Source of the DNA: Oceanispirochaeta sp.
GTDB taxonomy: Bacteria; Spirochaetota; Spirochaetia; DSM-2461
Assembly: GCA_963666275.2 (NCBI GenBank)
Contig: CAXXOA010000002.1
Span: 1,888,001-1,952,000 of the forward strand
Direction: 5' to 3'
Length of the DNA stretch: 64,000 bases
Shown here: piece by piece, positions 1 to 64,000 of the stretch
Numbering within the stretch: position 1 is the first letter of the stretch
Layout of the letters: every line of letters starts with the position of its first letter
Made by a program: the position numbers and the translations under genes
Notes under the pieces: generated by a model
Told to the model about the DNA's origin: nothing
Databases searched by the model: none
The model's input: the letters and a program-made list of their open reading frames with translations, nothing else

Positions 1-1
1 G

Positions 2-853
2 GACATCTCCTGGAAACTGATCGAAGAAATGGCAGTTAAGGGTGCTGGAATCCTGAAACCTGTTTTTGACGAAACAAAGGGGAAAAAAGGCCGGATCTCA
101 ATTCAGACCAATGCTCAGCTCTACCGTGATGCGGAAGCTATGGCGGAACAGGCCATCGGTTTCAATAAACTGGCTGAAAATATGATGGTTAAAATGCCTA
201 CAACCGCTGCTGGAATCAAGGCTTTTGAAGAAGCGACCTACCACGGTGTGAATATAAATGCCACTGTAAGTTTTACCTGCCCCCAGGCGGTTCAGGTGGC
301 TGAAGCCGTTGAAAGAGGTCTGAAAAGAAGAGAAGCTGAAGGCAAGGATATCTCTCATATGACACCGGTCTGTACAATCATGGTGGGACGGACTGATGAC
401 TGGCTGAAAATCGTTGCGGGCAAAGAGAAAAAAGTTCCCACTCCGGGTGTCCTTGACTGGGCCGGAGTGGCTGTTTTCAAGAATGCCTACAGAATTTATA
501 AGGAAAAAGGCTATAGAACCAGACTGCTTTCCGCCGCCTACAGAAACCACCTGCACTGGTCACAGCTGATCGGTGACGACATTGTTCAGACCATCCCCAG
601 CAAGTGGCAGAAACTGTTCAATGCCAGTGATATCGAACCGGAAATCACAATAGATAAACCTGTTGATCCTGCTATCCTGGCAGAGTTGAAAACCTATCCC
701 GAGTTTATAAAAGCCTATGAGCCCGATGGTATGACACCGGAAGAGTTTGAAACATACGGAGCAACAGCAAGAACCCTGAGAGGTTTCCTTGCCGGTTATT
801 CCGAACTTCTCAGTGTTGTCAGAGATCTGATGATCCCGAATCCTGATGCCTGA
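2..853 (+). CDS. tal: Transaldolase family protein (5' end outside window)
   Basis: Frame is open from base 2 (DISWKLIEEMAVK). Motifs GRISIQT, MVKMPTT (Schiff-base Lys), GVNINATVSF, MVGRTDD, RLLSAA. Confidence 0.85.
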   Translation, partial: DISWKLIEEMAVKGAGILKPVFDETKGKKGRISIQTNAQLYRDAEAMAEQAIGFNKLAENMMVKMPTTAAGIKAFEEATYHGVNINATVSFTCPQAVQVAEAVERGLKRREAEGKDISHMTPVCTIMVGRTDDWLKIVAGKEKKVPTPGVLDWAGVAVFKNAYRIYKEKGYRTRLLSAAYRNHLHWSQLIGDDIVQTIPSKWQKLFNASDIEPEITIDKPVDPAILAELKTYPEFIKAYEPDGMTPEEFETYGATARTLRGFLAGYSELLSVVRDLMIPNPDA

Positions 854-877
854 TCAGCCTTCTGAATAAGCTGTCAG

Positions 878-908
878 GGAGGTAAAATCGCAGGATTTTA
901 CCTCCTTT
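878..908 (+). terminator. Intergenic stem-loop (terminator or mRNA stabiliser)
   Basis: GGAGGTAAAATC-gcag-GATTTTACCTCC followed by TTT. Confidence 0.6.
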
Positions 909-959
909 GGAATTTTGAATTATCTGAAAGTGAATTGTAAATGATTGAGGAGTACATAC

Positions 960-2342
960 ATGTCTGATTATGTTAAAGGCCTTGTAGAGAGAGCCAGAAA
1001 AGCCCAGGCGGAAATTGAATTTCTGTCCCAGGAAAAAGTAGATGAAATCTGTGAACATATAGCCTGGACAACAGTTCAGGAACCCTTTGTGACCGAACTG
1101 GCCAAACTGGCTGTGGAAGAGTCCAGGATGGGGCTTTTTGAAAGCAAACACGGCAAAATGATGAACAAAGTCCGGGCCGGCTGGTTCGATATGAAAGGCA
1201 AGAAATCCGCCGGTGTGATTGAAGAAGATCCCGCCCTGGGACTGATCAAAATCGCCAAACCCGTAGGGGTTATCGGAGCCATGGTTCCCACCACCAATAA
1301 CGAAGCCACACCTGTACTGAAATCCATGAGCGCCATCAAAGGCAGAAATGCCATTATCCTGGCTCCCCATCCCCGGTCCATCAAAACCAATGAGATGGTT
1401 GTCAACAAAATGCGGGCGGTTCTGAAAAAACTGGGATATCCGGAAGATCTGATCATCCATGTGGATCAGGTGACCATGGAAAACTCCCAGGAGATCATGA
1501 AACAGTGCGATCTGGTTCTGGCAACCGGAGGAGCGGGCCTTGTTAAAACCGCCTATTCCAGCGGAACCCCCGCCTACGGTGTAGGAGCGGGAAATGCCGT
1601 TACCATCGTGGATGATACTCAGGATATGAAAGTTGTTGCCGACAAAATCAGACGTTCAAAAACTTTCGACATGGCCACAAGCTGTTCTGCCGAAAACTCC
1701 TGCCTGGCTCAGGATACGATCTATGAGGAACTCTGCAGCGCTCTGGAAGCCGAAGGCGGTTTCAGGGTGAAAGAGGCGGATAAGGGGAAGATTGAAAAAG
1801 CCCTCTGGCCCGACGGTGAGCATCTGAACCGGGACATCGTGGCTCAGCCTGCGGCAACCATTGCGAAGATCGCCGGCATCGAAGTTCCCGAAGGAACCAA
1901 TTTCTTCTTTGTGGAAGAGAGCGGAATCGGCGAGGGATACCCTCTGAGCGGTGAAAAACTGTCTGTAGTGATGACCCTCTATAAATGGAGCGACTTTGAC
2001 AAGGCCGTTCAGATGGTCAACGATATTACCAACTACTCCGGTGCTGGTCACTCCTGCGGTATCCATACCGAAAAGAAAGAGAGAATCCTTCAGCTGGCTG
2101 AGCAGGTAAAAGTGTCCCGCGTTATGGTCAATCAGCCTCACTGTCTTGCCAACAGCGGTGCCTGGACAAACGGTATGCCTACCACTCTGACTTTGGGCTG
2201 CGGTTCCTGGGGTGGAAACATCTCCAGTGAAAATATCACCTGGAAGCATCTGATCAACACCACCTGGGTTTCTTCTCCCATTGCCAACAGGCAGCCTACA
2301 GACGAGGAGTTATTCAGTGAGAGCGTCAGAAAAAGTGAGTAG
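960..2342 (+). CDS. CoA-acylating aldehyde dehydrogenase (AdhE N-terminal / SauS-like)
   Basis: KPVGVIGAMVPTTN, LATGGAGLV, YGVGAGN, catalytic SCSAENS, LSGEKLS, TLGCGSWGGN. SD GAGGAG before ATG 960. Confidence 0.88.
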   Translation: MSDYVKGLVERARKAQAEIEFLSQEKVDEICEHIAWTTVQEPFVTELAKLAVEESRMGLFESKHGKMMNKVRAGWFDMKGKKSAGVIEEDPALGLIKIAKPVGVIGAMVPTTNNEATPVLKSMSAIKGRNAIILAPHPRSIKTNEMVVNKMRAVLKKLGYPEDLIIHVDQVTMENSQEIMKQCDLVLATGGAGLVKTAYSSGTPAYGVGAGNAVTIVDDTQDMKVVADKIRRSKTFDMATSCSAENSCLAQDTIYEELCSALEAEGGFRVKEADKGKIEKALWPDGEHLNRDIVAQPAATIAKIAGIEVPEGTNFFFVEESGIGEGYPLSGEKLSVVMTLYKWSDFDKAVQMVNDITNYSGAGHSCGIHTEKKERILQLAEQVKVSRVMVNQPHCLANSGAWTNGMPTTLTLGCGSWGGNISSENITWKHLINTTWVSSPIANRQPTDEELFSESVRKSE

Positions 2343-3960
2343 AAAAGAAGCTAAATCCAACCTGCCTGAAGAGCAGGGAGGAAAGGCTGAACAGGCCCGG
2401 GAAATTCCCCGGGCCCATAAAGAGAGTCTGGCCAATATGGTCCGAGCCAAAGAGACCATGCTGGCCGGCGGGGGAGAGTCCCGTCAGGCGAAACAGCGGG
2501 CCAAAGGGAAAAAGACGGCCCGGGAAAGGATCAATTTTCTGGTGGACAAGGGCAGTTTCGTAGAGAATCAGCCCTATATGAAAAGCCGGAATGAAGACTT
2601 CGGGATGGATAAGAAGAAGTTCTTCGGCGATGGCGTTATCACGGGCAGTGCTCAGCTGGACGGCAGACAGATATGGCTATCCTCGCAGGATTTTACCGTA
2701 CTGGGCGGATCCCTGGGGGAGGCTCATGCCGCCAAAATTGCCAAAGCCCAGATGGAAGCCATGAAAACCGGAAAGCCCTTCATCTCGATCAACGATTCCG
2801 GCGGAGCCAGGATCCAGGAGGGAGTGCTCTCTCTGGAAGGGTACGGAAGCATCTTCCGGGCCAATACTCTGGCTTCGGGTGTGATCCCCCAGATGTCCAT
2901 TATCATGGGCCCCTGTGCGGGAGGCGCGGCCTACTCGCCGGCTCTGACAGACTTTGTTTTTATGGTGGATAAAACCAGCCATATGTATATTACCGGTCCC
3001 GACGTTATTAAAGCCGTTACCGGTGAAAATGTGACTCACGAAGCGCTGGGCGGGGCAGAAGCCCACAACAGTAAAAGCGGTAATGCCCATTTCCGCTGTT
3101 CCTCCGAAGAAGAGTGTCTCCTCACTCTCAGGCAGCTGTTGTCCTACCTGCCTTCGTCCAACAGGGAAAAACCCCCTGTGGTGGAGTGTACGGATGATGC
3201 CGAAAGGATTACAGGAGAGATCCTGCATATCCTGCCGGATAAAACCAACAGGCCCTATGATATCCGTCAGGTGATTGATCTGCTTTTTGATCAGTACAGC
3301 TTCCTTGAGGTTCATAAGGAGTTCGCTCCCAGTATGGTCGTCGGCTTTGCCAGGCTGAACGGCAGATCCGTGGGAATCATCGGGAATCAGCCCATGGTTT
3401 TTGCCGGTTCCCTGGACAAGGACTCCTCCGACAAGGCCGCGCGGTTCATCCGTTTCTGCGATTCCTTCGGCGTGCCTATAGTCTCTCTGGTGGATGTGCC
3501 CGGGTATATGCCAGGTACGGTTCAGGAGTACGGTGGAATTATCCGTCACGGAGCCAAGCTGCTCTATGCTATTGCGGAAGCCACGGTTCCCAAGGTGGCT
3601 CTGGTTCTCCGGAAAGCCTACGGAGGCGCCTATATCGGTATGGCCTCCAAAGCGCTGGGATATGACAGGGTTCTGGCCATGCCTATGGCAGAGATTGCTG
3701 TCATGGGAGCGGCGGGAGCGGCGAATATCATTTTCAGGAATGATATCAGTGCGGCCCGGGATCCCGAACTGATCCGGGAGATCAAGATCCATGAGTACCA
3801 GGAGAAGTTCATGAATCCCTATGCTGCGGCATCTCTGGGTATTGTGGACGATGTGGTGGATCCCGAATATATCCGGAGAGATCTGATCCGGTCTGTGGAA
3901 ATGCTCTCAGACAAGATGGAGGAACTCCCCCGCAAAAAACACGGGAATATTCCCCTGTAA
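2335..3960 (+). CDS. Acyl-CoA carboxyltransferase subunit (PccB / MmdA family)
   Basis: KGKKTARERI, QDFTVLGGSLGE, DSGGARIQEG, GPCAGGAAYSPA, VDVPGYMPG, RKAYGGAY, KKHGNIPL. GTG 2335 overlaps the upstream stop; start uncertain. Confidence 0.9.
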   Translation: MSRKEAKSNLPEEQGGKAEQAREIPRAHKESLANMVRAKETMLAGGGESRQAKQRAKGKKTARERINFLVDKGSFVENQPYMKSRNEDFGMDKKKFFGDGVITGSAQLDGRQIWLSSQDFTVLGGSLGEAHAAKIAKAQMEAMKTGKPFISINDSGGARIQEGVLSLEGYGSIFRANTLASGVIPQMSIIMGPCAGGAAYSPALTDFVFMVDKTSHMYITGPDVIKAVTGENVTHEALGGAEAHNSKSGNAHFRCSSEEECLLTLRQLLSYLPSSNREKPPVVECTDDAERITGEILHILPDKTNRPYDIRQVIDLLFDQYSFLEVHKEFAPSMVVGFARLNGRSVGIIGNQPMVFAGSLDKDSSDKAARFIRFCDSFGVPIVSLVDVPGYMPGTVQEYGGIIRHGAKLLYAIAEATVPKVALVLRKAYGGAYIGMASKALGYDRVLAMPMAEIAVMGAAGAANIIFRNDISAARDPELIREIKIHEYQEKFMNPYAAASLGIVDDVVDPEYIRRDLIRSVEMLSDKMEELPRKKHGNIPL

Positions 3961-4042
3961 ACGGTTTTACAGCCCCTGGAATCCGGGGGCTTTGAACACA
4001 CACAAATACTATTTAAAAAAGGTTTTAGAATTATTAGGTTTT

Positions 4043-4096
4043 ACCGGCACCAGCCCCCACTGCAGAGAGATCCTTCCGGGCTGGTGCCGGTTTTTT
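4043..4096 (+). terminator. Rho-independent terminator-like hairpin with long loop
   Basis: ACCGGCACCAGCCC ... GGGCTGGTGCCGGT followed by a T run, between convergent genes. Confidence 0.65.
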
Positions 4097-4150
4097 GTCT
4101 TTCCGGGACCGGTTTGAAAGAAGGGCTTCTTTTGAATCTGTCAGAGAATC

Positions 4151-4867
4151 CTACTGTTTTCTGGGGATCTGAAGTCTGTTCTTGATATTCTCTATATGGG
4201 AGCTGAAGGTTTCTATGGACTGACTGACCTGTCCGCTCTTGATCGTATCTATTATGCTCTGATGCTCAAGGACAATCATTTCAGGGTTGGCATAGTCGCT
4301 CTGTGACTGATCGATCTCTTCCATCATGAAAGATCTCAGGGTTTTGTATATGGAGTAGAACAGGGTATTGCCTGTGCTTTTTACAATGATGTTGTGAAAA
4401 TTGTAATCCGCTTCTACCATATTGTCCCTCTGCCCGGCATCCAGGCTGAGTTTCATATGATTCACCTGTTCCTGCAGTTCCTTTATGATGGACGTCAGTT
4501 TTTCAGGATTGGCGATATACTGGTGAGTGAGGGTTATGATGCTCCATAACTCGATGGCACCCCTGGTTTCTATGAGTTCCTGCTGTTCATCCTTGCCAAG
4601 GAGGATCGACCATGAGAGAGCTTCCTGGGAAATGTTGGCCCTATCAGAGAGAAAGGTTCCTTTGGCTGCCTTTGATTCAAGAACACCCAGATAGTTGAAG
4701 ATCTTGATAGCCTCTCTGATGGAGGACCGGCCGATGCCGAATCTCTCGGCAAGTTCATTTTCAGTAGGGAGCTTGTCTCCGGGTTTGTATTTTCCCGAAG
4801 CAATAAGATCTTTTATGTGCTCCATTACCTGTTCAACAACTGTCTTTTGCTTGATCTTCTTCACCAT
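4151..4867 (-). CDS. GntR/FadR family transcriptional regulator (FCD domain)
   Basis: PGDKLPTENELAERFGIGRSSIREA wHTH; ADYNFHNIIV..GN FCD motif. SD AGGAG before ATG 4867. Confidence 0.92.
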   Translation of the reverse strand: MVKKIKQKTVVEQVMEHIKDLIASGKYKPGDKLPTENELAERFGIGRSSIREAIKIFNYLGVLESKAAKGTFLSDRANISQEALSWSILLGKDEQQELIETRGAIELWSIITLTHQYIANPEKLTSIIKELQEQVNHMKLSLDAGQRDNMVEADYNFHNIIVKSTGNTLFYSIYKTLRSFMMEEIDQSQSDYANPEMIVLEHQSIIDTIKSGQVSQSIETFSSHIENIKNRLQIPRKQ

Positions 4868-4877
4868 CTGAAAACTC

Positions 4878-4894
4878 CTATTGTATGACAATAG
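4878..4894. promoter_or_regulatory. Candidate GntR/FadR operator
   Basis: Palindrome CTATTGT-ATG-ACAATAG directly upstream of the GntR RBS; TTGT-N3-ACAA type. Confidence 0.6.
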
Positions 4895-4983
4895 TACATT
4901 TTAGGGGATAGTGCAAGTGAAACCTCAGGAAATAGGGGTTGGTTTTTTTTAAAGTATCGATTTCTGAGAGCTTTCCGGAAAGA

Positions 4984-4997
4984 GACAAACGTTTCCG
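4984..4997. promoter_or_regulatory. Candidate LacI-family operator (distal)
   Basis: GACAAACGTTTCCG: central CG with AAACGTTT core. Confidence 0.5.
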
Positions 4998-5148
4998 ATA
5001 ATAGAGAAAAATATATCGATAATTTATGCTTCTAATCAGCCCCGGTTCGGGGGTGAAAATTTAATTTCGTCAGATTGTATGATATAATATTAAAGATATA
5101 TATAGTATGTAATTAAACAATATTTGACTGATTGTTTAAAATTTTTTC

Positions 5149-5178
5149 TTGACAGATCTGAGAAACCGTTGTGATAAT
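5149..5178 (+). promoter_or_regulatory. Sigma70-type promoter of the inositol ABC operon
   Basis: TTGACA 5149-5154, 18-bp spacer, extended -10 TGtGATAAT ending 5178. Confidence 0.6.
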
Positions 5179-5188
5179 GTACACATAC

Positions 5189-5202
5189 CGGAAACGTTTG
5201 CG
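5189..5202. promoter_or_regulatory. Candidate LacI-family operator (proximal)
   Basis: CGGAAACGTTTGCG just downstream of the -10 box; a LacI gene is in the operon. Confidence 0.6.
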
Positions 5203-5269
5203 TAGATCCGGAAGGCACGGCAGAAAAAATTGAACTGCCGAACGCCAAAAAAGGTAGGAGGAATTATTT

Positions 5270-6208
5270 ATGAAAAAGCTCTTAACAGTTCTTTTGGGTA
5301 TCGGTTTAATTACCGGTGCTGTATTTGCAGAAGGACAGAAAGAAGCAGATGGTTTCAAGGTCGGATATGTATGTAACAATTTCAACGATACATTTCAGAC
5401 TTATGTAATGGATGCGGCTGAAGCGTATTACGATGGTGTTGCTGATGTTGAAATTATTCTGCAGGACTCTGTAGAGGATGTTATTCGTCAGCAGGATATG
5501 GTAAATACTCTGATTGCTCAGAAAGTGGATGCTCTGATTGTTGTTCCTGTAGATACGAGTGCAATGGAACCTATCGTTAGAGCTGCTGCTGAAGCAGACA
5601 TCCCCCTCTGTTTTGTAAACAGAAACCCCTATGCCGGAAAAGATCTTCCTGAAAATGTCTACTATGTTGGATCACAGGAAGTTATTGCCGGTCAGCAGCA
5701 GATGAATTACATGGGTGAACTTATGGGCGGAGAAGGCGGAGTTGCCATCCTGATGGGAAAACTGGACAACGAAGGTGCCCTGAAAAGAACTGAAGGTAAT
5801 GAATCTGTAATTGCAGAAAAATATCCTAACATCGACATCCTGGCAAAAGAAACCGGAAACTGGCAGCGTGACCAGGGAATGGTTCTTACCGAAAACTGGC
5901 TGACCGCTTACGGTGCAGACCTGAAAGGTATCCTGGCCAACAATGACGAAATGGCTCTCGGTGCTGTAGAAGCTCTGAAAGCTGCGGGAAGAGAAGATAT
6001 CTATGTAATGGGTGTTGATGCAATTCCCGATGCCAAAGAAGCCGTTGGCAGCGGTGAACTGGCTGCTACTGTTCTGCAGGATGCTGTAGGTCAGGGCGAA
6101 GGTGCTGCAAAACTGATTCATAGTGTATTGATGGGTGAAACAGTGGATTCCCTCGTTTGGGTACCCTTTGTACTGATAACACCTGAAAATCTTGCTGACT
6201 TCCAGTAA
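5270..6208 (+). CDS. Sugar (probably inositol) ABC transporter substrate-binding protein
   Basis: Signal peptide (AVFA|EGQKE), VDALIVVPVD, ILANNDEMALGA, VMGVDA. SD AGGAGG. iol gene context. Confidence 0.9.
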   Translation: MKKLLTVLLGIGLITGAVFAEGQKEADGFKVGYVCNNFNDTFQTYVMDAAEAYYDGVADVEIILQDSVEDVIRQQDMVNTLIAQKVDALIVVPVDTSAMEPIVRAAAEADIPLCFVNRNPYAGKDLPENVYYVGSQEVIAGQQQMNYMGELMGGEGGVAILMGKLDNEGALKRTEGNESVIAEKYPNIDILAKETGNWQRDQGMVLTENWLTAYGADLKGILANNDEMALGAVEALKAAGREDIYVMGVDAIPDAKEAVGSGELAATVLQDAVGQGEGAAKLIHSVLMGETVDSLVWVPFVLITPENLADFQ

Positions 6209-6217
6209 GAGATAATT

Positions 6218-6259
6218 AAAAAGGGGAAAGGCTTTTCAGGAGTGTTTTCCCCTTTTTTT
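6218..6259 (+). terminator. Stem-loop after the binding-protein gene
   Basis: AAAAGGGGAAA ... TTTCCCCTTTT with T tail. Confidence 0.55.
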
Positions 6260-6272
6260 ACGGGAGAGAATA

Positions 6273-7790
6273 ATGGCAGAGGAAAAATATATCCTGGAAA
6301 TGACGGATATTGTTAAAACATTCCCCGGTGTACAGGCCCTGAAAGGGGTTCAGCTTAAGGTTCGTCCCGGTGAGATTCATGCTCTCATGGGAGAGAATGG
6401 AGCCGGTAAATCAACACTGATGAACTGTCTGGCCGGTGTTCACAGCCAGACTTCAGGTACAATCCTGTACGATGGTGAAGTTCGTGAACAGTATAATACA
6501 ATTGAAGCCCTGAATATGGGGATTTCCATGATTCATCAGGAATTGAGTCCTGTACTTCATAGACCGATCATGGAGAATATCTGGCTTGGTAGAGAGCCCC
6601 TAAACAAATTCGGTCTTGTCGATCATCAGAAAATGTACGAAATGAGCCTTGAAGTTCTGAAGGAAATTGATCTGGATGTGGACCCCAGGCTTGAAATGGT
6701 TAATCTTACAGTAGCTAAAATGCAGATGATTGAAATCGCCAAGGCAATTTCATTCAATTCAAAACTGATTATTATGGATGAACCGACATCCGCTCTTGCT
6801 GATAAGGAAATTAAACAGCTTTTTACCCTGATGAGGAAACTCCGGGCAAGTGGAAAAAGCATTATATACATATCTCATAAACTGGATGAGGTTTATGAGA
6901 TTACCGACAGGATCTCTGTCTTCCGGGATGGAACCTACATCGGAACCGATGATACGGATAAACTGACCGAGGAAAAGCTTATCAATATGATGGTAGGCCG
7001 GGATGTGGATGAACTGTTTCCCAAGGAGGCATGTCCTATCGGGGATGTAAAACTGGAAGTGAAAAATCTGACTCACAGCAGATATTTCAATGATGTCTCC
7101 TTTACAGTCCGAAAAGGGGAGATCCTGGGAATCGCCGGATTAATCGGAGCCGGCCGAACCGAAGTGATTGAAACAATTTTCGGTATCAGGGACAAAGTTT
7201 CCGGTGAAATCCTTATAGACGGCAAGCCGGTAGACATTCTTTCTCCCCGGGATGCTATTGAAAATAAGATGGCTCTTCTGACAGAAGACCGGAGGCATTC
7301 GGGTATCTTCCCCATGCTTTCAGTCGGTGTGAATATGGCGATCTCTACATTTCCCAAGTTTATGAACAAGCTGGGACTTATCCGGGATCGGGATGTGAAG
7401 AAAGAGTGTGATGACTATGTTAAGAAAGTACAGGTCAAAACACCCAGTCTGAATCAGAGAGTCGAGAATCTTTCCGGTGGTAACCAGCAGAAAGTACTGG
7501 TATCCCGCTGGCTTATGACAAATCCGGAGATTCTTTTTCTGGACGAACCCACAAGAGGTATCGATGTGGGGGCAAAATCGGAAATCCACAGGCTTATAAC
7601 CAAACTGGCAGGAGAGGGCAAGTCTATTGTCATGGTCTCTTCCGAGCTCCCTGAGGTTATGGGAATGAGTGACAGGATCATGATAATGCATGAAGGAAAA
7701 GTCACTGGTATCGTTGATAACAGGGACGATCTGACTCAGGAAGAATTAATGACTTATGCTACAGGCAAAGCTGGGAAGAAAGGGGCGTAA
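6273..7790 (+). CDS. Sugar ABC transporter ATP-binding protein (RbsA/MglA type, two NBDs)
   Basis: GENGAGKST, IMDEPTSAL, LSGGNQQK, LDEPTRGIDVGAK. Confidence 0.95.
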   Translation: MAEEKYILEMTDIVKTFPGVQALKGVQLKVRPGEIHALMGENGAGKSTLMNCLAGVHSQTSGTILYDGEVREQYNTIEALNMGISMIHQELSPVLHRPIMENIWLGREPLNKFGLVDHQKMYEMSLEVLKEIDLDVDPRLEMVNLTVAKMQMIEIAKAISFNSKLIIMDEPTSALADKEIKQLFTLMRKLRASGKSIIYISHKLDEVYEITDRISVFRDGTYIGTDDTDKLTEEKLINMMVGRDVDELFPKEACPIGDVKLEVKNLTHSRYFNDVSFTVRKGEILGIAGLIGAGRTEVIETIFGIRDKVSGEILIDGKPVDILSPRDAIENKMALLTEDRRHSGIFPMLSVGVNMAISTFPKFMNKLGLIRDRDVKKECDDYVKKVQVKTPSLNQRVENLSGGNQQKVLVSRWLMTNPEILFLDEPTRGIDVGAKSEIHRLITKLAGEGKSIVMVSSELPEVMGMSDRIMIMHEGKVTGIVDNRDDLTQEELMTYATGKAGKKGA

Positions 7791-7794
7791 AAAA

Positions 7795-8802
7795 ATGTCT
7801 GCAACGGAAAACATTTTAAAGTTGAATAAAGCGGGATACAAAGAGATCCTGCAGAAATACGGTATCGTTTTTGTTCTGATTCTGATGATCATCGGTATCA
7901 GTATTGTGGAACCTGCTTTTTTGAGCAGTACGAATATTTTCAATGTAATGACTCAGTCCGCCATCTTCGGAATTATGGCTCTGGGACTCACATTCGTTAT
8001 CATTTCAAAGGGAATTGACCTCTCTGTAGGTTCTGTTCTGGCTTTTGCCGGTGTTGTTGCCGCCAGTCTGGCTCAGACTGCCGAAGCGACGGGTAAGTAT
8101 TTCCCCAACCTTCCGGTAATGCCTGTGATTGTTCCGATCGCGGCTGCTCTGGCAGTGGGTGCCGCCTGTGGTGCTGTTTCGGGAGCCCTGATTGCGAAAA
8201 CAAAGATCCCGGCGTTTATTTCCACTCTGGGTATGATGACCGTGGCCAGAGGTTTCGCTCTGATCTACTCTGATGGTAAACCCGTCAGTACCCTGATACC
8301 TTCCATGACCAGACTGGGTGGTAAACTCTGGGGATTCCTTCCCATTCCCGTTCTGATCTACTTTATTATGATTGTTGTCAGTTCCATACTGCTGAACAAA
8401 ACCAGATTCGGGAAAAGTGTTTACGCAGTCGGTGGAAATATTAAAGCGGCAGAAGTTTCAGGAGTTAATGTAAGCAGAACCCTAATTCTGATTTTTGCCT
8501 ACAGCGGTTTCCTGGCGGGACTGGCAGCGGTTGTATTTGCAGGCCGTGTAGGTTCTGTCCATCCCGGTGCGGCTTTCGGTTATGAGCTGACTGCTATTGC
8601 GGCTACCACCATCGGTGGTACCAGCCATTCCGGCGGTATCGGTACAATCTGGGGTGCTTTTGTCGGAGCTATGGTTCTGGCTGTTCTCAGAAACGGTCTG
8701 ACCCTTCTGGGGGTTGATGCCTACTGGCAGCAGGTTACCGAAGGTGTTATCATTGTTGTTGCTGTTATCATCGACATGAGAAAGAACTCTAAAAAAGACT
8801 AA
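7795..8802 (+). CDS. Sugar ABC transporter permease (RbsC type)
   Basis: [33 protein letters not shown]; multiple hydrophobic helices. Confidence 0.93.
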
Positions 8803-8833
8803 TTAAAAAGATAATTTTTAAAGGATTGTTACT

Positions 8834-9847
8834 ATGGAAAAAGTAAGAATCGGCTCTGTAGGCCTGGGCCGCCTGGGATTGCAGCATGCTGAAAATATCG
8901 CTACCAAAGTGATGGGTGCGGAATTAACGGTTCTGTGCGATCTGAATACGGCCCTGCTGAACGAGACTGCTGACAGATTGAATGTTAAATACCGCTGCAG
9001 CAGTTTTGAGGAGATGATAGCTATTGATGAACTGGATGCCGTTGTCATAGTTTCCCCCTCGGGTCTGCATACAGCTCAGATTTCTGCTGCTCTGGCAGCA
9101 GGGAAGCATGTATTTTCCGAAAAACCCCTGGGAATTTCTGTTTCAGAATGCCAGGATGCGGAAAAAGCCGTTGAGAAACACAGTGATAAGGTTTTCATGC
9201 TGGGCTTTATGCGCCGGTTTGATGAATCCTATATGTATGCCCATCAGAAAGTAGTGGACGGTGAGATCGGAAAGCCCGTGCTTTTCCGTTCCTACAGCCA
9301 GGATCCGGAAAAGTTTATTGACGGAGCCATCGCTTTTGCCGGTCACAGCGGCGGGCAGTTTCTGGATATGGCAGTGCATGACATTGATCTGGCCCGGTGG
9401 TTTCTGAACTCCGAGCCGGTCAATGTGACTGCCATGGGCGGCTGTTATGCCCATCCCGAGTTTGGTCAGTACAAAGACGGAGACAATGTTTCCTGTCTGA
9501 TGCAGTTTGAAAACGATGCGATGGTTTTTCTGTTTGCAGGAAGAACAGCTCCCCATGGGTATAATGTGGAGACCGAAATCATAGGGACAGAGGGCATTCT
9601 GAGAATCGCTTCGGTTCCCCAGAAGAACCTGGTGGAAGTCCTGGATTCAAACGGAGTCAGGCGTGAGTGCAGTCAGAATTTTCTGGAACGGTTCAAAAGC
9701 TCCTATGTGAATGAGATTCAGGAGTTTGTGGACTGCATCAGGGAAGGAAGAAAACCGGAAGTTTCCGTTTATGACGGAACAGCAGTTTCAAGGATTGCCT
9801 ATAAGTGCAAAGAGTCTTTTGAGACGGGGAAACAGCTGAGGTTTTAA
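8834..9847 (+). CDS. iolG: Inositol 2-dehydrogenase (Gfo/Idh/MocA family)
   Basis: GLGRLG, HVFSEKP, GFMRRFD, SGGQFLDMAVHDID. Confidence 0.85.
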   Translation: MEKVRIGSVGLGRLGLQHAENIATKVMGAELTVLCDLNTALLNETADRLNVKYRCSSFEEMIAIDELDAVVIVSPSGLHTAQISAALAAGKHVFSEKPLGISVSECQDAEKAVEKHSDKVFMLGFMRRFDESYMYAHQKVVDGEIGKPVLFRSYSQDPEKFIDGAIAFAGHSGGQFLDMAVHDIDLARWFLNSEPVNVTAMGGCYAHPEFGQYKDGDNVSCLMQFENDAMVFLFAGRTAPHGYNVETEIIGTEGILRIASVPQKNLVEVLDSNGVRRECSQNFLERFKSSYVNEIQEFVDCIREGRKPEVSVYDGTAVSRIAYKCKESFETGKQLRF

Positions 9848-9849
9848 TA

Positions 9850-10875
9850 ATGAAATCATCCCAGGTCACCATTAAGGATATTGCTGAGATTGCAGGGGTC
9901 AGTTTCTCTACAGTCTCCCGTTCTCTGAATAACAGCGGACAGGTCTCGGAAAAAACAAGAACACGAATCTGTAAAATAGCCGAAGACCTGGGATTTGAAT
10001 TCAATGCCGGAGCCAGAAGTATGATCACCAGCCGTTCAGGAACGGTTGGGATCGTTCTTCCCGAACAGTATACCCTGATTAATGTCAATGTGTATCACGG
10101 CATGCTTATGAACAGTTTGAGAACCTATCTTGAAAAAGCGGATATGGATCTTATCGTGACCTACCAGAAAAATCATTTCAACCAGAACAATAATATTAAA
10201 AGACTCATCACAAGAAAGAAAATCGACGGACTGATTCTGCTGGAGGAGTTCATCGAGGAAGAGACTCTGTCCTTTCTGAAAGCCAGGAATTTTCCCTTTG
10301 TCTGCATCCACTATCCTCCGTCTCCTCTTGTAAAAGATGAAGAGGTGGTGTTTACGGATCATTACACCGGGGGCGTCCTGGTGGCGGAACATCTTCTCAG
10401 TCTGGGAAAGACATCCTTTCTTCTGCTGACAGAAGGAGATCCCCATCAGGAGTTTGTGCTCCGGGAGAGGGGATTTACCGAGACTGTCAATAAAGCGGGG
10501 TACAGGTTTAAACGTCTTGTAGCGCATTTGAACTATCATGATGCGGTGGATCTGATGAGGGAGAATATCCGCTTCGCCAGAGGTGCCGATGCGATCTTTG
10601 CTATAAATGACCTGATGGCTATGGGAGCCATGACAGTACTCAGGGACGAGGGATACAGGATCCCCGAGGATATTGCCGTGGTGGGATACGATGATTCCGA
10701 GTTCGCCCGGTACAGTTCTCCCACTCTGACATCGATTCATCAGCCCCGGGAAGAGCTGGCTCATATCTCCTGTGACAGGCTTTTTATGCAGATGGAAAAA
10801 CAGAGACAGAAAGAGCAATACTATAAAAAACGAATCAGTATTCAACCTGTCCTGATAAAAAGAGAGTCAACCTGA
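9850..10875 (+). CDS. LacI family transcriptional regulator
   Basis: TIKDIAEIAGVSFSTVSRSL HTH; IPEDIAVVGYDD, PTLTSIHQP. Confidence 0.95.
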   Translation: MKSSQVTIKDIAEIAGVSFSTVSRSLNNSGQVSEKTRTRICKIAEDLGFEFNAGARSMITSRSGTVGIVLPEQYTLINVNVYHGMLMNSLRTYLEKADMDLIVTYQKNHFNQNNNIKRLITRKKIDGLILLEEFIEEETLSFLKARNFPFVCIHYPPSPLVKDEEVVFTDHYTGGVLVAEHLLSLGKTSFLLLTEGDPHQEFVLRERGFTETVNKAGYRFKRLVAHLNYHDAVDLMRENIRFARGADAIFAINDLMAMGAMTVLRDEGYRIPEDIAVVGYDDSEFARYSSPTLTSIHQPREELAHISCDRLFMQMEKQRQKEQYYKKRISIQPVLIKREST

Positions 10876-10913
10876 AGGCGGGTGACCGGACTTGAAATCT
10901 CTGAATCTTCTGC

Positions 10914-10945
10914 TTGAATGTCAGACAATATTATGTTAGGATAAT
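10914..10945 (+). promoter_or_regulatory. Candidate iolBDE promoter with overlapping GntR-type box
   Basis: TTGAAT 10914, 17 bp, TAGGAT 10937; aTGTCAGACAa at 10918-10928 lies in the spacer. Confidence 0.45.
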
Positions 10946-10967
10946 AGTCACTCCAAGGAGGTTTGAT

Positions 10968-11786
10968 TTGGTAGAAAGACGACATGATAATATAGAATCC
11001 GGTTATATCTCCATAACCGAGGAAGAGGGAAAAAACTCAGAGATGCTTCTGGATTTCGGGCTCCTCAAGCTGAAAGCCGGAGAGTCCTGGAGCAGTGATG
11101 ATTCCCGCAGGGAAAGAGCCTTTAACCTGATACAGGGAACAGTCACATTCGAATGGGAAGGACACAGTGAAACTGTGACAAGAACATCCTGTTTTGATGA
11201 AGCCCCCTTTGTACTTCACGTGGCAAAAGGGGTAAACGTGATACTCTCTGCCGGAACGGAAGCGGAACTGGCCGTGGAAGCCAAGAAAAACGAAACAGAT
11301 TTCCCTTCCAAATTTTACAGGCAGGAAGATATACGCAGCGATATATTCGGCGGCGGAATCATGAATGATACAGCAAAGCGGACTGTCCGTACTGTATTTG
11401 ACGGAGAAATAGCCCCCTATTCCAATATGGTTATGGGAGAGGTTATCAATCATCCGGGAAAATGGTCCAGCTACCCCCCTCATCACCATCCTCAGCCTGA
11501 GATCTATCACTACAGGCATTTTCCTCAGGAGGGATTCGGCGTCTCTCTGATCGACGAGGATCCTTTCTATGTGAAAAACGGCGATACCACCCTGATTCCG
11601 GGAGGGAAAACCCACTCTCAGGTTGCCGGTGCCGGGTATGCCATGTTCTATATCTGGATGATCCCTCATCTGGAAGGAGACCGTTGGCTGCCAACAACAC
11701 GCTATTTTGTAAAAGAACATGAATGGCTCAAAGAGCCGGGCGTAAAAATTTGGCCCGAATTGAAATACGGGGAGGAACATAAATAA
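10968..11786 (+). CDS. iolB: 5-deoxy-glucuronate isomerase
   Basis: [20 protein letters not shown] cupin motif. SD AAGGAGG then TTG at 10968. Confidence 0.9.
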
Positions 11787-13720
11787 TGGGAACAACCAGA
11801 ATGACAGTCGCTCAGGCGCTTGTGAAATTTCTGAATCAGCAGTATCTGGAATTCGACGGAGAAGTCCATCCTTTTGTTGAAGGTATCTTCACAGTTTTCG
11901 GCCATGGAAACGTGGTCGGTCTGGGACAGGCTCTTGAAGAGGATCCCGGACATCTTAAAGTTCACCAGGGACGGAATGAACAGGGAATGGCTCATGCCGC
12001 TATGGGTTTTGCCAAACAGAATCACAGGCGGAAAATCTATGCGGCCACCTCGTCTGTCGGGCCCGGTGCCGCCAATATGGTGACTGCGGCGGCAACGGCA
12101 ACTGCCAATAGAATTCCCGTTCTCCTGCTTCCGGGCGATACCTATGCCACAAGACAGCCTGATCCGGTTCTGCAGCAGATGGAACAGTTTCACGATCTGA
12201 CACTTACGACAAATGATGCCTTCCGTGCTGTTTGTAAATACTGGGACAGAATCAACCGGCCGGAGCAGCTTATGAGTGCCATGATAAGCGCCATGAGAAC
12301 CCTGACTGATCCGGCAATGACAGGAGCCGTTGCCGTCTGTCTTCCCCAGGATGTTCAAGGTGAGGCTTACGACTACCCGGATTACTTCTTTCAGAAACGG
12401 ATTCACCGGCTGGAAAGAACGGCACCCACTGAAGCTATGGTAGCCGAAGCGGTGGCTTTGATCAAAAAGAAGAAAAAGCCCATGCTTATATGCGGCGGCG
12501 GGGTAAGATACTCAGAGGCCGGTCAGGAGCTGATCAAATTCGCCGAAGAGTTCAATATTCCCTATGCCGAAACCCAGGCCGGCAAGAGCGCCACCCTCTA
12601 TTCCCATCCCCTGAATATCGGAGGAGTCGGAACAACAGGTTGTCTGGCGGCCAATACTCTGGGACAGGAGACCGATCTTGTTATCGGTGTGGGTACCAGA
12701 TACACAGACTTTACCACCGCTTCCAAATGGCTCTATCAGAATCCCGATGTGGATTACGTGAACATCAATATTGCCTCTTTCGACTCCTATAAAATGGATG
12801 CCGTCCGGGTAACCGCCGATGCGAAAGCCGCCCTGGCAGCCATCAGGGAAGCCCTGGTGAAAGAGGGATATAAATCATCCTATACCACTGAAATCAAAGC
12901 GGCCAAAGAGGAGTGGGACAAAGAGCTGGACCGTCTTTTCCATCTGGAATACACAGGTCCCGGATTCAGTCCTGAGATCAAAGACAGCCTGACCGATGCT
13001 CTGGAGGAGTACAGTCAGTTCCTGGGGACAAAACTCACTCAGACCAGAGTCCTGGGGATCCTTGACGAAATTATGGAAGACAGTGATATCTGCGTTGGCG
13101 CCTCCGGTTCCCTTCCCGGTGACCTGCAGCGGGTCTTCCGGGCAAAAAGCGAACGGTCCTATCATATGGAGTACGGCTACTCCTGTATGGGTTACGAGAT
13201 CAACGCGGCTCTGGGAGCCAAAATGGCAGAGCCCGGAAGAGAAGTCTATACCTATGTGGGAGACGGTTCTTTTATGATGCTCCACTCAGAGCTTGTCACT
13301 TCTCTCCAGGAAGGTCTCAAAATCAACGTTGTTGTTTTTGACAACGTGGAATTCGGCTGCATCAACAATCTGCAGCAGGAGAGAGGACAGGGCAGCTTCG
13401 GAACAGAGATGAGGAAGCGGAACCCCGCTTCGGGAAAACTGGACGGTGAACTGGTTTACGTGGATTTTGCCAAAATCGGTGAAGGCTACGGCTGTAAAAC
13501 CTATACTGTAAAAAATGAAGAAGAGCTGAGAGCCGCTGTGGAAGATGCAAAAAAGCAGACTGTATCGACTGTTATCGACATTAAAGTTCTGCCTAAAACC
13601 ATGACAGACGGTTACAAGGGATTCTGGAGATGCGGTCAGGCCGAAGTGGCGAAAAAAGCTTCTGTTGTGGAAGAAACCCGCAATATGAAAGAAGAGCTTA
13701 AAAAAGCAAGACAGTACTGA
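11786..13720 (+). CDS. iolD: THcHDO hydrolase (TPP-dependent)
   Basis: [58 protein letters not shown]. Confidence 0.97.
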
Positions 13721-13740
13721 TTCGACTGTGAAGCAGCAAT

Positions 13741-13770
13741 TTTCCTGAAGAGACCTGTCTCTTCAGGAAA
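13741..13770. other. Perfect intergenic inverted repeat between iolD and iolE
   Basis: TTTCCTGAAGAGAC-ct-GTCTCTTCAGGAAA. Confidence 0.7.
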
Positions 13771-13793
13771 TTTAACGTAAAAAGAGGATAAAA

Positions 13794-14687
13794 ATGAATA
13801 AGCAGAATGTTAAACTCGGTATGGCCCCTATCGGCTGGACCAATGACGACATGCCCGATCTCGGGTCGGAAAACACCTTTCAGCAGTGTGTGAGTGAAAT
13901 GGCTCTGGCCGGATATACCGGTTCCGAAGTAGGAAGCAAATACCCCAAAGATCCTGCCGTACTCAAGGAATACCTGGATATCCGGGGCATTCAGATCTGT
14001 AACCAGTGGTTCAGTTCCTTTCTCTGCTCTCAGCCCTATGAACAGGTGGAAAAGGATTTCCGCTCTCAGCTGACATTCCTGAAAGCTCTGGGAGCTGATG
14101 TGATCGGACCCTCCGAACAGACCCGCTCCTGCCAGGGACAGCTGGATGTCTCTGTATTTTCAGGAAAGGCCATGTTTTCTGACGAAGAGTTTAAAAAGCT
14201 GACACAGGGCATGAACAAGCTGGGACATATTGCGAAAGAAGAGGGTATGAAACTGGCTTTCCATCACCATATGGGGACAGGAGTACAGACTATTGAAGAA
14301 ACGGAACGTTTTCTCAATGACACTGATCCGGACAAGGTTTACCTTCTCTTCGATTCAGGCCACTTTGCCTTTTCTCAGGAAGATCCCATTGCGGCTCTGA
14401 AAAAGTTTATCTCCCGGGTGGGCCATGTCCATCTGAAAGATATGCGGGGCGAAGTCTATAAAAAGGTTAAAGCGGCAGACAGCTCCTTCCTGGACGCCGT
14501 ACGGGCCGGTGTATTCACAGTTCCCGGTGACGGCGATGTGGATTTCCCCTCGATCTTTAAAATCCTGGATGAGAATAACTACAAAGGCTGGATGGTTGTA
14601 GAGGCTGAACAGGATCCTGCCAAGGCGAATCCTTTCAAATACTCCAAAATGGCCCGCGGTTATATCCGCGAGTTTGCCGGAATCTGA
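13794..14687 (+). CDS. iolE: Myo-inosose-2 dehydratase
   Basis: APIGWTNDDMPDLG, FHHHMGT, HVHLKD, FTVPGDG, GWMVVEAEQDP. Confidence 0.97.
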   Translation: MNKQNVKLGMAPIGWTNDDMPDLGSENTFQQCVSEMALAGYTGSEVGSKYPKDPAVLKEYLDIRGIQICNQWFSSFLCSQPYEQVEKDFRSQLTFLKALGADVIGPSEQTRSCQGQLDVSVFSGKAMFSDEEFKKLTQGMNKLGHIAKEEGMKLAFHHHMGTGVQTIEETERFLNDTDPDKVYLLFDSGHFAFSQEDPIAALKKFISRVGHVHLKDMRGEVYKKVKAADSSFLDAVRAGVFTVPGDGDVDFPSIFKILDENNYKGWMVVEAEQDPAKANPFKYSKMARGYIREFAGI

Positions 14688-14720
14688 CAGACAAAGACAT
14701 TTTTTTCATATAACTCCTTC

Positions 14721-14753
14721 GGATCCTCCTGTGCTCAGGGGGATCCTTTTTTA
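14721..14753 (+). terminator. Rho-independent terminator of the iol operon
   Basis: GGATCCTCCTG-tgct-CAGGGGGATCC followed by TTTTTT. Confidence 0.8.
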
Positions 14754-14950
14754 TACCCCGGGAGAGACTTTTCTCTAGAATGGGGGATTATAGGAAAAAA
14801 CCCTTTTAAATCTACGAAAAAAGAAAAAATGTATAATAATATGAATGAAAACGTAAATCAGGCCCCTGTCCGTTACTAATTTCCTTGCAATCCCTATAAG
14901 CTGTGTTATAGTTCAAAAGAGAGGACAATCCCTGTACCGGAGGTACCTGA

Positions 14951-17881
14951 TTGAATCCCGATGATCTGAACTATTACTATAACCGCTTCAAATTCGGTGA
15001 AGACAATTTTCATAATCTCATGTCCTTCCGGATCCGTAAAATCCTTCTGGTTGCGACTTTCTACGATGCCTACACTATTGAACATGACGGACGGCTTACA
15101 GAGCAGATAACGGGTGACTATTTTCGACTGAACCTGACAACTGTTCCCAGGATCAGCAGCGTTCCCTCGGGAGAAGCCGCACTGGAACTTCTGAAGGAGG
15201 AGCATTTTGATCTAGTCATTACCACCCTGCGGACAGGAACCACTGATCCCTTTGATCTGTCCGGAGAGATCCATGCCCTCCTTCCGGAGATCCCCATACT
15301 TCTGCTTCTGACTGTCAAAAGTGATATGGAATTTGTAAGAAAAAACAGTTCCCGCATGAACCATATCGAAAATGTCTATCTCTGGAACGGCGACTCCCGC
15401 CTTTTTGTGGCCATGATTAAAAATGTGGAGGACCGCCGGAATGCGGATTTTGATACGGAACACGGTTTTGTCAGGGTGATCCTGCTGGTGGAGGATTCGG
15501 TGGACTTCTACTCCCGTTATCTCCCTCTCATTTATCAGGAGATTATGGAGCAGACCCAGAAGCTGATCAGGGAAGAGCTCAATGACAATCTCAAATACCA
15601 CCTGATGCGGACCCGTCCGAAAATACTGCTTGTCAACTCCTACGAGCAGGCTCTGGAAATGAGCCGGCGCTTTGCTCCCTACCTGCTGGCAGTGCTTTCG
15701 GACGTCCGGTTTTACAGAAAAGGTGTGATAGATCCGGAGGCGGGGATTCATCTTATCAGGCAGCTCAAAACAGAGTTTGCCGATGTCCCCATGCTGCTCC
15801 AGTCATCCACGGACATGACCTCCCGGGCGACGGGGAAACTGGGAGTGGAGTTTGTTAACAAACACAGTGTCGACCTGCTGGCCAGGCTGCGCCGGTTTAT
15901 CGTCACCAGACTGGGGTTCGGAGACTTTATATTCAGGGACAGCCGGGGCAGGGAGATTGCCAAGGCCTCCTCGCTGGCGCAGATGGAGGAGGTTATCCTT
16001 CAGGTTCCTATTGAATCGATTGTTCACCATGCCGGTCTGAATCACTTTTCCGCCTGGCTTGTCGCCCATGGGGAATTTCAGGTCGCCAGGAATCTCCGTC
16101 CCGTGAAGGTCAGTGATTTTTCTCATCCCGAAGATCACAGAAGCTATCTTATCAAGGCCTTTCAGGAAGCCCGGGCAAACCGGCTCAGAGGAAACATCGT
16201 TGAGTTTGACCCCTCTGTGGTGAGGGCCCGGGAAACAGTTCTCAGGCTGAGAGAAGGGTCTCTGGGAGGAAAGGGGAGGGGACTGGCCTTCTGTAACGCC
16301 CTTCTTGTGAGCACCGAACTGAACCGGGATTTCGACAGTGCGGAAATACGGATCCCCCGGACGATGATCCTGGGAACCGATGAATACGATGAGTTTCTGG
16401 AGAAGAATCATATACTCAGACGGATAGAGGGGCAGACAGACGAGAGGATCTTTCAGATCTTTTCTGAAGGCAGGCTCAATCCCGGGACGGAGAAATCCCT
16501 GGAGGAGTATCTTGCCATTGTGACAACCCCCCTGGCTGTAAGATCATCCTCTCTGCTGGAAGATTCCCATGCCCAGCCCTTTGCGGGTGTCTATGATACG
16601 GTGATGATCCCCAACAGCAGCTCCGATCTGTCTGTGAGAAAACAGAATCTCTGCCAGGGGATCAAACAGGTCTATGCGTCTGTCTTCCGCAGGGAGACCC
16701 GTCAGTTTATTGCCAGCCACGGGTACAGGCAGGATGAGGAGAAAATGGGTGTTCTGATCCAGGAACTGACGGGGCAGAACCGGGGGGACCGTTTTTATCC
16801 CCATATTTCAGGTGTTGCCCAGTCTTTCAACTACTATCCTCCCCAGGGGCTCAGTCACCAGCATCCCATTGCCAGTCTGGCTGTGGGGCTGGGAAAGACA
16901 GTCGTTGAAGGGGGTCGGGTATTCCGCTACTGTCCCTCCCGTCCTGAGATCCCCTGTCAGACTCCGGATGAAATCATCAGATATACCCAGACGGATTTCT
17001 ATGCCCTGAATACAAGAGACGGGCGCATTGAGAACCTGAGAATCTCCCAGGCGGAATCGGAGGGTGTCCTGAAACATCTGGCTTCGGTCGTGCATGAGGG
17101 GCATCTGGAGGAGGGCCTTTTTTACGCAGGGCCCCGGGTGGTGAACTTTCCCGATATCGTCAGATATGAATCCTTTCCTCTCAGTGCGATTCTCAAGGCT
17201 CTCCTGATCCTGCTGGAAAGGGCTCTGGGCTGCCCGGCGGAAATAGAGTTTGCCGTTGATTTGGATGGGATACCCCTTCCTGTTTTTTCCCTTCTGCAGG
17301 TGCGGCCCATGACCTCTTCGGTGGGGATCAACGGCAGGACAATCTCTCCTGAGGACATTGAAAAAGCCCTTATCTACTCTGAAAACAGTCTGGGACACGG
17401 ACTCAGGGAGGATCTTAGTGACCTGATCTATATCCCCCCCGGACGGTTTGACAAAACCCGGACCAGGGAAATACGGGATGAACTGAAAGAGATCAACGAA
17501 AGGATGAAAGAGCAGGAGCGGAAATATATTCTGCTTGGTCCGGGCCGCTGGGGTTCGGCGGACCGTTTTCTGGGAGTTCCTGTGACCTGGCCCCAGATCG
17601 ACCAGGCCGCTGTGATCGTGGAAGCGGCTGTGAAGGAACTGATGATTGAGCCCTCCCAGGGATCGCATTTTTTTCATAATCTCACAGCCGGAGGTGTGGG
17701 CTATCTGATGGTGAGGGAGGGCGACGGCCGCTCTGTTCTGAACTGGAAGCAGCTGGATTCTCTGCCGCTGGTCCGGGAGGGAGAGTTTATCAGGCATGTG
17801 AGAAGTGAGAGGCCCTTCAAAGTGGTTATGAACGGAAATAAGGGAAAAGCCCTGATTGGAATAGAAACAGAAAAGGAGTGA
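14951..17881 (+). CDS. Receiver-like domains fused to a PEP/pyruvate-binding (PEP synthase / PPDK N-terminal) domain
   Basis: Receiver-like segments (FDLVIT, ILLVED, VLSDVRF); GSLGGKGRGL, PLAVRSSSLLED..FAGVY, EIEFAV, LLQVRP; C-terminal GPGRWGS..QGSHFF. SD GGAGG, TTG start. Confidence 0.85.
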   Translation: MNPDDLNYYYNRFKFGEDNFHNLMSFRIRKILLVATFYDAYTIEHDGRLTEQITGDYFRLNLTTVPRISSVPSGEAALELLKEEHFDLVITTLRTGTTDPFDLSGEIHALLPEIPILLLLTVKSDMEFVRKNSSRMNHIENVYLWNGDSRLFVAMIKNVEDRRNADFDTEHGFVRVILLVEDSVDFYSRYLPLIYQEIMEQTQKLIREELNDNLKYHLMRTRPKILLVNSYEQALEMSRRFAPYLLAVLSDVRFYRKGVIDPEAGIHLIRQLKTEFADVPMLLQSSTDMTSRATGKLGVEFVNKHSVDLLARLRRFIVTRLGFGDFIFRDSRGREIAKASSLAQMEEVILQVPIESIVHHAGLNHFSAWLVAHGEFQVARNLRPVKVSDFSHPEDHRSYLIKAFQEARANRLRGNIVEFDPSVVRARETVLRLREGSLGGKGRGLAFCNALLVSTELNRDFDSAEIRIPRTMILGTDEYDEFLEKNHILRRIEGQTDERIFQIFSEGRLNPGTEKSLEEYLAIVTTPLAVRSSSLLEDSHAQPFAGVYDTVMIPNSSSDLSVRKQNLCQGIKQVYASVFRRETRQFIASHGYRQDEEKMGVLIQELTGQNRGDRFYPHISGVAQSFNYYPPQGLSHQHPIASLAVGLGKTVVEGGRVFRYCPSRPEIPCQTPDEIIRYTQTDFYALNTRDGRIENLRISQAESEGVLKHLASVVHEGHLEEGLFYAGPRVVNFPDIVRYESFPLSAILKALLILLERALGCPAEIEFAVDLDGIPLPVFSLLQVRPMTSSVGINGRTISPEDIEKALIYSENSLGHGLREDLSDLIYIPPGRFDKTRTREIRDELKEINERMKEQERKYILLGPGRWGSADRFLGVPVTWPQIDQAAVIVEAAVKELMIEPSQGSHFFHNLTAGGVGYLMVREGDGRSVLNWKQLDSLPLVREGEFIRHVRSERPFKVVMNGNKGKALIGIETEKE

Positions 17882-19225
<1,344 letters not shown>

Positions 19226-19233
19226 GGTAAATT

Positions 19234-19264
19234 GAAAAAGGAGGCATTTACAGCCTCCTTTTTC
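19234..19264. terminator. Bidirectional terminator
   Basis: GAAAAAGGAGGC-atttaca-GCCTCCTTTTTC between convergent genes. Confidence 0.85.
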
Positions 19265-19293
19265 CTATTATTGTTCTAATATTTCCGGCAGTA

Positions 19294-19935
19294 TTAAAAA
19301 GAGATACCTATATTTTTCTGTTTATAGTCCCCCAGAAAAGACGTGTACATCTCTTTCCAGGTTTTTACCCGGAAAGTACCCTCCCGGGGATTCATCATGC
19401 GGCAGACATACAGAGGAGATCCCTCCCTGCCGGTCTCCCAGGTCTGCATGACCAGTCCGTCGGAGTGGTACTCTTCCCCCCGGTGTCCGCCGATGGTCGG
19501 CATTTTATCAAACACTTCAAAATGGAAGATCAGGACTATGTCGGGCTTCAGGGAATCCAGGAGTTCTTTGTATCTTTCCTGAGCCTCTTTCCACATCTGC
19601 CTTGAAGGCAGGCTGTAGGAGTCGGGCAGTATGCCCTGCAGGTACTGGTGGTAGGCTACGGAATTCCAGAATTTTTTCCTGTCCAGTTTGTACTTTCCGA
19701 AAGACTGTTTCCAGTGCTGCCGCTCCGAAACAATCGCTTCCAGGGCATTGAAGAAAAGGTCTTCCTTTCCGGTTTTAATGAGATATTTTATATACTCCTG
19801 AATGGATTTATTCTCATAGCGGGCATCGTAATAACTTCTTCCTACAAGAAGGATCCTTCTGTTTCCCCGGCTGCTGAAGGAACTGCCGATCCAGGGGGGA
19901 TAGTTGACCTGCTGTCTGAAAAGATTCTGCGGCAT
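19294..19935 (-). CDS. Hypothetical protein, possibly uracil-DNA glycosylase-like fold
   Basis: PWIG..ILLVGRSYY, FWNSVAYHQYLQ, LKPDIVL resemble UDG-like families. SD AGGAG before ATG 19935. Confidence 0.55.
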   Translation of the reverse strand: MPQNLFRQQVNYPPWIGSSFSSRGNRRILLVGRSYYDARYENKSIQEYIKYLIKTGKEDLFFNALEAIVSERQHWKQSFGKYKLDRKKFWNSVAYHQYLQGILPDSYSLPSRQMWKEAQERYKELLDSLKPDIVLIFHFEVFDKMPTIGGHRGEEYHSDGLVMQTWETGREGSPLYVCRMMNPREGTFRVKTWKEMYTSFLGDYKQKNIGISF

Positions 19936-20056
19936 ATACCACTCTCCTGCTGATGTAAATTCTAATACCGGAGAAAGATATGTCAATAAAAAAAAAGAAA
20001 AGAGAGAACCTGCTCTTTTTTTCAGATTCCCTCTTCAAAAGAGTGTCAGGAGAAAA

Positions 20057-20461
20057 TCAGGATTTCTGACCGGTGATCCAGAGAGCCAGCAGAATCACAG
20101 CCTGAGTGGTAAAGCCGGACAGCCATTTCAGGAAGTCAGGTTCAAAGAGATCAGCCATGATAAAATTCATGACGATGCTTATGAGCCAGACCAGGCAGAT
20201 CAGGATATGCAGAATCCTGAAAAGATTGCCGGGGATCGCTCCGACCAGGTCAATGAGCATGATAATTCCCGCCGTGATCTGAATGATCCCGAATATAACG
20301 GGAAATACATTATTGGACCGGCCGAAAACTTTATTGACTCCTCTGAGCAGTTCCGCTCCGCTGCTGTTGTATCCCTGAATGGCCAGTAGACCGTAGGAGA
20401 GAAGCATCAGAGCCAGAACAATCTGAAGAATGAACAGACTGGATATATCATTTTTTTTCAC
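20057..20461 (-). CDS. Small four-helix membrane protein
   Basis: Four hydrophobic segments. SD AGGAGG, GTG start. Confidence 0.75.
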   Translation of the reverse strand: MKKNDISSLFILQIVLALMLLSYGLLAIQGYNSSGAELLRGVNKVFGRSNNVFPVIFGIIQITAGIIMLIDLVGAIPGNLFRILHILICLVWLISIVMNFIMADLFEPDFLKWLSGFTTQAVILLALWITGQKS

Positions 20462-20572
20462 TAAAATCCTCCTTGGATTTGTTTATTCAGTATAGTTCAT
20501 CCTTCCGGGGAAAACAAAACTTCCATGGACGATTCCCGATACAATGACTATATTAAAACTGGAGGTACAGGA

Positions 20573-21184
20573 ATGAAAAAAGGAACGAAGACGGGATTAA
20601 TCATTCTGGTTGTTCTTGCTGTTCTGGGAATGATGATTTTTTCCTCTTTTTCCCGGACATATAATGCTATGGTTACTCTGGATGAAGGGGTAAAAGAGAA
20701 ATGGAGTCAGGTAGAGAATGTCTACCAGCGAAGGATGGATCTTATTCCCAATCTGGTGGAAACCGTCAAAGGGTATGCCTCTCATGAGGAGGATACCTTC
20801 ACGCAGATTGCCGAAGCTCGGGCCAAGGCGGGGGGAACAATGCAGATCTCCGATGAAGTCCTGAACAATCCGGAAAGTTTTCAGCGTTTTCAGCAGGCTC
20901 AGAGTGAACTGGGCAGTGCTCTCCAGAGACTCCTTGTGGTCAGTGAAAACTATCCCCAGTTGAAGGCGGATCAGAATTTCCTGGCTCTCCAGGATCAGCT
21001 TGAAGGGACAGAAAACAGGATTACTGTGGAACGTCAGCGGTTTAACGAAGCTGTACGAGCCTACAACACCTTTATAAAACAGTTTCCCCGGGTTTTTATT
21101 GCCAATATGGCGGGATTCAGGGAGAAAAACTATTTTCAGGCATCTGCCGGGGCCGAACAGGCGCCGTCTGTCTCTTTTGATTAG
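20573..21184 (+). CDS. lemA: LemA family protein
   Basis: WSQVENVYQRRMDLIPNLV, ENYPQLKADQNF, QLEGTENRI. Confidence 0.95.
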   Translation: MKKGTKTGLIILVVLAVLGMMIFSSFSRTYNAMVTLDEGVKEKWSQVENVYQRRMDLIPNLVETVKGYASHEEDTFTQIAEARAKAGGTMQISDEVLNNPESFQRFQQAQSELGSALQRLLVVSENYPQLKADQNFLALQDQLEGTENRITVERQRFNEAVRAYNTFIKQFPRVFIANMAGFREKNYFQASAGAEQAPSVSFD

Positions 21185-21193
21185 GATGGAAAT

Positions 21194-21868
21194 ATGGCAA
21201 AGATTCTTTTAACAGAGCAGGAGCAGAGTACCATTACCATGGCTGTGGGTGAGGCTGAAAAAACCACCTCCGGCGAGATTGTTCCGGTGGTCATCAGAGA
21301 GAGTTCGGACTATGCAGTTTATGAGCTTCTCTTTGCCTTTCTCACAGGATTCGTCTACTACTCGGTTCTACTTGTTTTCTATCCGGCCGTGTCTTCTGTT
21401 ATCGACTCTCTCTTCTGGTTTCCACCGGATTGGTATGTTACAGCATTTTACGGGGTTTCCACCCTGCTGGTTGCCGGGCTGGCTTACTTCTTCAGCAATA
21501 TCCCGGCTCTGGACAGGCTTATCATTCCCCGGAAAGTCCGGAACGAAGCGGTCAGGAAAAGAGCTCTGCTCTATTTTACTGAATCGGGACTGAGCGAAAC
21601 CCGGGACAGAACGGGGATTCTTATCTTTGTCTCCCTCCTGGAAAGGAGAGTTGAAATCCTGGCGGATAAGGGGATCAATGAGAAAATTCCCCAGTCCGAA
21701 TGGGACTCTCTGGCGGGGTCTCTTGCTGCAGAGATCAGTCAGGGGGAGCTTGCCGGCGGGATCACCAGGGCTGTGCAGTCCTGCGGAGAAAAACTGACAA
21801 GGCATTTTCCTGTAAAGAGTGATGATACCAACGAACTGCCCGACCGGGTGGATATGCCGGAAAAGTAG
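21194..21868 (+). CDS. TPM domain membrane protein
   Basis: AEKTTSGEIV, TRDRTGILIFVSLLERRVEILADKGI, NELPD. Confidence 0.9.
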   Translation: MAKILLTEQEQSTITMAVGEAEKTTSGEIVPVVIRESSDYAVYELLFAFLTGFVYYSVLLVFYPAVSSVIDSLFWFPPDWYVTAFYGVSTLLVAGLAYFFSNIPALDRLIIPRKVRNEAVRKRALLYFTESGLSETRDRTGILIFVSLLERRVEILADKGINEKIPQSEWDSLAGSLAAEISQGELAGGITRAVQSCGEKLTRHFPVKSDDTNELPDRVDMPEK

Positions 21869-21877
21869 GGAGAGCAT

Positions 21878-22663
21878 ATGATTAAACTGAAACAGGTTCT
21901 TTTGACAGTGCTGTTCCTTGGCGCAGCGTTTTCTCTTCCCGCTCTGGACGTTCCGGAAATGAAGGGAAGGGTGAATGATCAGGCGTCGCTGCTATCCCTT
22001 TCCAGGCAGAAAGAACTGGAGTCCTATCTGGCAGGCCTGGAAGAGTCCACAGGTGTCCAGATGGCCCTGCTGACGATTCCCTCCCTGAAGGGAGACTCCC
22101 TGGAGGAGTTCTCCATCCGGGTGGTGGACCAGTGGCAGCTGGGCAGCCGGGAGGAGGACAATGGCGTGCTCCTTCTTGTGAGCCTGAAAGAGAGGATGAT
22201 CCGTATTGAAGTGGGGTATGGCCTGGAAGCTGTATTGACCGATGCCAAAAGCGGCATGATTATCCGGGAAGTTATCTCGCCCTACTTCCGCCAGGGAGAC
22301 TATGCTTCAGGAATCCTGGCGGGAGTCCAGTTCATGGGCAACCTGGTTTCCGGGGGGGAGAATATTTCTCCTGTCAAAATATCCGGTTCCCGGACAACAT
22401 CCAGCAGCCGGTCTCTGCCCATCAATTTCTTTATTATCCTTTTCATCCTTCTTCTTAACGGATTCGGCAGGTTCGGACGCAGAGGAGGACTTTTGAGAAT
22501 GCTCTTCTGGGGCAGTCTTCTGAGCGGTTCCTCCCGGCACAGAGGGGGATACGGCGGCTGGTCTTCCGGAGGGGGCGGCGGCTTCGGAGGCGGTTTCGGC
22601 GGGGGAGGATTCTCCGGCGGAGGCGGCGGTTTCGGAGGCGGGGGAGCCTCAGGTGGCTGGTAA
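21878..22663 (+). CDS. TPM domain protein (YgcG family) with Gly-rich tail
   Basis: GRVND, DNGVLLLV, RIEVGYGLE, GGGGFGGGGASGGW. Confidence 0.92.
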   Translation: MIKLKQVLLTVLFLGAAFSLPALDVPEMKGRVNDQASLLSLSRQKELESYLAGLEESTGVQMALLTIPSLKGDSLEEFSIRVVDQWQLGSREEDNGVLLLVSLKERMIRIEVGYGLEAVLTDAKSGMIIREVISPYFRQGDYASGILAGVQFMGNLVSGGENISPVKISGSRTTSSSRSLPINFFIILFILLLNGFGRFGRRGGLLRMLFWGSLLSGSSRHRGGYGGWSSGGGGGFGGGFGGGGFSGGGGGFGGGGASGGW

Positions 22664-23104
22664 TTCCCAGCCGTACTCGCTGTAGGGACAGCCCGAGAGA
22701 ATCTTTTCAAGGGCTATCCGGATATAGGGGATCGTTTTTTCGGGAAGATCTTCCAGAGGGAACCAGGATAAATCACTGCATTTTCCGGGTTCCCGGTTCC
22801 GGGGCGATCCCTCCCATTCGGAGGGACTGAAAAAGACATCAACCCGAACGGAATCATCCGAATTGCGGTGCATCACATGGGAGGGAGAAATTTTGCCCTT
22901 CTGAAGTGTGATTCCCGCCTCTTCCATGGCTTCCCTTATGATCCCATCTGTAAAGGACTCTCCCTTCTCCACATGACCGGCTACAAAGCTGTACCATCCG
23001 TCCATATAACCTGTATTTTTTCTCTGCAGCATCAGAACTTTTCCGTTTCTGATAAGAACAAGATAGACCGCTGGTATATTGGTATTTCGTCGGGGTATTT
23101 TCAT
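22649..23104 (-). CDS. NUDIX hydrolase
   Basis: Nudix box GHVEKGESFTDGIIREAMEEAGI; NREPGKC. Confidence 0.9.
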   Translation of the reverse strand: MKIPRRNTNIPAVYLVLIRNGKVLMLQRKNTGYMDGWYSFVAGHVEKGESFTDGIIREAMEEAGITLQKGKISPSHVMHRNSDDSVRVDVFFSPSEWEGSPRNREPGKCSDLSWFPLEDLPEKTIPYIRIALEKILSGCPYSEYGWELPAT

Positions 23105-23105
23105 A

Positions 23106-23672
23106 TCACACCTGGAGAAAGAGGATACCCAGCACCGCACCTGCGGCAATATAGAAAACCGGGTGTTTCTGGAATTTGAGGTATGCCCCGAAGATCACGA
23201 CAAAAATGAGCGCACTCACAGGATCGATCAGATCCGCCAGGTGGCCGCTCAGCCGGAAAACCTGCCAGGGGATCACAGCCACTGTGAACACTTTAAAAGC
23301 TGCTGTTGCAATAAGACCGGTGACGGCGGGGCGCAGACCTGAGAAGGCATCCTTCACCAGAGGTTCTTCGTTAAAATGGTAGAAGAACCGGGCAATCAGA
23401 ATGATGATGATCAGGGATGGAGCCACAATGCCCATGGTCGCCGCAACGCCGCCGGGAATTCCCGCCGTCTGGAAACCCACATAGGTCGCCATATTGATAC
23501 CGATCGCTCCGGGAGTCGACTGGGAAATGGCCACCACATGGAAAAACTCCTCCAAAGTCAGCCATCCGTGGGAAAGGGCCGCATTCTCCAGGAGGGGAAG
23601 GGTCGCCAGACCCCCTCCGATGGTAAAAAGGCCTATTTTGAAAAACTGAAAGAACAGGGTTATGAGTATCAG
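23106..23672 (-). CDS. chrA: Short-chain chromate transporter subunit (probable CTG start)
   Basis: Frame extends upstream of the track ORF as LILITLFFQFFKIGLFTIGGGLATLP; SQSTPGAIGINMATYVG. Confidence 0.88.
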   Translation of the reverse strand: MILITLFFQFFKIGLFTIGGGLATLPLLENAALSHGWLTLEEFFHVVAISQSTPGAIGINMATYVGFQTAGIPGGVAATMGIVAPSLIIIILIARFFYHFNEEPLVKDAFSGLRPAVTGLIATAAFKVFTVAVIPWQVFRLSGHLADLIDPVSALIFVVIFGAYLKFQKHPVFYIAAGAVLGILFLQV

Positions 23673-24229
23673 GACTTTCTCCTTTTCCGGATCTGTCCGG
23701 AGATAAGACCAAGAAGAATCGCTGAAATGATTATCGGAATCGGGGTCAGTCCGGCAAAGGTGACAAGAGAAAATGCCGCAGCCGCGATAAACAGTCCCAG
23801 TTTGTCCACTATGGCTTTTTTGCCGAACTTGTACACCGCCGAAAGGAGCATGACCGCTACGGCGATATTGATCCCTTTCAAAGCTTTCTGTACATAGACA
23901 TTCTGGTCAAAACTTGTCAGAAAGGCGGCAATCACCGAGATGATCACAAGTGAGGGGAGTATAAACCCCAGAGTGGCAACTATTGCCCCTGTCATGCCGG
24001 CAGTGCGGTAGCCCGTAAAGGTGGCCGTATTCACAGCAATAATTCCGGGAGTGGACTGCCCGATGGCATAAATATCAAGAAGCTCCTCTTCGGTCAGCCA
24101 GCCCCGGGTCTCGGCGACTTCTCTCTGCAGTATGGGGAGCATGGCATAGCCTCCCCCGAAGGTGACCGCTCCCATTCTCAGGAAGACAAGAAAGAGTTCC
24201 CATATCATTGATCGCTTTTCAGATTTCAT
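23669..24229 (-). CDS. chrA: Short-chain chromate transporter subunit
   Basis: GAVTFGGGYAMLP, GQSTPGIIAVNTATFTG. Confidence 0.92.
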   Translation of the reverse strand: MKSEKRSMIWELFLVFLRMGAVTFGGGYAMLPILQREVAETRGWLTEEELLDIYAIGQSTPGIIAVNTATFTGYRTAGMTGAIVATLGFILPSLVIISVIAAFLTSFDQNVYVQKALKGINIAVAVMLLSAVYKFGKKAIVDKLGLFIAAAAFSLVTFAGLTPIPIIISAILLGLISGQIRKRRKS

Positions 24230-24331
24230 GGGTCAGATCATACCGGAGAAGCTGCCGGTTTGCCAATGTAATCCTGAAAAAAGAACGCATTCCGGGCGAG
24301 TCTGGAGGCAACCCTCAGCCCTTTAGCCATT

Positions 24332-24610
24332 TTCCGACCCTCACCCCTTTATCCCCTCTCCCACGAGGAGAGGGATTTTGATGAAACAACCCTACAGACT
24401 GTTCTCTTCTAGCATAAGAATTTCTCTCTTGGATAAAAAACAAATTTCTTTCTCACCTCGCCGTGTGGGAGAGGGGCCGGGGGTGAGGGTCGGAAGGGTG
24501 AGGAAAAATTGATTGGTTTAAGGTTTGTATAGCAATAGGTTTCAGGGGGATGTGATTAGAATAGCTGAGGGGCCGGGGGTGAGGGTTGGAAAGGAGAAGA
24601 GAAATAGATT
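24332..24610. repeat. Left composite repeat: REPIN/MITE-like inverted pair (24332-24495) plus ~115-bp tail ending in another half-repeat
   Basis: TTCCGACCCTCACCCC.....CCCCTCTCCCAC is inverted to GTGGGAGAGGGGCCGGGGGTGAGGGTCGGAA. The block recurs at 25142-25461. Confidence 0.9.
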
Positions 24611-24696
24611 CCCTCCAGAACCCGAAAGGGAGGAGAAACTTGGGAAATCGGTATTAAAATTGAAGTAACAGCTTTCTTTCTCCTATTCAATAAGAT

Positions 24697-25077
24697 ATGA
24701 AAAGGAAAAAAACAGACAAACAGGCCAGATTTTACAGTTGTGATATGACAGCTGCTGCCAGGGAATTGAGGCAATGTGAAACACCTGCAGAAAAGCAGCT
24801 TTGGAAATTATTGCGGAACAGGCAGTTTAAAGGCCTGAAATTTCGTAGACAGCACCCTATCGGGCCGTTCATCACAGATTTTTATTGCGATGAATTAAAA
24901 CTCATTCTGGAAATTGATGAGGGAGTGCATGATGAAGTCTCAGTTCAAGTAAGAGATAGAAAACGTACAGAAACGCTCCAATCTTCCGGTTATAGGGTTC
25001 ACAGAATCCGTAATGAAGAGGTTCTCTCGGATGCGTCTTCTCTTTTTCAATATCTGGAGTCGCTGGTAAATCTTTAG
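24697..25077 (+). CDS. DUF559 / Vsr-like endonuclease domain protein
   Basis: ARELRQCETPAEKQLWKLLR, KFRRQHPIGPFITDFYC, LEID.GVH, RD..R...L...GYRV.R..N. Confidence 0.92.
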   Translation: MKRKKTDKQARFYSCDMTAAARELRQCETPAEKQLWKLLRNRQFKGLKFRRQHPIGPFITDFYCDELKLILEIDEGVHDEVSVQVRDRKRTETLQSSGYRVHRIRNEEVLSDASSLFQYLESLVNL

Positions 25078-25141
25078 TCTGGATTAACCAACTCCTATTC
25101 CTGCTTTTTCGGGTACTGACCTAGACCTTATACTCTCTGGA

Positions 25142-25461
25142 TCCAACCCTCACCCCTGTATCCCCTCTCCCACAAGGAGAGGGGTTCTGTTGGAACAATC
25201 TCAGAAGCCTTTCTCTTCAAACCAGAGAATCTTCCTCTTAGATAAAAATACAAACCTCTTTCTCCCCTCGCCTTGTGGGAGAGGGGCCGGGGGTGAGGGT
25301 TGGAAAGGAGAGGGGAAATAGATTGGTTTAAGAGTCATACAGGAAAAAGTTCCAGAAATGAGGGTCGGAAGGGAGAGGAAAAATTGATTGGTTTAAGGTT
25401 TGTTTAGCAATAGGTTTCAGTGGGATGTGATCAGAATAGCTGAGGGGCCGGGGGAGAGGGT
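25142..25461. repeat. Right composite repeat (direct copy of 24332-24610)
   Basis: Inverted pair 25142-25304 has a homologous but diverged spacer; tail 25360-25454 is nearly identical to 24485-24579. Confidence 0.9.
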
Positions 25462-25496
25462 AAATAGGTTCCGCAGATGAGAGTCGGGAGGCAGAG

Positions 25497-25527
25497 GAAA
25501 GAAAACGCCCCGCTGCAGAGCGGGGCG
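25497..25527 (-). terminator. Rho-independent terminator
   Basis: CGCCCCGCT-gcag-AGCGGGGCG, with TTTTCTTT following on the minus strand. Confidence 0.75.
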
Positions 25528-25535
25528 CTGACCAC

Positions 25536-26576
25536 TTAAAACCTGTGTGTATAGGAAAGGGCTATTCTGTCCAGTTTGGTATAGGTGGAATCGTACTCCC
25601 TTGTCATGAAGAAAGCATCATGGATGGTTTCTTCGGTGTAGCGTTTCTGGGTTCTCATCTGGAAGAGAACAGTCAGGCTGTCGCTCTCGCTGAGGGCAAA
25701 GTTTGCCAGAGGGCCCAGGCGGGTTTTGACAAAGTCCGATCCCCAGCCGCCGTCTTCACTCATGGGGGACATATCCGCGGCATCACCCAGATACTGCTGT
25801 GTTTCCACCATGAAGCCGACAAAGTTTATTTTCAGGGGCATCTGGTAACCCAGAACATAGGTTCCGTAGTACTGGTATCCGTTGAAGTTCTCTCCCGCAT
25901 CGGCCTTGTAGAGCCAGGGATCATCCTCATCGGCAGCGGAAAAATTCTGGTATCGGAATTTAGCAGTCACAGAGGTAACCACATGATTCCATTCTCCGGG
26001 TAAGACCGAAGCCAGGTCAAACTGGAAGGTTCCGGCCAGCCAGAGGACAGATACCACTCCGGGGAAGGGATCGGTTTCTGCTATTCCTGTCCCGTCATTA
26101 TTGAGTCCGAGACCGTTGAATCCCATGGTCCATCCTGTTCCGATGGTATAGCCGGTTTCAAAATTGAGAAAGGCAATGGGAGTCAGTTTTGCTTTGAACT
26201 CAGCTTCCGCCACAACCGGTGCCAGATTGGTTTTCAGAGTCACAAGGAGATTGTTGCCTTTTGTCAGCGCTCCCGCTCCTGTAAGGAGTGGAATTTTGAT
26301 CCTGTGTTCGTAACTGGCCTGAAACTCGGCTCCACCCCATCCTGTGCCCAGATCCCTCCCTTCATCCTCGGCTCCGAAGGAGTTGATCAAAGGATAGGAG
26401 TCGGGAGCTTCAATGGGAGTGTAGGAGGGCCAGACAAGAGCGCTGTCGCTGTCTCCTCCTCTGTTGTTGTCAAAATAGTAGGCAGTCTGCAGACCGAAAA
26501 GATCGGTATGCTCAATAGTGGATTCTGCGCTTAGAAGCGAGAGGCTGCAAAGCAGGAGAAGTAGAAGCTTTTTCAT
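25536..26576 (-). CDS. Exported protein, probable outer-membrane beta-barrel
   Basis: Signal peptide MKKLLLLLLCSLSLLSA, amphipathic beta segments, C-terminal IALSYTHRF. Confidence 0.7.
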   Translation of the reverse strand: MKKLLLLLLCSLSLLSAESTIEHTDLFGLQTAYYFDNNRGGDSDSALVWPSYTPIEAPDSYPLINSFGAEDEGRDLGTGWGGAEFQASYEHRIKIPLLTGAGALTKGNNLLVTLKTNLAPVVAEAEFKAKLTPIAFLNFETGYTIGTGWTMGFNGLGLNNDGTGIAETDPFPGVVSVLWLAGTFQFDLASVLPGEWNHVVTSVTAKFRYQNFSAADEDDPWLYKADAGENFNGYQYYGTYVLGYQMPLKINFVGFMVETQQYLGDAADMSPMSEDGGWGSDFVKTRLGPLANFALSESDSLTVLFQMRTQKRYTEETIHDAFFMTREYDSTYTKLDRIALSYTHRF

Positions 26577-26625
26577 TAATAGTTCCTTGAATGGAATGAT
26601 AAAATAGTTCTCCTGTATTAGTAAA

Positions 26626-26652
26626 TAAAAAAAGCCCGGATCTTTTCCGGGC
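26626..26652 (-). terminator. Terminator of the 54-aa ORF
   Basis: Minus strand GCCCGGA-aaaga-TCCGGGC followed by a T run. Confidence 0.75.
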
Positions 26653-26676
26653 GGTTGAAAAAAGCGGGATTTTATA

Positions 26677-26841
26677 TCAGTCTTTCCAGTGAACCTGTAT
26701 TTTCTCATCTCCGATTTTGTGCTTAATGATCCCAGCCAGATTCAGAAGTTCATCTTTACAGCAGTCCACTGTTTGACCCTCTTTCAGTCTCTTTTCCAGT
26801 TCTCCGGCAAACTCCCTGATGGTTATTGTTTTTTCCGACAT
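26677..26841 (-). CDS. 54-aa small protein not in the ORF track
   Basis: MSEKTITIREFAGELEKRLKEGQTVDCCKDELLNLAGIIKHKIGDEKIQVHWKD; SD AAGGAGG; own terminator. Confidence 0.75.
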   Translation of the reverse strand: MSEKTITIREFAGELEKRLKEGQTVDCCKDELLNLAGIIKHKIGDEKIQVHWKD

Positions 26842-26923
26842 AAAAAATCCTCCTTCCTTCCAGTAAAGTCTAATGCATTCTGTTGAGGGTGCAAAAAAAA
26901 ATTTTCTTTTGTATAATGAACCT

Positions 26924-27565
26924 ATGAAAACCTGTCTGTGCCAAAAAAACCTGAATCGCAGATCTCTGATTCACAAGTATTATCATCCCCGTCTTTCCGA
27001 TGGTGACTATGATCATGAGAAGCTCGGCTGGGAGAGCAGGGAGGCCCAATTCCGCCGTTTCGAGGTTGTTCTGGACAAACTGGGATTTCGGGATATGACG
27101 ATTCTGGATGTAGGCTGCGGGCTGGGAAATCTTCTGGATTTCTGTCAAATGAAGGATCTTTCCGTTCATTATACCGGAGTGGATATTCTCCCGGATATGA
27201 TTGAAAATGCCAGTCGGAGGCACCCTGATGCCAGATGGTACTGCTGTGATCTTTTCAGTGAAAACAGACTATGCCATGAAAAATTCGATCTTATCTATTC
27301 TTCGGGGATCTTCAACCTGGATCTGGGAAATAACAGCCGCTTTCTTATGGACGCTCTGGAACTTTTTCTGGACCTGTCCAAGCGGTATGTGTGCTTCAAC
27401 CTTTTAAGCGACAGTTCTCCCGATCAGGAAAAAGGCTACTATTACTACTCAGAAAATAAGGTTTTAGAAGATATCCTCAAAAAATTCACACTAAAAGAAC
27501 ACAATATATCAATCGAATCAGATTATCTTGAAAATGATTTTACTGTTATGATTAAAAAACAGTAA
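26924..27565 (+). CDS. Class I SAM-dependent methyltransferase
   Basis: LGWES, ILDVGCGLG, YTGVDI, FDLIYSSGIFN. Confidence 0.88.
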   Translation: MKTCLCQKNLNRRSLIHKYYHPRLSDGDYDHEKLGWESREAQFRRFEVVLDKLGFRDMTILDVGCGLGNLLDFCQMKDLSVHYTGVDILPDMIENASRRHPDARWYCCDLFSENRLCHEKFDLIYSSGIFNLDLGNNSRFLMDALELFLDLSKRYVCFNLLSDSSPDQEKGYYYYSENKVLEDILKKFTLKEHNISIESDYLENDFTVMIKKQ

Positions 27566-27586
27566 GAATTCATCATTCAAAATATT

Positions 27587-29359
27587 ATGCGTATAATAAA
27601 GAGTTTTAAAAATCACAGCCGTATCCTTATAGCTTTGCTGGCTGCTACATTTCTAATATTTATTTTTCTCCTTGTGGTATTAATCCTGGCCCAGTACTCC
27701 ATGGGGAAAATGGAAGAGGACTATTCACTGATCATTAATGATATTAACAAAACCTTCCTCCTTCTCCAGAATCCGGATCAATTCTCTGAGGAAGAAGTGG
27801 GGGAGAGTCTGGTTCAACTGGAGATGCTCCATGACGAGATAAGAAGTTCAGCTTTCTCTCTTACCAGAAAGGTCCTGCCCCGGGAGTTCCCCCCTGTTCC
27901 TGCGATCCGGTCTTCAGAAAATTATGAAGAGTTCTATAAGGCTTTGCGGAACTATACCACAGGAATCAGAGAGAATAAATTTCATGTGATCACTTCTCAG
28001 GTACAGACTATTTATCTGATCCTCGGACTCCTGCTGATCCTCATAATCCTCATAGGATATCTGACCCTCCACTATTTCCGCCGGTTCTATATTTTTTCCG
28101 CCTCCATAAGCAACGGGATCGGTAAGATAGACGCCCACTTGAATTACAGGAAAACAGACGAACTGAAACCGCTCCCTTCGGACTCCCTTGAAATCCGGGA
28201 CTTCTACGGAGCCATCAATAAAATCAACAGGGATATCTATCTGGATCAGCTTCTGGACAGCATTGAAACCTACGGCAAGCTTTCAGAAGTGGTGTATGCC
28301 ATTGTTCCGCTGATTGAGGATCATATTCCCTTTGACAGGATTGCTCTGGCTTTTCTGGATACCAAAGGGTATGTCACCGCCGAAGCGGCATATACACGAT
28401 ACAAAGAGCTCTTTCTGGATCCTGGTAAATCAGAGGAAATTTCCCGCACCGGCCTCAAGGCTCTTGTAAAGAGCAGAAAACCCCGGATCATCCCCGATCT
28501 TGTGAAGTATGCGGGGGGACGGGAAATTTCCGAATCCACCAGACTGATTCTGAAAGAGGGGATCCTCTCGAGTCTGACAGTTCCCCTCTTCAGCGGTGAA
28601 AGGTGTATAGGATTTCTGTTCTTTTCAAGCCGCACGGCGGGGATCTATAAAAACAAGCACCTTGTGAGAGCCAACAGGATTGGAAACAAACTGAAGAATC
28701 GCTTTTACAATGATTTCCTGACCCAGGAGATCATTGCGGAGACATCCCGGTCCTTTGTGACTCTTGTAAATGAAAAAGATAATGAAACCTCCACGCATCT
28801 TGAAAGGATGGCCCGTTATGCTTTCTTTATCGCCAGAACTCTATCTGACTCCTATGAAGAGCTGACGCCCCAGATGATCCGTGAAATCCGCTGGTTCGCT
28901 CCGCTCCATGATATTGGGAAAGTCGGAGTTCCCGATGCCATTCTGGGGAAGGCCGGGGCCCTGGAGGATCAGGAAGTTCAGATCATGCGGCAGCATGTGG
29001 AACTGGGTGAGAAAATCCTGAGATCCATGAATGGAAATCTGGGCTCTCTTCTGAATTCGACTCTTCTGGATACGGCTGTGGATATTATCCGCGGTCACCA
29101 CGAAAAGTTCGACGGTTCCGGTTATCCCTATGGTCTGAAAGGAGACGAGATCCCTCTGGCAGGCCGTATTGTGGCTGTGGCGGATGTATTCGATGCCCTC
29201 ACCTCAAAACGGGTTTATAAAGCGGCCTATACCATCGAAGAATCTCTGAGAATCATGAAAGAGGATATGGCCGGATCCTTTGATCTGACCATTATCCAGG
29301 GGCTCGAGCGGTCCATGGACGATATCAGAGTCGTATACGAAAGTCTCAGAGAGGTGTGA
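27587..29359 (+). CDS. Membrane-anchored GAF + HD-GYP phosphodiesterase
   Basis: Two TM helices, GAF segment, PLHDIGKVG, HHEKFDGSGYPYGL, VADVFDAL. Confidence 0.92.
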   Translation: MRIIKSFKNHSRILIALLAATFLIFIFLLVVLILAQYSMGKMEEDYSLIINDINKTFLLLQNPDQFSEEEVGESLVQLEMLHDEIRSSAFSLTRKVLPREFPPVPAIRSSENYEEFYKALRNYTTGIRENKFHVITSQVQTIYLILGLLLILIILIGYLTLHYFRRFYIFSASISNGIGKIDAHLNYRKTDELKPLPSDSLEIRDFYGAINKINRDIYLDQLLDSIETYGKLSEVVYAIVPLIEDHIPFDRIALAFLDTKGYVTAEAAYTRYKELFLDPGKSEEISRTGLKALVKSRKPRIIPDLVKYAGGREISESTRLILKEGILSSLTVPLFSGERCIGFLFFSSRTAGIYKNKHLVRANRIGNKLKNRFYNDFLTQEIIAETSRSFVTLVNEKDNETSTHLERMARYAFFIARTLSDSYEELTPQMIREIRWFAPLHDIGKVGVPDAILGKAGALEDQEVQIMRQHVELGEKILRSMNGNLGSLLNSTLLDTAVDIIRGHHEKFDGSGYPYGLKGDEIPLAGRIVAVADVFDALTSKRVYKAAYTIEESLRIMKEDMAGSFDLTIIQGLERSMDDIRVVYESLREV

Positions 29360-29380
29360 TAGACAGCGGGGAAATGCTGC

Positions 29381-30595
29381 CTATTCCTCTTCCGGAGAGG
29401 CCGTACTCTGATTCAGAAGCTGCTGTATGATTCCGAATATCTGGTGATCTGCCTCAAAGACCTTTCCGAACTCGGCTGACGCCTGTTCCAGATCATTTCT
29501 GCCTTTTGATACTTTTTCGTTCAGCAGAGAGACCACACCCCGGTGATAGAGAAGATTCCCCAGGGCTTCCGGATCATCCCTGTATTTCTGGACCTGGGGT
29601 GAAAAAAAGTTTTCCAGGCGGCTGAGTCCCTGAAAGGCATTGAAGTGATTTAATATGGTCTGACAGGATTCGGGGCTGTGAGGATAGAGATCAAAGAGAG
29701 AGATGCTGTTGGCAACCGCGCCCTCCCAGTCTTCCTGAACAAGACAGATCTGAATCAGCCTTTCAGGAAAGCGGTAGTCTTTGGGAGATAGTTCCTTTCC
29801 CTCTTCCAGGTACTGCCGTGACAGGTCTCCATCTTCTTTCATAAGGGCAATGGTTGATCCCAGAAACAGGGCATCCGCTCTGTCCGGGGGAGATGATGGG
29901 GATTCCAGTGCCTTCTCTATGGCAATCCCTGCTTTTTCAGTATCACCCGCATTGGCGTAGGCTGTGGCCAGGTTATAGCGGTAGGTGGTGTTTTCCGGAT
30001 TTGCCTCCAGAGCCTGATTGAAATGCACCGCAGCAGAGGACCAGTCCTGTACCGTCAGTTCCGTATATCCCAGATTGGCGGAGAGATACTCATCTTTCTC
30101 GCCTAATTCCAGTGCTTTCCTGTAGTGGAGAATTATCTGATGCTGAAGCTCCTTTTCGCTCATTCCGCTCTCTTCTCCTATCAGATGAAGAACAGTGAAG
30201 TAAAACTCTCCCAGCCAGTAGTGAATCTCTCCATTGCCGGGATCTTCCTTCAATGCCGTGAGAAGTCCCCCGGCGGGATCAAAGAGCTTGACCTCTCCTT
30301 TTGGCTGATTCCGGCGGATATCCTTCAGGGTTTCTCCCGCTTCCAGATCATCAAAAGTAAAAGTCTGGAACATATTGGTGGAGCTGTAATAGCGGATGGA
30401 AAGGCGGGACTTCAATATCATCATATCGCTGAAGGGTATCTCTTCGGCATGGCTGTGAAGGGTCTCCCAGGCGGATCTGTACTGTTTCTGTTCTATCAGC
30501 TGACGTGTTTCAGCCAGGTAGTTTTCGGCGGTCTGTGCTGTAAGAGAAACAGATGAAAAGATGAAAATCCAAAGGATAAGGGTTTTATACTGCAT
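29381..30595 (-). CDS. Exported tetratricopeptide-repeat protein
   Basis: Signal peptide; TPR-like units (HYWLGEFY, ANLGY, YNLATAY). Confidence 0.8.
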   Translation of the reverse strand: MQYKTLILWIFIFSSVSLTAQTAENYLAETRQLIEQKQYRSAWETLHSHAEEIPFSDMMILKSRLSIRYYSSTNMFQTFTFDDLEAGETLKDIRRNQPKGEVKLFDPAGGLLTALKEDPGNGEIHYWLGEFYFTVLHLIGEESGMSEKELQHQIILHYRKALELGEKDEYLSANLGYTELTVQDWSSAAVHFNQALEANPENTTYRYNLATAYANAGDTEKAGIAIEKALESPSSPPDRADALFLGSTIALMKEDGDLSRQYLEEGKELSPKDYRFPERLIQICLVQEDWEGAVANSISLFDLYPHSPESCQTILNHFNAFQGLSRLENFFSPQVQKYRDDPEALGNLLYHRGVVSLLNEKVSKGRNDLEQASAEFGKVFEADHQIFGIIQQLLNQSTASPEEE

Positions 30596-30777
30596 GATTT
30601 TTTCTCCGGATGATCAGTATACCTGTATCTGAGAATTGAAGCCACCCTGTCTTTTTTCCGGATTATGGGAATATGATCATTTTTTTTCAGGAAAAAAATA
30701 TAGATTGCGTTTATATTTGATTCATAAATAAAGGAAAAACTATATGAGATTTAACTGTTAACAAAAGGAGACTGTTT

Positions 30778-31611
30778 ATGAAAAGGAAACCCCGGATCAG
30801 AACGATTATTCAGATTGTTTTCTTTTTCCTTATTGCCCTGATTGCTGTGAATCATACCCTGGCTGAATCAGGAAGGAGAATTCCCCTTGTGGCGGAAGCG
30901 TCGCTCCATGCGGTATGCCCCTTCGGCGGTGTGGTCAGTATCTATCAGCTTGTGACTACCGGGGGATTTGTCAAGAAAATACACGAATCCAGTCTGGTAC
31001 TGATGGTCATTGTTTTTGCCTCGGCTCTGCTGATGGGGCCTCTTTTCTGCGGCTGGATCTGCCCCTTCGGTACTTTTCAGGAGTTCCTGGGGCGGATCGG
31101 CAGAAAACTCTTTCCCCGGAAATACAACCGGTTTATACCGGCAAAATTCGACAGGTATCTGCGGTTCCTCCGGTATATCCTCCTGTTTCAGGTGCTGTAT
31201 ATGACGGCCCGGTCGGGTGAGATCCTTTTTGCCAATATCGATCCCTATTATGCTCTGTTTCAGTTCTGGACAGGAGAGGTTGCTCTCTCGGCGCTGATCG
31301 TGCTCGGGGTTGTGATGATCCTGTCGCTCTTTGTGGAACGGCCTTTCTGCAAATATGCCTGTCCCTACGGGGCTGTCCTCGGGATATTCAATCTATTCAG
31401 GATCATTCCCCTGAAGCGGAACAGCGCAAGCTGCATCAATTGTAAAAAATGCGACAGAACCTGCCCTATGAATATCACTGTTTCCACAGGGGATACCATA
31501 CGCAGTCATCAGTGCATCAGCTGTTACCAGTGCACCTCATCAGACGGTGTCTGTCCTGTTCCCGCAACGGTTGAATTCAGGTCCGGCAGTTTTCAGGAGG
31601 TTTCAGAATGA
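30778..31611 (+). CDS. Membrane 4Fe-4S binding protein (NapH/YccM-like)
   Basis: CPFG, FCGWICPFG, FCKYACPYG, CINCKKCDRTCP, CISCYQC. Confidence 0.9.
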   Translation: MKRKPRIRTIIQIVFFFLIALIAVNHTLAESGRRIPLVAEASLHAVCPFGGVVSIYQLVTTGGFVKKIHESSLVLMVIVFASALLMGPLFCGWICPFGTFQEFLGRIGRKLFPRKYNRFIPAKFDRYLRFLRYILLFQVLYMTARSGEILFANIDPYYALFQFWTGEVALSALIVLGVVMILSLFVERPFCKYACPYGAVLGIFNLFRIIPLKRNSASCINCKKCDRTCPMNITVSTGDTIRSHQCISCYQCTSSDGVCPVPATVEFRSGSFQEVSE

Positions 31612-32336
31612 AAGTGACAGCAAAGAGTGCGGCTCTGATCCTTCCCCTGTTTTTTGTCATCGGTATCGGATCCACCATGTTCAGCGGTTACTGGCGAACC
31701 GAGAGTTCCAAGGTCCCCGCCCGGTATACCGAAGGGGAGCTGGCGGGAGAATACAACCCGGCGGATATCAGAGGCTCCTATTCATTCGATGACATTGAAG
31801 AGGCTTTCGGAATTCCTGTGGAAACCCTGGCAAAGGCCTTCGGATTTTCCGATGCGGAGAACCCCGGGGCTATGCAGATTAAAACATTTGAAGAATCCTA
31901 CGGCAGTTCCGAAGCCGGGGAGATCGGGACAGACAGTATGAGATTCTTTGTCTCTCTCTACCTGGACAGACCCTATATCCCGGAAGAAGACACGCTCATT
32001 CCCCAGCCGGCTTTCAATATCCTGAAAAAAGAGGGGAACGCCAGCGATGAAACCCTGGCAGAGGTAGAAGATAAAGTTGTCTCCCTGGAAACCATGCGCA
32101 TAGAGGGGGATTCCGTATCGATAGAAGAAGAGGACCATGAAGAGGTCCTGATGGAAATCAAGGGGAAAACCACCTTTGCAGAGCTGCTGGACTGGGGGCT
32201 GAGCCGGGAGCAGATCGAGGAAGCCATGGGGATGCCCATGGGGCAGACAAGCCTTTCCGTACGGGATTACTGTATGGAACAGGGCGTGGAATTCTCATTT
32301 GTGAAATCTGCCATTCAGGAAATGCTGGATCAGTAA
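31608..32336 (+). CDS. Hypothetical membrane-anchored acidic protein, coupled to the 4Fe-4S gene
   Basis: ATGA overlap, N-terminal TM helix, repeated DIRGS / EIKGK-type modules. Confidence 0.75.
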   Translation: MKVTAKSAALILPLFFVIGIGSTMFSGYWRTESSKVPARYTEGELAGEYNPADIRGSYSFDDIEEAFGIPVETLAKAFGFSDAENPGAMQIKTFEESYGSSEAGEIGTDSMRFFVSLYLDRPYIPEEDTLIPQPAFNILKKEGNASDETLAEVEDKVVSLETMRIEGDSVSIEEEDHEEVLMEIKGKTTFAELLDWGLSREQIEEAMGMPMGQTSLSVRDYCMEQGVEFSFVKSAIQEMLDQ

Positions 32337-32391
32337 AAGATCCGGTAACGCAGGCAGAGATGCAGAAAATTGCGCCTCTGCCCGGGTCTTC

Positions 32392-34344
<1,953 letters not shown>

Positions 34345-34381
34345 AAGTGCCGATTGTAACGCTTTTACCGGGAGACTTCAA

Positions 34382-36382
34382 TCATCCTGCGGGAATCAGG
34401 AGGGCTTTGATCTCTGCAGGAGGCAGGGGTTTGTAAAAGTAATAGCCCTGATAGATCTGACAGCCGTTATTCTGGAGAAAGACGAGCTGTTCCTCGGTCT
34501 CCACCCCTTCGGCCACCACATCGCACTCCAGATTGCCCGCCAGTTCAATGATGGAGAGGGCCAGAGCGTTGTCTTTGGGGGATCCGGGAATCCCATCGAT
34601 GAAGGACTTGTCTATCTTCAGGGTATTAATGGGGTAATAGGCCAGACGGGAGAGGGAGGAGTAGCCTTTTCCGAAGTCGTCAATAGAGAGGGTTATATCC
34701 ATATCCCGCAGGAGTTGCAGTTTCTCTTTCAGGCTTTTTTCATTTGCCATGATGCTTGTTTCAGTCAATTCAATATCCAGCCAGTCCGGGTCTATTCCCG
34801 CATCGGAAAGGTGATCCTTCAATTTCCGGATAAAATCAACCTGTCCGAACTGGCGGGGGCTCACATTCACCGAAACTCTCACAGGAGGCATGCCCTTGTA
34901 CTCCCAGGCCCGGATCTGTCTGCAGACAAGGCCCAGAACCATGTCTCCCAGCCTGTCTATCAGACCGGAGTCCTCCGCAATGGGGATAAAGTGCCCCGGA
35001 GGAACTGAACCCAGTACGGGCGACTCCCATCTAAGGAGGCTTTCAATCCCCCTTATCCGTCCCATATTGTCAATTTTAGGCTGATAGACCATGTAGAATT
35101 CCTCATTGTCCATGCCCTTCAGGAGTTCCGCTTCCATTCTGACCCTGCTGTCCAGCTCTTCCTGCATCTCCCTGTCATAGAGGGTTATGGAATTTTTTCC
35201 TTCCGACTTGGCTTTATACATGGCAAACTCGGCTTTTCGTATCATATCCTGCACCGCATCAGCATCGGCGGGGTAGGTACAGATACCGGCACTGGCAGAG
35301 AGCCTGATTTCCTCCCCCTCTATCAGAAAAGGGGTCCGGAAAATATCCCTGGTTTTGCTTATCAGTAACCCCAGATTGTAGGGCGACTGGATATCCGTCA
35401 GAATAATGAGGAATTTATCTCCCATAAAACGGCTGACAAAATCCCCCTCCCTGTAGGAGCATTTCAGCCTGTTTCCCACATCATGGATCAGACGGCTTCC
35501 TTTTTCATTTCCATAGAGATGGTTGATGTGTTTGAACGTATCCAGTCCCAGACACATGACGGAAAAGAACTGCTTCCTGGCCTTGCACTTTTCAAGCTGG
35601 GCTTCTGCTTTCTCTTCAAAATAGCGATAGTTCGGGAGGCGGGTCAGAAAGTCGTAGTAGGCAAAAAAGGAGGCTTCCTCCCGACTCTTTTTATAGTCTT
35701 CCCTGGTTTCAGTCAGATCCCGTATAGAATTATTGAGCTGAAGGATAATAAAATGCTGCCTTTTCACAACCAGATGCATGATCATACCCAGGGTTATGTA
35801 CACTGTCATATTGGCAATGATGACATCAAAGGTAATGATATTATTCCGGAAAGTTTCCACAGACATAAAAACGGGATGCCCCGAGTGGTAGGCTCCCAGA
35901 ATCAGAATCAGATACTGAATGCACACCATACTGCTTGCATACAGGGGAAGAAGGGGCTGAAGGTAGAAGCCGCTGAGCATGATGGCCACACAGTAGAGCA
36001 CTGTGGATGCAGTGCGGACGGAGTGAACAAAATCATTTTCCAGACTGTAGCCCGCCAGGATAATGGTAACAATGGAAACGGTCATAAAAATGGTGATGTA
36101 TTTTATAGCCCGGATGCAGCAGTTTTTTCTGATCAGAAGAAACACAATTCCGTTATAGGCTGTAAAGATCAGAAAACCAGAGAGATTGCTGAGAAAACTC
36201 CTGTTTCCCATGGGAGCTCTGGTCAGGAATTTGAGAAGTATAAGAATAAGGGCAAAAAAAACAGAAAGTATCAGACCGGCTCTGTTGATCCTTTTTTCCG
36301 CAAAAATTTCCTCGTTTTTGTAGAGAGAGCGGAGAAAAGGGGTTTTCTCCAGCAGGAGCTGTTGGGGCTTTTTTCCGCTCAT
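34382..36382 (-). CDS. Membrane-anchored GGDEF-EAL protein
   Basis: YDFLTRLPN, RFMGDKF (degenerate GGDEF), YQPK..ESLLRW, ELTET, IDDFGKGYSS, LKIDKSF, AEGVET. Confidence 0.92.
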   Translation of the reverse strand: MSGKKPQQLLLEKTPFLRSLYKNEEIFAEKRINRAGLILSVFFALILILLKFLTRAPMGNRSFLSNLSGFLIFTAYNGIVFLLIRKNCCIRAIKYITIFMTVSIVTIILAGYSLENDFVHSVRTASTVLYCVAIMLSGFYLQPLLPLYASSMVCIQYLILILGAYHSGHPVFMSVETFRNNIITFDVIIANMTVYITLGMIMHLVVKRQHFIILQLNNSIRDLTETREDYKKSREEASFFAYYDFLTRLPNYRYFEEKAEAQLEKCKARKQFFSVMCLGLDTFKHINHLYGNEKGSRLIHDVGNRLKCSYREGDFVSRFMGDKFLIILTDIQSPYNLGLLISKTRDIFRTPFLIEGEEIRLSASAGICTYPADADAVQDMIRKAEFAMYKAKSEGKNSITLYDREMQEELDSRVRMEAELLKGMDNEEFYMVYQPKIDNMGRIRGIESLLRWESPVLGSVPPGHFIPIAEDSGLIDRLGDMVLGLVCRQIRAWEYKGMPPVRVSVNVSPRQFGQVDFIRKLKDHLSDAGIDPDWLDIELTETSIMANEKSLKEKLQLLRDMDITLSIDDFGKGYSSLSRLAYYPINTLKIDKSFIDGIPGSPKDNALALSIIELAGNLECDVVAEGVETEEQLVFLQNNGCQIYQGYYFYKPLPPAEIKALLIPAG

Positions 36383-36389
36383 TTATCCA

Positions 36390-37787
36390 CTATTCTGCTT
36401 CTGCAGCCGTCTGGTCCGGTTCCATGCTGTTTGCCGCTTCCGCTCCGTCCTCAGGTTCTTCCGCTTCGGGAGTCACAAAGAGGCTCTCGTCAGGGAAGGT
36501 AAAATACATCTGGATGGGGTCGAAGAACTGGTCGGTAATGACAATTCTGTTCTCGATATACCGGCTGTCCACATGCAGAAGGGAGGCTCCGGAATCTCTG
36601 ATGGAATAGAGAAAATCCGCCACTTCTCCGCTGTCGAAATGAAATGTGATAACACCGTCGTAGCGGCTTTTTATCCTGGCATCCGGGAACATCTCGAAAG
36701 ACACCCGGCCGCTGTTGCCTGCGGAAACCGTCAGAACCTGCTGACTGATCAGAGCTGACTTGTCTATCCAGGTGAAACGTCCGGAGTTTTCAAACAGGAT
36801 CGTACCATAGGCCTGACTGGACATCTCGGGTCCTCTGTCGATAAATGCCTGGAGCAGTTCCTCCCGTCTTGTCCTTTCCGCCGCTATCACCTCATCCACG
36901 TCTTCGGACAGTTTGATAAAGGCTTCTGAAATTTCAAGACCCTCGTGTTTGTACTGAACAGAGATAAAGTTTTCATTGTTTATGGTGATTCTGAAAGAGG
37001 TTCCGGCAAAATCGTATCTGTTGGCACCGATCCTGGTTACACCGTCGAAGGTGCTCTGAACCGATCTTTCATCGGTATTCAGAGTGATTGTTCTGGCTTC
37101 CCTGTCAACAAAGAGGCCATAGTCGGGACGGAACTGTTTCAGATCTATCTGACGTCTTGTCAGCATATCCTGGAAGGATTCGGGCCGCCACTGGGAGGAA
37201 AAGAAATTTTCAAGCTGGGGGTCGGAAGTGTCTTTTTCATTCTGTACAACCATTTCCTGCTTGTCATTGAGGCTGTACACGGTCAGATAGGCATCAAAAG
37301 TATAGCCTTCCACACCGTCTCCGGTGAGAACCGTATACCAGTACCCCTCGAAGCGGCCCACTTCCACAAGATCACTCCGGCCCAGAACCTTGATCTCCTG
37401 ACCTTCCCTAAGCTTATAGACCCTTTCGGAAGAGGCATCGGGCTGCTCCCTCATGGGAAGGCTGGCCCTGTCGGTAAAGGCGTAGACCGAGGTCCACTCT
37501 TCATAATCCGCGGCAAACTCCTCGGCAGACGCGGCTTTTTCAAAAAACCTGACCCGCCAGGTAGGGAGTTCAAACCTGTCTTTGGTACCTTTGATCTGAA
37601 CAATATAGGAATGGCGGATCTGAGACTCCGAAAGAATATCCGTAATGGATCCCGTAGGGAGTCCCTCCTGGTCGCTCCAGAGAATGACACCGTGGCCTAT
37701 CCGGCGGTTACAGCCGGAGAGGGCGAGAGTCAGGGTTATGGTTAAAGTAAAAAGGAGAATTCTTCCGGTTTTTCTGTTCATACGCAT
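36390..37787 (-). CDS. SH3-domain lipoprotein
   Basis: Lipobox LALSGC; SH3b-like LPMREQPD..IKVLG..GYWY.V....VEGYTF. Confidence 0.8.
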   Translation of the reverse strand: MRMNRKTGRILLFTLTITLTLALSGCNRRIGHGVILWSDQEGLPTGSITDILSESQIRHSYIVQIKGTKDRFELPTWRVRFFEKAASAEEFAADYEEWTSVYAFTDRASLPMREQPDASSERVYKLREGQEIKVLGRSDLVEVGRFEGYWYTVLTGDGVEGYTFDAYLTVYSLNDKQEMVVQNEKDTSDPQLENFFSSQWRPESFQDMLTRRQIDLKQFRPDYGLFVDREARTITLNTDERSVQSTFDGVTRIGANRYDFAGTSFRITINNENFISVQYKHEGLEISEAFIKLSEDVDEVIAAERTRREELLQAFIDRGPEMSSQAYGTILFENSGRFTWIDKSALISQQVLTVSAGNSGRVSFEMFPDARIKSRYDGVITFHFDSGEVADFLYSIRDSGASLLHVDSRYIENRIVITDQFFDPIQMYFTFPDESLFVTPEAEEPEDGAEAANSMEPDQTAAEAE

Positions 37788-37906
37788 TTTAGCAATTCCT
37801 TCTGTCGGGGCTGCGGGTATCAGGGCTTCTATCCTGTGGAGGACGCAGATCTGCGTCCCGTACAATATAAGTATTGCGGTATTTTACAGGGGGAAAGGGC
37901 CCTAGG

Positions 37907-39175
37907 TCAATGTTGCTGAAGCCGGGGCAGGCTGTCTATGATCACTGTCAGCAGGATCAGTCCGCCGCTGAGCACCGCCAGGGCAATACCGATTCCCCAC
38001 AGGTCTGCCATAACACCGCAGGAAAGAGCCGTCAGAGCCGTCAGGACTGTTTTCCACTGGGACTGAACAGACAGAACTGAAGTCAGGACGGAGTTGTCCA
38101 CCGCATCGGCCACGTACCCTGTCATCACTGGTTTTCTCATATTTTCGATGATATAGATAAGGATAAAGAAGAATACCGCCCCCGGTGAAAATCCGGTCCA
38201 GTAGAGTAGTCCGCTGACAAGTCCGGCTCCCAGGCCCAGTATGAGGGTTTTTTCCGCCAGCCGGGGAATCCTGATTCTTGTAAGAAGGGAGGAGTGGGCC
38301 GAAGCGGCGGAAGTGAGAAGGAAGATTCCGAAATAGAGAACTCCCACCAGCAAGGCAGTCCGTTCTTCCACGCTCCTGCGGGAAAAGAAGGGGAGCAGCA
38401 GGATCATGGTCACCATCATGGGCTGGATATAGTCCTTCATGGCTTTCAGATAAGCCGTATGAAGGGCGGAATTATGGATCAACCGGATATTCCGGGGAGA
38501 TTTCATCACTGCCAGAAACTGGAATAGCAGCCTTTTGAGGCGATCCAGGGTGCCGCAGGACGGACCCAGATCTCCGCACTCTTCTTCACCGCTTTTATCC
38601 ACAAAAGAGGGATAGGAGAGGATCAGGAAAAAATTGATGATATAGGGAATGACGGAAAAGAGAAAAACCGGATCGTAGCTTCCTGCATAAAAGACAATGG
38701 CTCCCGCCAGAAGGGAGGATACAGCCAGTCCGAACTGGGACCAGGCCCTGGTCCGGCTGTAATAATCGGCCATGAGATTTTTCATGCCCTTCTGGGTCAG
38801 GTATTCCTTGATCATTCCCTTATGGGTTCCCGAACGGAAAGCTTCTCCCACGCCGAAGAAGAAAAAAGCTCCCAGAAAAAGGCCGTAGCTTTCAGAGAAA
38901 AACAGCAGCAGGAAAGAGATTATATAGGCCACAAAAGAACCTGCCAGGGCCCGTTTTCTGCCGAATACATCCGCAGCGATGCCCGAAGGAATCTCAAGTA
39001 CATTGGTAGCGATCTCCTGAAGGGCATAGAGGCTTCCTATCGCGGTAAAGGAAAGGCCCTTGTCCCTGAGGAAGAGGATCAGGAAGGCTTCAAAGAATTT
39101 CAGGTTTTTCAGAAAACCGTAGGCACAGAATTTCCTGTACTGGGCGTTCCGGGGGAAGGGTGTTTTGGGCTGCAT
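37907..39175 (-). CDS. MFS transporter
   Basis: EIPSGIAADVFGRKRAL, GEAFRSGT; about 12 hydrophobic segments. Confidence 0.88.
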   Translation of the reverse strand: MQPKTPFPRNAQYRKFCAYGFLKNLKFFEAFLILFLRDKGLSFTAIGSLYALQEIATNVLEIPSGIAADVFGRKRALAGSFVAYIISFLLLFFSESYGLFLGAFFFFGVGEAFRSGTHKGMIKEYLTQKGMKNLMADYYSRTRAWSQFGLAVSSLLAGAIVFYAGSYDPVFLFSVIPYIINFFLILSYPSFVDKSGEEECGDLGPSCGTLDRLKRLLFQFLAVMKSPRNIRLIHNSALHTAYLKAMKDYIQPMMVTMILLLPFFSRRSVEERTALLVGVLYFGIFLLTSAASAHSSLLTRIRIPRLAEKTLILGLGAGLVSGLLYWTGFSPGAVFFFILIYIIENMRKPVMTGYVADAVDNSVLTSVLSVQSQWKTVLTALTALSCGVMADLWGIGIALAVLSGGLILLTVIIDSLPRLQQH

Positions 39176-39349
39176 AGGGGTATTATACGTTCAGCCCGAT
39201 CTTGTAGGCAAGAGGTTTTACAGCTTCCGGACACACAGAATAACATAAATGCGGCAGCATAGGATTTCTCCAGTGATATCTAAGACGGGAAAACTCTGAT
39301 GGCTTCGGATCTATCTGGAGCAGGTATTTTGGATTGGTATGGTTCTTAT

Positions 39350-39727
39350 TTACATAACCTTGATAAGCAGAGAAATAAATCCACCCAGCATTGTAATGAA
39401 AATGGCTGTTAAAAAGCTGTAAACACGGTTGAATCTTTTCTCTACACCTTCGAATCTCAGATTCATATAAGATTGCATATCGGTAAACCGTTTATCCATG
39501 GATTGAAAACGTTTATCAGACTGATCCATCATCATTTCAAGCTTATCATTCTGAAATTTCAGCTGCTGCTCAATCGTAACAATCCGTTCCATCAGCTCGA
39601 GAGAGGTCTTCTCCGTTCTTTCCGGGAAGAGGAGTATATTCTGCTCCCTTATCCATTGACCGATATGATTTTTTACATAGCTCCCTATCTGTTCCAGCTG
39701 ATTCTGGTCCACCTGCGGTTCTCCCAT
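39350..39727 (-). CDS. Coiled-coil protein with C-terminal TM helix (DUF1640/Bdr-like), paralog of 45432-45782
   Basis: DKRF heptads, hydrophobic C-terminus, SD AGGAG. Confidence 0.75.
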   Translation of the reverse strand: MGEPQVDQNQLEQIGSYVKNHIGQWIREQNILLFPERTEKTSLELMERIVTIEQQLKFQNDKLEMMMDQSDKRFQSMDKRFTDMQSYMNLRFEGVEKRFNRVYSFLTAIFITMLGGFISLLIKVM

Positions 39728-39809
39728 TATAATCTCCTTATATTATAGTTTTTTGTTACAGTATGGGCAATTCATGAATTGTCCATACTGCGTCTTTACC
39801 TGTTTTATG

Positions 39810-40181
39810 TCATCCGATGCCTTTGTAGTGCTCAAAGTGGGTAACCCCACCTCCTGCGGGCAGGAGGATACACACCGCATCCATCCTGGCCGGGCCTCTG
39901 TATTTCTTTTTGGCCATATAAATTTCCGCGGTTTTCCGCATCTGCTTCAGTTTGCTGTAGTTCAGGGTCTCCTCGGGCATTCCCCGGTTCCCGTCGGACT
40001 TTGTCCTGACTTCCACAAAGACAAGGGTCTCACCCTGTCGGGCCAGGATATCGATATCCGAGTGGCCTACCTGTTCGTTCCGCTGCAGGATCGTATAGCC
40101 CCGGTCGATCAGGTACTGCTCCGCCAGGTCTTCTCCTTTCCGGCCCAGGTCGACTTTTTGCCTATTGTCTGTACTCTCCAT
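39810..40181 (-). CDS. yraN: YraN family endonuclease
   Basis: LGRKGEDLAEQYL, DIDILA, LVFVEVRT, RMDAV. Confidence 0.9.
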   Translation of the reverse strand: MESTDNRQKVDLGRKGEDLAEQYLIDRGYTILQRNEQVGHSDIDILARQGETLVFVEVRTKSDGNRGMPEETLNYSKLKQMRKTAEIYMAKKKYRGPARMDAVCILLPAGGGVTHFEHYKGIG

Positions 40182-40285
40182 TTTCTGATCCTTTGTTGAC
40201 GCTGTCAGTGGTATGGGCTCTTCCGGGTAAGGCCCCCGTCCTCTGAAGGGGAGGCACTTTACCGGTTCATCTGTTTGTTCTAAAC

Positions 40286-40321
40286 CCCCGTAGAGACGCG
40301 ATAAATCGCGTCTCTACGGGG
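40286..40321. repeat. GTAG-type REP palindrome
   Basis: CCCCGTAGAGACGCGAT-aa-ATCGCGTCTCTACGGGG. Confidence 0.8.
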
Positions 40322-41843
40322 CTATCCGGGGGCGGTACTGCAGGGCTTCGGCAATATGGACTTCCTGTACTTTGTCAGTTCCCTCCAGGTCGGCTATGGT
40401 GCGGGATATCTTCAGCACTTTCAGATAGGACCGGGCGGAGAGCTGGAAGGATTCGGCGGCACGGGAGAGCATCTGCTGCGGGGCGCTCTCCAGGGCTATG
40501 TACTCCCGGACCTGACGGTTTTTCATCTCTCCGTTGGTGTGGATCCCATCCTCTCTGTACCGGCTCTGCTGAATCTCCCGGGCCCGATTGACCCTTTCCC
40601 TGATCTGCCGGGAGGGCTCTTTACAGGCAGTCCCGCTGATGCCCCCGGCCAGTTTGCGGATATCCACTACAGGAACGTCCACATGAAGGTCTATCCGGTC
40701 CAGGATGGGTCCGGACAGTTTTTTTCTGTACCGGTGGATCTCCCGGGGGGTGCAGACGCACTCTTTGGAGTCATCGTTCAGATAGCCGCAGGGACAGGGG
40801 TTGGCCGCCGCAATCAGAATAAAACGGGAAGGGTAGGTGACCCGCTCCAGGCTGCGGGATATGGTCAGGTGTCCGTCCTCCAGAGGCTGCCGCAGGGCTT
40901 CTATGATGGCCCGGGGAAACTCGTTGAACTCATCCAGAAAAAGGATCCCCCGGTGGGCCAGGCTGATCTCCCCGGGCTGGGGATGGGATCCTCCCCCCAC
41001 CAGGCCCGCCTGGGAGATGATATGATGGGGAGAACGGAAGGGCCGGTTGACAATAAGGGACCCTCCCGGGGGGATGTTGCCTGCACTGGAGTATATTTTG
41101 GTGACCTCCAGGGACTCTTCCGGATTCAGGAGGGGGAGAATCCCCGGCATGGCCCGGGCCAGCATGGTCTTTCCGGAACCCGGCGATCCCACCATCAGAA
41201 CATTGTGGCCCCCCGCAGCGGCTATCTCCAGAGCCCTTTTGGCCTGTTCCTGTCCCAGAACTTCAGCCATATCGAATTCGGTGACGCTTGTCTCTTTATG
41301 TCCGCTCTTTCTGTATTCCGCCGGTTCTACAGTCTCCTTTCCGCAGAGGCAGCGGGCAATCTGGTTCAGGTTTTCCACAGGATAGACATTGATGCCCCTC
41401 ACAATGGAGGCTTCATTGGCCGATTCGGCCGGGACATACACAGCCTTCAGTCCCTGCTCCTGGGCAAACAGGGCTGCCAGAAGGGCCCCTTTGGTGTGCC
41501 TCAGAGTCCCGTCCAGAGAGAGCTCTCCGAAAAAGAGGGAGTCCCCGGGGATTTCGAAATCCAGGATAGATGAGAGGATCCCCAGGGCAATGGGGAAGTC
41601 GTAGAAGGCACCGTTCTTGGGAACATCCCCGGGAGCCAGGTTGACTGTGATCCGTCTGAGGGGAAAGGAGAAGCCGCCGTTCACCAGGGCCGTCCGGACC
41701 CTCTCCCGGCTTTCGCCCACCGCCTTGTTGGGAAGGCCCACCAGGTCAAATGAGGGGAGGCCTTTGTCGGCTACATTCACTTCCACATCGATTTTCAGGG
41801 TGCTCAGACCGGAGAATGAGACCGAAGTAACCTTTATAAGCAC
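40314..41843 (-). CDS. comM: ComM/YifB Mg-chelatase-like AAA+ ATPase
   Basis: VGLP..AV.ESRERVR, RITVNLAP, GSPGSGKT, RPFRSPHH, PGEISLAHRGILFLDE, NPCPCG, LSGPILDRID. Confidence 0.95.
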   Translation of the reverse strand: MLIKVTSVSFSGLSTLKIDVEVNVADKGLPSFDLVGLPNKAVGESRERVRTALVNGGFSFPLRRITVNLAPGDVPKNGAFYDFPIALGILSSILDFEIPGDSLFFGELSLDGTLRHTKGALLAALFAQEQGLKAVYVPAESANEASIVRGINVYPVENLNQIARCLCGKETVEPAEYRKSGHKETSVTEFDMAEVLGQEQAKRALEIAAAGGHNVLMVGSPGSGKTMLARAMPGILPLLNPEESLEVTKIYSSAGNIPPGGSLIVNRPFRSPHHIISQAGLVGGGSHPQPGEISLAHRGILFLDEFNEFPRAIIEALRQPLEDGHLTISRSLERVTYPSRFILIAAANPCPCGYLNDDSKECVCTPREIHRYRKKLSGPILDRIDLHVDVPVVDIRKLAGGISGTACKEPSRQIRERVNRAREIQQSRYREDGIHTNGEMKNRQVREYIALESAPQQMLSRAAESFQLSARSYLKVLKISRTIADLEGTDKVQEVHIAEALQYRPRIAP

Positions 41844-42727
41844 AGATACCCTCCCTGACCGGGGTTCCGGGCCAGTTCATAACGGCCCTCCCGGAGTATG
41901 AGATGATTTTTCATGGTAAGAAGGGTCAGGTCCGCCCCCACCCGGGAGGAGGGCTCCCGGAGAAGCCGGATCAATTCATCCGCCGTCATAGCTTCCCGGG
42001 AGAGCTGGTCCACAATGGCTTTCTGCAGGGGGCTGAAGTTTTCTGTATTTGTCTTCTCTTTTTTTGGAGTGGCTTCCACAGAGAGTCCGTACTCTGCCAG
42101 GATATCTGCCGGCTCCGTCACAATGGCCGCCCCCTGCTTCAGGAGTCGGGCCGTTCCCACCGATACCCGGCTTGTCAGAGGGCCGGGGAGGGCAAAGATC
42201 TTTTTATTGTACTTCCGGGAGAGCCGGGCTGTGATCAGGGCGCCGCTTTTAGGGGCCGCTTCGATCACAAGCAGCACCGGAGCCAGGGCGGCAACAATTC
42301 GGTTACGCCGGGGATAGCTCCAGAGGGCGGGGGGCATATCCCCGGGGTATTCGGAAAGGACCATTCCTCCCGAAGAGAGGATTTTCCCGTAGAGGTCCTC
42401 CTGATAGGACGGATGGATCCTCTCTATCCCGCAGGGCATAACCGCAATGGTCTTTCCCGGGGCTTCTACTGCCGCATTATGAGCCGCCGCATCAACGCCG
42501 TACATAAAACCCGACACCACGGTGATCCCTTCCCGGGCAATGGCGCTTACCAGGCGGTCTGTCATGGTTTCTCCGTATCGGGTCATCTTCCTGGAGCCTA
42601 CTACGCTGATGGTCTTTTCAAAAAGTTCCGGGTTCCACTCGCCCTGGTAGTAGAGGACCTCCGGCGGGTCGGGTATCCTTTTCAGGGATACAGGGTATTC
42701 GCTGCTTCTGCTGTCAATCTGATTCAT
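41834..42727 (-). CDS. dprA: DNA-processing protein DprA
   Basis: IPDPP, VVGSR, VVSGFMYGVDAAAH, SEYP, YPRRNRIVA, EAAPKSGALITA. Confidence 0.95.
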   Translation of the reverse strand: MNQIDSRSSEYPVSLKRIPDPPEVLYYQGEWNPELFEKTISVVGSRKMTRYGETMTDRLVSAIAREGITVVSGFMYGVDAAAHNAAVEAPGKTIAVMPCGIERIHPSYQEDLYGKILSSGGMVLSEYPGDMPPALWSYPRRNRIVAALAPVLLVIEAAPKSGALITARLSRKYNKKIFALPGPLTSRVSVGTARLLKQGAAIVTEPADILAEYGLSVEATPKKEKTNTENFSPLQKAIVDQLSREAMTADELIRLLREPSSRVGADLTLLTMKNHLILREGRYELARNPGQGGYLCL

Positions 42728-42846
42728 ACAGGACTTTACTCTCTGTATTTCCCGGCTGCTTCAATTTAGTGATTTTTTTCTTAAAAGAAATATTGGTTTA
42801 TTAAATATCTTGATATGCCATGCAAGCTGTGTTAGATTATAAATAT

Positions 42847-42910
42847 AAGCCGGTTCGTTATTGCGGTTAACTCATCCACCAGACTGCATAACGGGCCGGC
42901 TTTGTTTTTT
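42847..42910 (+). ncRNA. Long hairpin with U tail: candidate small RNA, or simply a terminator
   Basis: AGCCGGTTCGTTAT pairs with ATAACGGGCCGGCT using G-U on the + strand; upstream TTGATA-17-TAGATT. Confidence 0.35.
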
Positions 42911-45153
42911 TAGGGAGAATTCCTCTCAAAGGCGATACTCCGCATCAGTATCTGATACTCTCCGTCTTTATCCCGATCATCCTGCCATACCACTCTGAAA
43001 GTCCCGTCTGAAACAATAAGATCCGGATGGATCTGATCTCCCGTGGAGTCAGTGTTGACTGCTCCCTCCTGAACTCTCCGGCCCTGGGGATCGAATACAT
43101 TGTAGAGGATTTCCGACTCTTCCCAGTGGGTTTTATCCATCTGCCAGGAGAGGATGACCATTCCTTCAGGACTGAATGCTATCCGGGGCGCCACCGAGGG
43201 GTAGAGCTGCTTCCCGGGGACCAGGTTCTGAATCCTGTTCCCTCTGGGATCATAGAGCCGGGCTTCCACGCGGCTTTTCCCGGTATCCAGGTTCTGCCAT
43301 GCCAGGGCGAGAAGCCCTTCCCGGGAGAGAGCCACCGAGGGATTCCGCAGTCTGGAGAGCCGTTCAGGGGAGAGTTCCTTCTCGCTGAAGGGATTTTCTC
43401 CGTAGGCTCTGGCATGGACAGTGAATCTCCTGTCTCTATTGACATCGTACTCCCAAACTATGACAGAAGTGTTCCCGTTGGATGCGATCTCCGGCCGGAT
43501 CTGCTGCCCTAATGAGGTCTGATTGACCTTCTCTTCCGGAACAATCGTCCGGCCCTGAGTAGAGAAAACCTTCCTGTAGATATTGTACATCCCATTGCTG
43601 TCCCGATCGTCCTGCCAGGCGACAGTTATCTGATCCGGCCCTGTGAAGGCCACCACTGGAGAGGACTGGTCTCCCCGGGAGGTTTCGTTGACCTGCAGAG
43701 GATCAGTGGCAGGGCTGCCGGAGTCGCTGAACAAGCGAAGGTATACATCTCCCGAACCGGAATCATCCTGTTCTTGCCAGGTGACCGCAAAGAATCCTTT
43801 CTCATCCATAGCCGCTTTGGGATTTATTGCCCCGAGCGACCCTTCAGGATTGACCGCAAAAGGAGGCTCCCAGAGCCCCCCCGGGGCAACTCTACTACTG
43901 AGGATCCGGCTCTCTCCATCCTTTTCAGACTGCCAGACAGCCACGGTATATCCTGCCCTGTTTCCGGCGGCAGAAGGGGTTCTGTTCTGGCCCTGCCATC
44001 CGGGGCTGAGGGTGAAATCCTTGTAGTCCTCCTGTAAAGGCAGAGATCCTTTTCCTTCGTAGAGGGATAGATTCAGAGTCAGCGGCTCCTGGCGATAGCT
44101 CTCCTGAAAGTTGAAACGGACTTTTCCCTTGCGGAAAATCTTTTTGAAATAGGGATCCTCCGGAGGAAGTATGGACACATCTTCGATAGAGATTTCAGTA
44201 TTGCCTTCCGGGGAGTTTCGGAAATGGAGCACCCGGAGCCACCCGTTGCCCAGCTCTTTCCCTTTGGCTGTTTCTTCCGACTGAAAGTCTGTGAGCAGCG
44301 CATGGACCGGAGCAAAGCCATCAGAACGGGATATCTCCCGGTGTCCCGAGCCGGCCACATGGCCGCTGAGAACCAGGAATATACTGCTGTGAAGATCCAG
44401 AAACTCTCTTACCAGATCTTCCCCCTCCAGTCCGGGCATATTGTAATGGTCTCCCCAGGAACGGATGCCGTTTCTGAGGGAATAGGGGGCCTCTTCGGGG
44501 ACATTGTCGATAAAGTTATGGGTCACCACGATGACCTTTCTGTCCGGATTCTCCCGGATAACCCGATCGGCCCAGTTCAGAACCTGTTTGCGGGGATTGA
44601 ACTCCAGACTGAGAATGAGAAAATCCTCTCCCCCGGCGGAAAAGGTCATATAGTTGCTAATGTTGTCTTCTGAATAGGAGCCGCCGTACCAGGGATGATC
44701 CGCATTATCAAAGCGCTCCCTGCCGAAGTACAGGGCATAATCGCTCTGTCTGTAAAAAACATTCTTCCGGATTTCTCTGAAAAACCCTTCGTCCCAGTAA
44801 TAGTCATGATTCCCCGTGGTCATGCTGTAGGGGATCTCAGCCTCATCCAGGATCCTGTGAGCCCTGTCGGCCACTTCCCACTCTCCCGGACTCTCCGGAT
44901 CCCGGCTGTTATGATCGGTCACATCTCCCAGGTGGATCACAAAGCGGATATCATAGGCCTCCCGGTTCTCCAGTATCCACCGGGCCTGTTTTTCATAGAG
45001 GTTGTACTTGCGGAATTCCTCTACCGTATAATTCTGGGTATCCGGCAGGAGCACCAGGGAGAACTCTCTGTCTTCTGGACTATCCTGAGCGGACAGGATG
45101 GGTGACAGGAATATCAAACATAGTATCAAAAACGGTATCTGTAAGGTTTTCAT
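42910..45153 (-). CDS. Exported calcineurin-like metallophosphoesterase with C-terminal beta repeats
   Basis: PDTQ, HLGDVTD, GNHD, VVTH, LSGH; repeated VN....GDQ..P....V.WQD units. Confidence 0.85.
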   Translation of the reverse strand: MKTLQIPFLILCLIFLSPILSAQDSPEDREFSLVLLPDTQNYTVEEFRKYNLYEKQARWILENREAYDIRFVIHLGDVTDHNSRDPESPGEWEVADRAHRILDEAEIPYSMTTGNHDYYWDEGFFREIRKNVFYRQSDYALYFGRERFDNADHPWYGGSYSEDNISNYMTFSAGGEDFLILSLEFNPRKQVLNWADRVIRENPDRKVIVVTHNFIDNVPEEAPYSLRNGIRSWGDHYNMPGLEGEDLVREFLDLHSSIFLVLSGHVAGSGHREISRSDGFAPVHALLTDFQSEETAKGKELGNGWLRVLHFRNSPEGNTEISIEDVSILPPEDPYFKKIFRKGKVRFNFQESYRQEPLTLNLSLYEGKGSLPLQEDYKDFTLSPGWQGQNRTPSAAGNRAGYTVAVWQSEKDGESRILSSRVAPGGLWEPPFAVNPEGSLGAINPKAAMDEKGFFAVTWQEQDDSGSGDVYLRLFSDSGSPATDPLQVNETSRGDQSSPVVAFTGPDQITVAWQDDRDSNGMYNIYRKVFSTQGRTIVPEEKVNQTSLGQQIRPEIASNGNTSVIVWEYDVNRDRRFTVHARAYGENPFSEKELSPERLSRLRNPSVALSREGLLALAWQNLDTGKSRVEARLYDPRGNRIQNLVPGKQLYPSVAPRIAFSPEGMVILSWQMDKTHWEESEILYNVFDPQGRRVQEGAVNTDSTGDQIHPDLIVSDGTFRVVWQDDRDKDGEYQILMRSIAFERNSP

Positions 45154-45245
45154 TATTTTTTTGGTGCTCCCCCTGGATGGATATAAGTATAACAGCCGGA
45201 TAGCCCGGGAGATACTGTCTTTTTGATTGGAAGGTTTTTGTTATC

Positions 45246-45370
45246 CCCTTCGGCACTACGTCTACGCTCAATACAGGCTTTGCTCAGGGACCGAGAGGGC
45301 TGGTCGGAAGCAAGCTTCCTGCTCGCCTATACAACCCTCACCCCCGGCCCCTCTCCCATGAGGCGAGGGG
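45246..45370. repeat. Composite cluster of short palindromic repeats
   Basis: CCCTTCGG...GCTCAGGGACC unit (45246-45292), 37-bp GGAAGCAAGCTTCC module (45300-45336), CAACCCTCACCCCCGGCCCCTCTCCC..GAGGGG unit (45332-45370). Confidence 0.85.
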
Positions 45371-45431
45371 GGAAAGTTATTATTGATTTGATTACGAGAT
45401 GGCTTTAGTGGTTTAAAGTATATTTTTATAA

Positions 45432-45782
45432 TTATAAAAAGTTGAATAGGCTGATAAGTGCTGTTAACAGGGTAAAAAGGATTCCCATGGTCCACTGCTG
45501 ATGGGAAAAGCGTTTGTCCATATAGGACTGCAAATCTTCAAATCGCTTATCCATGGTTTCAAACCGTTTTTCCATAGAAACAAAACCCTGTCTGGTCAGT
45601 TCTATCTGGTTTTTCAAGCCTTCTTCTACACGGACCATTCGTTCTATCAGTTCTGTGTCTTTTGTCACATTTTGAGGCGGAAATGGAAAAATATTTTGTT
45701 CTCTTATCCATTCGCCAATGTGTGTTTTGACATAATCGCCAATCTGTTCCAGTTGATTCTCATCCACCTGTGGCACTCCCAT
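45432..45782 (-). CDS. Coiled-coil protein with C-terminal TM helix, paralog of 39350-39727
   Basis: Near-identical N-terminus MGxPQVDxNQLEQIGxYVK; MEKRF / MDKRF heptads. Confidence 0.75.
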   Translation of the reverse strand: MGVPQVDENQLEQIGDYVKTHIGEWIREQNIFPFPPQNVTKDTELIERMVRVEEGLKNQIELTRQGFVSMEKRFETMDKRFEDLQSYMDKRFSHQQWTMGILFTLLTALISLFNFL

Positions 45783-45897
45783 CTCTTTACTCCTAGTATA
45801 CTGTGTTTTAATGCTCTTTACAGGGGGAAATGCTGAGTTGCTTCAATTATCCGGAAGAAACCGTCTTTTGAATGTATGATTATAAAGAAGGTAGAGT

Positions 45898-46989
45898 ATG
45901 ATCCGTATTTTTCCTAAAATGGTCCTGTTTTCTGTAATTTCTTTTATCTTTCTTTCCTGTTCCTTTTCTTCAGATGACCATCATTCCTATTCGACTAAGT
46001 ACAGAAATACAATCCTGATCATTGCTGACGGTATGGGCCCGGAACAGGTAAAGGCGGCGGGGTATTTTCAGTATGGACAGACCGGGCAGCTCAGTTTTGA
46101 AACCTTTCCCTATCAGACCGTTATGACAACCTACTCCCTGGATTCTTCTGTTACAGATTCGGCGGCAGCCGCCACGGCCATGGCTACGGGGCGTAAGGTT
46201 CAGAACGGTGTGCTCAGCCAGGAACCGGGAACACTGGAAGATCTGCCCACCATTCTGGAGATCGCTTCGGAGGAGGGCAAATTGACCGGTCTGGTAACCA
46301 CAACCCTTTCGGTCCATGCCACTCCCGCAGCCTTCGCCTCCCATGTGATGTACCGCTACGACTACGATGAGATCGCCCGGCAGCTTATGGAGGAGAGCCG
46401 ACCCGATGTGATTTTAGGAGGAGGCTACGAGGGGCTTTCATCCGCCGTCGCCCGCTACCATGGGTATAGGGCTGTGGAGGATCTTGCGGAACTTCAGAAT
46501 CTGAAATACACCGAAGGGGTCAGGTACTTCGGTTACTTCGGAACGGGTTATATGCCCTATATGTACGACGGGGTGGGGAACCTTCCGGAACTCTCGGATA
46601 TGGCATTAAAGGCTCTGGAACTCCTGGTTCAGGGGTCAAAGGGCTTCTTTCTGATGATCGAGGCCGGGCGGATAGATCATGCGGGCCATGAGAATGACCT
46701 GAAACGGAACATTTATGAAGTTCTGGAGCTTTCCGATACGGTGGAAAAGGTGGCCGCCTGGGCTGCAGGGCGGGAGGATACAATAATTATTGTTACGGCC
46801 GATCATGAAACCGGCGGGTTGAAGGTGCTGCAGAATAAGGGCGCCGGAACACTGCCTGACGTGTCCTGGAGCACAGTAGGCCATACCGGGGTGGATGTGC
46901 CTGTGTATATTATGGGGACGGATGCGGAGAAACTGGTGGATCAGATTGAGGATAATCGGGATATTTTTTATAGCCTGGTGGGGGAGTAG
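45898..46989 (+). CDS. phoA: Alkaline phosphatase (probable lipoprotein)
   Basis: IADGMG, TDSAAAATAMATG, HATPA, MIEAGRIDHAGH, TADHETGG, HTGVDVP; lipobox-like FLSC. Confidence 0.93.
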   Translation: MIRIFPKMVLFSVISFIFLSCSFSSDDHHSYSTKYRNTILIIADGMGPEQVKAAGYFQYGQTGQLSFETFPYQTVMTTYSLDSSVTDSAAAATAMATGRKVQNGVLSQEPGTLEDLPTILEIASEEGKLTGLVTTTLSVHATPAAFASHVMYRYDYDEIARQLMEESRPDVILGGGYEGLSSAVARYHGYRAVEDLAELQNLKYTEGVRYFGYFGTGYMPYMYDGVGNLPELSDMALKALELLVQGSKGFFLMIEAGRIDHAGHENDLKRNIYEVLELSDTVEKVAAWAAGREDTIIIVTADHETGGLKVLQNKGAGTLPDVSWSTVGHTGVDVPVYIMGTDAEKLVDQIEDNRDIFYSLVGE

Positions 46990-47021
46990 CCCTCATATCT
47001 GTATTTCCTCTCCTCTGGTTT

Positions 47022-47242
47022 TTCCGACCCTCACCCCCGCCCCCTCTCCTCTGGTTGCATAGGCGAGCAGGAAGCTTGCTTCCGACCAGCCCACAAGGAG
47101 AGGGGAGCATTTAAGACAGTAGGGTGAGGCCCCCCCTTCGACTCCGCTCAGGGACCATGAGAATATCGCATTTTTTGATAATCTGGATGTTTTATGGGTG
47201 AGGTTTAAATACCTCCCCCTGACCCCCTCCAGAGGAGGGGGT
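47022..47242. repeat. Composite cluster of short palindromic repeats
   Basis: TTCCGACCCTCACCCCC..CCCCTCTC unit interrupted by a 39-bp module (47051-47089); CCCTTCGACTCCGCTCAGGGACC (47134-47156); ACCTCCCCCTGACCCCCTCCAGAGGAGGGGGT (47211-47242). Confidence 0.85.
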
Positions 47243-47390
47243 ATTTTGGCTTTCCTGAACGGATGATTGTTAGCGGCGTCGATGGGTGTTGACAGGAGGA
47301 TTCCGGGTATTATATGAAGGGGAGGAGTCAATCTCTCTGTTACATTTTGGCGGTATTCCGTCTGGTCTGCGGAGGAAAGAAGGTAATTGT

Positions 47391-47891
47391 ATGAGTGATA
47401 ATGCCCCCATTCTGGCGGATATTGACAAAGGTGAGCCCTTTGCGTTTCGTCTGGTTCGTTCTGTATATAAAGATACCCAGTTTGTCTGTGTTCCCGGTAA
47501 TGTGTGTGATAACCCGGCCTGTTCCTGCAGGGATCTGGGGATGGCTGTGTACTTCTACCCCGAAAAAGGGGAAGAGCTGGCGGGGCCGCCGATTTATACC
47601 TTTCTGCTGGATTTGACTAACCGGAGTCTGCAGGAACGTTACGAGATGACTGCAGAATCCCGGGAGTTTGGACTCTCCTTTTTGAATCATTCTGGCGAGG
47701 ACCACTGGGTTCTTTATGATAAGGCTCATGATTTTCTGAAAGCCGAGGCCATACGGTTCAAGAAGCAGTGTACCGGGACGGAAGCGACTATTGCCGGCCA
47801 GATGGTTCCTCTGCATGATGGAAAGGCCGGTCGGAACGAGCCCTGTCCCTGCGGGAGCGGGAAGAAGTTTAAGAACTGCTGCGGGAAGTGA
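47391..47891 (+). CDS. SEC-C metal-binding domain protein
   Basis: C-terminal GRNEPCPCGSGKKFKNCCG; internal CDNPACSC. Confidence 0.85.
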   Translation: MSDNAPILADIDKGEPFAFRLVRSVYKDTQFVCVPGNVCDNPACSCRDLGMAVYFYPEKGEELAGPPIYTFLLDLTNRSLQERYEMTAESREFGLSFLNHSGEDHWVLYDKAHDFLKAEAIRFKKQCTGTEATIAGQMVPLHDGKAGRNEPCPCGSGKKFKNCCGK

Positions 47892-48100
47892 TTTTGTTCA
47901 TCCTTCCCTTATAGACGCTGAGTTGTATTTAAACTCATATTTTTAATGATTTCCTCTTGTTCATTCTACTACGCTCTGGCAAATGGGCTTTTAAAAAACT
48001 ATTTTACAGAAAATTGAGTTTCCCCGGATATTTCCTGTGTGATAGGTTTGTAGGAACTACTATCCCATGAGATATTTAAAAGGAATTATTGTTAAAAAGG

Positions 48101-49318
48101 ATGGCCCCAATGAAGCAATTTGAAGAGTATAGAGAGTTGAGCCTGGATTTTACAGATCATCTGGAGCACCTGGAACAGACTGTGATCAACTGGGGAGTGC
48201 GGAAATATAAAGCTGATAAGGTTTTTGCCCGGGAACAGGGGGCATTTATGGACCTCTTCGAGCCCTTCCCCCGAGGGTATCAGGCTTCCATGGTTATTAC
48301 CTGGATGTTCTGCCGGGTTCTTATGGATCCCGATAAGCTTGCCAAGTTCGCCAGGGCCTCCAAAGAAACCCTCTTTCCCCGGCAGAATCATTTCCTGAAA
48401 ATCTGGAAAAAAGAGATCCCCTTCTGGAGTCTGTTTACACTGGAAGAAAGGCTTGATAAGGATCTTTTCCGTATCCGGGACTATTTCGGTAACCGGGATC
48501 TGACAATCTGCTCTTCTTCTCTGGAGAATCTACTGAAAGAGGATGATATCCAATTGAAAGTTACCCCTGTGATCTGCGCTCTTTTTCCTCTATCCGAGGA
48601 TCTGGTTGTTTCTTACGGTATTATCAGGCGGTACAAATGCTGCCGGGCAGTGGATATCATTCATCTCTATTATTTTATGTCCGAAGAGCTGGGCTGGTGC
48701 GACAGTTTTACTTTATTTGTTCTCAAATATTATTCCCGGTTTTTTCAGATGGATCAGAGGATGGAAGCTCCCATGGTGTTTCACAAAAACACTCTTATGG
48801 AAAAGGTCTTCCGGGAAGTGTCCCTTTCAGATTTTGAACCGGAAATGCTGAATGATGCAATGGATACTCTGGTTCGGGAGCCGTTTGTAAAGTTTACCCC
48901 CAAAGGGCAGGAGGATTTTCCCTTCAGTGAAATTCTCTGGAACCGGGAGAGCCAGACGCTTCTGATCCAGTCTATGTCCCGGGAAGGGTATGATGAACTG
49001 GTTTCGCATCTGGTCAGTTTCCCCAGGGTAAAGGAGCCGTTGCTGCAGCTCTCATATACCCTTTATTCGGCGGTCAACGAATATATGGATCTGGATCTGC
49101 CGGATCAGTACTGGACGGGATTATTCAGTCAGGAAGAGGCCGATGAGTCTCCTGAACTGGCCGATATGAACACTCTGCTGGGAGAAGCCATGGAGGCTTT
49201 GAACAACAATGAGGATTTTGATTTCCAGGCCAGAGGCCGGGAGCTGGGTATGCCCGATGAGAATATCAAAAGCGCTCGGGATGTGGTGGCCCGGCTGGAG
49301 AAGAAACTGAATAATTAA
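48101..49318 (+). CDS. Hypothetical protein (start uncertain)
   Basis: Long ORF (~405 aa), no recognised motif. Confidence 0.65.
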   Translation: MAPMKQFEEYRELSLDFTDHLEHLEQTVINWGVRKYKADKVFAREQGAFMDLFEPFPRGYQASMVITWMFCRVLMDPDKLAKFARASKETLFPRQNHFLKIWKKEIPFWSLFTLEERLDKDLFRIRDYFGNRDLTICSSSLENLLKEDDIQLKVTPVICALFPLSEDLVVSYGIIRRYKCCRAVDIIHLYYFMSEELGWCDSFTLFVLKYYSRFFQMDQRMEAPMVFHKNTLMEKVFREVSLSDFEPEMLNDAMDTLVREPFVKFTPKGQEDFPFSEILWNRESQTLLIQSMSREGYDELVSHLVSFPRVKEPLLQLSYTLYSAVNEYMDLDLPDQYWTGLFSQEEADESPELADMNTLLGEAMEALNNNEDFDFQARGRELGMPDENIKSARDVVARLEKKLNN

Positions 49319-49343
49319 TAGTGAATCTCTATGGAAAAGGGAA

Positions 49344-49757
49344 TTAGGGAATCAATGTCAGTAGAGCTTTTTGATAGTCTCTGAAATTTTTCAGTTTCTC
49401 TGTAAGAATTGTCCAGACAATTTTCCAGTCTATGCTGCGGTATTCATGAACCGCAATGTTACGGAACCCCACGGCACCAATCAGATCTTTTGCCAGAGAT
49501 GAAGAAATTATGCCATTTTGTTCCAGAGCCGTAAAAACTTCAGCCATGGTATTGATTCTGCTTTGTCCGTAATCCACCAGCACATGGAGCCCTGCGTCTA
49601 CAGACTGCTGAACAGCCCGTTCCAGGTTGAGAATGATAATATCCTGAATGTCGATGTCTTCTTCCAGCCGGGAGTAATCAAGAGGCTTTTTTTCTTCCAG
49701 GCGCTTAAGGCAACGGCCCAGGGATTCCAGTTTTGCCAGGAGTATTTCAGGTTCCAT
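49344..49757 (-). CDS. hepT: HEPN RNase toxin (DUF86, type VII TA)
   Basis: RX4HXY motif GFRNIAVHEY, followed by IDWKIVW. Confidence 0.9.
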   Translation of the reverse strand: MEPEILLAKLESLGRCLKRLEEKKPLDYSRLEEDIDIQDIIILNLERAVQQSVDAGLHVLVDYGQSRINTMAEVFTALEQNGIISSSLAKDLIGAVGFRNIAVHEYRSIDWKIVWTILTEKLKNFRDYQKALLTLIP

Positions 49758-50148
49758 GGAGGCTTTTCTCAATCCTTTTTTTCTGCATTTCCATCAATTG
49801 GGGCATAAAATCCGTGCGGAAGTCTATAGCTTTAATCAAGTGTTCCGCCAGTTCCCGGGAATTCCCTTTTATCCTGATACCCTTTGTCAAAATCTTATAG
49901 TGGATGACTCCTTCCGCTTTGTTCAGATCTATCAGGTCTATATCCCTTGTCAGCAGGATCTGGAGTTCTGCTGACATATTCAGAATAGTCCTGGAATCCA
50001 GTTCTTTAAAGGAGATAATCGCAATGTCAATATCACTGGCCGGGCCGAGAGCATCTTCTGCTGCGGATCCGAAGAGTAAGACTGAGGTTATGTCTTCTTT
50101 TGGGCTGAAGTAGCTTGTCAGGTGTTTGATAATCCGCTGCCGGTTCAT
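49747..50148 (-). CDS. mntA: Minimal nucleotidyltransferase antitoxin
   Basis: GSX10DXD motif FGSAAEDALGPASDID; DIDLIDL. Confidence 0.9.
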   Translation of the reverse strand: MNRQRIIKHLTSYFSPKEDITSVLLFGSAAEDALGPASDIDIAIISFKELDSRTILNMSAELQILLTRDIDLIDLNKAEGVIHYKILTKGIRIKGNSRELAEHLIKAIDFRTDFMPQLMEMQKKRIEKSLHGT

Positions 50149-50569
50149 AGTGGTATTTTACAGGGGTTTTTCTGTTTCGTGAAGTGTAGTTTTCTCTTCC
50201 TGAATATCTGATGGAATAGGTTGAATGCAATTTGTTCAATCTATGAACATTTATTTGAAAAAAACCCTTCTTTTAAGTTGTGAAAGCCCTTTTTTTGTGA
50301 TATGTTCATTAACTGAACAAAGAGAGCAGAGGTTGTTTTTCTTTTCTGTCTGTGTTTCGGCCGGCAGATCAGGATGTTCTCTATAGAGGTGTGAATTGTC
50401 CCATATCCGGTGGAATGGGTAAGGGAGATTTTGCGCTGCTCTGTGGAATTTAATGAACCTTGAAATAGTTTCCACTCGTTTGGTTCAAGGATTTTATAGT
50501 ATTCTAACCTTCGCTTTTTTAATTAAACTTATATTTTTCTTTTCTTCGCTAGTATCAAAACATAATAAA

Positions 50570-50623
50570 ATGAACAAAGAATTAATCATACTTGAGCAGA
50601 TACAAAATAATCCTCATTTTAAC
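50570..50623 (+). pseudogene. 5' fragment (18 codons) of the MarR-type regulator, truncated at a repeat
   Basis: MNKELIILEQIQNNPHFN matches the start of 50668-51207. Confidence 0.8.
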
Positions 50624-50658
50624 CCTCTCCCCCGGCCCCTCTCCCAGAGGGCGAGGGG
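50621..50658. repeat. CCCTCACCCC-family palindromic repeat
   Basis: AACCCTCTCCCCCGGCCCCTCTCCCAGAGGGCGAGGGG. Confidence 0.85.
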
Positions 50659-50667
50659 TGTGTAGTT

Positions 50668-51207
50668 ATGGATAAAGAACTGATTATTCTTGAACAAATT
50701 CAAAACAATCCTCATGTTAACCAGAGGGACCTGGCTACGGTTACTAAGGCGTCCCTTGGGATGACTAATGCTATTCTGAAGCGGTTTGCTGAGAAAGGGC
50801 TGATTACGATTAAGAAGATAAATAATCGGAATATCCGTTATGCTTTGACGGCGGAAGGGATGGAAGAGATTAATCGGCGGTCCTGGGGGTATTTTAAACG
50901 GACTATTAAGAATGTGGTGGATTATAAAGATGCTATCAGTGAAGTGATACGTCAGGCTAAAGAAAACGGATATAAAGGTATCCAGTTGGTTGGCTCCAGT
51001 GATTTTGATTTTATTGTGGAACATCAGTGTTACAAAATCGGTATTGATTTTAAATGTATAGAAGGTTTTGAAGACTCTGCTTCGGACGGTGGTATTCTGC
51101 ATGGAACTGAAGGCTGGTATAGCTTTGTTGCGGAAACCTTGGATACCAGGTCGTTTCAAGAAGAACAATCCGATGAGTTTTATCTGAAACGACTCATTTT
51201 GGGATAG
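50668..51207 (+). CDS. Winged-helix regulator (MarR, EPS-associated type)
   Basis: NQRDLA....SLGMTN.ILKRFAEKGLI, RYALTAEG; upstream of a glycan locus. Confidence 0.88.
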   Translation: MDKELIILEQIQNNPHVNQRDLATVTKASLGMTNAILKRFAEKGLITIKKINNRNIRYALTAEGMEEINRRSWGYFKRTIKNVVDYKDAISEVIRQAKENGYKGIQLVGSSDFDFIVEHQCYKIGIDFKCIEGFEDSASDGGILHGTEGWYSFVAETLDTRSFQEEQSDEFYLKRLILG

Positions 51208-51249
51208 ATTCCTGATTCTTATGAATTAGAATTATATCAGAGGTAGTTT

Positions 51250-51486
51250 ATGCATACTTTGAAGATTAAAGTTAAAGACAGCGTTTATGATAAAGTTCAG
51301 TATTTTCTTGAGAATTTACCCAAGGATGATGTTGAGGTTGTCTCTGATGATATAGTTTCTGATTCCAGCGAGAGTATTGCAACGACTGGTTATGGAAAAG
51401 CATTTATTAAAAAGTGGTCTGGAATCATTTCTGAAGACAGCGTTGATTTTTCCAGAATTGATTATTTGTCAGAAAAATATAAGTGA
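51250..51486 (+). CDS. Putative antitoxin
   Basis: 78-aa acidic ORF ending YLSEKYK, overlapping the PIN gene. Confidence 0.7.
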   Translation: MHTLKIKVKDSVYDKVQYFLENLPKDDVEVVSDDIVSDSSESIATTGYGKAFIKKWSGIISEDSVDFSRIDYLSEKYK

Positions 51487-51893
51487 TGAGAGTCCTTTTT
51501 GATACGAATATAATCCTGGATGTTCTGTTAAAACGGAAAGCATTTTATGATGACTCATGCAGGTTGTTTGAACTAGTTGATTGTGGGAGTTTTGAGGCTT
51601 ATTGTACTGCCAGTTCAGTTACAGACTTGTTTTATATTGTAAGAAAAGAAGTCGGACGGGATAAGACTGTTTTAATGTTGAAAGATTTGGTTCAGGTGGT
51701 ACCGGTTGTCGCTGTTGATCAAAATGTTGTAAATGAGGCTCTAGAATCGGATTTGAAAGACCTTGAAGATGCGGTTCAAACATTTTCTGCAATAAGAAAT
51801 GGGCTGGACTTTATTATCACACGAAATAAAAAAGATTTTAAAGGTGTTGATTTAGCTGTTTTAACACCGGAAGAAGTTTTGAATAATAAATAA
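51483..51893 (+). CDS. PIN domain protein (VapC-like toxin)
   Basis: VLFDTNIILD, DLEDAVQ, IITRNKKDF. Confidence 0.9.
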   Translation: MMRVLFDTNIILDVLLKRKAFYDDSCRLFELVDCGSFEAYCTASSVTDLFYIVRKEVGRDKTVLMLKDLVQVVPVVAVDQNVVNEALESDLKDLEDAVQTFSAIRNGLDFIITRNKKDFKGVDLAVLTPEEVLNNK

Positions 51894-51903
51894 TCCTCAT
51901 GTT

Positions 51904-51946
51904 AACCCTCACCCCCTCAATCCCCCTCTCCCAGGAGGAGAAGGGG
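51904..51946. repeat. CCCTCACCCC-family palindromic repeat
   Basis: AACCCTCACCCCCTCAATCCCCCTCTCCCAGGAGGAGAAGGGG, preceded by a MarR gene fragment (51888-51906). Confidence 0.85.
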
Positions 51947-52108
51947 AGGAATGTAGAGGATTCTTTTGACATGGATAAAGAACTGATTATTCTTGAGCAG
52001 ATACAAAATAATCCTCATGTTAATCAAAGGGATCTGGCTACTGTTACTAGAGCATATTTGGGTATGGCCAATGCGATTTTGAAGCGGTTTGCTGAGAAAG
52101 GGCTGATT

Positions 52109-52336
52109 CGGCCTTTGCTCGCAATTTATTGCGGGCAAGTCAAACGTGCCGCATTGCGGCGACCTATACCGAACAAGGTTCTCTGAGCTTGCTCAGAGGT
52201 TCTTATACGGCCTTTGCTCGCTAGCGAGCATAGCATAAATGCCACGATAGTGGCGACCTCGAGATCGTTCCTCACTTCGTTCCGGTACGACTCGGACTCG
52301 AACAAGGTTCTTCGAGCTTGCTCGAAGGTTCTTATT
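52109..52336 (+). mobile_element. Two tandem structured mini-elements (52109-52207, 52208-52336)
   Basis: Absent from the intact paralog. Each starts CGGC and ends GGTTCTTAT(A/T), with three hairpins. Confidence 0.8.
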
Positions 52337-52424
52337 ACTATCAAGAAGATTAATAATCGGAATATCCGCTATGCTTTGACGGCGAAAGGGATGGAAGAGA
52401 TTAATCAGCGGTCCTGGGGATATT

Positions 52425-52623
52425 CGGCTTTGCTCTCAATTTATTGTGAGCAAGTCATATGTGCCGCAAAGCGGCGACCACTACCGAACAAGGTTCTTCA
52501 AGCTTGCTTGAAGGTTCTTATTCGGCTTTTGCAGACTATTTATAGTTTGCAATTGTTATGAGTCGCTTAAGCGACCTCCTTAACCGAACATCAGGAATCC
52601 ATAATTATTGGATTCCTGATATT
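52425..52623 (+). mobile_element. Two tandem structured mini-elements (52425-52522, 52523-52623)
   Basis: Inserted after TATT and both end in TATT; the second is diverged in sequence but keeps the same hairpins. Confidence 0.8.
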
Positions 52624-52913
52624 TTAAGCGGACTATTAAGAATGTGGTGGATTATAAAGATGCTATCAGCGAGGTGATACGCTAGGCTAAAGCTGATGGG
52701 TATGAAGGGATTGCTCTTGTTGGAGAGAGTGACTTTGAGTTTATTGTTGAGCATCAGTGTTATAAAATGAATATTCCATATAAATTTATAGAGAATCCAG
52801 AGGGTAACTCTATAAAGGGATGGTACAGGTTCATTGCTGAATCTGCACCATCCGAATCTCTGAAGAGAGAACTGAATAATAAGTTCAACTTAAAAAGATT
52901 AATTGTTAGTTGA

Positions 52914-53198
52914 AGTGATTTTGATTTTATTAGGCAAATGCTCGCAATTTATTGCGAGTAAATCATAATTGCCGCTTTGGGGCGGTCATGACTTAACAAG
53001 GTTCTTCGAGCTTGCTCGGCGGTTCTTATCATTGAGCATCTTTGCTACAAGATGAGTATGCCATTTATTTCTTTGGAAGATCCTGAAGATGGTTTGTCAT
53101 CCGAACAATATCGATTTATTGCAGAGACTTTTGAAACTAATGGTTTGAAAGAAGAACTTGCTGATGAGTTTTTTTTAAAGAGGTCGATTATAGGGTAA
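52914..53198 (+). pseudogene. Third MarR-type copy, 3' fragment with one insertion
   Basis: SDFDFI|IEHLCYKM..RFIAET..DEFFLKRSIIG matches the C-terminal part of 50668-51207. Confidence 0.8.
52932..53030 (+). mobile_element. Fifth structured mini-element
   Basis: After TATT; TGCTCGCAATTTATTGCGAGTA ... AACAAGGTTCTTCGAGCTTGCTCG..GGTTCTTATC. Confidence 0.8.
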
Positions 53199-53441
53199 TA
53201 TTCTTTAAATTATTATCCTGAATATTAGGGATATTATGATAAGTGAGGGGAATACTAAAAAAGTGAAAGGTTTATATTGTCAAATTATAGAAAAAATACT
53301 TTAAATTCATCACTTGAAGAGCTATCAGGTGATTGTCTTTTAAGAAGATTTTGAATTGGGAAAAATATTATCTAATTGTTGAAATATAATTTATTTTGAG
53401 ATATTTGAATATTTATAGAGAAGAAGGTAGGTGTAAAGGTT

Positions 53442-54440
53442 ATGTTAAAGAATTCGACTATTTTAATAACTGGAGGAACTGGTTCATTTGGTCATAAATT
53501 TATTGAAATGACTTTAGAAAAATATAATCCAAAGAAAATAATCATATATTCAAGAGATGAAATGAAGCAGTGGAATATGGCAGCGAATTTTAATAATGAT
53601 CCTCGATTAAGGTTTTTTATAGGTGATGTAAGAGATAAAGAAAGACTTTATAGAGCATTAGATGGGGTGGATTATGTTGTACATGCTGCTGCTACAAAAA
53701 TTGTTCCAACAGCTGAGTATAATCCTTTTGAATGTATCAAAACAAATATTCATGGTGCTATGAATCTTATTGATGCTTGTATTGATAAAAACATTAAAAG
53801 AGTTGTTGCATTAAGTACTGATAAGGCATGTAATCCTATTAACTTATATGGTGCTACAAAACTTGCCTCTGATAAGGTATTTGTAGCTGGAAATTCTTAT
53901 TCTGGAGAACATCGAACTAGATTTTCTGTTGTACGTTATGGAAATGTTATGGGTAGTAGAGGTTCTGTTATACCTTTTTTCATGAACAAAAAGAAAGAAG
54001 GGACACTACCAATTACTGATGAGAGAATGACTCGTTTTATGATAACTCTGGATCAGGGAGTTGAACTGGTTTGGACTGCTTTTGAAGATGCTGAAGGCGG
54101 AGAAATCTATGTTAAGAAGATTCCTTCCATGAAAGTTACAGATCTTGCAAAAACTATTGCACCGGAAGCTGAATTGGAATATGTAGGTATCCGTCCTGGT
54201 GAAAAACTTCATGAAATCATGATAAGTGTTGAAGATGCCATGTTTACTTATGAATACGATGATTATTATAAAATTCTTCCTGCTATACATGAATGGTATT
54301 CAGATGAAAACAGAATCAAGGATGGAAAAAAGGTGCCCGAAGGATTTTCCTACTCAAGTGACAACAATCAGGAGTGGATGGAAAGTCGGGAGTTATCCAG
54401 TTGGATTGAGAGTGAATTCGAAAAGATGGTAAAGGTCTGA
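53442..54440 (+). CDS. pseB: UDP-GlcNAc 4,6-dehydratase (inverting)
   Basis: GGTGSFG, YSRDEMKQ, ALSTDKA.NPINLYGATK, RYGNVMGSRGSV, GIRPGEKLHE. Confidence 0.95.
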   Translation: MLKNSTILITGGTGSFGHKFIEMTLEKYNPKKIIIYSRDEMKQWNMAANFNNDPRLRFFIGDVRDKERLYRALDGVDYVVHAAATKIVPTAEYNPFECIKTNIHGAMNLIDACIDKNIKRVVALSTDKACNPINLYGATKLASDKVFVAGNSYSGEHRTRFSVVRYGNVMGSRGSVIPFFMNKKKEGTLPITDERMTRFMITLDQGVELVWTAFEDAEGGEIYVKKIPSMKVTDLAKTIAPEAELEYVGIRPGEKLHEIMISVEDAMFTYEYDDYYKILPAIHEWYSDENRIKDGKKVPEGFSYSSDNNQEWMESRELSSWIESEFEKMVKV

Positions 54441-54453
54441 TTGAGGGAATATT

Positions 54454-55608
54454 ATGATACCGTACGGAAGACAGAGTATTACAGATGAAGATATCCTTTC
54501 GGTTGTAAATCAATTGAAATCAGACTTCCTGACCCAAGGTCCGGCTATAGTCAAGTTTGAAGAAGATATTTGTCGCTATACTGGTGCTGAATATTGTGTT
54601 GCACTTGCAAATGGGACGGCAGCTTTGCATTTGGCTGTCGCCGCACTAATCTCAACTGGAAGAATACTGTCTGGTTCAGAAGGTATTACAACGCCTATTA
54701 CCTTCGCTGCTTCTTCCAATGCTATGTTGTATAATGATATTACACCCCGATTTGCTGACATCGATGAAAACACATATAATATTGATCCCAGTGAAGTAAT
54801 GAAAGGGATTAATGAGAAAACATCATTACTGATACCTGTTCATTTTGCTGGACAGGTTGCAGATATGGAAGTTATTTCAGAATTGGCCCGGTCAAATAAT
54901 TTGTCGGTGGTTGAAGATGCAGCACATGCAATAGGCTCAGATTATAAAAACGGGAAAAAGGTTGGTTGCTGTTGCTATTCTGATATGACAATTTTCTCCT
55001 TTCATCCGGTAAAAACGGTAACAACTGGAGAAGGGGGTGCTATCACCACCAATTCTAAAGAGTTGTACGAAGCTCTCCTTTTGTTACGATCTCACGGCTT
55101 AACTAAAGATCCAAGTAAACTCAAGGCTAATCCAGGTCCTTGGTACTACGAAATGCAAGAATTAGGTTTCAATTATCGCCTTACAGATATTCAGGCTGCT
55201 CTCGGAAGTTCTCAGTTAAAACGTCTAGATGAGTTTAAAGCAAGAAGACGGGATATTGTTTCGAAATATAATGATGCATTTCAATATCTGGATTGGTTGA
55301 AAACGCCTTATGAGGCTGATGGTCTTTCATCTTGTTTTCACCTGTATGTTGCCTGGTTCGATTTAGCAAAATTGAAAATGAACAGAAAGCAGTTGATGGA
55401 GATGTTGAGAGAGAAAGGTGTTGGTACTCAGGTTCATTATATACCTGTATATTCTCAGCCATACTATATTAATAAATACGGTGATCAGAAAGATAAATTC
55501 CCTGTTGCCGAGGATTATTATGCAGGGTGTCTGAGTTTACCTCTTTTCCCTGCTATGATAGATGAAGATGTTGCTAAAGTTATTGATGTTGTCTCAGGAC
55601 TGATGTAG
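54454..55608 (+). CDS. pseC: UDP-4-amino-4,6-dideoxy-AltNAc transaminase
   Basis: IPYGRQSI, LTQGP, EDAAHA, FSFHPVKTVTTGEGG, LGFNYR, QVHYIP. Confidence 0.93.
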   Translation: MIPYGRQSITDEDILSVVNQLKSDFLTQGPAIVKFEEDICRYTGAEYCVALANGTAALHLAVAALISTGRILSGSEGITTPITFAASSNAMLYNDITPRFADIDENTYNIDPSEVMKGINEKTSLLIPVHFAGQVADMEVISELARSNNLSVVEDAAHAIGSDYKNGKKVGCCCYSDMTIFSFHPVKTVTTGEGGAITTNSKELYEALLLLRSHGLTKDPSKLKANPGPWYYEMQELGFNYRLTDIQAALGSSQLKRLDEFKARRRDIVSKYNDAFQYLDWLKTPYEADGLSSCFHLYVAWFDLAKLKMNRKQLMEMLREKGVGTQVHYIPVYSQPYYINKYGDQKDKFPVAEDYYAGCLSLPLFPAMIDEDVAKVIDVVSGLM

Positions 55609-56484
55609 ATGAAATTTACATTGGGGACAGTTCAATTCGGTCTTGATTATGGTGTTGCCAATTCAAATGGTAAACCAAATCAGGAGGCTGTGTATAGACT
55701 GCTGGATCGTGCTGTTGATTTGAATATTGACTATCTCGATACGGCTATGGCCTATGGGGATAGTCAGAAAGTTCTTGGGAATTGGTATACAGATAAAGAG
55801 AAACCTCCTGTTATCAGTAAAGTAAATCAACTGACTCCCGGCCAGGACGAAAATGGTTATTATTCAGAACTTTGCAATAAACTAAGTATCATTTTTAATG
55901 AACTTCAATGTGATCATATCAATGGTTTAATGCTTCATTACTACTATCTTCTTGAAGAAGGAGGAGATGCTCTCTATAAAGCATTGATGCGGCTGAAGAA
56001 TGAAGGTTTTGTAGATGAGGTAGGAGTTTCTTTATATACAGGGGAAGAACTGCGTAAAGCTCTAGTTTACGAAGAATTGACAATCTTTCAGTGTCCCATG
56101 AATCTTTTCGATAATCCGCTTTTGGGAATAAATGTACAAAACAAGAAGATTTTTGTTCGATCCGTTTACCTGCAGGGATTATTTTTCTTATCTCCTGAAG
56201 AAGCAGAAAGTAAAGTTCCTGAGTCTGGTCAATATTTGAAAAAACTATTGAAGATAGCTGAGCGTGAAGGTCTTGCTTCGGCTGAATTGGCATTTCGTTA
56301 TGTTTTAAGTGAACCTAATGTGTACAGCCTTGTGCTCGGTGTGGATAATGAGCAGCAATTACTAGAGAATTGTCAGAATATTAAGCTTTCTCCTTTATCA
56401 GAGGAACTCAGAAGTGAGCTTAATAGTGTTTTTAAAGATGTTCCCGAAAAAGTAAAAAATCCCTCATTGTGGAGTAAAGAATGA
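55609..56484 (+). CDS. Aldo/keto reductase
   Basis: LGTVQFGLDYG, DTAMAYGDS, GVSLY, RSVYLQG. Confidence 0.9.
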   Translation: MKFTLGTVQFGLDYGVANSNGKPNQEAVYRLLDRAVDLNIDYLDTAMAYGDSQKVLGNWYTDKEKPPVISKVNQLTPGQDENGYYSELCNKLSIIFNELQCDHINGLMLHYYYLLEEGGDALYKALMRLKNEGFVDEVGVSLYTGEELRKALVYEELTIFQCPMNLFDNPLLGINVQNKKIFVRSVYLQGLFFLSPEEAESKVPESGQYLKKLLKIAEREGLASAELAFRYVLSEPNVYSLVLGVDNEQQLLENCQNIKLSPLSEELRSELNSVFKDVPEKVKNPSLWSKE

Positions 56485-58508
56485 AAATACTCGCTATTGT
56501 TCAGGCCAGGATGGGTTCAACACGCCTTCCTAATAAAGTTATGCAGGATATTTGTGGTAAGCCTGCAATTCAGCATGTTCTAGAACGTCTTAATCGTTCA
56601 AATAAAATCGAAAAAATAGTTCTTGCTACTTCAGTAAACCAGGAGAATGATAAATTGGAAAAATTTGTTAATTCTCTTGGATTCAACGTTTACCGTGGCG
56701 ATGAACTGGATGTTTTGGATCGCTTTTATAAAGCAGCTGAACAATATAAACCGGAATCAGTTGTTCGGATTACTGGAGATTGTCCTTTGATTGATCCGGA
56801 AGTCGTTGATCAGGTAATTAGTTACTATGAAGAGAATGGAGCAGCCGATTATGTTTCCAATATTGATCCTCCAAGTTTTCCCGATGGTCTAGATACGGAG
56901 GTCTTTTCTTTTGATTCTCTTGAAAAAGCTTGGATTAATGCTAAGAAAAAGCGTGAAAGAGAACATGTTACTCCATACCTCAGGGAAAATGATCTATTTA
57001 GTAAAAAGAACTTTTTGAATAATGTTGATTATTCAAAGGAACGATGGACACTTGATGATAAAGATGATTTATTATTGATTAGGAAAATTTTTGAAAAATT
57101 TGATGATAATATGTTTTCAATGAAAAATATATTGTCATTGAAAGAGGATAATCCTGATTTTTTTAAAGATAATATCCATTCAATCAGAAATGAAGGAGCT
57201 GATATGGGAAGTGGACAGAAACTATGGACCCGTGCTAAACAGATCATTCCTGGAGGTAATTCTTTACTCTCTAAGAGAAGTGAAATGTTTTTACCGGGAA
57301 ATTGGCCTTCTTATTATAAAAAAGCAGAAGGTTATACCGTTTGGGACTTGGATGGTAATGAGTATAAAGATTTCTGTATTATGGGGATTGGTACAAATAC
57401 TTTAGGGTATGCACGTAAAGAAGTGAATGATGCTGTTAAAAAAGCGATAGATGATAGTACTTGTTCAACCCTCAGCTGTTATGAAGAGGTGTATCTTGCA
57501 GAGAAGCTTATAAATATGCACCCATGGGCAGACCAGGTTCGGTATAGTAGAACCGGTGGAGAAGCTTGTGCTATAGCAATCAGAATTGCACGGGCTGCAT
57601 CTGGTAAAGATAAAGTAGCATTTTGCGGATATCATGGCTGGCATGACTGGTATTTGTCTTCGAATCTTGCAGATGACAGTAATTTGAATTCTATGCTTAT
57701 TGCTGGACTTGATCCTGCTGGTGTACCCTCCGGGCTTGCTGGCTCTGCAATTCCCTTTGAGTACAATAATCTTACACAACTGAAGAATATTATTTCTCAA
57801 GGTAATGTTGGCGTTATCATGATGGAGCCATTCAGGAATAAAGAACCTGAAGATGATTTCCTACAAGAAGTTCGAAAATTAGCAACTGATAACAATATTG
57901 TATTGATATTTGATGAGGTAACGGCTGCTTTTAGAAAGAATTTTGGCGGTTTACATTTAACAATGGGTGTTGAACCTGATATGGCTGTATTTGGGAAAGC
58001 CCTTGGTAATGGCTTTGCGCAATCAGCTGTTATCGGTAAAAAAGAGGTTATGGAAGCTTCTCAAAAGACATTTATCAGTAGTACATATTGGACGGAAAGA
58101 ACAGGTCCCGTAGCAGCACTTGAAACATTGCGGATAATGGAAGAGGAAAAATCATTTGAACAGATTGATACAATTGGAAAGTACATTAACAAGAAATGGT
58201 TGGCTCTTGGAGAAGAATATAATCTTGATCTTCACGTGGAAGGTTTACCTTCTATAAGTCATTTTGCTTTTAATGAAGATAATCTAGAGCGTAAAACATA
58301 TATTACACAGGAAATGTTGAAAAGAGGTTATCTAGCGTCTAATAGTTTCTATATTAGTAATGCCCATGATGAGAAGAGTGCTGATCTTTATTTGAATAAT
58401 TTGGGGGAAGTCTTTTCTGAAATATCAGAATTTAGAGAGAAAAGTATCAATCTACTAGAAAAACTTGATGGTGATATATGTCATAGTGGATTTCAAAGGT
58501 TGAATTGA
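56481..58508 (+). CDS. SpsF-type cytidylyltransferase fused to a class III aminotransferase
   Basis: QARMGSTRLPNK, RITGDCP, PDGLDTE; then IPGG..LLSKR, RTGGEA, GYHGWHDW, IFDEV, FGKALGNG. Confidence 0.9.
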   Translation: MKILAIVQARMGSTRLPNKVMQDICGKPAIQHVLERLNRSNKIEKIVLATSVNQENDKLEKFVNSLGFNVYRGDELDVLDRFYKAAEQYKPESVVRITGDCPLIDPEVVDQVISYYEENGAADYVSNIDPPSFPDGLDTEVFSFDSLEKAWINAKKKREREHVTPYLRENDLFSKKNFLNNVDYSKERWTLDDKDDLLLIRKIFEKFDDNMFSMKNILSLKEDNPDFFKDNIHSIRNEGADMGSGQKLWTRAKQIIPGGNSLLSKRSEMFLPGNWPSYYKKAEGYTVWDLDGNEYKDFCIMGIGTNTLGYARKEVNDAVKKAIDDSTCSTLSCYEEVYLAEKLINMHPWADQVRYSRTGGEACAIAIRIARAASGKDKVAFCGYHGWHDWYLSSNLADDSNLNSMLIAGLDPAGVPSGLAGSAIPFEYNNLTQLKNIISQGNVGVIMMEPFRNKEPEDDFLQEVRKLATDNNIVLIFDEVTAAFRKNFGGLHLTMGVEPDMAVFGKALGNGFAQSAVIGKKEVMEASQKTFISSTYWTERTGPVAALETLRIMEEEKSFEQIDTIGKYINKKWLALGEEYNLDLHVEGLPSISHFAFNEDNLERKTYITQEMLKRGYLASNSFYISNAHDEKSADLYLNNLGEVFSEISEFREKSINLLEKLDGDICHSGFQRLN

Positions 58509-59290
58509 ATATGAAAATAGGCTTAAAAATTTGGTCTATTAATGAACACTATCTAGAAGAAGTAAGGCGTCTTCTCAGGAATAATACCATTGATTATATC
58601 GAGTTGTTTTCTGTACCTAACAGTTTTGGAGACTCTATTCGTCATTGGATCGAATTGAAAGAAGAAACTGGTGTAAATTTCATTATCCATGCGCCACACT
58701 TTATGCAAGGTTTAAACTTTGCAAAAAAGGACGCATGGTCAATTAATGAAAAGCTTTCTAAAGAAGCATTCTCATTTGCGGATCAACTAGGTAGTAGTTA
58801 TGTTATATTTCATCCTGGATGTAATGGACAAGAAGAGGAAACAGCAAGACAAATTAGTAAGTTAGATGATTCTAGAATTGTTCTCGAAAATAAACCCAAG
58901 AAAGGTATTGATGGAGTAATCAAATGTAATGGTTATAGTCCTGAGCTTATTGAACGAATACTAATTAAGACAGGTTGTCATTTCTGTTTGGATTTTAGTC
59001 ATGCAATATGCGCTGCAAATAGTTTGAAACAGGATCCTATACAATATCTTAATGAATTTAATTGTTTAGGACCAGCAATGTATCATATTTGTGATGGAGA
59101 TTGGCAGAGTGAGATAGATTCCCATCAGAATATTGGAAAAGGAAATTACCCTTTTACAAAATTAGTAAGTCTGATGGATTTATCAAGGCCAATATCATTA
59201 GAGACCCAAAAAGATCCTGAGCATCTGAGAGATTTTGAAAATGATGTTGTAAGATTTCAGGATATGGTTAAACTCAATGAAAGAAAATAA
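58505..59290 (+). CDS. TIM-barrel metalloprotein (AP endonuclease 2 / xylose isomerase-like)
   Basis: IHAPH, FHPG, LEN, CLDFSH, HICDG..DSH..IG.G, LET. Confidence 0.8.
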   Translation: MNMKIGLKIWSINEHYLEEVRRLLRNNTIDYIELFSVPNSFGDSIRHWIELKEETGVNFIIHAPHFMQGLNFAKKDAWSINEKLSKEAFSFADQLGSSYVIFHPGCNGQEEETARQISKLDDSRIVLENKPKKGIDGVIKCNGYSPELIERILIKTGCHFCLDFSHAICAANSLKQDPIQYLNEFNCLGPAMYHICDGDWQSEIDSHQNIGKGNYPFTKLVSLMDLSRPISLETQKDPEHLRDFENDVVRFQDMVKLNERK

Positions 59291-59768
59291 AATAAATTTA
59301 ATTAATTACATTAATATGAATTTAAATGAATCGTTACTTGTGTTGGAGTGGCGAAATAGCAAATCTGTTCGGAAACAAATGGATAATCCTGATATAATAT
59401 CAAAAGAGAAACATTTCAAGTTTCTAAATTATCTTCATAATAATAAAAAAAAAATCTATTTTCTAGTAAAACGCAATGATGAGTATATTGGTTGTATAAA
59501 TTATCAAGATATTTATGATAATGATAAAGCAGAATTAGGATTGTTTATTAATCCAAAAATGCAAGGGAAAGGGATTGGAACTTTATTAATTAAATTGATT
59601 GAAGATTATGCTGTCGAAAATCTCGGATTGCAATTCTTGGTATTAAAAGTTAGAAGAGATAACAATCAAGCAATTAAACTATATAAAAAACAATCATATC
59701 TACAATATAGTATAGATAAAAATTTCTTATATATGAAAAAAAAATTGTCAGAGGACGTTATAGAATGA
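59277..59768 (+). CDS. pseH: GNAT N-acetyltransferase (PseH type)
   Basis: VLEWRN...R..M....IS...H..F, QGKGIG, NNQAIKLY. Confidence 0.8.
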   Translation: MKENKINLINYINMNLNESLLVLEWRNSKSVRKQMDNPDIISKEKHFKFLNYLHNNKKKIYFLVKRNDEYIGCINYQDIYDNDKAELGLFINPKMQGKGIGTLLIKLIEDYAVENLGLQFLVLKVRRDNNQAIKLYKKQSYLQYSIDKNFLYMKKKLSEDVIE

Positions 59769-60787
59769 GAAATTCATGTTTTATTATAGCAGAACTCTCA
59801 GCAAATCATAATCAGAATAAGCAAGTTGCAATTGATAGTATTAAGGCAATAGGTCAAACTGGTGTCGATGCTGTCAAAATACAGTCCTACACCCCCGATT
59901 CTATAACTTTAGACTGTGATAATGAATATTTCAGAATTAACCAGGGAACAATCTGGGATGGAACTACACTTTATAAGTTGTACGAATCAGCTTTTACGCC
60001 ATATGAATGGTATGATGAATTAAGAAATTGTGCAGAAGCTGAGGGATTGAAGTTTTTTTCCTCTCCTTTTGATCAAGCTGCAGTAGATTTTTTGGAAAGT
60101 AAGAATGCTCCCCTTTATAAAATAGCTAGTTTTGAAATAACTGATATACCTTTGATTGAGTATACTGCATCAAAAGGAAAGCCTATGATTATTTCAACAG
60201 GGATCGCAACTATTGGAGAAATTCAGGAAGCCGTAGAAGCATGTAGAAGAGAAAAAAACCACGATATAACTCTACTATATTGTGTTTCAAGCTACCCCGC
60301 AAAGCCTGAGGAATTTAATCTTAAAACTATGCAGAATCTAAAAGAAACCTTCGATGTAAAAATAGGTCTATCTGATCATTCTTTAAATAATGATATAGCA
60401 ATATCTTCAGTAGCTCTTGGTGCAAAAGTTGTTGAGAAGCATTTTATTTTGGAAAGAACTCTCGGGGGACCCGATGCTGCATTTAGTCTTGAACCTAGTC
60501 AATTTAAGAAATTAGTTAGTTCTATCAGAACAGTTGAAAAAGCTCTTGGTCATGTTAATTATTCAATATCTGAAGCAAAAAAACGGAATAGAAATTTTTC
60601 TAGATCACTATTTGCAATTACGGATATAAAGAAGGGTGAGCTCTTTTCAGATGACAATATTCGCTCTATTAGACCTGGAAACGGGATTGCACCAAAATAT
60701 AAAAATGAAATTAAAGGAAAGTGTGCTAATGATGATATTAGTAGAGGTACTCCTTTGTCATGGGATTTAATTAAAAATAATGAATAG
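59765..60787 (+). CDS. pseI: Pseudaminic acid synthase (NeuB family with SAF domain)
   Basis: IIAELSANHN, FSSPFD, KIASFEITD, GLSDH, EKHF, RSIRPG. Confidence 0.93.
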   Translation: MRNSCFIIAELSANHNQNKQVAIDSIKAIGQTGVDAVKIQSYTPDSITLDCDNEYFRINQGTIWDGTTLYKLYESAFTPYEWYDELRNCAEAEGLKFFSSPFDQAAVDFLESKNAPLYKIASFEITDIPLIEYTASKGKPMIISTGIATIGEIQEAVEACRREKNHDITLLYCVSSYPAKPEEFNLKTMQNLKETFDVKIGLSDHSLNNDIAISSVALGAKVVEKHFILERTLGGPDAAFSLEPSQFKKLVSSIRTVEKALGHVNYSISEAKKRNRNFSRSLFAITDIKKGELFSDDNIRSIRPGNGIAPKYKNEIKGKCANDDISRGTPLSWDLIKNNE

Positions 60788-62180
60788 TATCTTAAAAAAA
60801 ATTTCATATACCTATCTGATAAATTTTTTAGATATATTTTTTGCATTTTTTTCAATTTATTTATTAACCAATAATCTATCTATTCAAACCTATGGCGACT
60901 ATAATTATTTAATTAGTATTATAGGATTTACAATTACTTTTATTTCATTTGGATTAAGTTTATATAATTATAAAGAAATAACAGGCAAAGATAATGATTT
61001 GCAGTATTCTATTTTCAAAAGTTCTATTTCAATACAGCTATTAATTTTTTTCTTTTCAATTGTTATCTTATACTCCTTTTTATTAACAGAATATGATTTT
61101 ACTATTCAAATTATTATTTATGTATTGATTTTTTTTACGTTTTTAAATAATGAGTTTGCAAAATTTATTGGACTGAAATTGAAAATTGTAGAAAAAAATA
61201 TTTTAACTTTTATCGAACTAAGATTTTGGTTAATAATATTTTTTTTAATAAAGAAAGATTCTTTATTACAGATATTTTATTCAAAAAATTTAATTAGTAT
61301 CATTGTTTTTTTGGTATATATAATATTTTTTATAGATATTAAAAAAATTTTTAAAAGTAAATCAAATAATATTAAAAAAGCATTTACCAGTGGTTTAATA
61401 TTTATATTAATGGACTTAGGTTATTATATTCTTGAATTAGGTGATAGAGTTGTTATTAAGGCAATGTTGGATTCATATTATTTAGGTCAATACTCATTTG
61501 CATATAATTGGATAAGATTAATAGGTAAATTTAGTTTATTAATAATATATATAGTTCAACCTTATTTTAAAATTTTTCATGACAATAAAGATTCTTTTAG
61601 AAATATAATAAATATTGTTTATAAAATAGCTATTTTATTTTCCATTTGTTGTTCCATATATCTGAATTTTAATTATGAAATTATAACAAATCTTGTAAGT
61701 AAAGCTGAATACATCAAATCAAAAGAAATTTATATGATTTTATCTTTATTTCCAATTTTTTTAGTAACTGCTACTATATTACAACTTTTATTAATTCTTG
61801 AGAATGAAAAAAATAAAGTAGCTATAGCTTATCTAATTGTATCAATATTAAATATACTGTTAAATATTTTGTTTATCAAAATGTTTGGAATTATAGGACC
61901 TGCGATTATTACTTCATTCTCATATATGATTTTAGCTTTATATTTTTATATGCTTCATAAGAAATATATAAAAATATTCAGTTTAGGAAAATTATTAACA
62001 ACTCTACTAAAAATTCTATTATTAGCGATAATATTTTATTTGATATCATATATTCATTCTTTTATATTAAACATTTTAATTAGTTTCATTGTCGGTATTG
62101 GTTATCTGCTAGTATCAAATATTATTAAAATAAGTGAAGTTGAAATGCTATTTATTACAATAAATAGAGAGGGGAAGTAA
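60780..62180 (+). CDS. wzx: Oligosaccharide flippase
   Basis: About 12-14 hydrophobic helices, YG.Y, DRVVI....LGQYSFA, NILLNILFI..FGIIG. Confidence 0.8.
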   Translation: MNSILKKISYTYLINFLDIFFAFFSIYLLTNNLSIQTYGDYNYLISIIGFTITFISFGLSLYNYKEITGKDNDLQYSIFKSSISIQLLIFFFSIVILYSFLLTEYDFTIQIIIYVLIFFTFLNNEFAKFIGLKLKIVEKNILTFIELRFWLIIFFLIKKDSLLQIFYSKNLISIIVFLVYIIFFIDIKKIFKSKSNNIKKAFTSGLIFILMDLGYYILELGDRVVIKAMLDSYYLGQYSFAYNWIRLIGKFSLLIIYIVQPYFKIFHDNKDSFRNIINIVYKIAILFSICCSIYLNFNYEIITNLVSKAEYIKSKEIYMILSLFPIFLVTATILQLLLILENEKNKVAIAYLIVSILNILLNILFIKMFGIIGPAIITSFSYMILALYFYMLHKKYIKIFSLGKLLTTLLKILLLAIIFYLISYIHSFILNILISFIVGIGYLLVSNIIKISEVEMLFITINREGK

Positions 62181-62182
62181 AA

Positions 62183-63448
62183 ATGAACTACATGAGAATA
62201 GTAAATGCAATAATTAATAGAACACCGTTACTAAATCGATATATTAAAAATAGATCACAAGATAGATATATTAAAGATATTAAGGTTAATAATAGGTTTG
62301 ATGAAACTGTTCTATTTATTAACCATAATTTTACTCAAGATATTGAATGCATGTCTGAATATTTTAAGGATTATTATAATGTTTTGGTTATAGATAATAT
62401 CCCTTTTTTTAATGATGCTTATTATATTTTCAAAAAAAAAGATGAGAGAATCGGTGAAGTTAGTTATAAAAATATTAGTGAAATTAAAAAAGAAAAATAT
62501 AGAATGATTGTATCAAAAAAACTTGATTATCTGATGGAAATAACAAATTTAAAATTTATTATAATGCCATCAGATTCTTTTTGGTGGATTAGAGAATTTG
62601 TGACAGAAGCAAGAGAACGGGGTCTTATAACTATAGTTGTTGATAAGGAAGGAACTATTAGTCCTCTTTCATATGAAGTTCATGCGAACTTTATAAAAGA
62701 AAAATTTCCATTTATTTCTGATTATTTATTTGTATGGTCTGAACGTCAGAAAAAGTTTTGGAATAAAACAGGGGTAAATAATGATAAAATATTTGTTGTT
62801 GGTCAACCTCGTTCTGATTTTTTTAAAAATGAAAAAAAATGGCTAACAAAAAAAGAATTAGAAATTGGTGAATATAAAACTATTCTATTTTTTACCTTTG
62901 AAATTGATGCATATATACATATTCTTGAAAAAAATAATAACAACTCATGGAAGAAACTAAGAAATAATATTAGAGAAGAATTGTTTAAGTTTATTGAAGA
63001 ACACGATGATGTTCAATTAATTGTAAAGTGTCATCCACAACAGAATGATTTATGGGATCTGAGAGATTTTTACAAAAAAATAAATAATAGTAGAATTAAA
63101 CTAATTGAAGGAGCAAAATTATCAAATCAACTCATTGTAAATAGCGATTTAATAATAGGTTTTCAAACAACTGCTTTAATAGAGTCATTGTCTACTAAGA
63201 AGGAAGTGTTTTACACTGCTTGGACAGAAGAATTTGAATTATTAAAAAAACATTTAATACCCTTTCATGATTATGAGGGTTTTCAAGTTATATCTTCAAA
63301 AAAAGAATTTAGTCAAAAACTTAGTCATTGGTATAATGATGAATTGATGACAGATTTTTCGAAAAGAAAAAAAATTGTCAGTGATTATCTTTATGTTGTT
63401 GATGGAAATGTGTCAAAAAGGATTTGCGAAAAAATTGGTGAATTATAA
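62183..63448 (+). CDS. GT-B fold protein, candidate nonulosonate transferase
   Basis: FVWSE, VVGQPRSD, VKCHPQ, SDLIIGFQTTALIES, DG.VS.RI. Confidence 0.6.
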   Translation: MNYMRIVNAIINRTPLLNRYIKNRSQDRYIKDIKVNNRFDETVLFINHNFTQDIECMSEYFKDYYNVLVIDNIPFFNDAYYIFKKKDERIGEVSYKNISEIKKEKYRMIVSKKLDYLMEITNLKFIIMPSDSFWWIREFVTEARERGLITIVVDKEGTISPLSYEVHANFIKEKFPFISDYLFVWSERQKKFWNKTGVNNDKIFVVGQPRSDFFKNEKKWLTKKELEIGEYKTILFFTFEIDAYIHILEKNNNNSWKKLRNNIREELFKFIEEHDDVQLIVKCHPQQNDLWDLRDFYKKINNSRIKLIEGAKLSNQLIVNSDLIIGFQTTALIESLSTKKEVFYTAWTEEFELLKKHLIPFHDYEGFQVISSKKEFSQKLSHWYNDELMTDFSKRKKIVSDYLYVVDGNVSKRICEKIGEL

Positions 63449-63449
63449 A

Positions 63450-63986
63450 ATGTTGTGTAAAATATTTAATAGATTAAAAATAGTATATATTAGATTATTT
63501 TATTTAATAATGTTTCCTTTTAAAAAAAATAGGCTTAGTCGTAATGTTAAAATATATACATATTGTAATTCTAATTTTAGTTTAGGTAGTAATAATTCTA
63601 TTCTCGGTTTTGGAAATATCATTATCGAGGAGAATTCTCTTCTCTTAATTAAAAATAAAGTATATATAGGATTTTTTTCAAATATTAGATGTAGTGGTAA
63701 AATTGAAATTGGAAATAATGTACATATTGGTCAATTTGTTTCTCTTTTATCCGGGCATTATGAAAACTATAGAGATAGAAACATTACTATTGGTGACCAA
63801 AAAATACAAAAAAATGTTTTAGTAATCAAAGATGATTCTTGGATTGGTGCAAATGTTACGATCATCGGAAATGTAACTATCGGTAAAGGAGCTATTGTTG
63901 GTGCAGGAAGTATTGTTACAAAGAATGTTCTCGATTATGAAATAGTTGCAGGCAATCCTGCCAAAAAAATTGGAGAAAGAATATGA
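63450..63986 (+). CDS. Hexapeptide-repeat acyltransferase
   Basis: WIGANVTI, IGKGAIVGAGSIVTK, VAGNPAK. Confidence 0.9.
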   Translation: MLCKIFNRLKIVYIRLFYLIMFPFKKNRLSRNVKIYTYCNSNFSLGSNNSILGFGNIIIEENSLLLIKNKVYIGFFSNIRCSGKIEIGNNVHIGQFVSLLSGHYENYRDRNITIGDQKIQKNVLVIKDDSWIGANVTIIGNVTIGKGAIVGAGSIVTKNVLDYEIVAGNPAKKIGERI

Positions 63987-64000
63987 AATTAATAAAGAAA
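63983..64000 (+). CDS. Probable start of the next gene (runs off window)
   Basis: ATGA overlap with the upstream stop; GGAG upstream. Confidence 0.4.

What the first reader, a model, noticed from the sequence alone, without database searches (positions are those of the whole stretch)
52109..53030. ~100-bp structured mini-element inserting precisely after (T/G)ATT: five copies with covarying hairpins
Seen: comparison with the intact paralog gives exact empty sites. Units are 52109-52207 (99 bp), 52208-52336 (129), 52425-52522 (98), 52523-52623 (101) and 52932-53030 (99), all in one orientation, with no terminal inverted repeats and no recognisable gene. Each ends in TAT(T/A/C), recreating the target, which would explain head-to-tail pairs. 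Shared fold: TTCGG..CCGAA closing stem around hairpin 1 (TTGCTCGCAA/TTGCGGGCAA; TTGCAGACTA/TAGTTTGCAA) and hairpin 2 (GCCGC/GCGGC; GCCAC/GTGGC; GTCGC/GCGAC), then hairpin 3 (CTGAG-CTTG-CTCAG; TCGAG/CTCGA; TCAAG/CTTGA; a different sequence in unit 4). Compensatory changes and + strand G-U/G-T pairs point to selection on a single-stranded structure. Known: HUH transposases (IS200/IS605, RAYT) insert 3' of short motifs using hairpins, and IS110 elements recombine at a short shared core. Inference: a non-autonomous element family I cannot match to a named one, moved through ssDNA or RNA by a factor in trans.
Basis: partly seen in the sequence, partly recalled or inferred. Interest (0 to 1): 0.82.

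Follow-up and report, generated by a model that had tools for sequence, protein, structure and literature searches.

The report
Tiny two-hairpin mobile DNA element
The five repeats are real insertions of a gene-less DNA element made of two hairpins, which lands precisely at an "AT" and often right behind another copy; shorter relatives occur in distantly related bacteria and their viruses, and the enzyme that moves them is unknown.

Summary
Confirmed. Five 98-129 base units interrupt decayed copies of a MarR-type gene at three sites; the gaps against the intact paralog are exactly 228 and 199 bases and the stems covary. They are long members of a wider family: 150 distinct pattern matches in Clostridia genomes, phages and metagenome contigs (one named Patescibacteria), median 48 bases. 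A model built without window sequences finds only the window units in this genome. Architecture: A|T-stem A-AA-C-stem B-A|T, a dumbbell when circular; preferred target TTAT|TT. One phage shows an exact empty site, a second a near-exact one. DNA-type loops point to a folded top strand. No mover was found: none beside 137 loci, no integron integrase in 5 of 5 clostridial carriers, Y1 in 1 of 5. Best guess: an HUH (Y1-like) transposase in trans, about 45%. Not a REP, attC, MITE or Ssn motif by the tests run. This scan noted the short form before on other DNA (e1-1074260); no paper found. New variant of a known kind.

The parts
52108..52206 (+). Stem A closes TTCGG/CCGAA around hairpins 1 and 2; then C; then stem B ending CTT-AT
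52207..52335 (+). Unit 2 (129 nt), head-to-tail behind unit 1; extra ~35 nt inside stem A
52424..52521 (+). Unit 3 (98 nt)
52522..52622 (+). Unit 4 (101 nt), behind unit 3; variant stem B, 12 perfect pairs, base ATC/GAT
52931..53029 (+). Unit 5 (99 nt); stem A closes TTAGG/CTTAA; tip of stem B partly decayed
50668..51207 (+). Intact winged-helix gene, 179 aa, MarR_EPS-like (TIGR04176 47 bits, below its cut-off of 88); supplies the empty sites
51971..52914 (+). Second copy of the gene, interrupted by units 1-4 and carrying a further in-frame TAG near 52682; a pseudogene
52915..53199 (+). Third, partial copy (3' part only; ends approximate), interrupted by unit 5
53442..55608 (+). pseB and pseC, start of a pseudaminic-acid operon downstream (context, not part of the element)

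Best explanation
The five units are copies of a gene-less mobile element. Shown: each is A|T, a stem-loop (stem A, closed by TT/AA), a single C, a second stem-loop (stem B, base AAG/CTT) and A|T. It inserts without loss or gain at an AT, mostly in TTAT|TT, and its own right end (CTTAT) rebuilds that target, so copies stack head to tail. In the window stem A has grown into a three-way fold; in Clostridia and Patescibacteria-like contigs it is a short hairpin. Inferred: the top strand, when single-stranded, folds; a small enzyme encoded elsewhere cuts at both AT ends and closes the strand into a dumbbell circle (C opposite A at the joint), then joins the circle into one strand of a TTAT target; replication fixes it. 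Most likely enzyme: an HUH (Y1, IS200/IS605- or RAYT-like) transposase, with the ACAA just 5' of the stem B hairpin acting as guide for TTAT. That the thing is a mobile family is about 95% sure; this enzyme class about 45%. It looks selfish: it survives at stop codons, start codons, tRNA ends, in frame, or in spare gene copies as here.
For: Precise empty sites: window; phage L330/L335 filled against L331 empty, neighbour protein 98% identical; second phage L410/L412 filled against L411/L413-L416 empty, with a few differing flank bases. Model R1, built from 53 non-window units, hits only three window units in G000. Stem A closure in 33 units whose left end is fixed by a preceding unit: 61 of 99 Watson-Crick pairs at positions 3-5 against 29.4 shuffled, 0 of 2000. 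Family covariation 0.341 against 0.109, 0 of 500. Top strand as DNA: GC-GNA-GC loops 38 top against 0 bottom, tandem GA 66 against 2, linear fold more stable on top in 108 against 9 of 121; that such motifs stabilise single-stranded DNA is my own knowledge. Left flank T at -1 in 85 of 114 and at -2 in 88 of 114 (controls 27% and 32%), TTAT in 69 of 114. Units of 23-25 nt occur in arrays, too small for a tyrosine-recombinase pair (inference). IS200/IS605 and REP systems use hairpins, a tetranucleotide guide 5' of the hairpin and strand-specific single-strand transfer (PMC8266576, passages).
Against: No Y1 gene was found beside any copy: profiles from this genome's 7 Y1 proteins gave no hit in the loci, and a motif scan of 137 loci (563,685 bases) gave one Y1-pattern hit, in a 453-codon frame that does not look like a transposase. 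PF01797 is present in only 1 of 5 clostridial carriers, all drafts. This genome's Y1 genes show no such flanks by eye. The target is also constrained 3' of the cut (T at +2 in 66 of 105 against 34% in controls, p 2e-9), which HUH guide pairing does not predict. No replication-strand bias was seen (G>C 23, C>G 28, flat 5 of 56 locus-strands). The circular fold is more stable on the bottom strand in 89 against 30 of 121. The 23-25 nt units were seen only inside arrays, so they may come from slippage. No circle or excision joint appeared in the contigs laid, which cannot show rare forms.
Confidence: 0.45

Rival explanations
1. Gene-less cassettes of an integron-like tyrosine recombinase. In the circle, NNNAAC-stem B-ATTNNN resembles attC (AAC...GTT) with ATT in place of GTT; the bottom strand would fold with a G-T pair at the joint and recombine with look-alike targets and with other units' ends.
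For: The first bases of a unit complement the bases before AAC, as R' and R'' of a cassette do. Different units stack head to tail. The target resembles the circle joint on both sides. The circular fold favours the bottom strand, 89 against 30. This genome has a full integron with IntI (390 bits) and AAC...GTT sites. tRNA T-arm and anticodon-arm ends are used in Clostridia. All 5 clostridial carriers have tyrosine recombinases.
Against: 0 of 126 units have GTT at the joint; stem B pairs symmetrically, without an extrahelical base, in 115 of 121; the attC-like span is only 37-73 nt, median 41. IntI targets are GWT (bioRxiv 10.1101/2022.09.11.507474, passages), while G is nearly absent here. IntI is found in 0 of 5 clostridial carriers, is missing from carrier G815 (draft) and is present in G807, G811 and G813, where no copy was found. 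No unit was found in this genome's own integron array. The one recombinase near a copy (L036) has two relatives without a unit nearby, one of them truncated before the site.
Confidence: 0.2
2. A small single-strand nuclease (Ssn-type GIY-YIG or a similar solo nuclease) cuts beside the hairpins and host ligase and repair do the joining; the element spreads during uptake or replication of single-stranded DNA.
For: Ssn nucleases cut single-stranded DNA strand-specifically next to hairpin repeats (PMC11893778, passages). Copies cluster with other hairpin repeats at this gene in G000, G808 and G809. A GIY-YIG-like frame lies 1.5 kb from one copy (L082).
Against: The published SRM motif matches 0 of 126 units. 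Only 1 of 137 loci had a GIY-YIG motif. Precise insertion without loss needs a strand-transfer step, which the passages read do not show for Ssn.
Confidence: 0.17
3. The element moves or is removed through RNA (reverse transcription or splicing), and the fold is an RNA fold.
For: This genome has group II intron-like reverse transcriptases inserted in its attC sites (class assignment from my own knowledge). The right end is AT. The sequence CTTCGG occurs on the bottom strand of 22 of 121 units.
Against: Those CTTCGG words are the complement of C-GAA-G triloops and, by my reading of the stems, do not close a four-base loop. Copies lie more often opposite to neighbouring genes (44) than with them (26). 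Lengths are multiples of three in 65 of 121, as expected if inserts stay in the message. No Rfam family reaches threshold.
Confidence: 0.07
4. Not mobile: a functional host signal (terminator, stability element) or a product of local duplication.
For: All five copies in this genome lie within 930 bases. Identical tandem copies occur in some loci (L098, L100, L107). 13 of 123 right ends overlap a stop codon on the opposite strand, against 164 of 7435 control TTAT.
Against: The units break a gene here; they differ from each other; exact empty sites exist; copies occur in unrelated genes, tRNA ends, phages and what looks like an integrative element.
Confidence: 0.04

Closest known systems
REP/BIME elements with TnpA-REP (RAYT) transposases (PMC8266576, PMC3733652; passages read)
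   Same: Short gene-less hairpins, often intergenic or in frame, in tandem arrays, strand-specific, presumed moved in trans on single-stranded DNA.
   Different: No GTAG, GGAG or CGTC tag (0 of 126); two hairpins in one orientation, closed by the unit's own ends; joint at AT, not C|T; no flanked transposase gene found.
PATEs, ends-only derivatives of IS200/IS605 (PMC7290912; passages read)
   Same: Only two hairpins, no terminal inverted repeats, insertion 3' of a T-rich tetranucleotide without loss.
   Different: Both ends use the same motif; both junctions lie directly at the feet of the hairpins; no parent IS with these ends was found; the target is also constrained 3' of the cut.
bcr1 and other bcr repeats of the Bacillus cereus group (as summarised in PMC6542083 and PMC3184786; passages; the original paper PMC524882 was not held)
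   Same: Gene-less, structure kept by compensatory changes, flanked by a T-rich direct repeat ending TTAT (TTTAT), site-specific-recombination-like mobility proposed, mover unknown.
   Different: bcr1 is about 155 bp, cruciform-like and restricted to one species group; this family is mostly 36-130 nt with an AAC linker and spans distant groups. The sequences could not be compared directly.
Integron attC sites and gene-less cassettes (bioRxiv 10.1101/2022.09.11.507474; passages)
   Same: Circle joint with AAC on one arm, complementary first and last bases, arrays of different units.
   Different: ATT not GTT, no extrahelical base, shorter, targets not GWT, present without IntI.
Rickettsia palindromic elements and MIRUs (as summarised in PMC3733652, PMC3184786)
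   Same: Tolerated in frame and at gene junctions.
   Different: Different ends and target; likeness of lifestyle only.
Ssn-related motifs, NTS/SRM (PMC11893778; passages)
   Same: Strand-specific hairpin repeats across phyla.
   Different: SRM pattern absent; no associated nuclease gene found.

Membership tests
REP (GTAG or CGTC families) | GTAG/GGAG or CGTC tag at one end of the palindrome | tested here: not met
   0 of 5 window units and 0 of 121 family units, either strand, within 8 nt of the unit end
REP (GTAG or CGTC families) | RAYT gene flanked by the repeats | tested here: not met
   None in 137 loci; this genome's 7 Y1 genes lack such flanks by eye. The profile was narrow and most flanks were under 5 kb.
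IS200/IS605 PATE | Two hairpins, no terminal inverted repeats, no gene | tested here: met
IS200/IS605 PATE | Insertion 3' of a fixed tetra- or pentanucleotide, with no target loss | tested here: inconclusive
   Precise insertion met; TTAT in 69 of 114 left flanks only, and GAT at window site 1
IS200/IS605 PATE | A parent IS with the same ends around tnpA/tnpB | tested here: not met
   No long copy among the units without a called left end, nor in this genome; the IS200-like ends seen in G405 differ. The search was limited to fetched loci.
IS200/IS605 PATE | Guide-directed cleavage by a Y1 transposase on one strand | not testable with these tools
   ACAA faces TTAT with one C-A mismatch, and ACAT faces ATAT in unit 4; biochemistry is needed
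IS200/IS605 PATE | Orientation bias to the lagging-strand template | tested here: inconclusive
   Local GC skew on the top strand: G>C 23, C>G 28, flat 5; a crude proxy on short loci; the feature itself is recalled
Integron cassette (attC) | AAC...GTT core and G|TT crossover | tested here: not met
   ATT; GTT at 0 of 126 joints
Integron cassette (attC) | Extrahelical bases in the L box | tested here: not met
   Symmetric pairing in 115 of 121; the feature is recalled
Integron cassette (attC) | IntI in carrier genomes; GWT targets | tested here: not met
   0 of 5 clostridial carriers; G at +1 in 3 of 105 and at -1 in 0 of 114
MITE | Terminal inverted repeats | tested here: not met
   No perfect TIR of 5 or more bases in 126 units
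Ssn-related motif (SRM) | Published degenerate SRM sequence | tested here: not met
   0 of 126 (pattern from PMC11893778)
bcr1 | Sequence similarity to the bcr1 consensus | not testable with these tools
   Original paper not held
Rfam RNA families | Score above the gathering threshold | tested here: not met
   (only tRNAs and one riboswitch, all outside the units, pass)
ISfinder-catalogued IS ends | Match to a catalogued end | not testable with these tools
   No ISfinder access; plasmid and phage BLAST gave only weak partial hits that I did not follow

The most novel reading that the evidence does not exclude
These are members of an undescribed class of mobile DNA: 25-130 base single-stranded dumbbells, defined by shape and a two-base AT core, that are inserted into one DNA strand by an enzyme belonging to no known transposase-element pair (possibly a host enzyme, since carriers in distant groups share no linked gene) and that build cassette-like arrays by using their own right end as target.
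Probability: 0.3. Interest if true: 0.8.

Novelty: new variant of a known kind. Interest (0 to 1): 0.58.

Why it matters
It would be among the smallest mobile DNAs, with one end architecture kept across distant bacteria and their phages. Its ends and target are now defined well enough for a direct assay with short oligonucleotides, which makes the old question of what moves gene-less bacterial repeats (bcr1, CGTC-REPs, RPEs) testable on a simple case. A precise single-strand insertion enzyme with a 2-4 base target could be a useful tool. Practically, the element misleads gene calling in small genomes: it extends N-termini and overlaps start and stop codons. For this genome the insertions themselves are probably harmless, since an intact gene copy remains.

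Tried and rejected
More copies in this genome: nhmmer and blastn, two covariance models and a strict structural descriptor (3 window units plus 3 hits that look like chance, 0 in the reversed genome) found none outside the locus. BLAST of 400 other genomes of the phylum gave only weak hits, E above 9e-4. A pattern search of 401 genomes of the clostridial order found 2 carriers. Of 26 viral hits to a loose pattern 25 looked like chance; of 20 to a second pattern only the L036 record looked real; a third pattern gave a handful of real phage copies among 120. Mover by neighbourhood: clustering 524 ORFs gave housekeeping genes; profile and motif scans found nothing adjacent; the L036 recombinase was not supported; two opposite copies in G883 enclose no transposase. 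A hairpin directly before the target AT was not enriched: 22 of 115 against 16.7 shuffled, p 0.09, although tRNA arms and one terminator-like hairpin are used. G-T versus A-C asymmetry was absent in the family. No RNA holder was listed, so expression is untested. Metagenome records could not be searched whole, so copy numbers in Patescibacteria are unknown. Literature searches without a description of this element: 0 papers each; background only; most subscription papers are not in the library, and no supplements were read.

Full report
Observation. The window holds an intact 179-aa winged-helix gene (50668-51207; MarR_EPS-like, below cut-off), a second copy from 51971 and a third partial copy from about 52915, ahead of a pseudaminic-acid operon. 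Aligning the intact copy to the second opens gaps of 228 and 199 bases, the sums of units 1+2 and 3+4. Unit 5 interrupts the third copy; the intact gene of same-genus G808 matches both flanks. Public contigs of one sample agree letter for letter. Each unit folds better than shuffles (z -2.1 to -8.3, top strand) and 14 of 33 pairs change on both sides (0 of 500 shuffles). The units are 61-85% alike over aligned bases. No other copy was found in the genome. No call names the organism; that it is a spirochaete is my inference from its genes.

The family. Of 10 neighbouring proteins looked up, one fell in a cluster with Patescibacteria names; the others gave no taxon, so 'Patescibacteria-like' for the rest is inference. 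Of 150 distinct matches with enough flank, 139 had a left end called by a fixed rule and 11 did not; lengths run from 36 to the 80s, median 48. All read A|T-stem A-AA-C-stem B-A|T. The base of stem B was fixed by the pattern, so its conservation is by construction; variants found next to known units (ATC/GAT, AAA/TTT, and stems without the GTT/GTT bubble) keep the pairing. To avoid circularity for stem A, I took 33 segments whose left end is set by a preceding unit, mis-parsed rows included: positions 3 and 4 pair in 29 of 33 each with four different pair types, and 61 of 99 Watson-Crick pairs compare with 29.4 after shuffling (0 of 2000). On 53 of the 69 short units listed, covariation is 0.341 against 0.109; kinship inflates such scores. 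A model from those 53, with no window sequence, returns three window units and nothing else in this genome (E 0.002-0.013), which ties the long and short forms. It also finds copies in 7 of 60 further genomes of one clostridial family. The window-type model finds copies in 1 of 40 relatives (G808); with pattern and follow-up searches G808 has 4 copies and G815 one clear copy plus one weak 33-nt candidate. One G808 copy sits at the same site as units 3-4, in a fragment of the same gene.

Target. In a clostridial-type phage, L330 and L335 carry a unit where L331 reads straight through, with only TTAT(T) shared; 4 of 80 related loci carry it. In a second phage 2 of 80 carry one, at the foot of a terminator-like hairpin. 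Across 114 distinct left flanks, -1 is T 85, C 19, A 10, G 0 and TTAT occurs in 69; across 105 right flanks, +1 is T 60, A 28, C 14, G 3 and +2 is T 66 (control 34%). AT-rich flanks may bias the left-end rule towards T. Window site 1 and L333 have GAT, so G is tolerated. The right end rebuilds the target, and 24 of 139 units follow another unit directly. On the opposite strand TTAT contains TAA and CAT reads ATG: 13 of 123 right ends close a long frame (control 164 of 7435), 6 of 78 left ends are start codons, and 65 of 121 lengths are multiples of three. In Clostridia most of the first hits lie at tRNA-Gln or tRNA-Arg genes or their repeated ends.

Which strand, which molecule. GC-GNA-GC loops occur 38 times on the top strand and never on the bottom, tandem GA motifs 66 against 2, and the linear fold favours the top in 108 against 9 of 121; the circular fold favours the bottom, 89 against 30, because the joint is G-T there and C-A on top. 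The energy model probably lacks terms for those loop motifs (my own knowledge). G-T against A-C counts do not discriminate. I read this as selection on a folded DNA top strand.

Mover. Nothing is linked. This genome has an integron with IntI on another contig, and the circle joint resembles attC, my first idea. It fails the attC tests, IntI targets are GWT, and IntI does not follow carriers. Y1 proteins are also mostly missing from the clostridial carriers (1 of 5 drafts), but an element with 1-4 copies can outlast its mover or arrive on a phage or integrative element, where copies were seen. An HUH enzyme best fits the small size, top-strand hairpins, precise insertion 3' of a T-rich tetranucleotide and a candidate guide (ACAA against TTAT; ACAT against ATAT in unit 4). 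The 3' target bias and the lack of strand bias do not fit. I put HUH at 0.45, a tyrosine recombinase at 0.20, nuclease plus repair at 0.17, RNA at 0.07, not mobile at 0.04, and leave the rest to something unlisted.

Why five here. The head of this surface-sugar locus collects fragments of the same gene and other hairpin repeats in G000, G808 and G809. Spare gene copies tolerate inserts, and such loci are often exchanged (own knowledge), so the cluster may have been filled in a donor lineage with more copies. This is not tested.

Known or new. Papers seen: PMC3733652 (first 10,000 characters and passages), PMC8266576, PMC11893778, bioRxiv 10.1101/2022.09.11.507474, PMC7290912, PMC6542083 and PMC3184786, passages only; no supplements. 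None of the passages describes this element; bcr1 is the nearest in behaviour. Ten searches found no description, but most subscription papers and ISfinder were out of reach. This scan noted what appears to be the short form in Patescibacteria (e1-1074260) and several look-alike families with other ends. The additions here are the long form, the clostridial and phage copies, independent empty sites, the two-sided target and the negative tests for IntI.

Verdict. Real, mobile, gene-less and apparently undescribed in print; it works like a REP or PATE but is a member of neither by the tests run. New variant of a known kind; interest 0.58.

Noticed in passing
window 50622-50667, 51906-51955; also 24338, 25147, 45333, 47026: A second hairpin repeat (CCCTC...CCCTCTCCC...GAGGGG) follows the same TTAA in two copies of the MarR-like gene and brackets a PIN toxin-antitoxin pair (51250-51893) with repeats of the gene's 5' part; 26-27 matches genome-wide. 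Similar repeats stand before the gene in G808 and G809.
   Followed up: partly
G000:C1:1032500-1064700 (L003 in part): Chromosomal integron: IntI of 407 aa, about 30 kb of low-GC cassettes with long AAC...GTT sites, six of them interrupted by a reverse-transcriptase intron-like element in opposite orientation.
   Followed up: partly
L022, L023, L024, L026, L084, L092 (after tRNA-Gln): A different ~75-nt three-hairpin segment begins with the tRNA's 3' end and finishes with a T-arm mimic ending TTAT, into which the two-hairpin units insert; in L026 an Mrr restriction gene lies between two such arrays.
   Followed up: no
L100 5877-8350: Reverse transcriptase, a small accessory gene and a repeated segment that look like a diversity-generating retroelement, 400 bases from a cluster of units in both orientations at the 5' end of a 791-codon frame.
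   Followed up: no
G000:C1 and C2 (L202-L208): Seven similar Y1 (RAYT-like) genes, most preceded by a short GGGACGGAGG motif, which is repeated in tandem before one of them.
   Followed up: no
L036 689-750: Here stem A appears to be a long inverted copy of the neighbouring gene's start region, suggesting units can take up host sequence.
   Followed up: no
window 52255-52300: The extra ~35 nt in unit 2 folds on its own; a weak match (E 3e-4) exists at G000:C1:2461024-2461065, so it may be a nested piece of another repeat.
   Followed up: no
window 49344-50148: HepT-like nuclease plus nucleotidyltransferase pair upstream of the locus.
   Followed up: no
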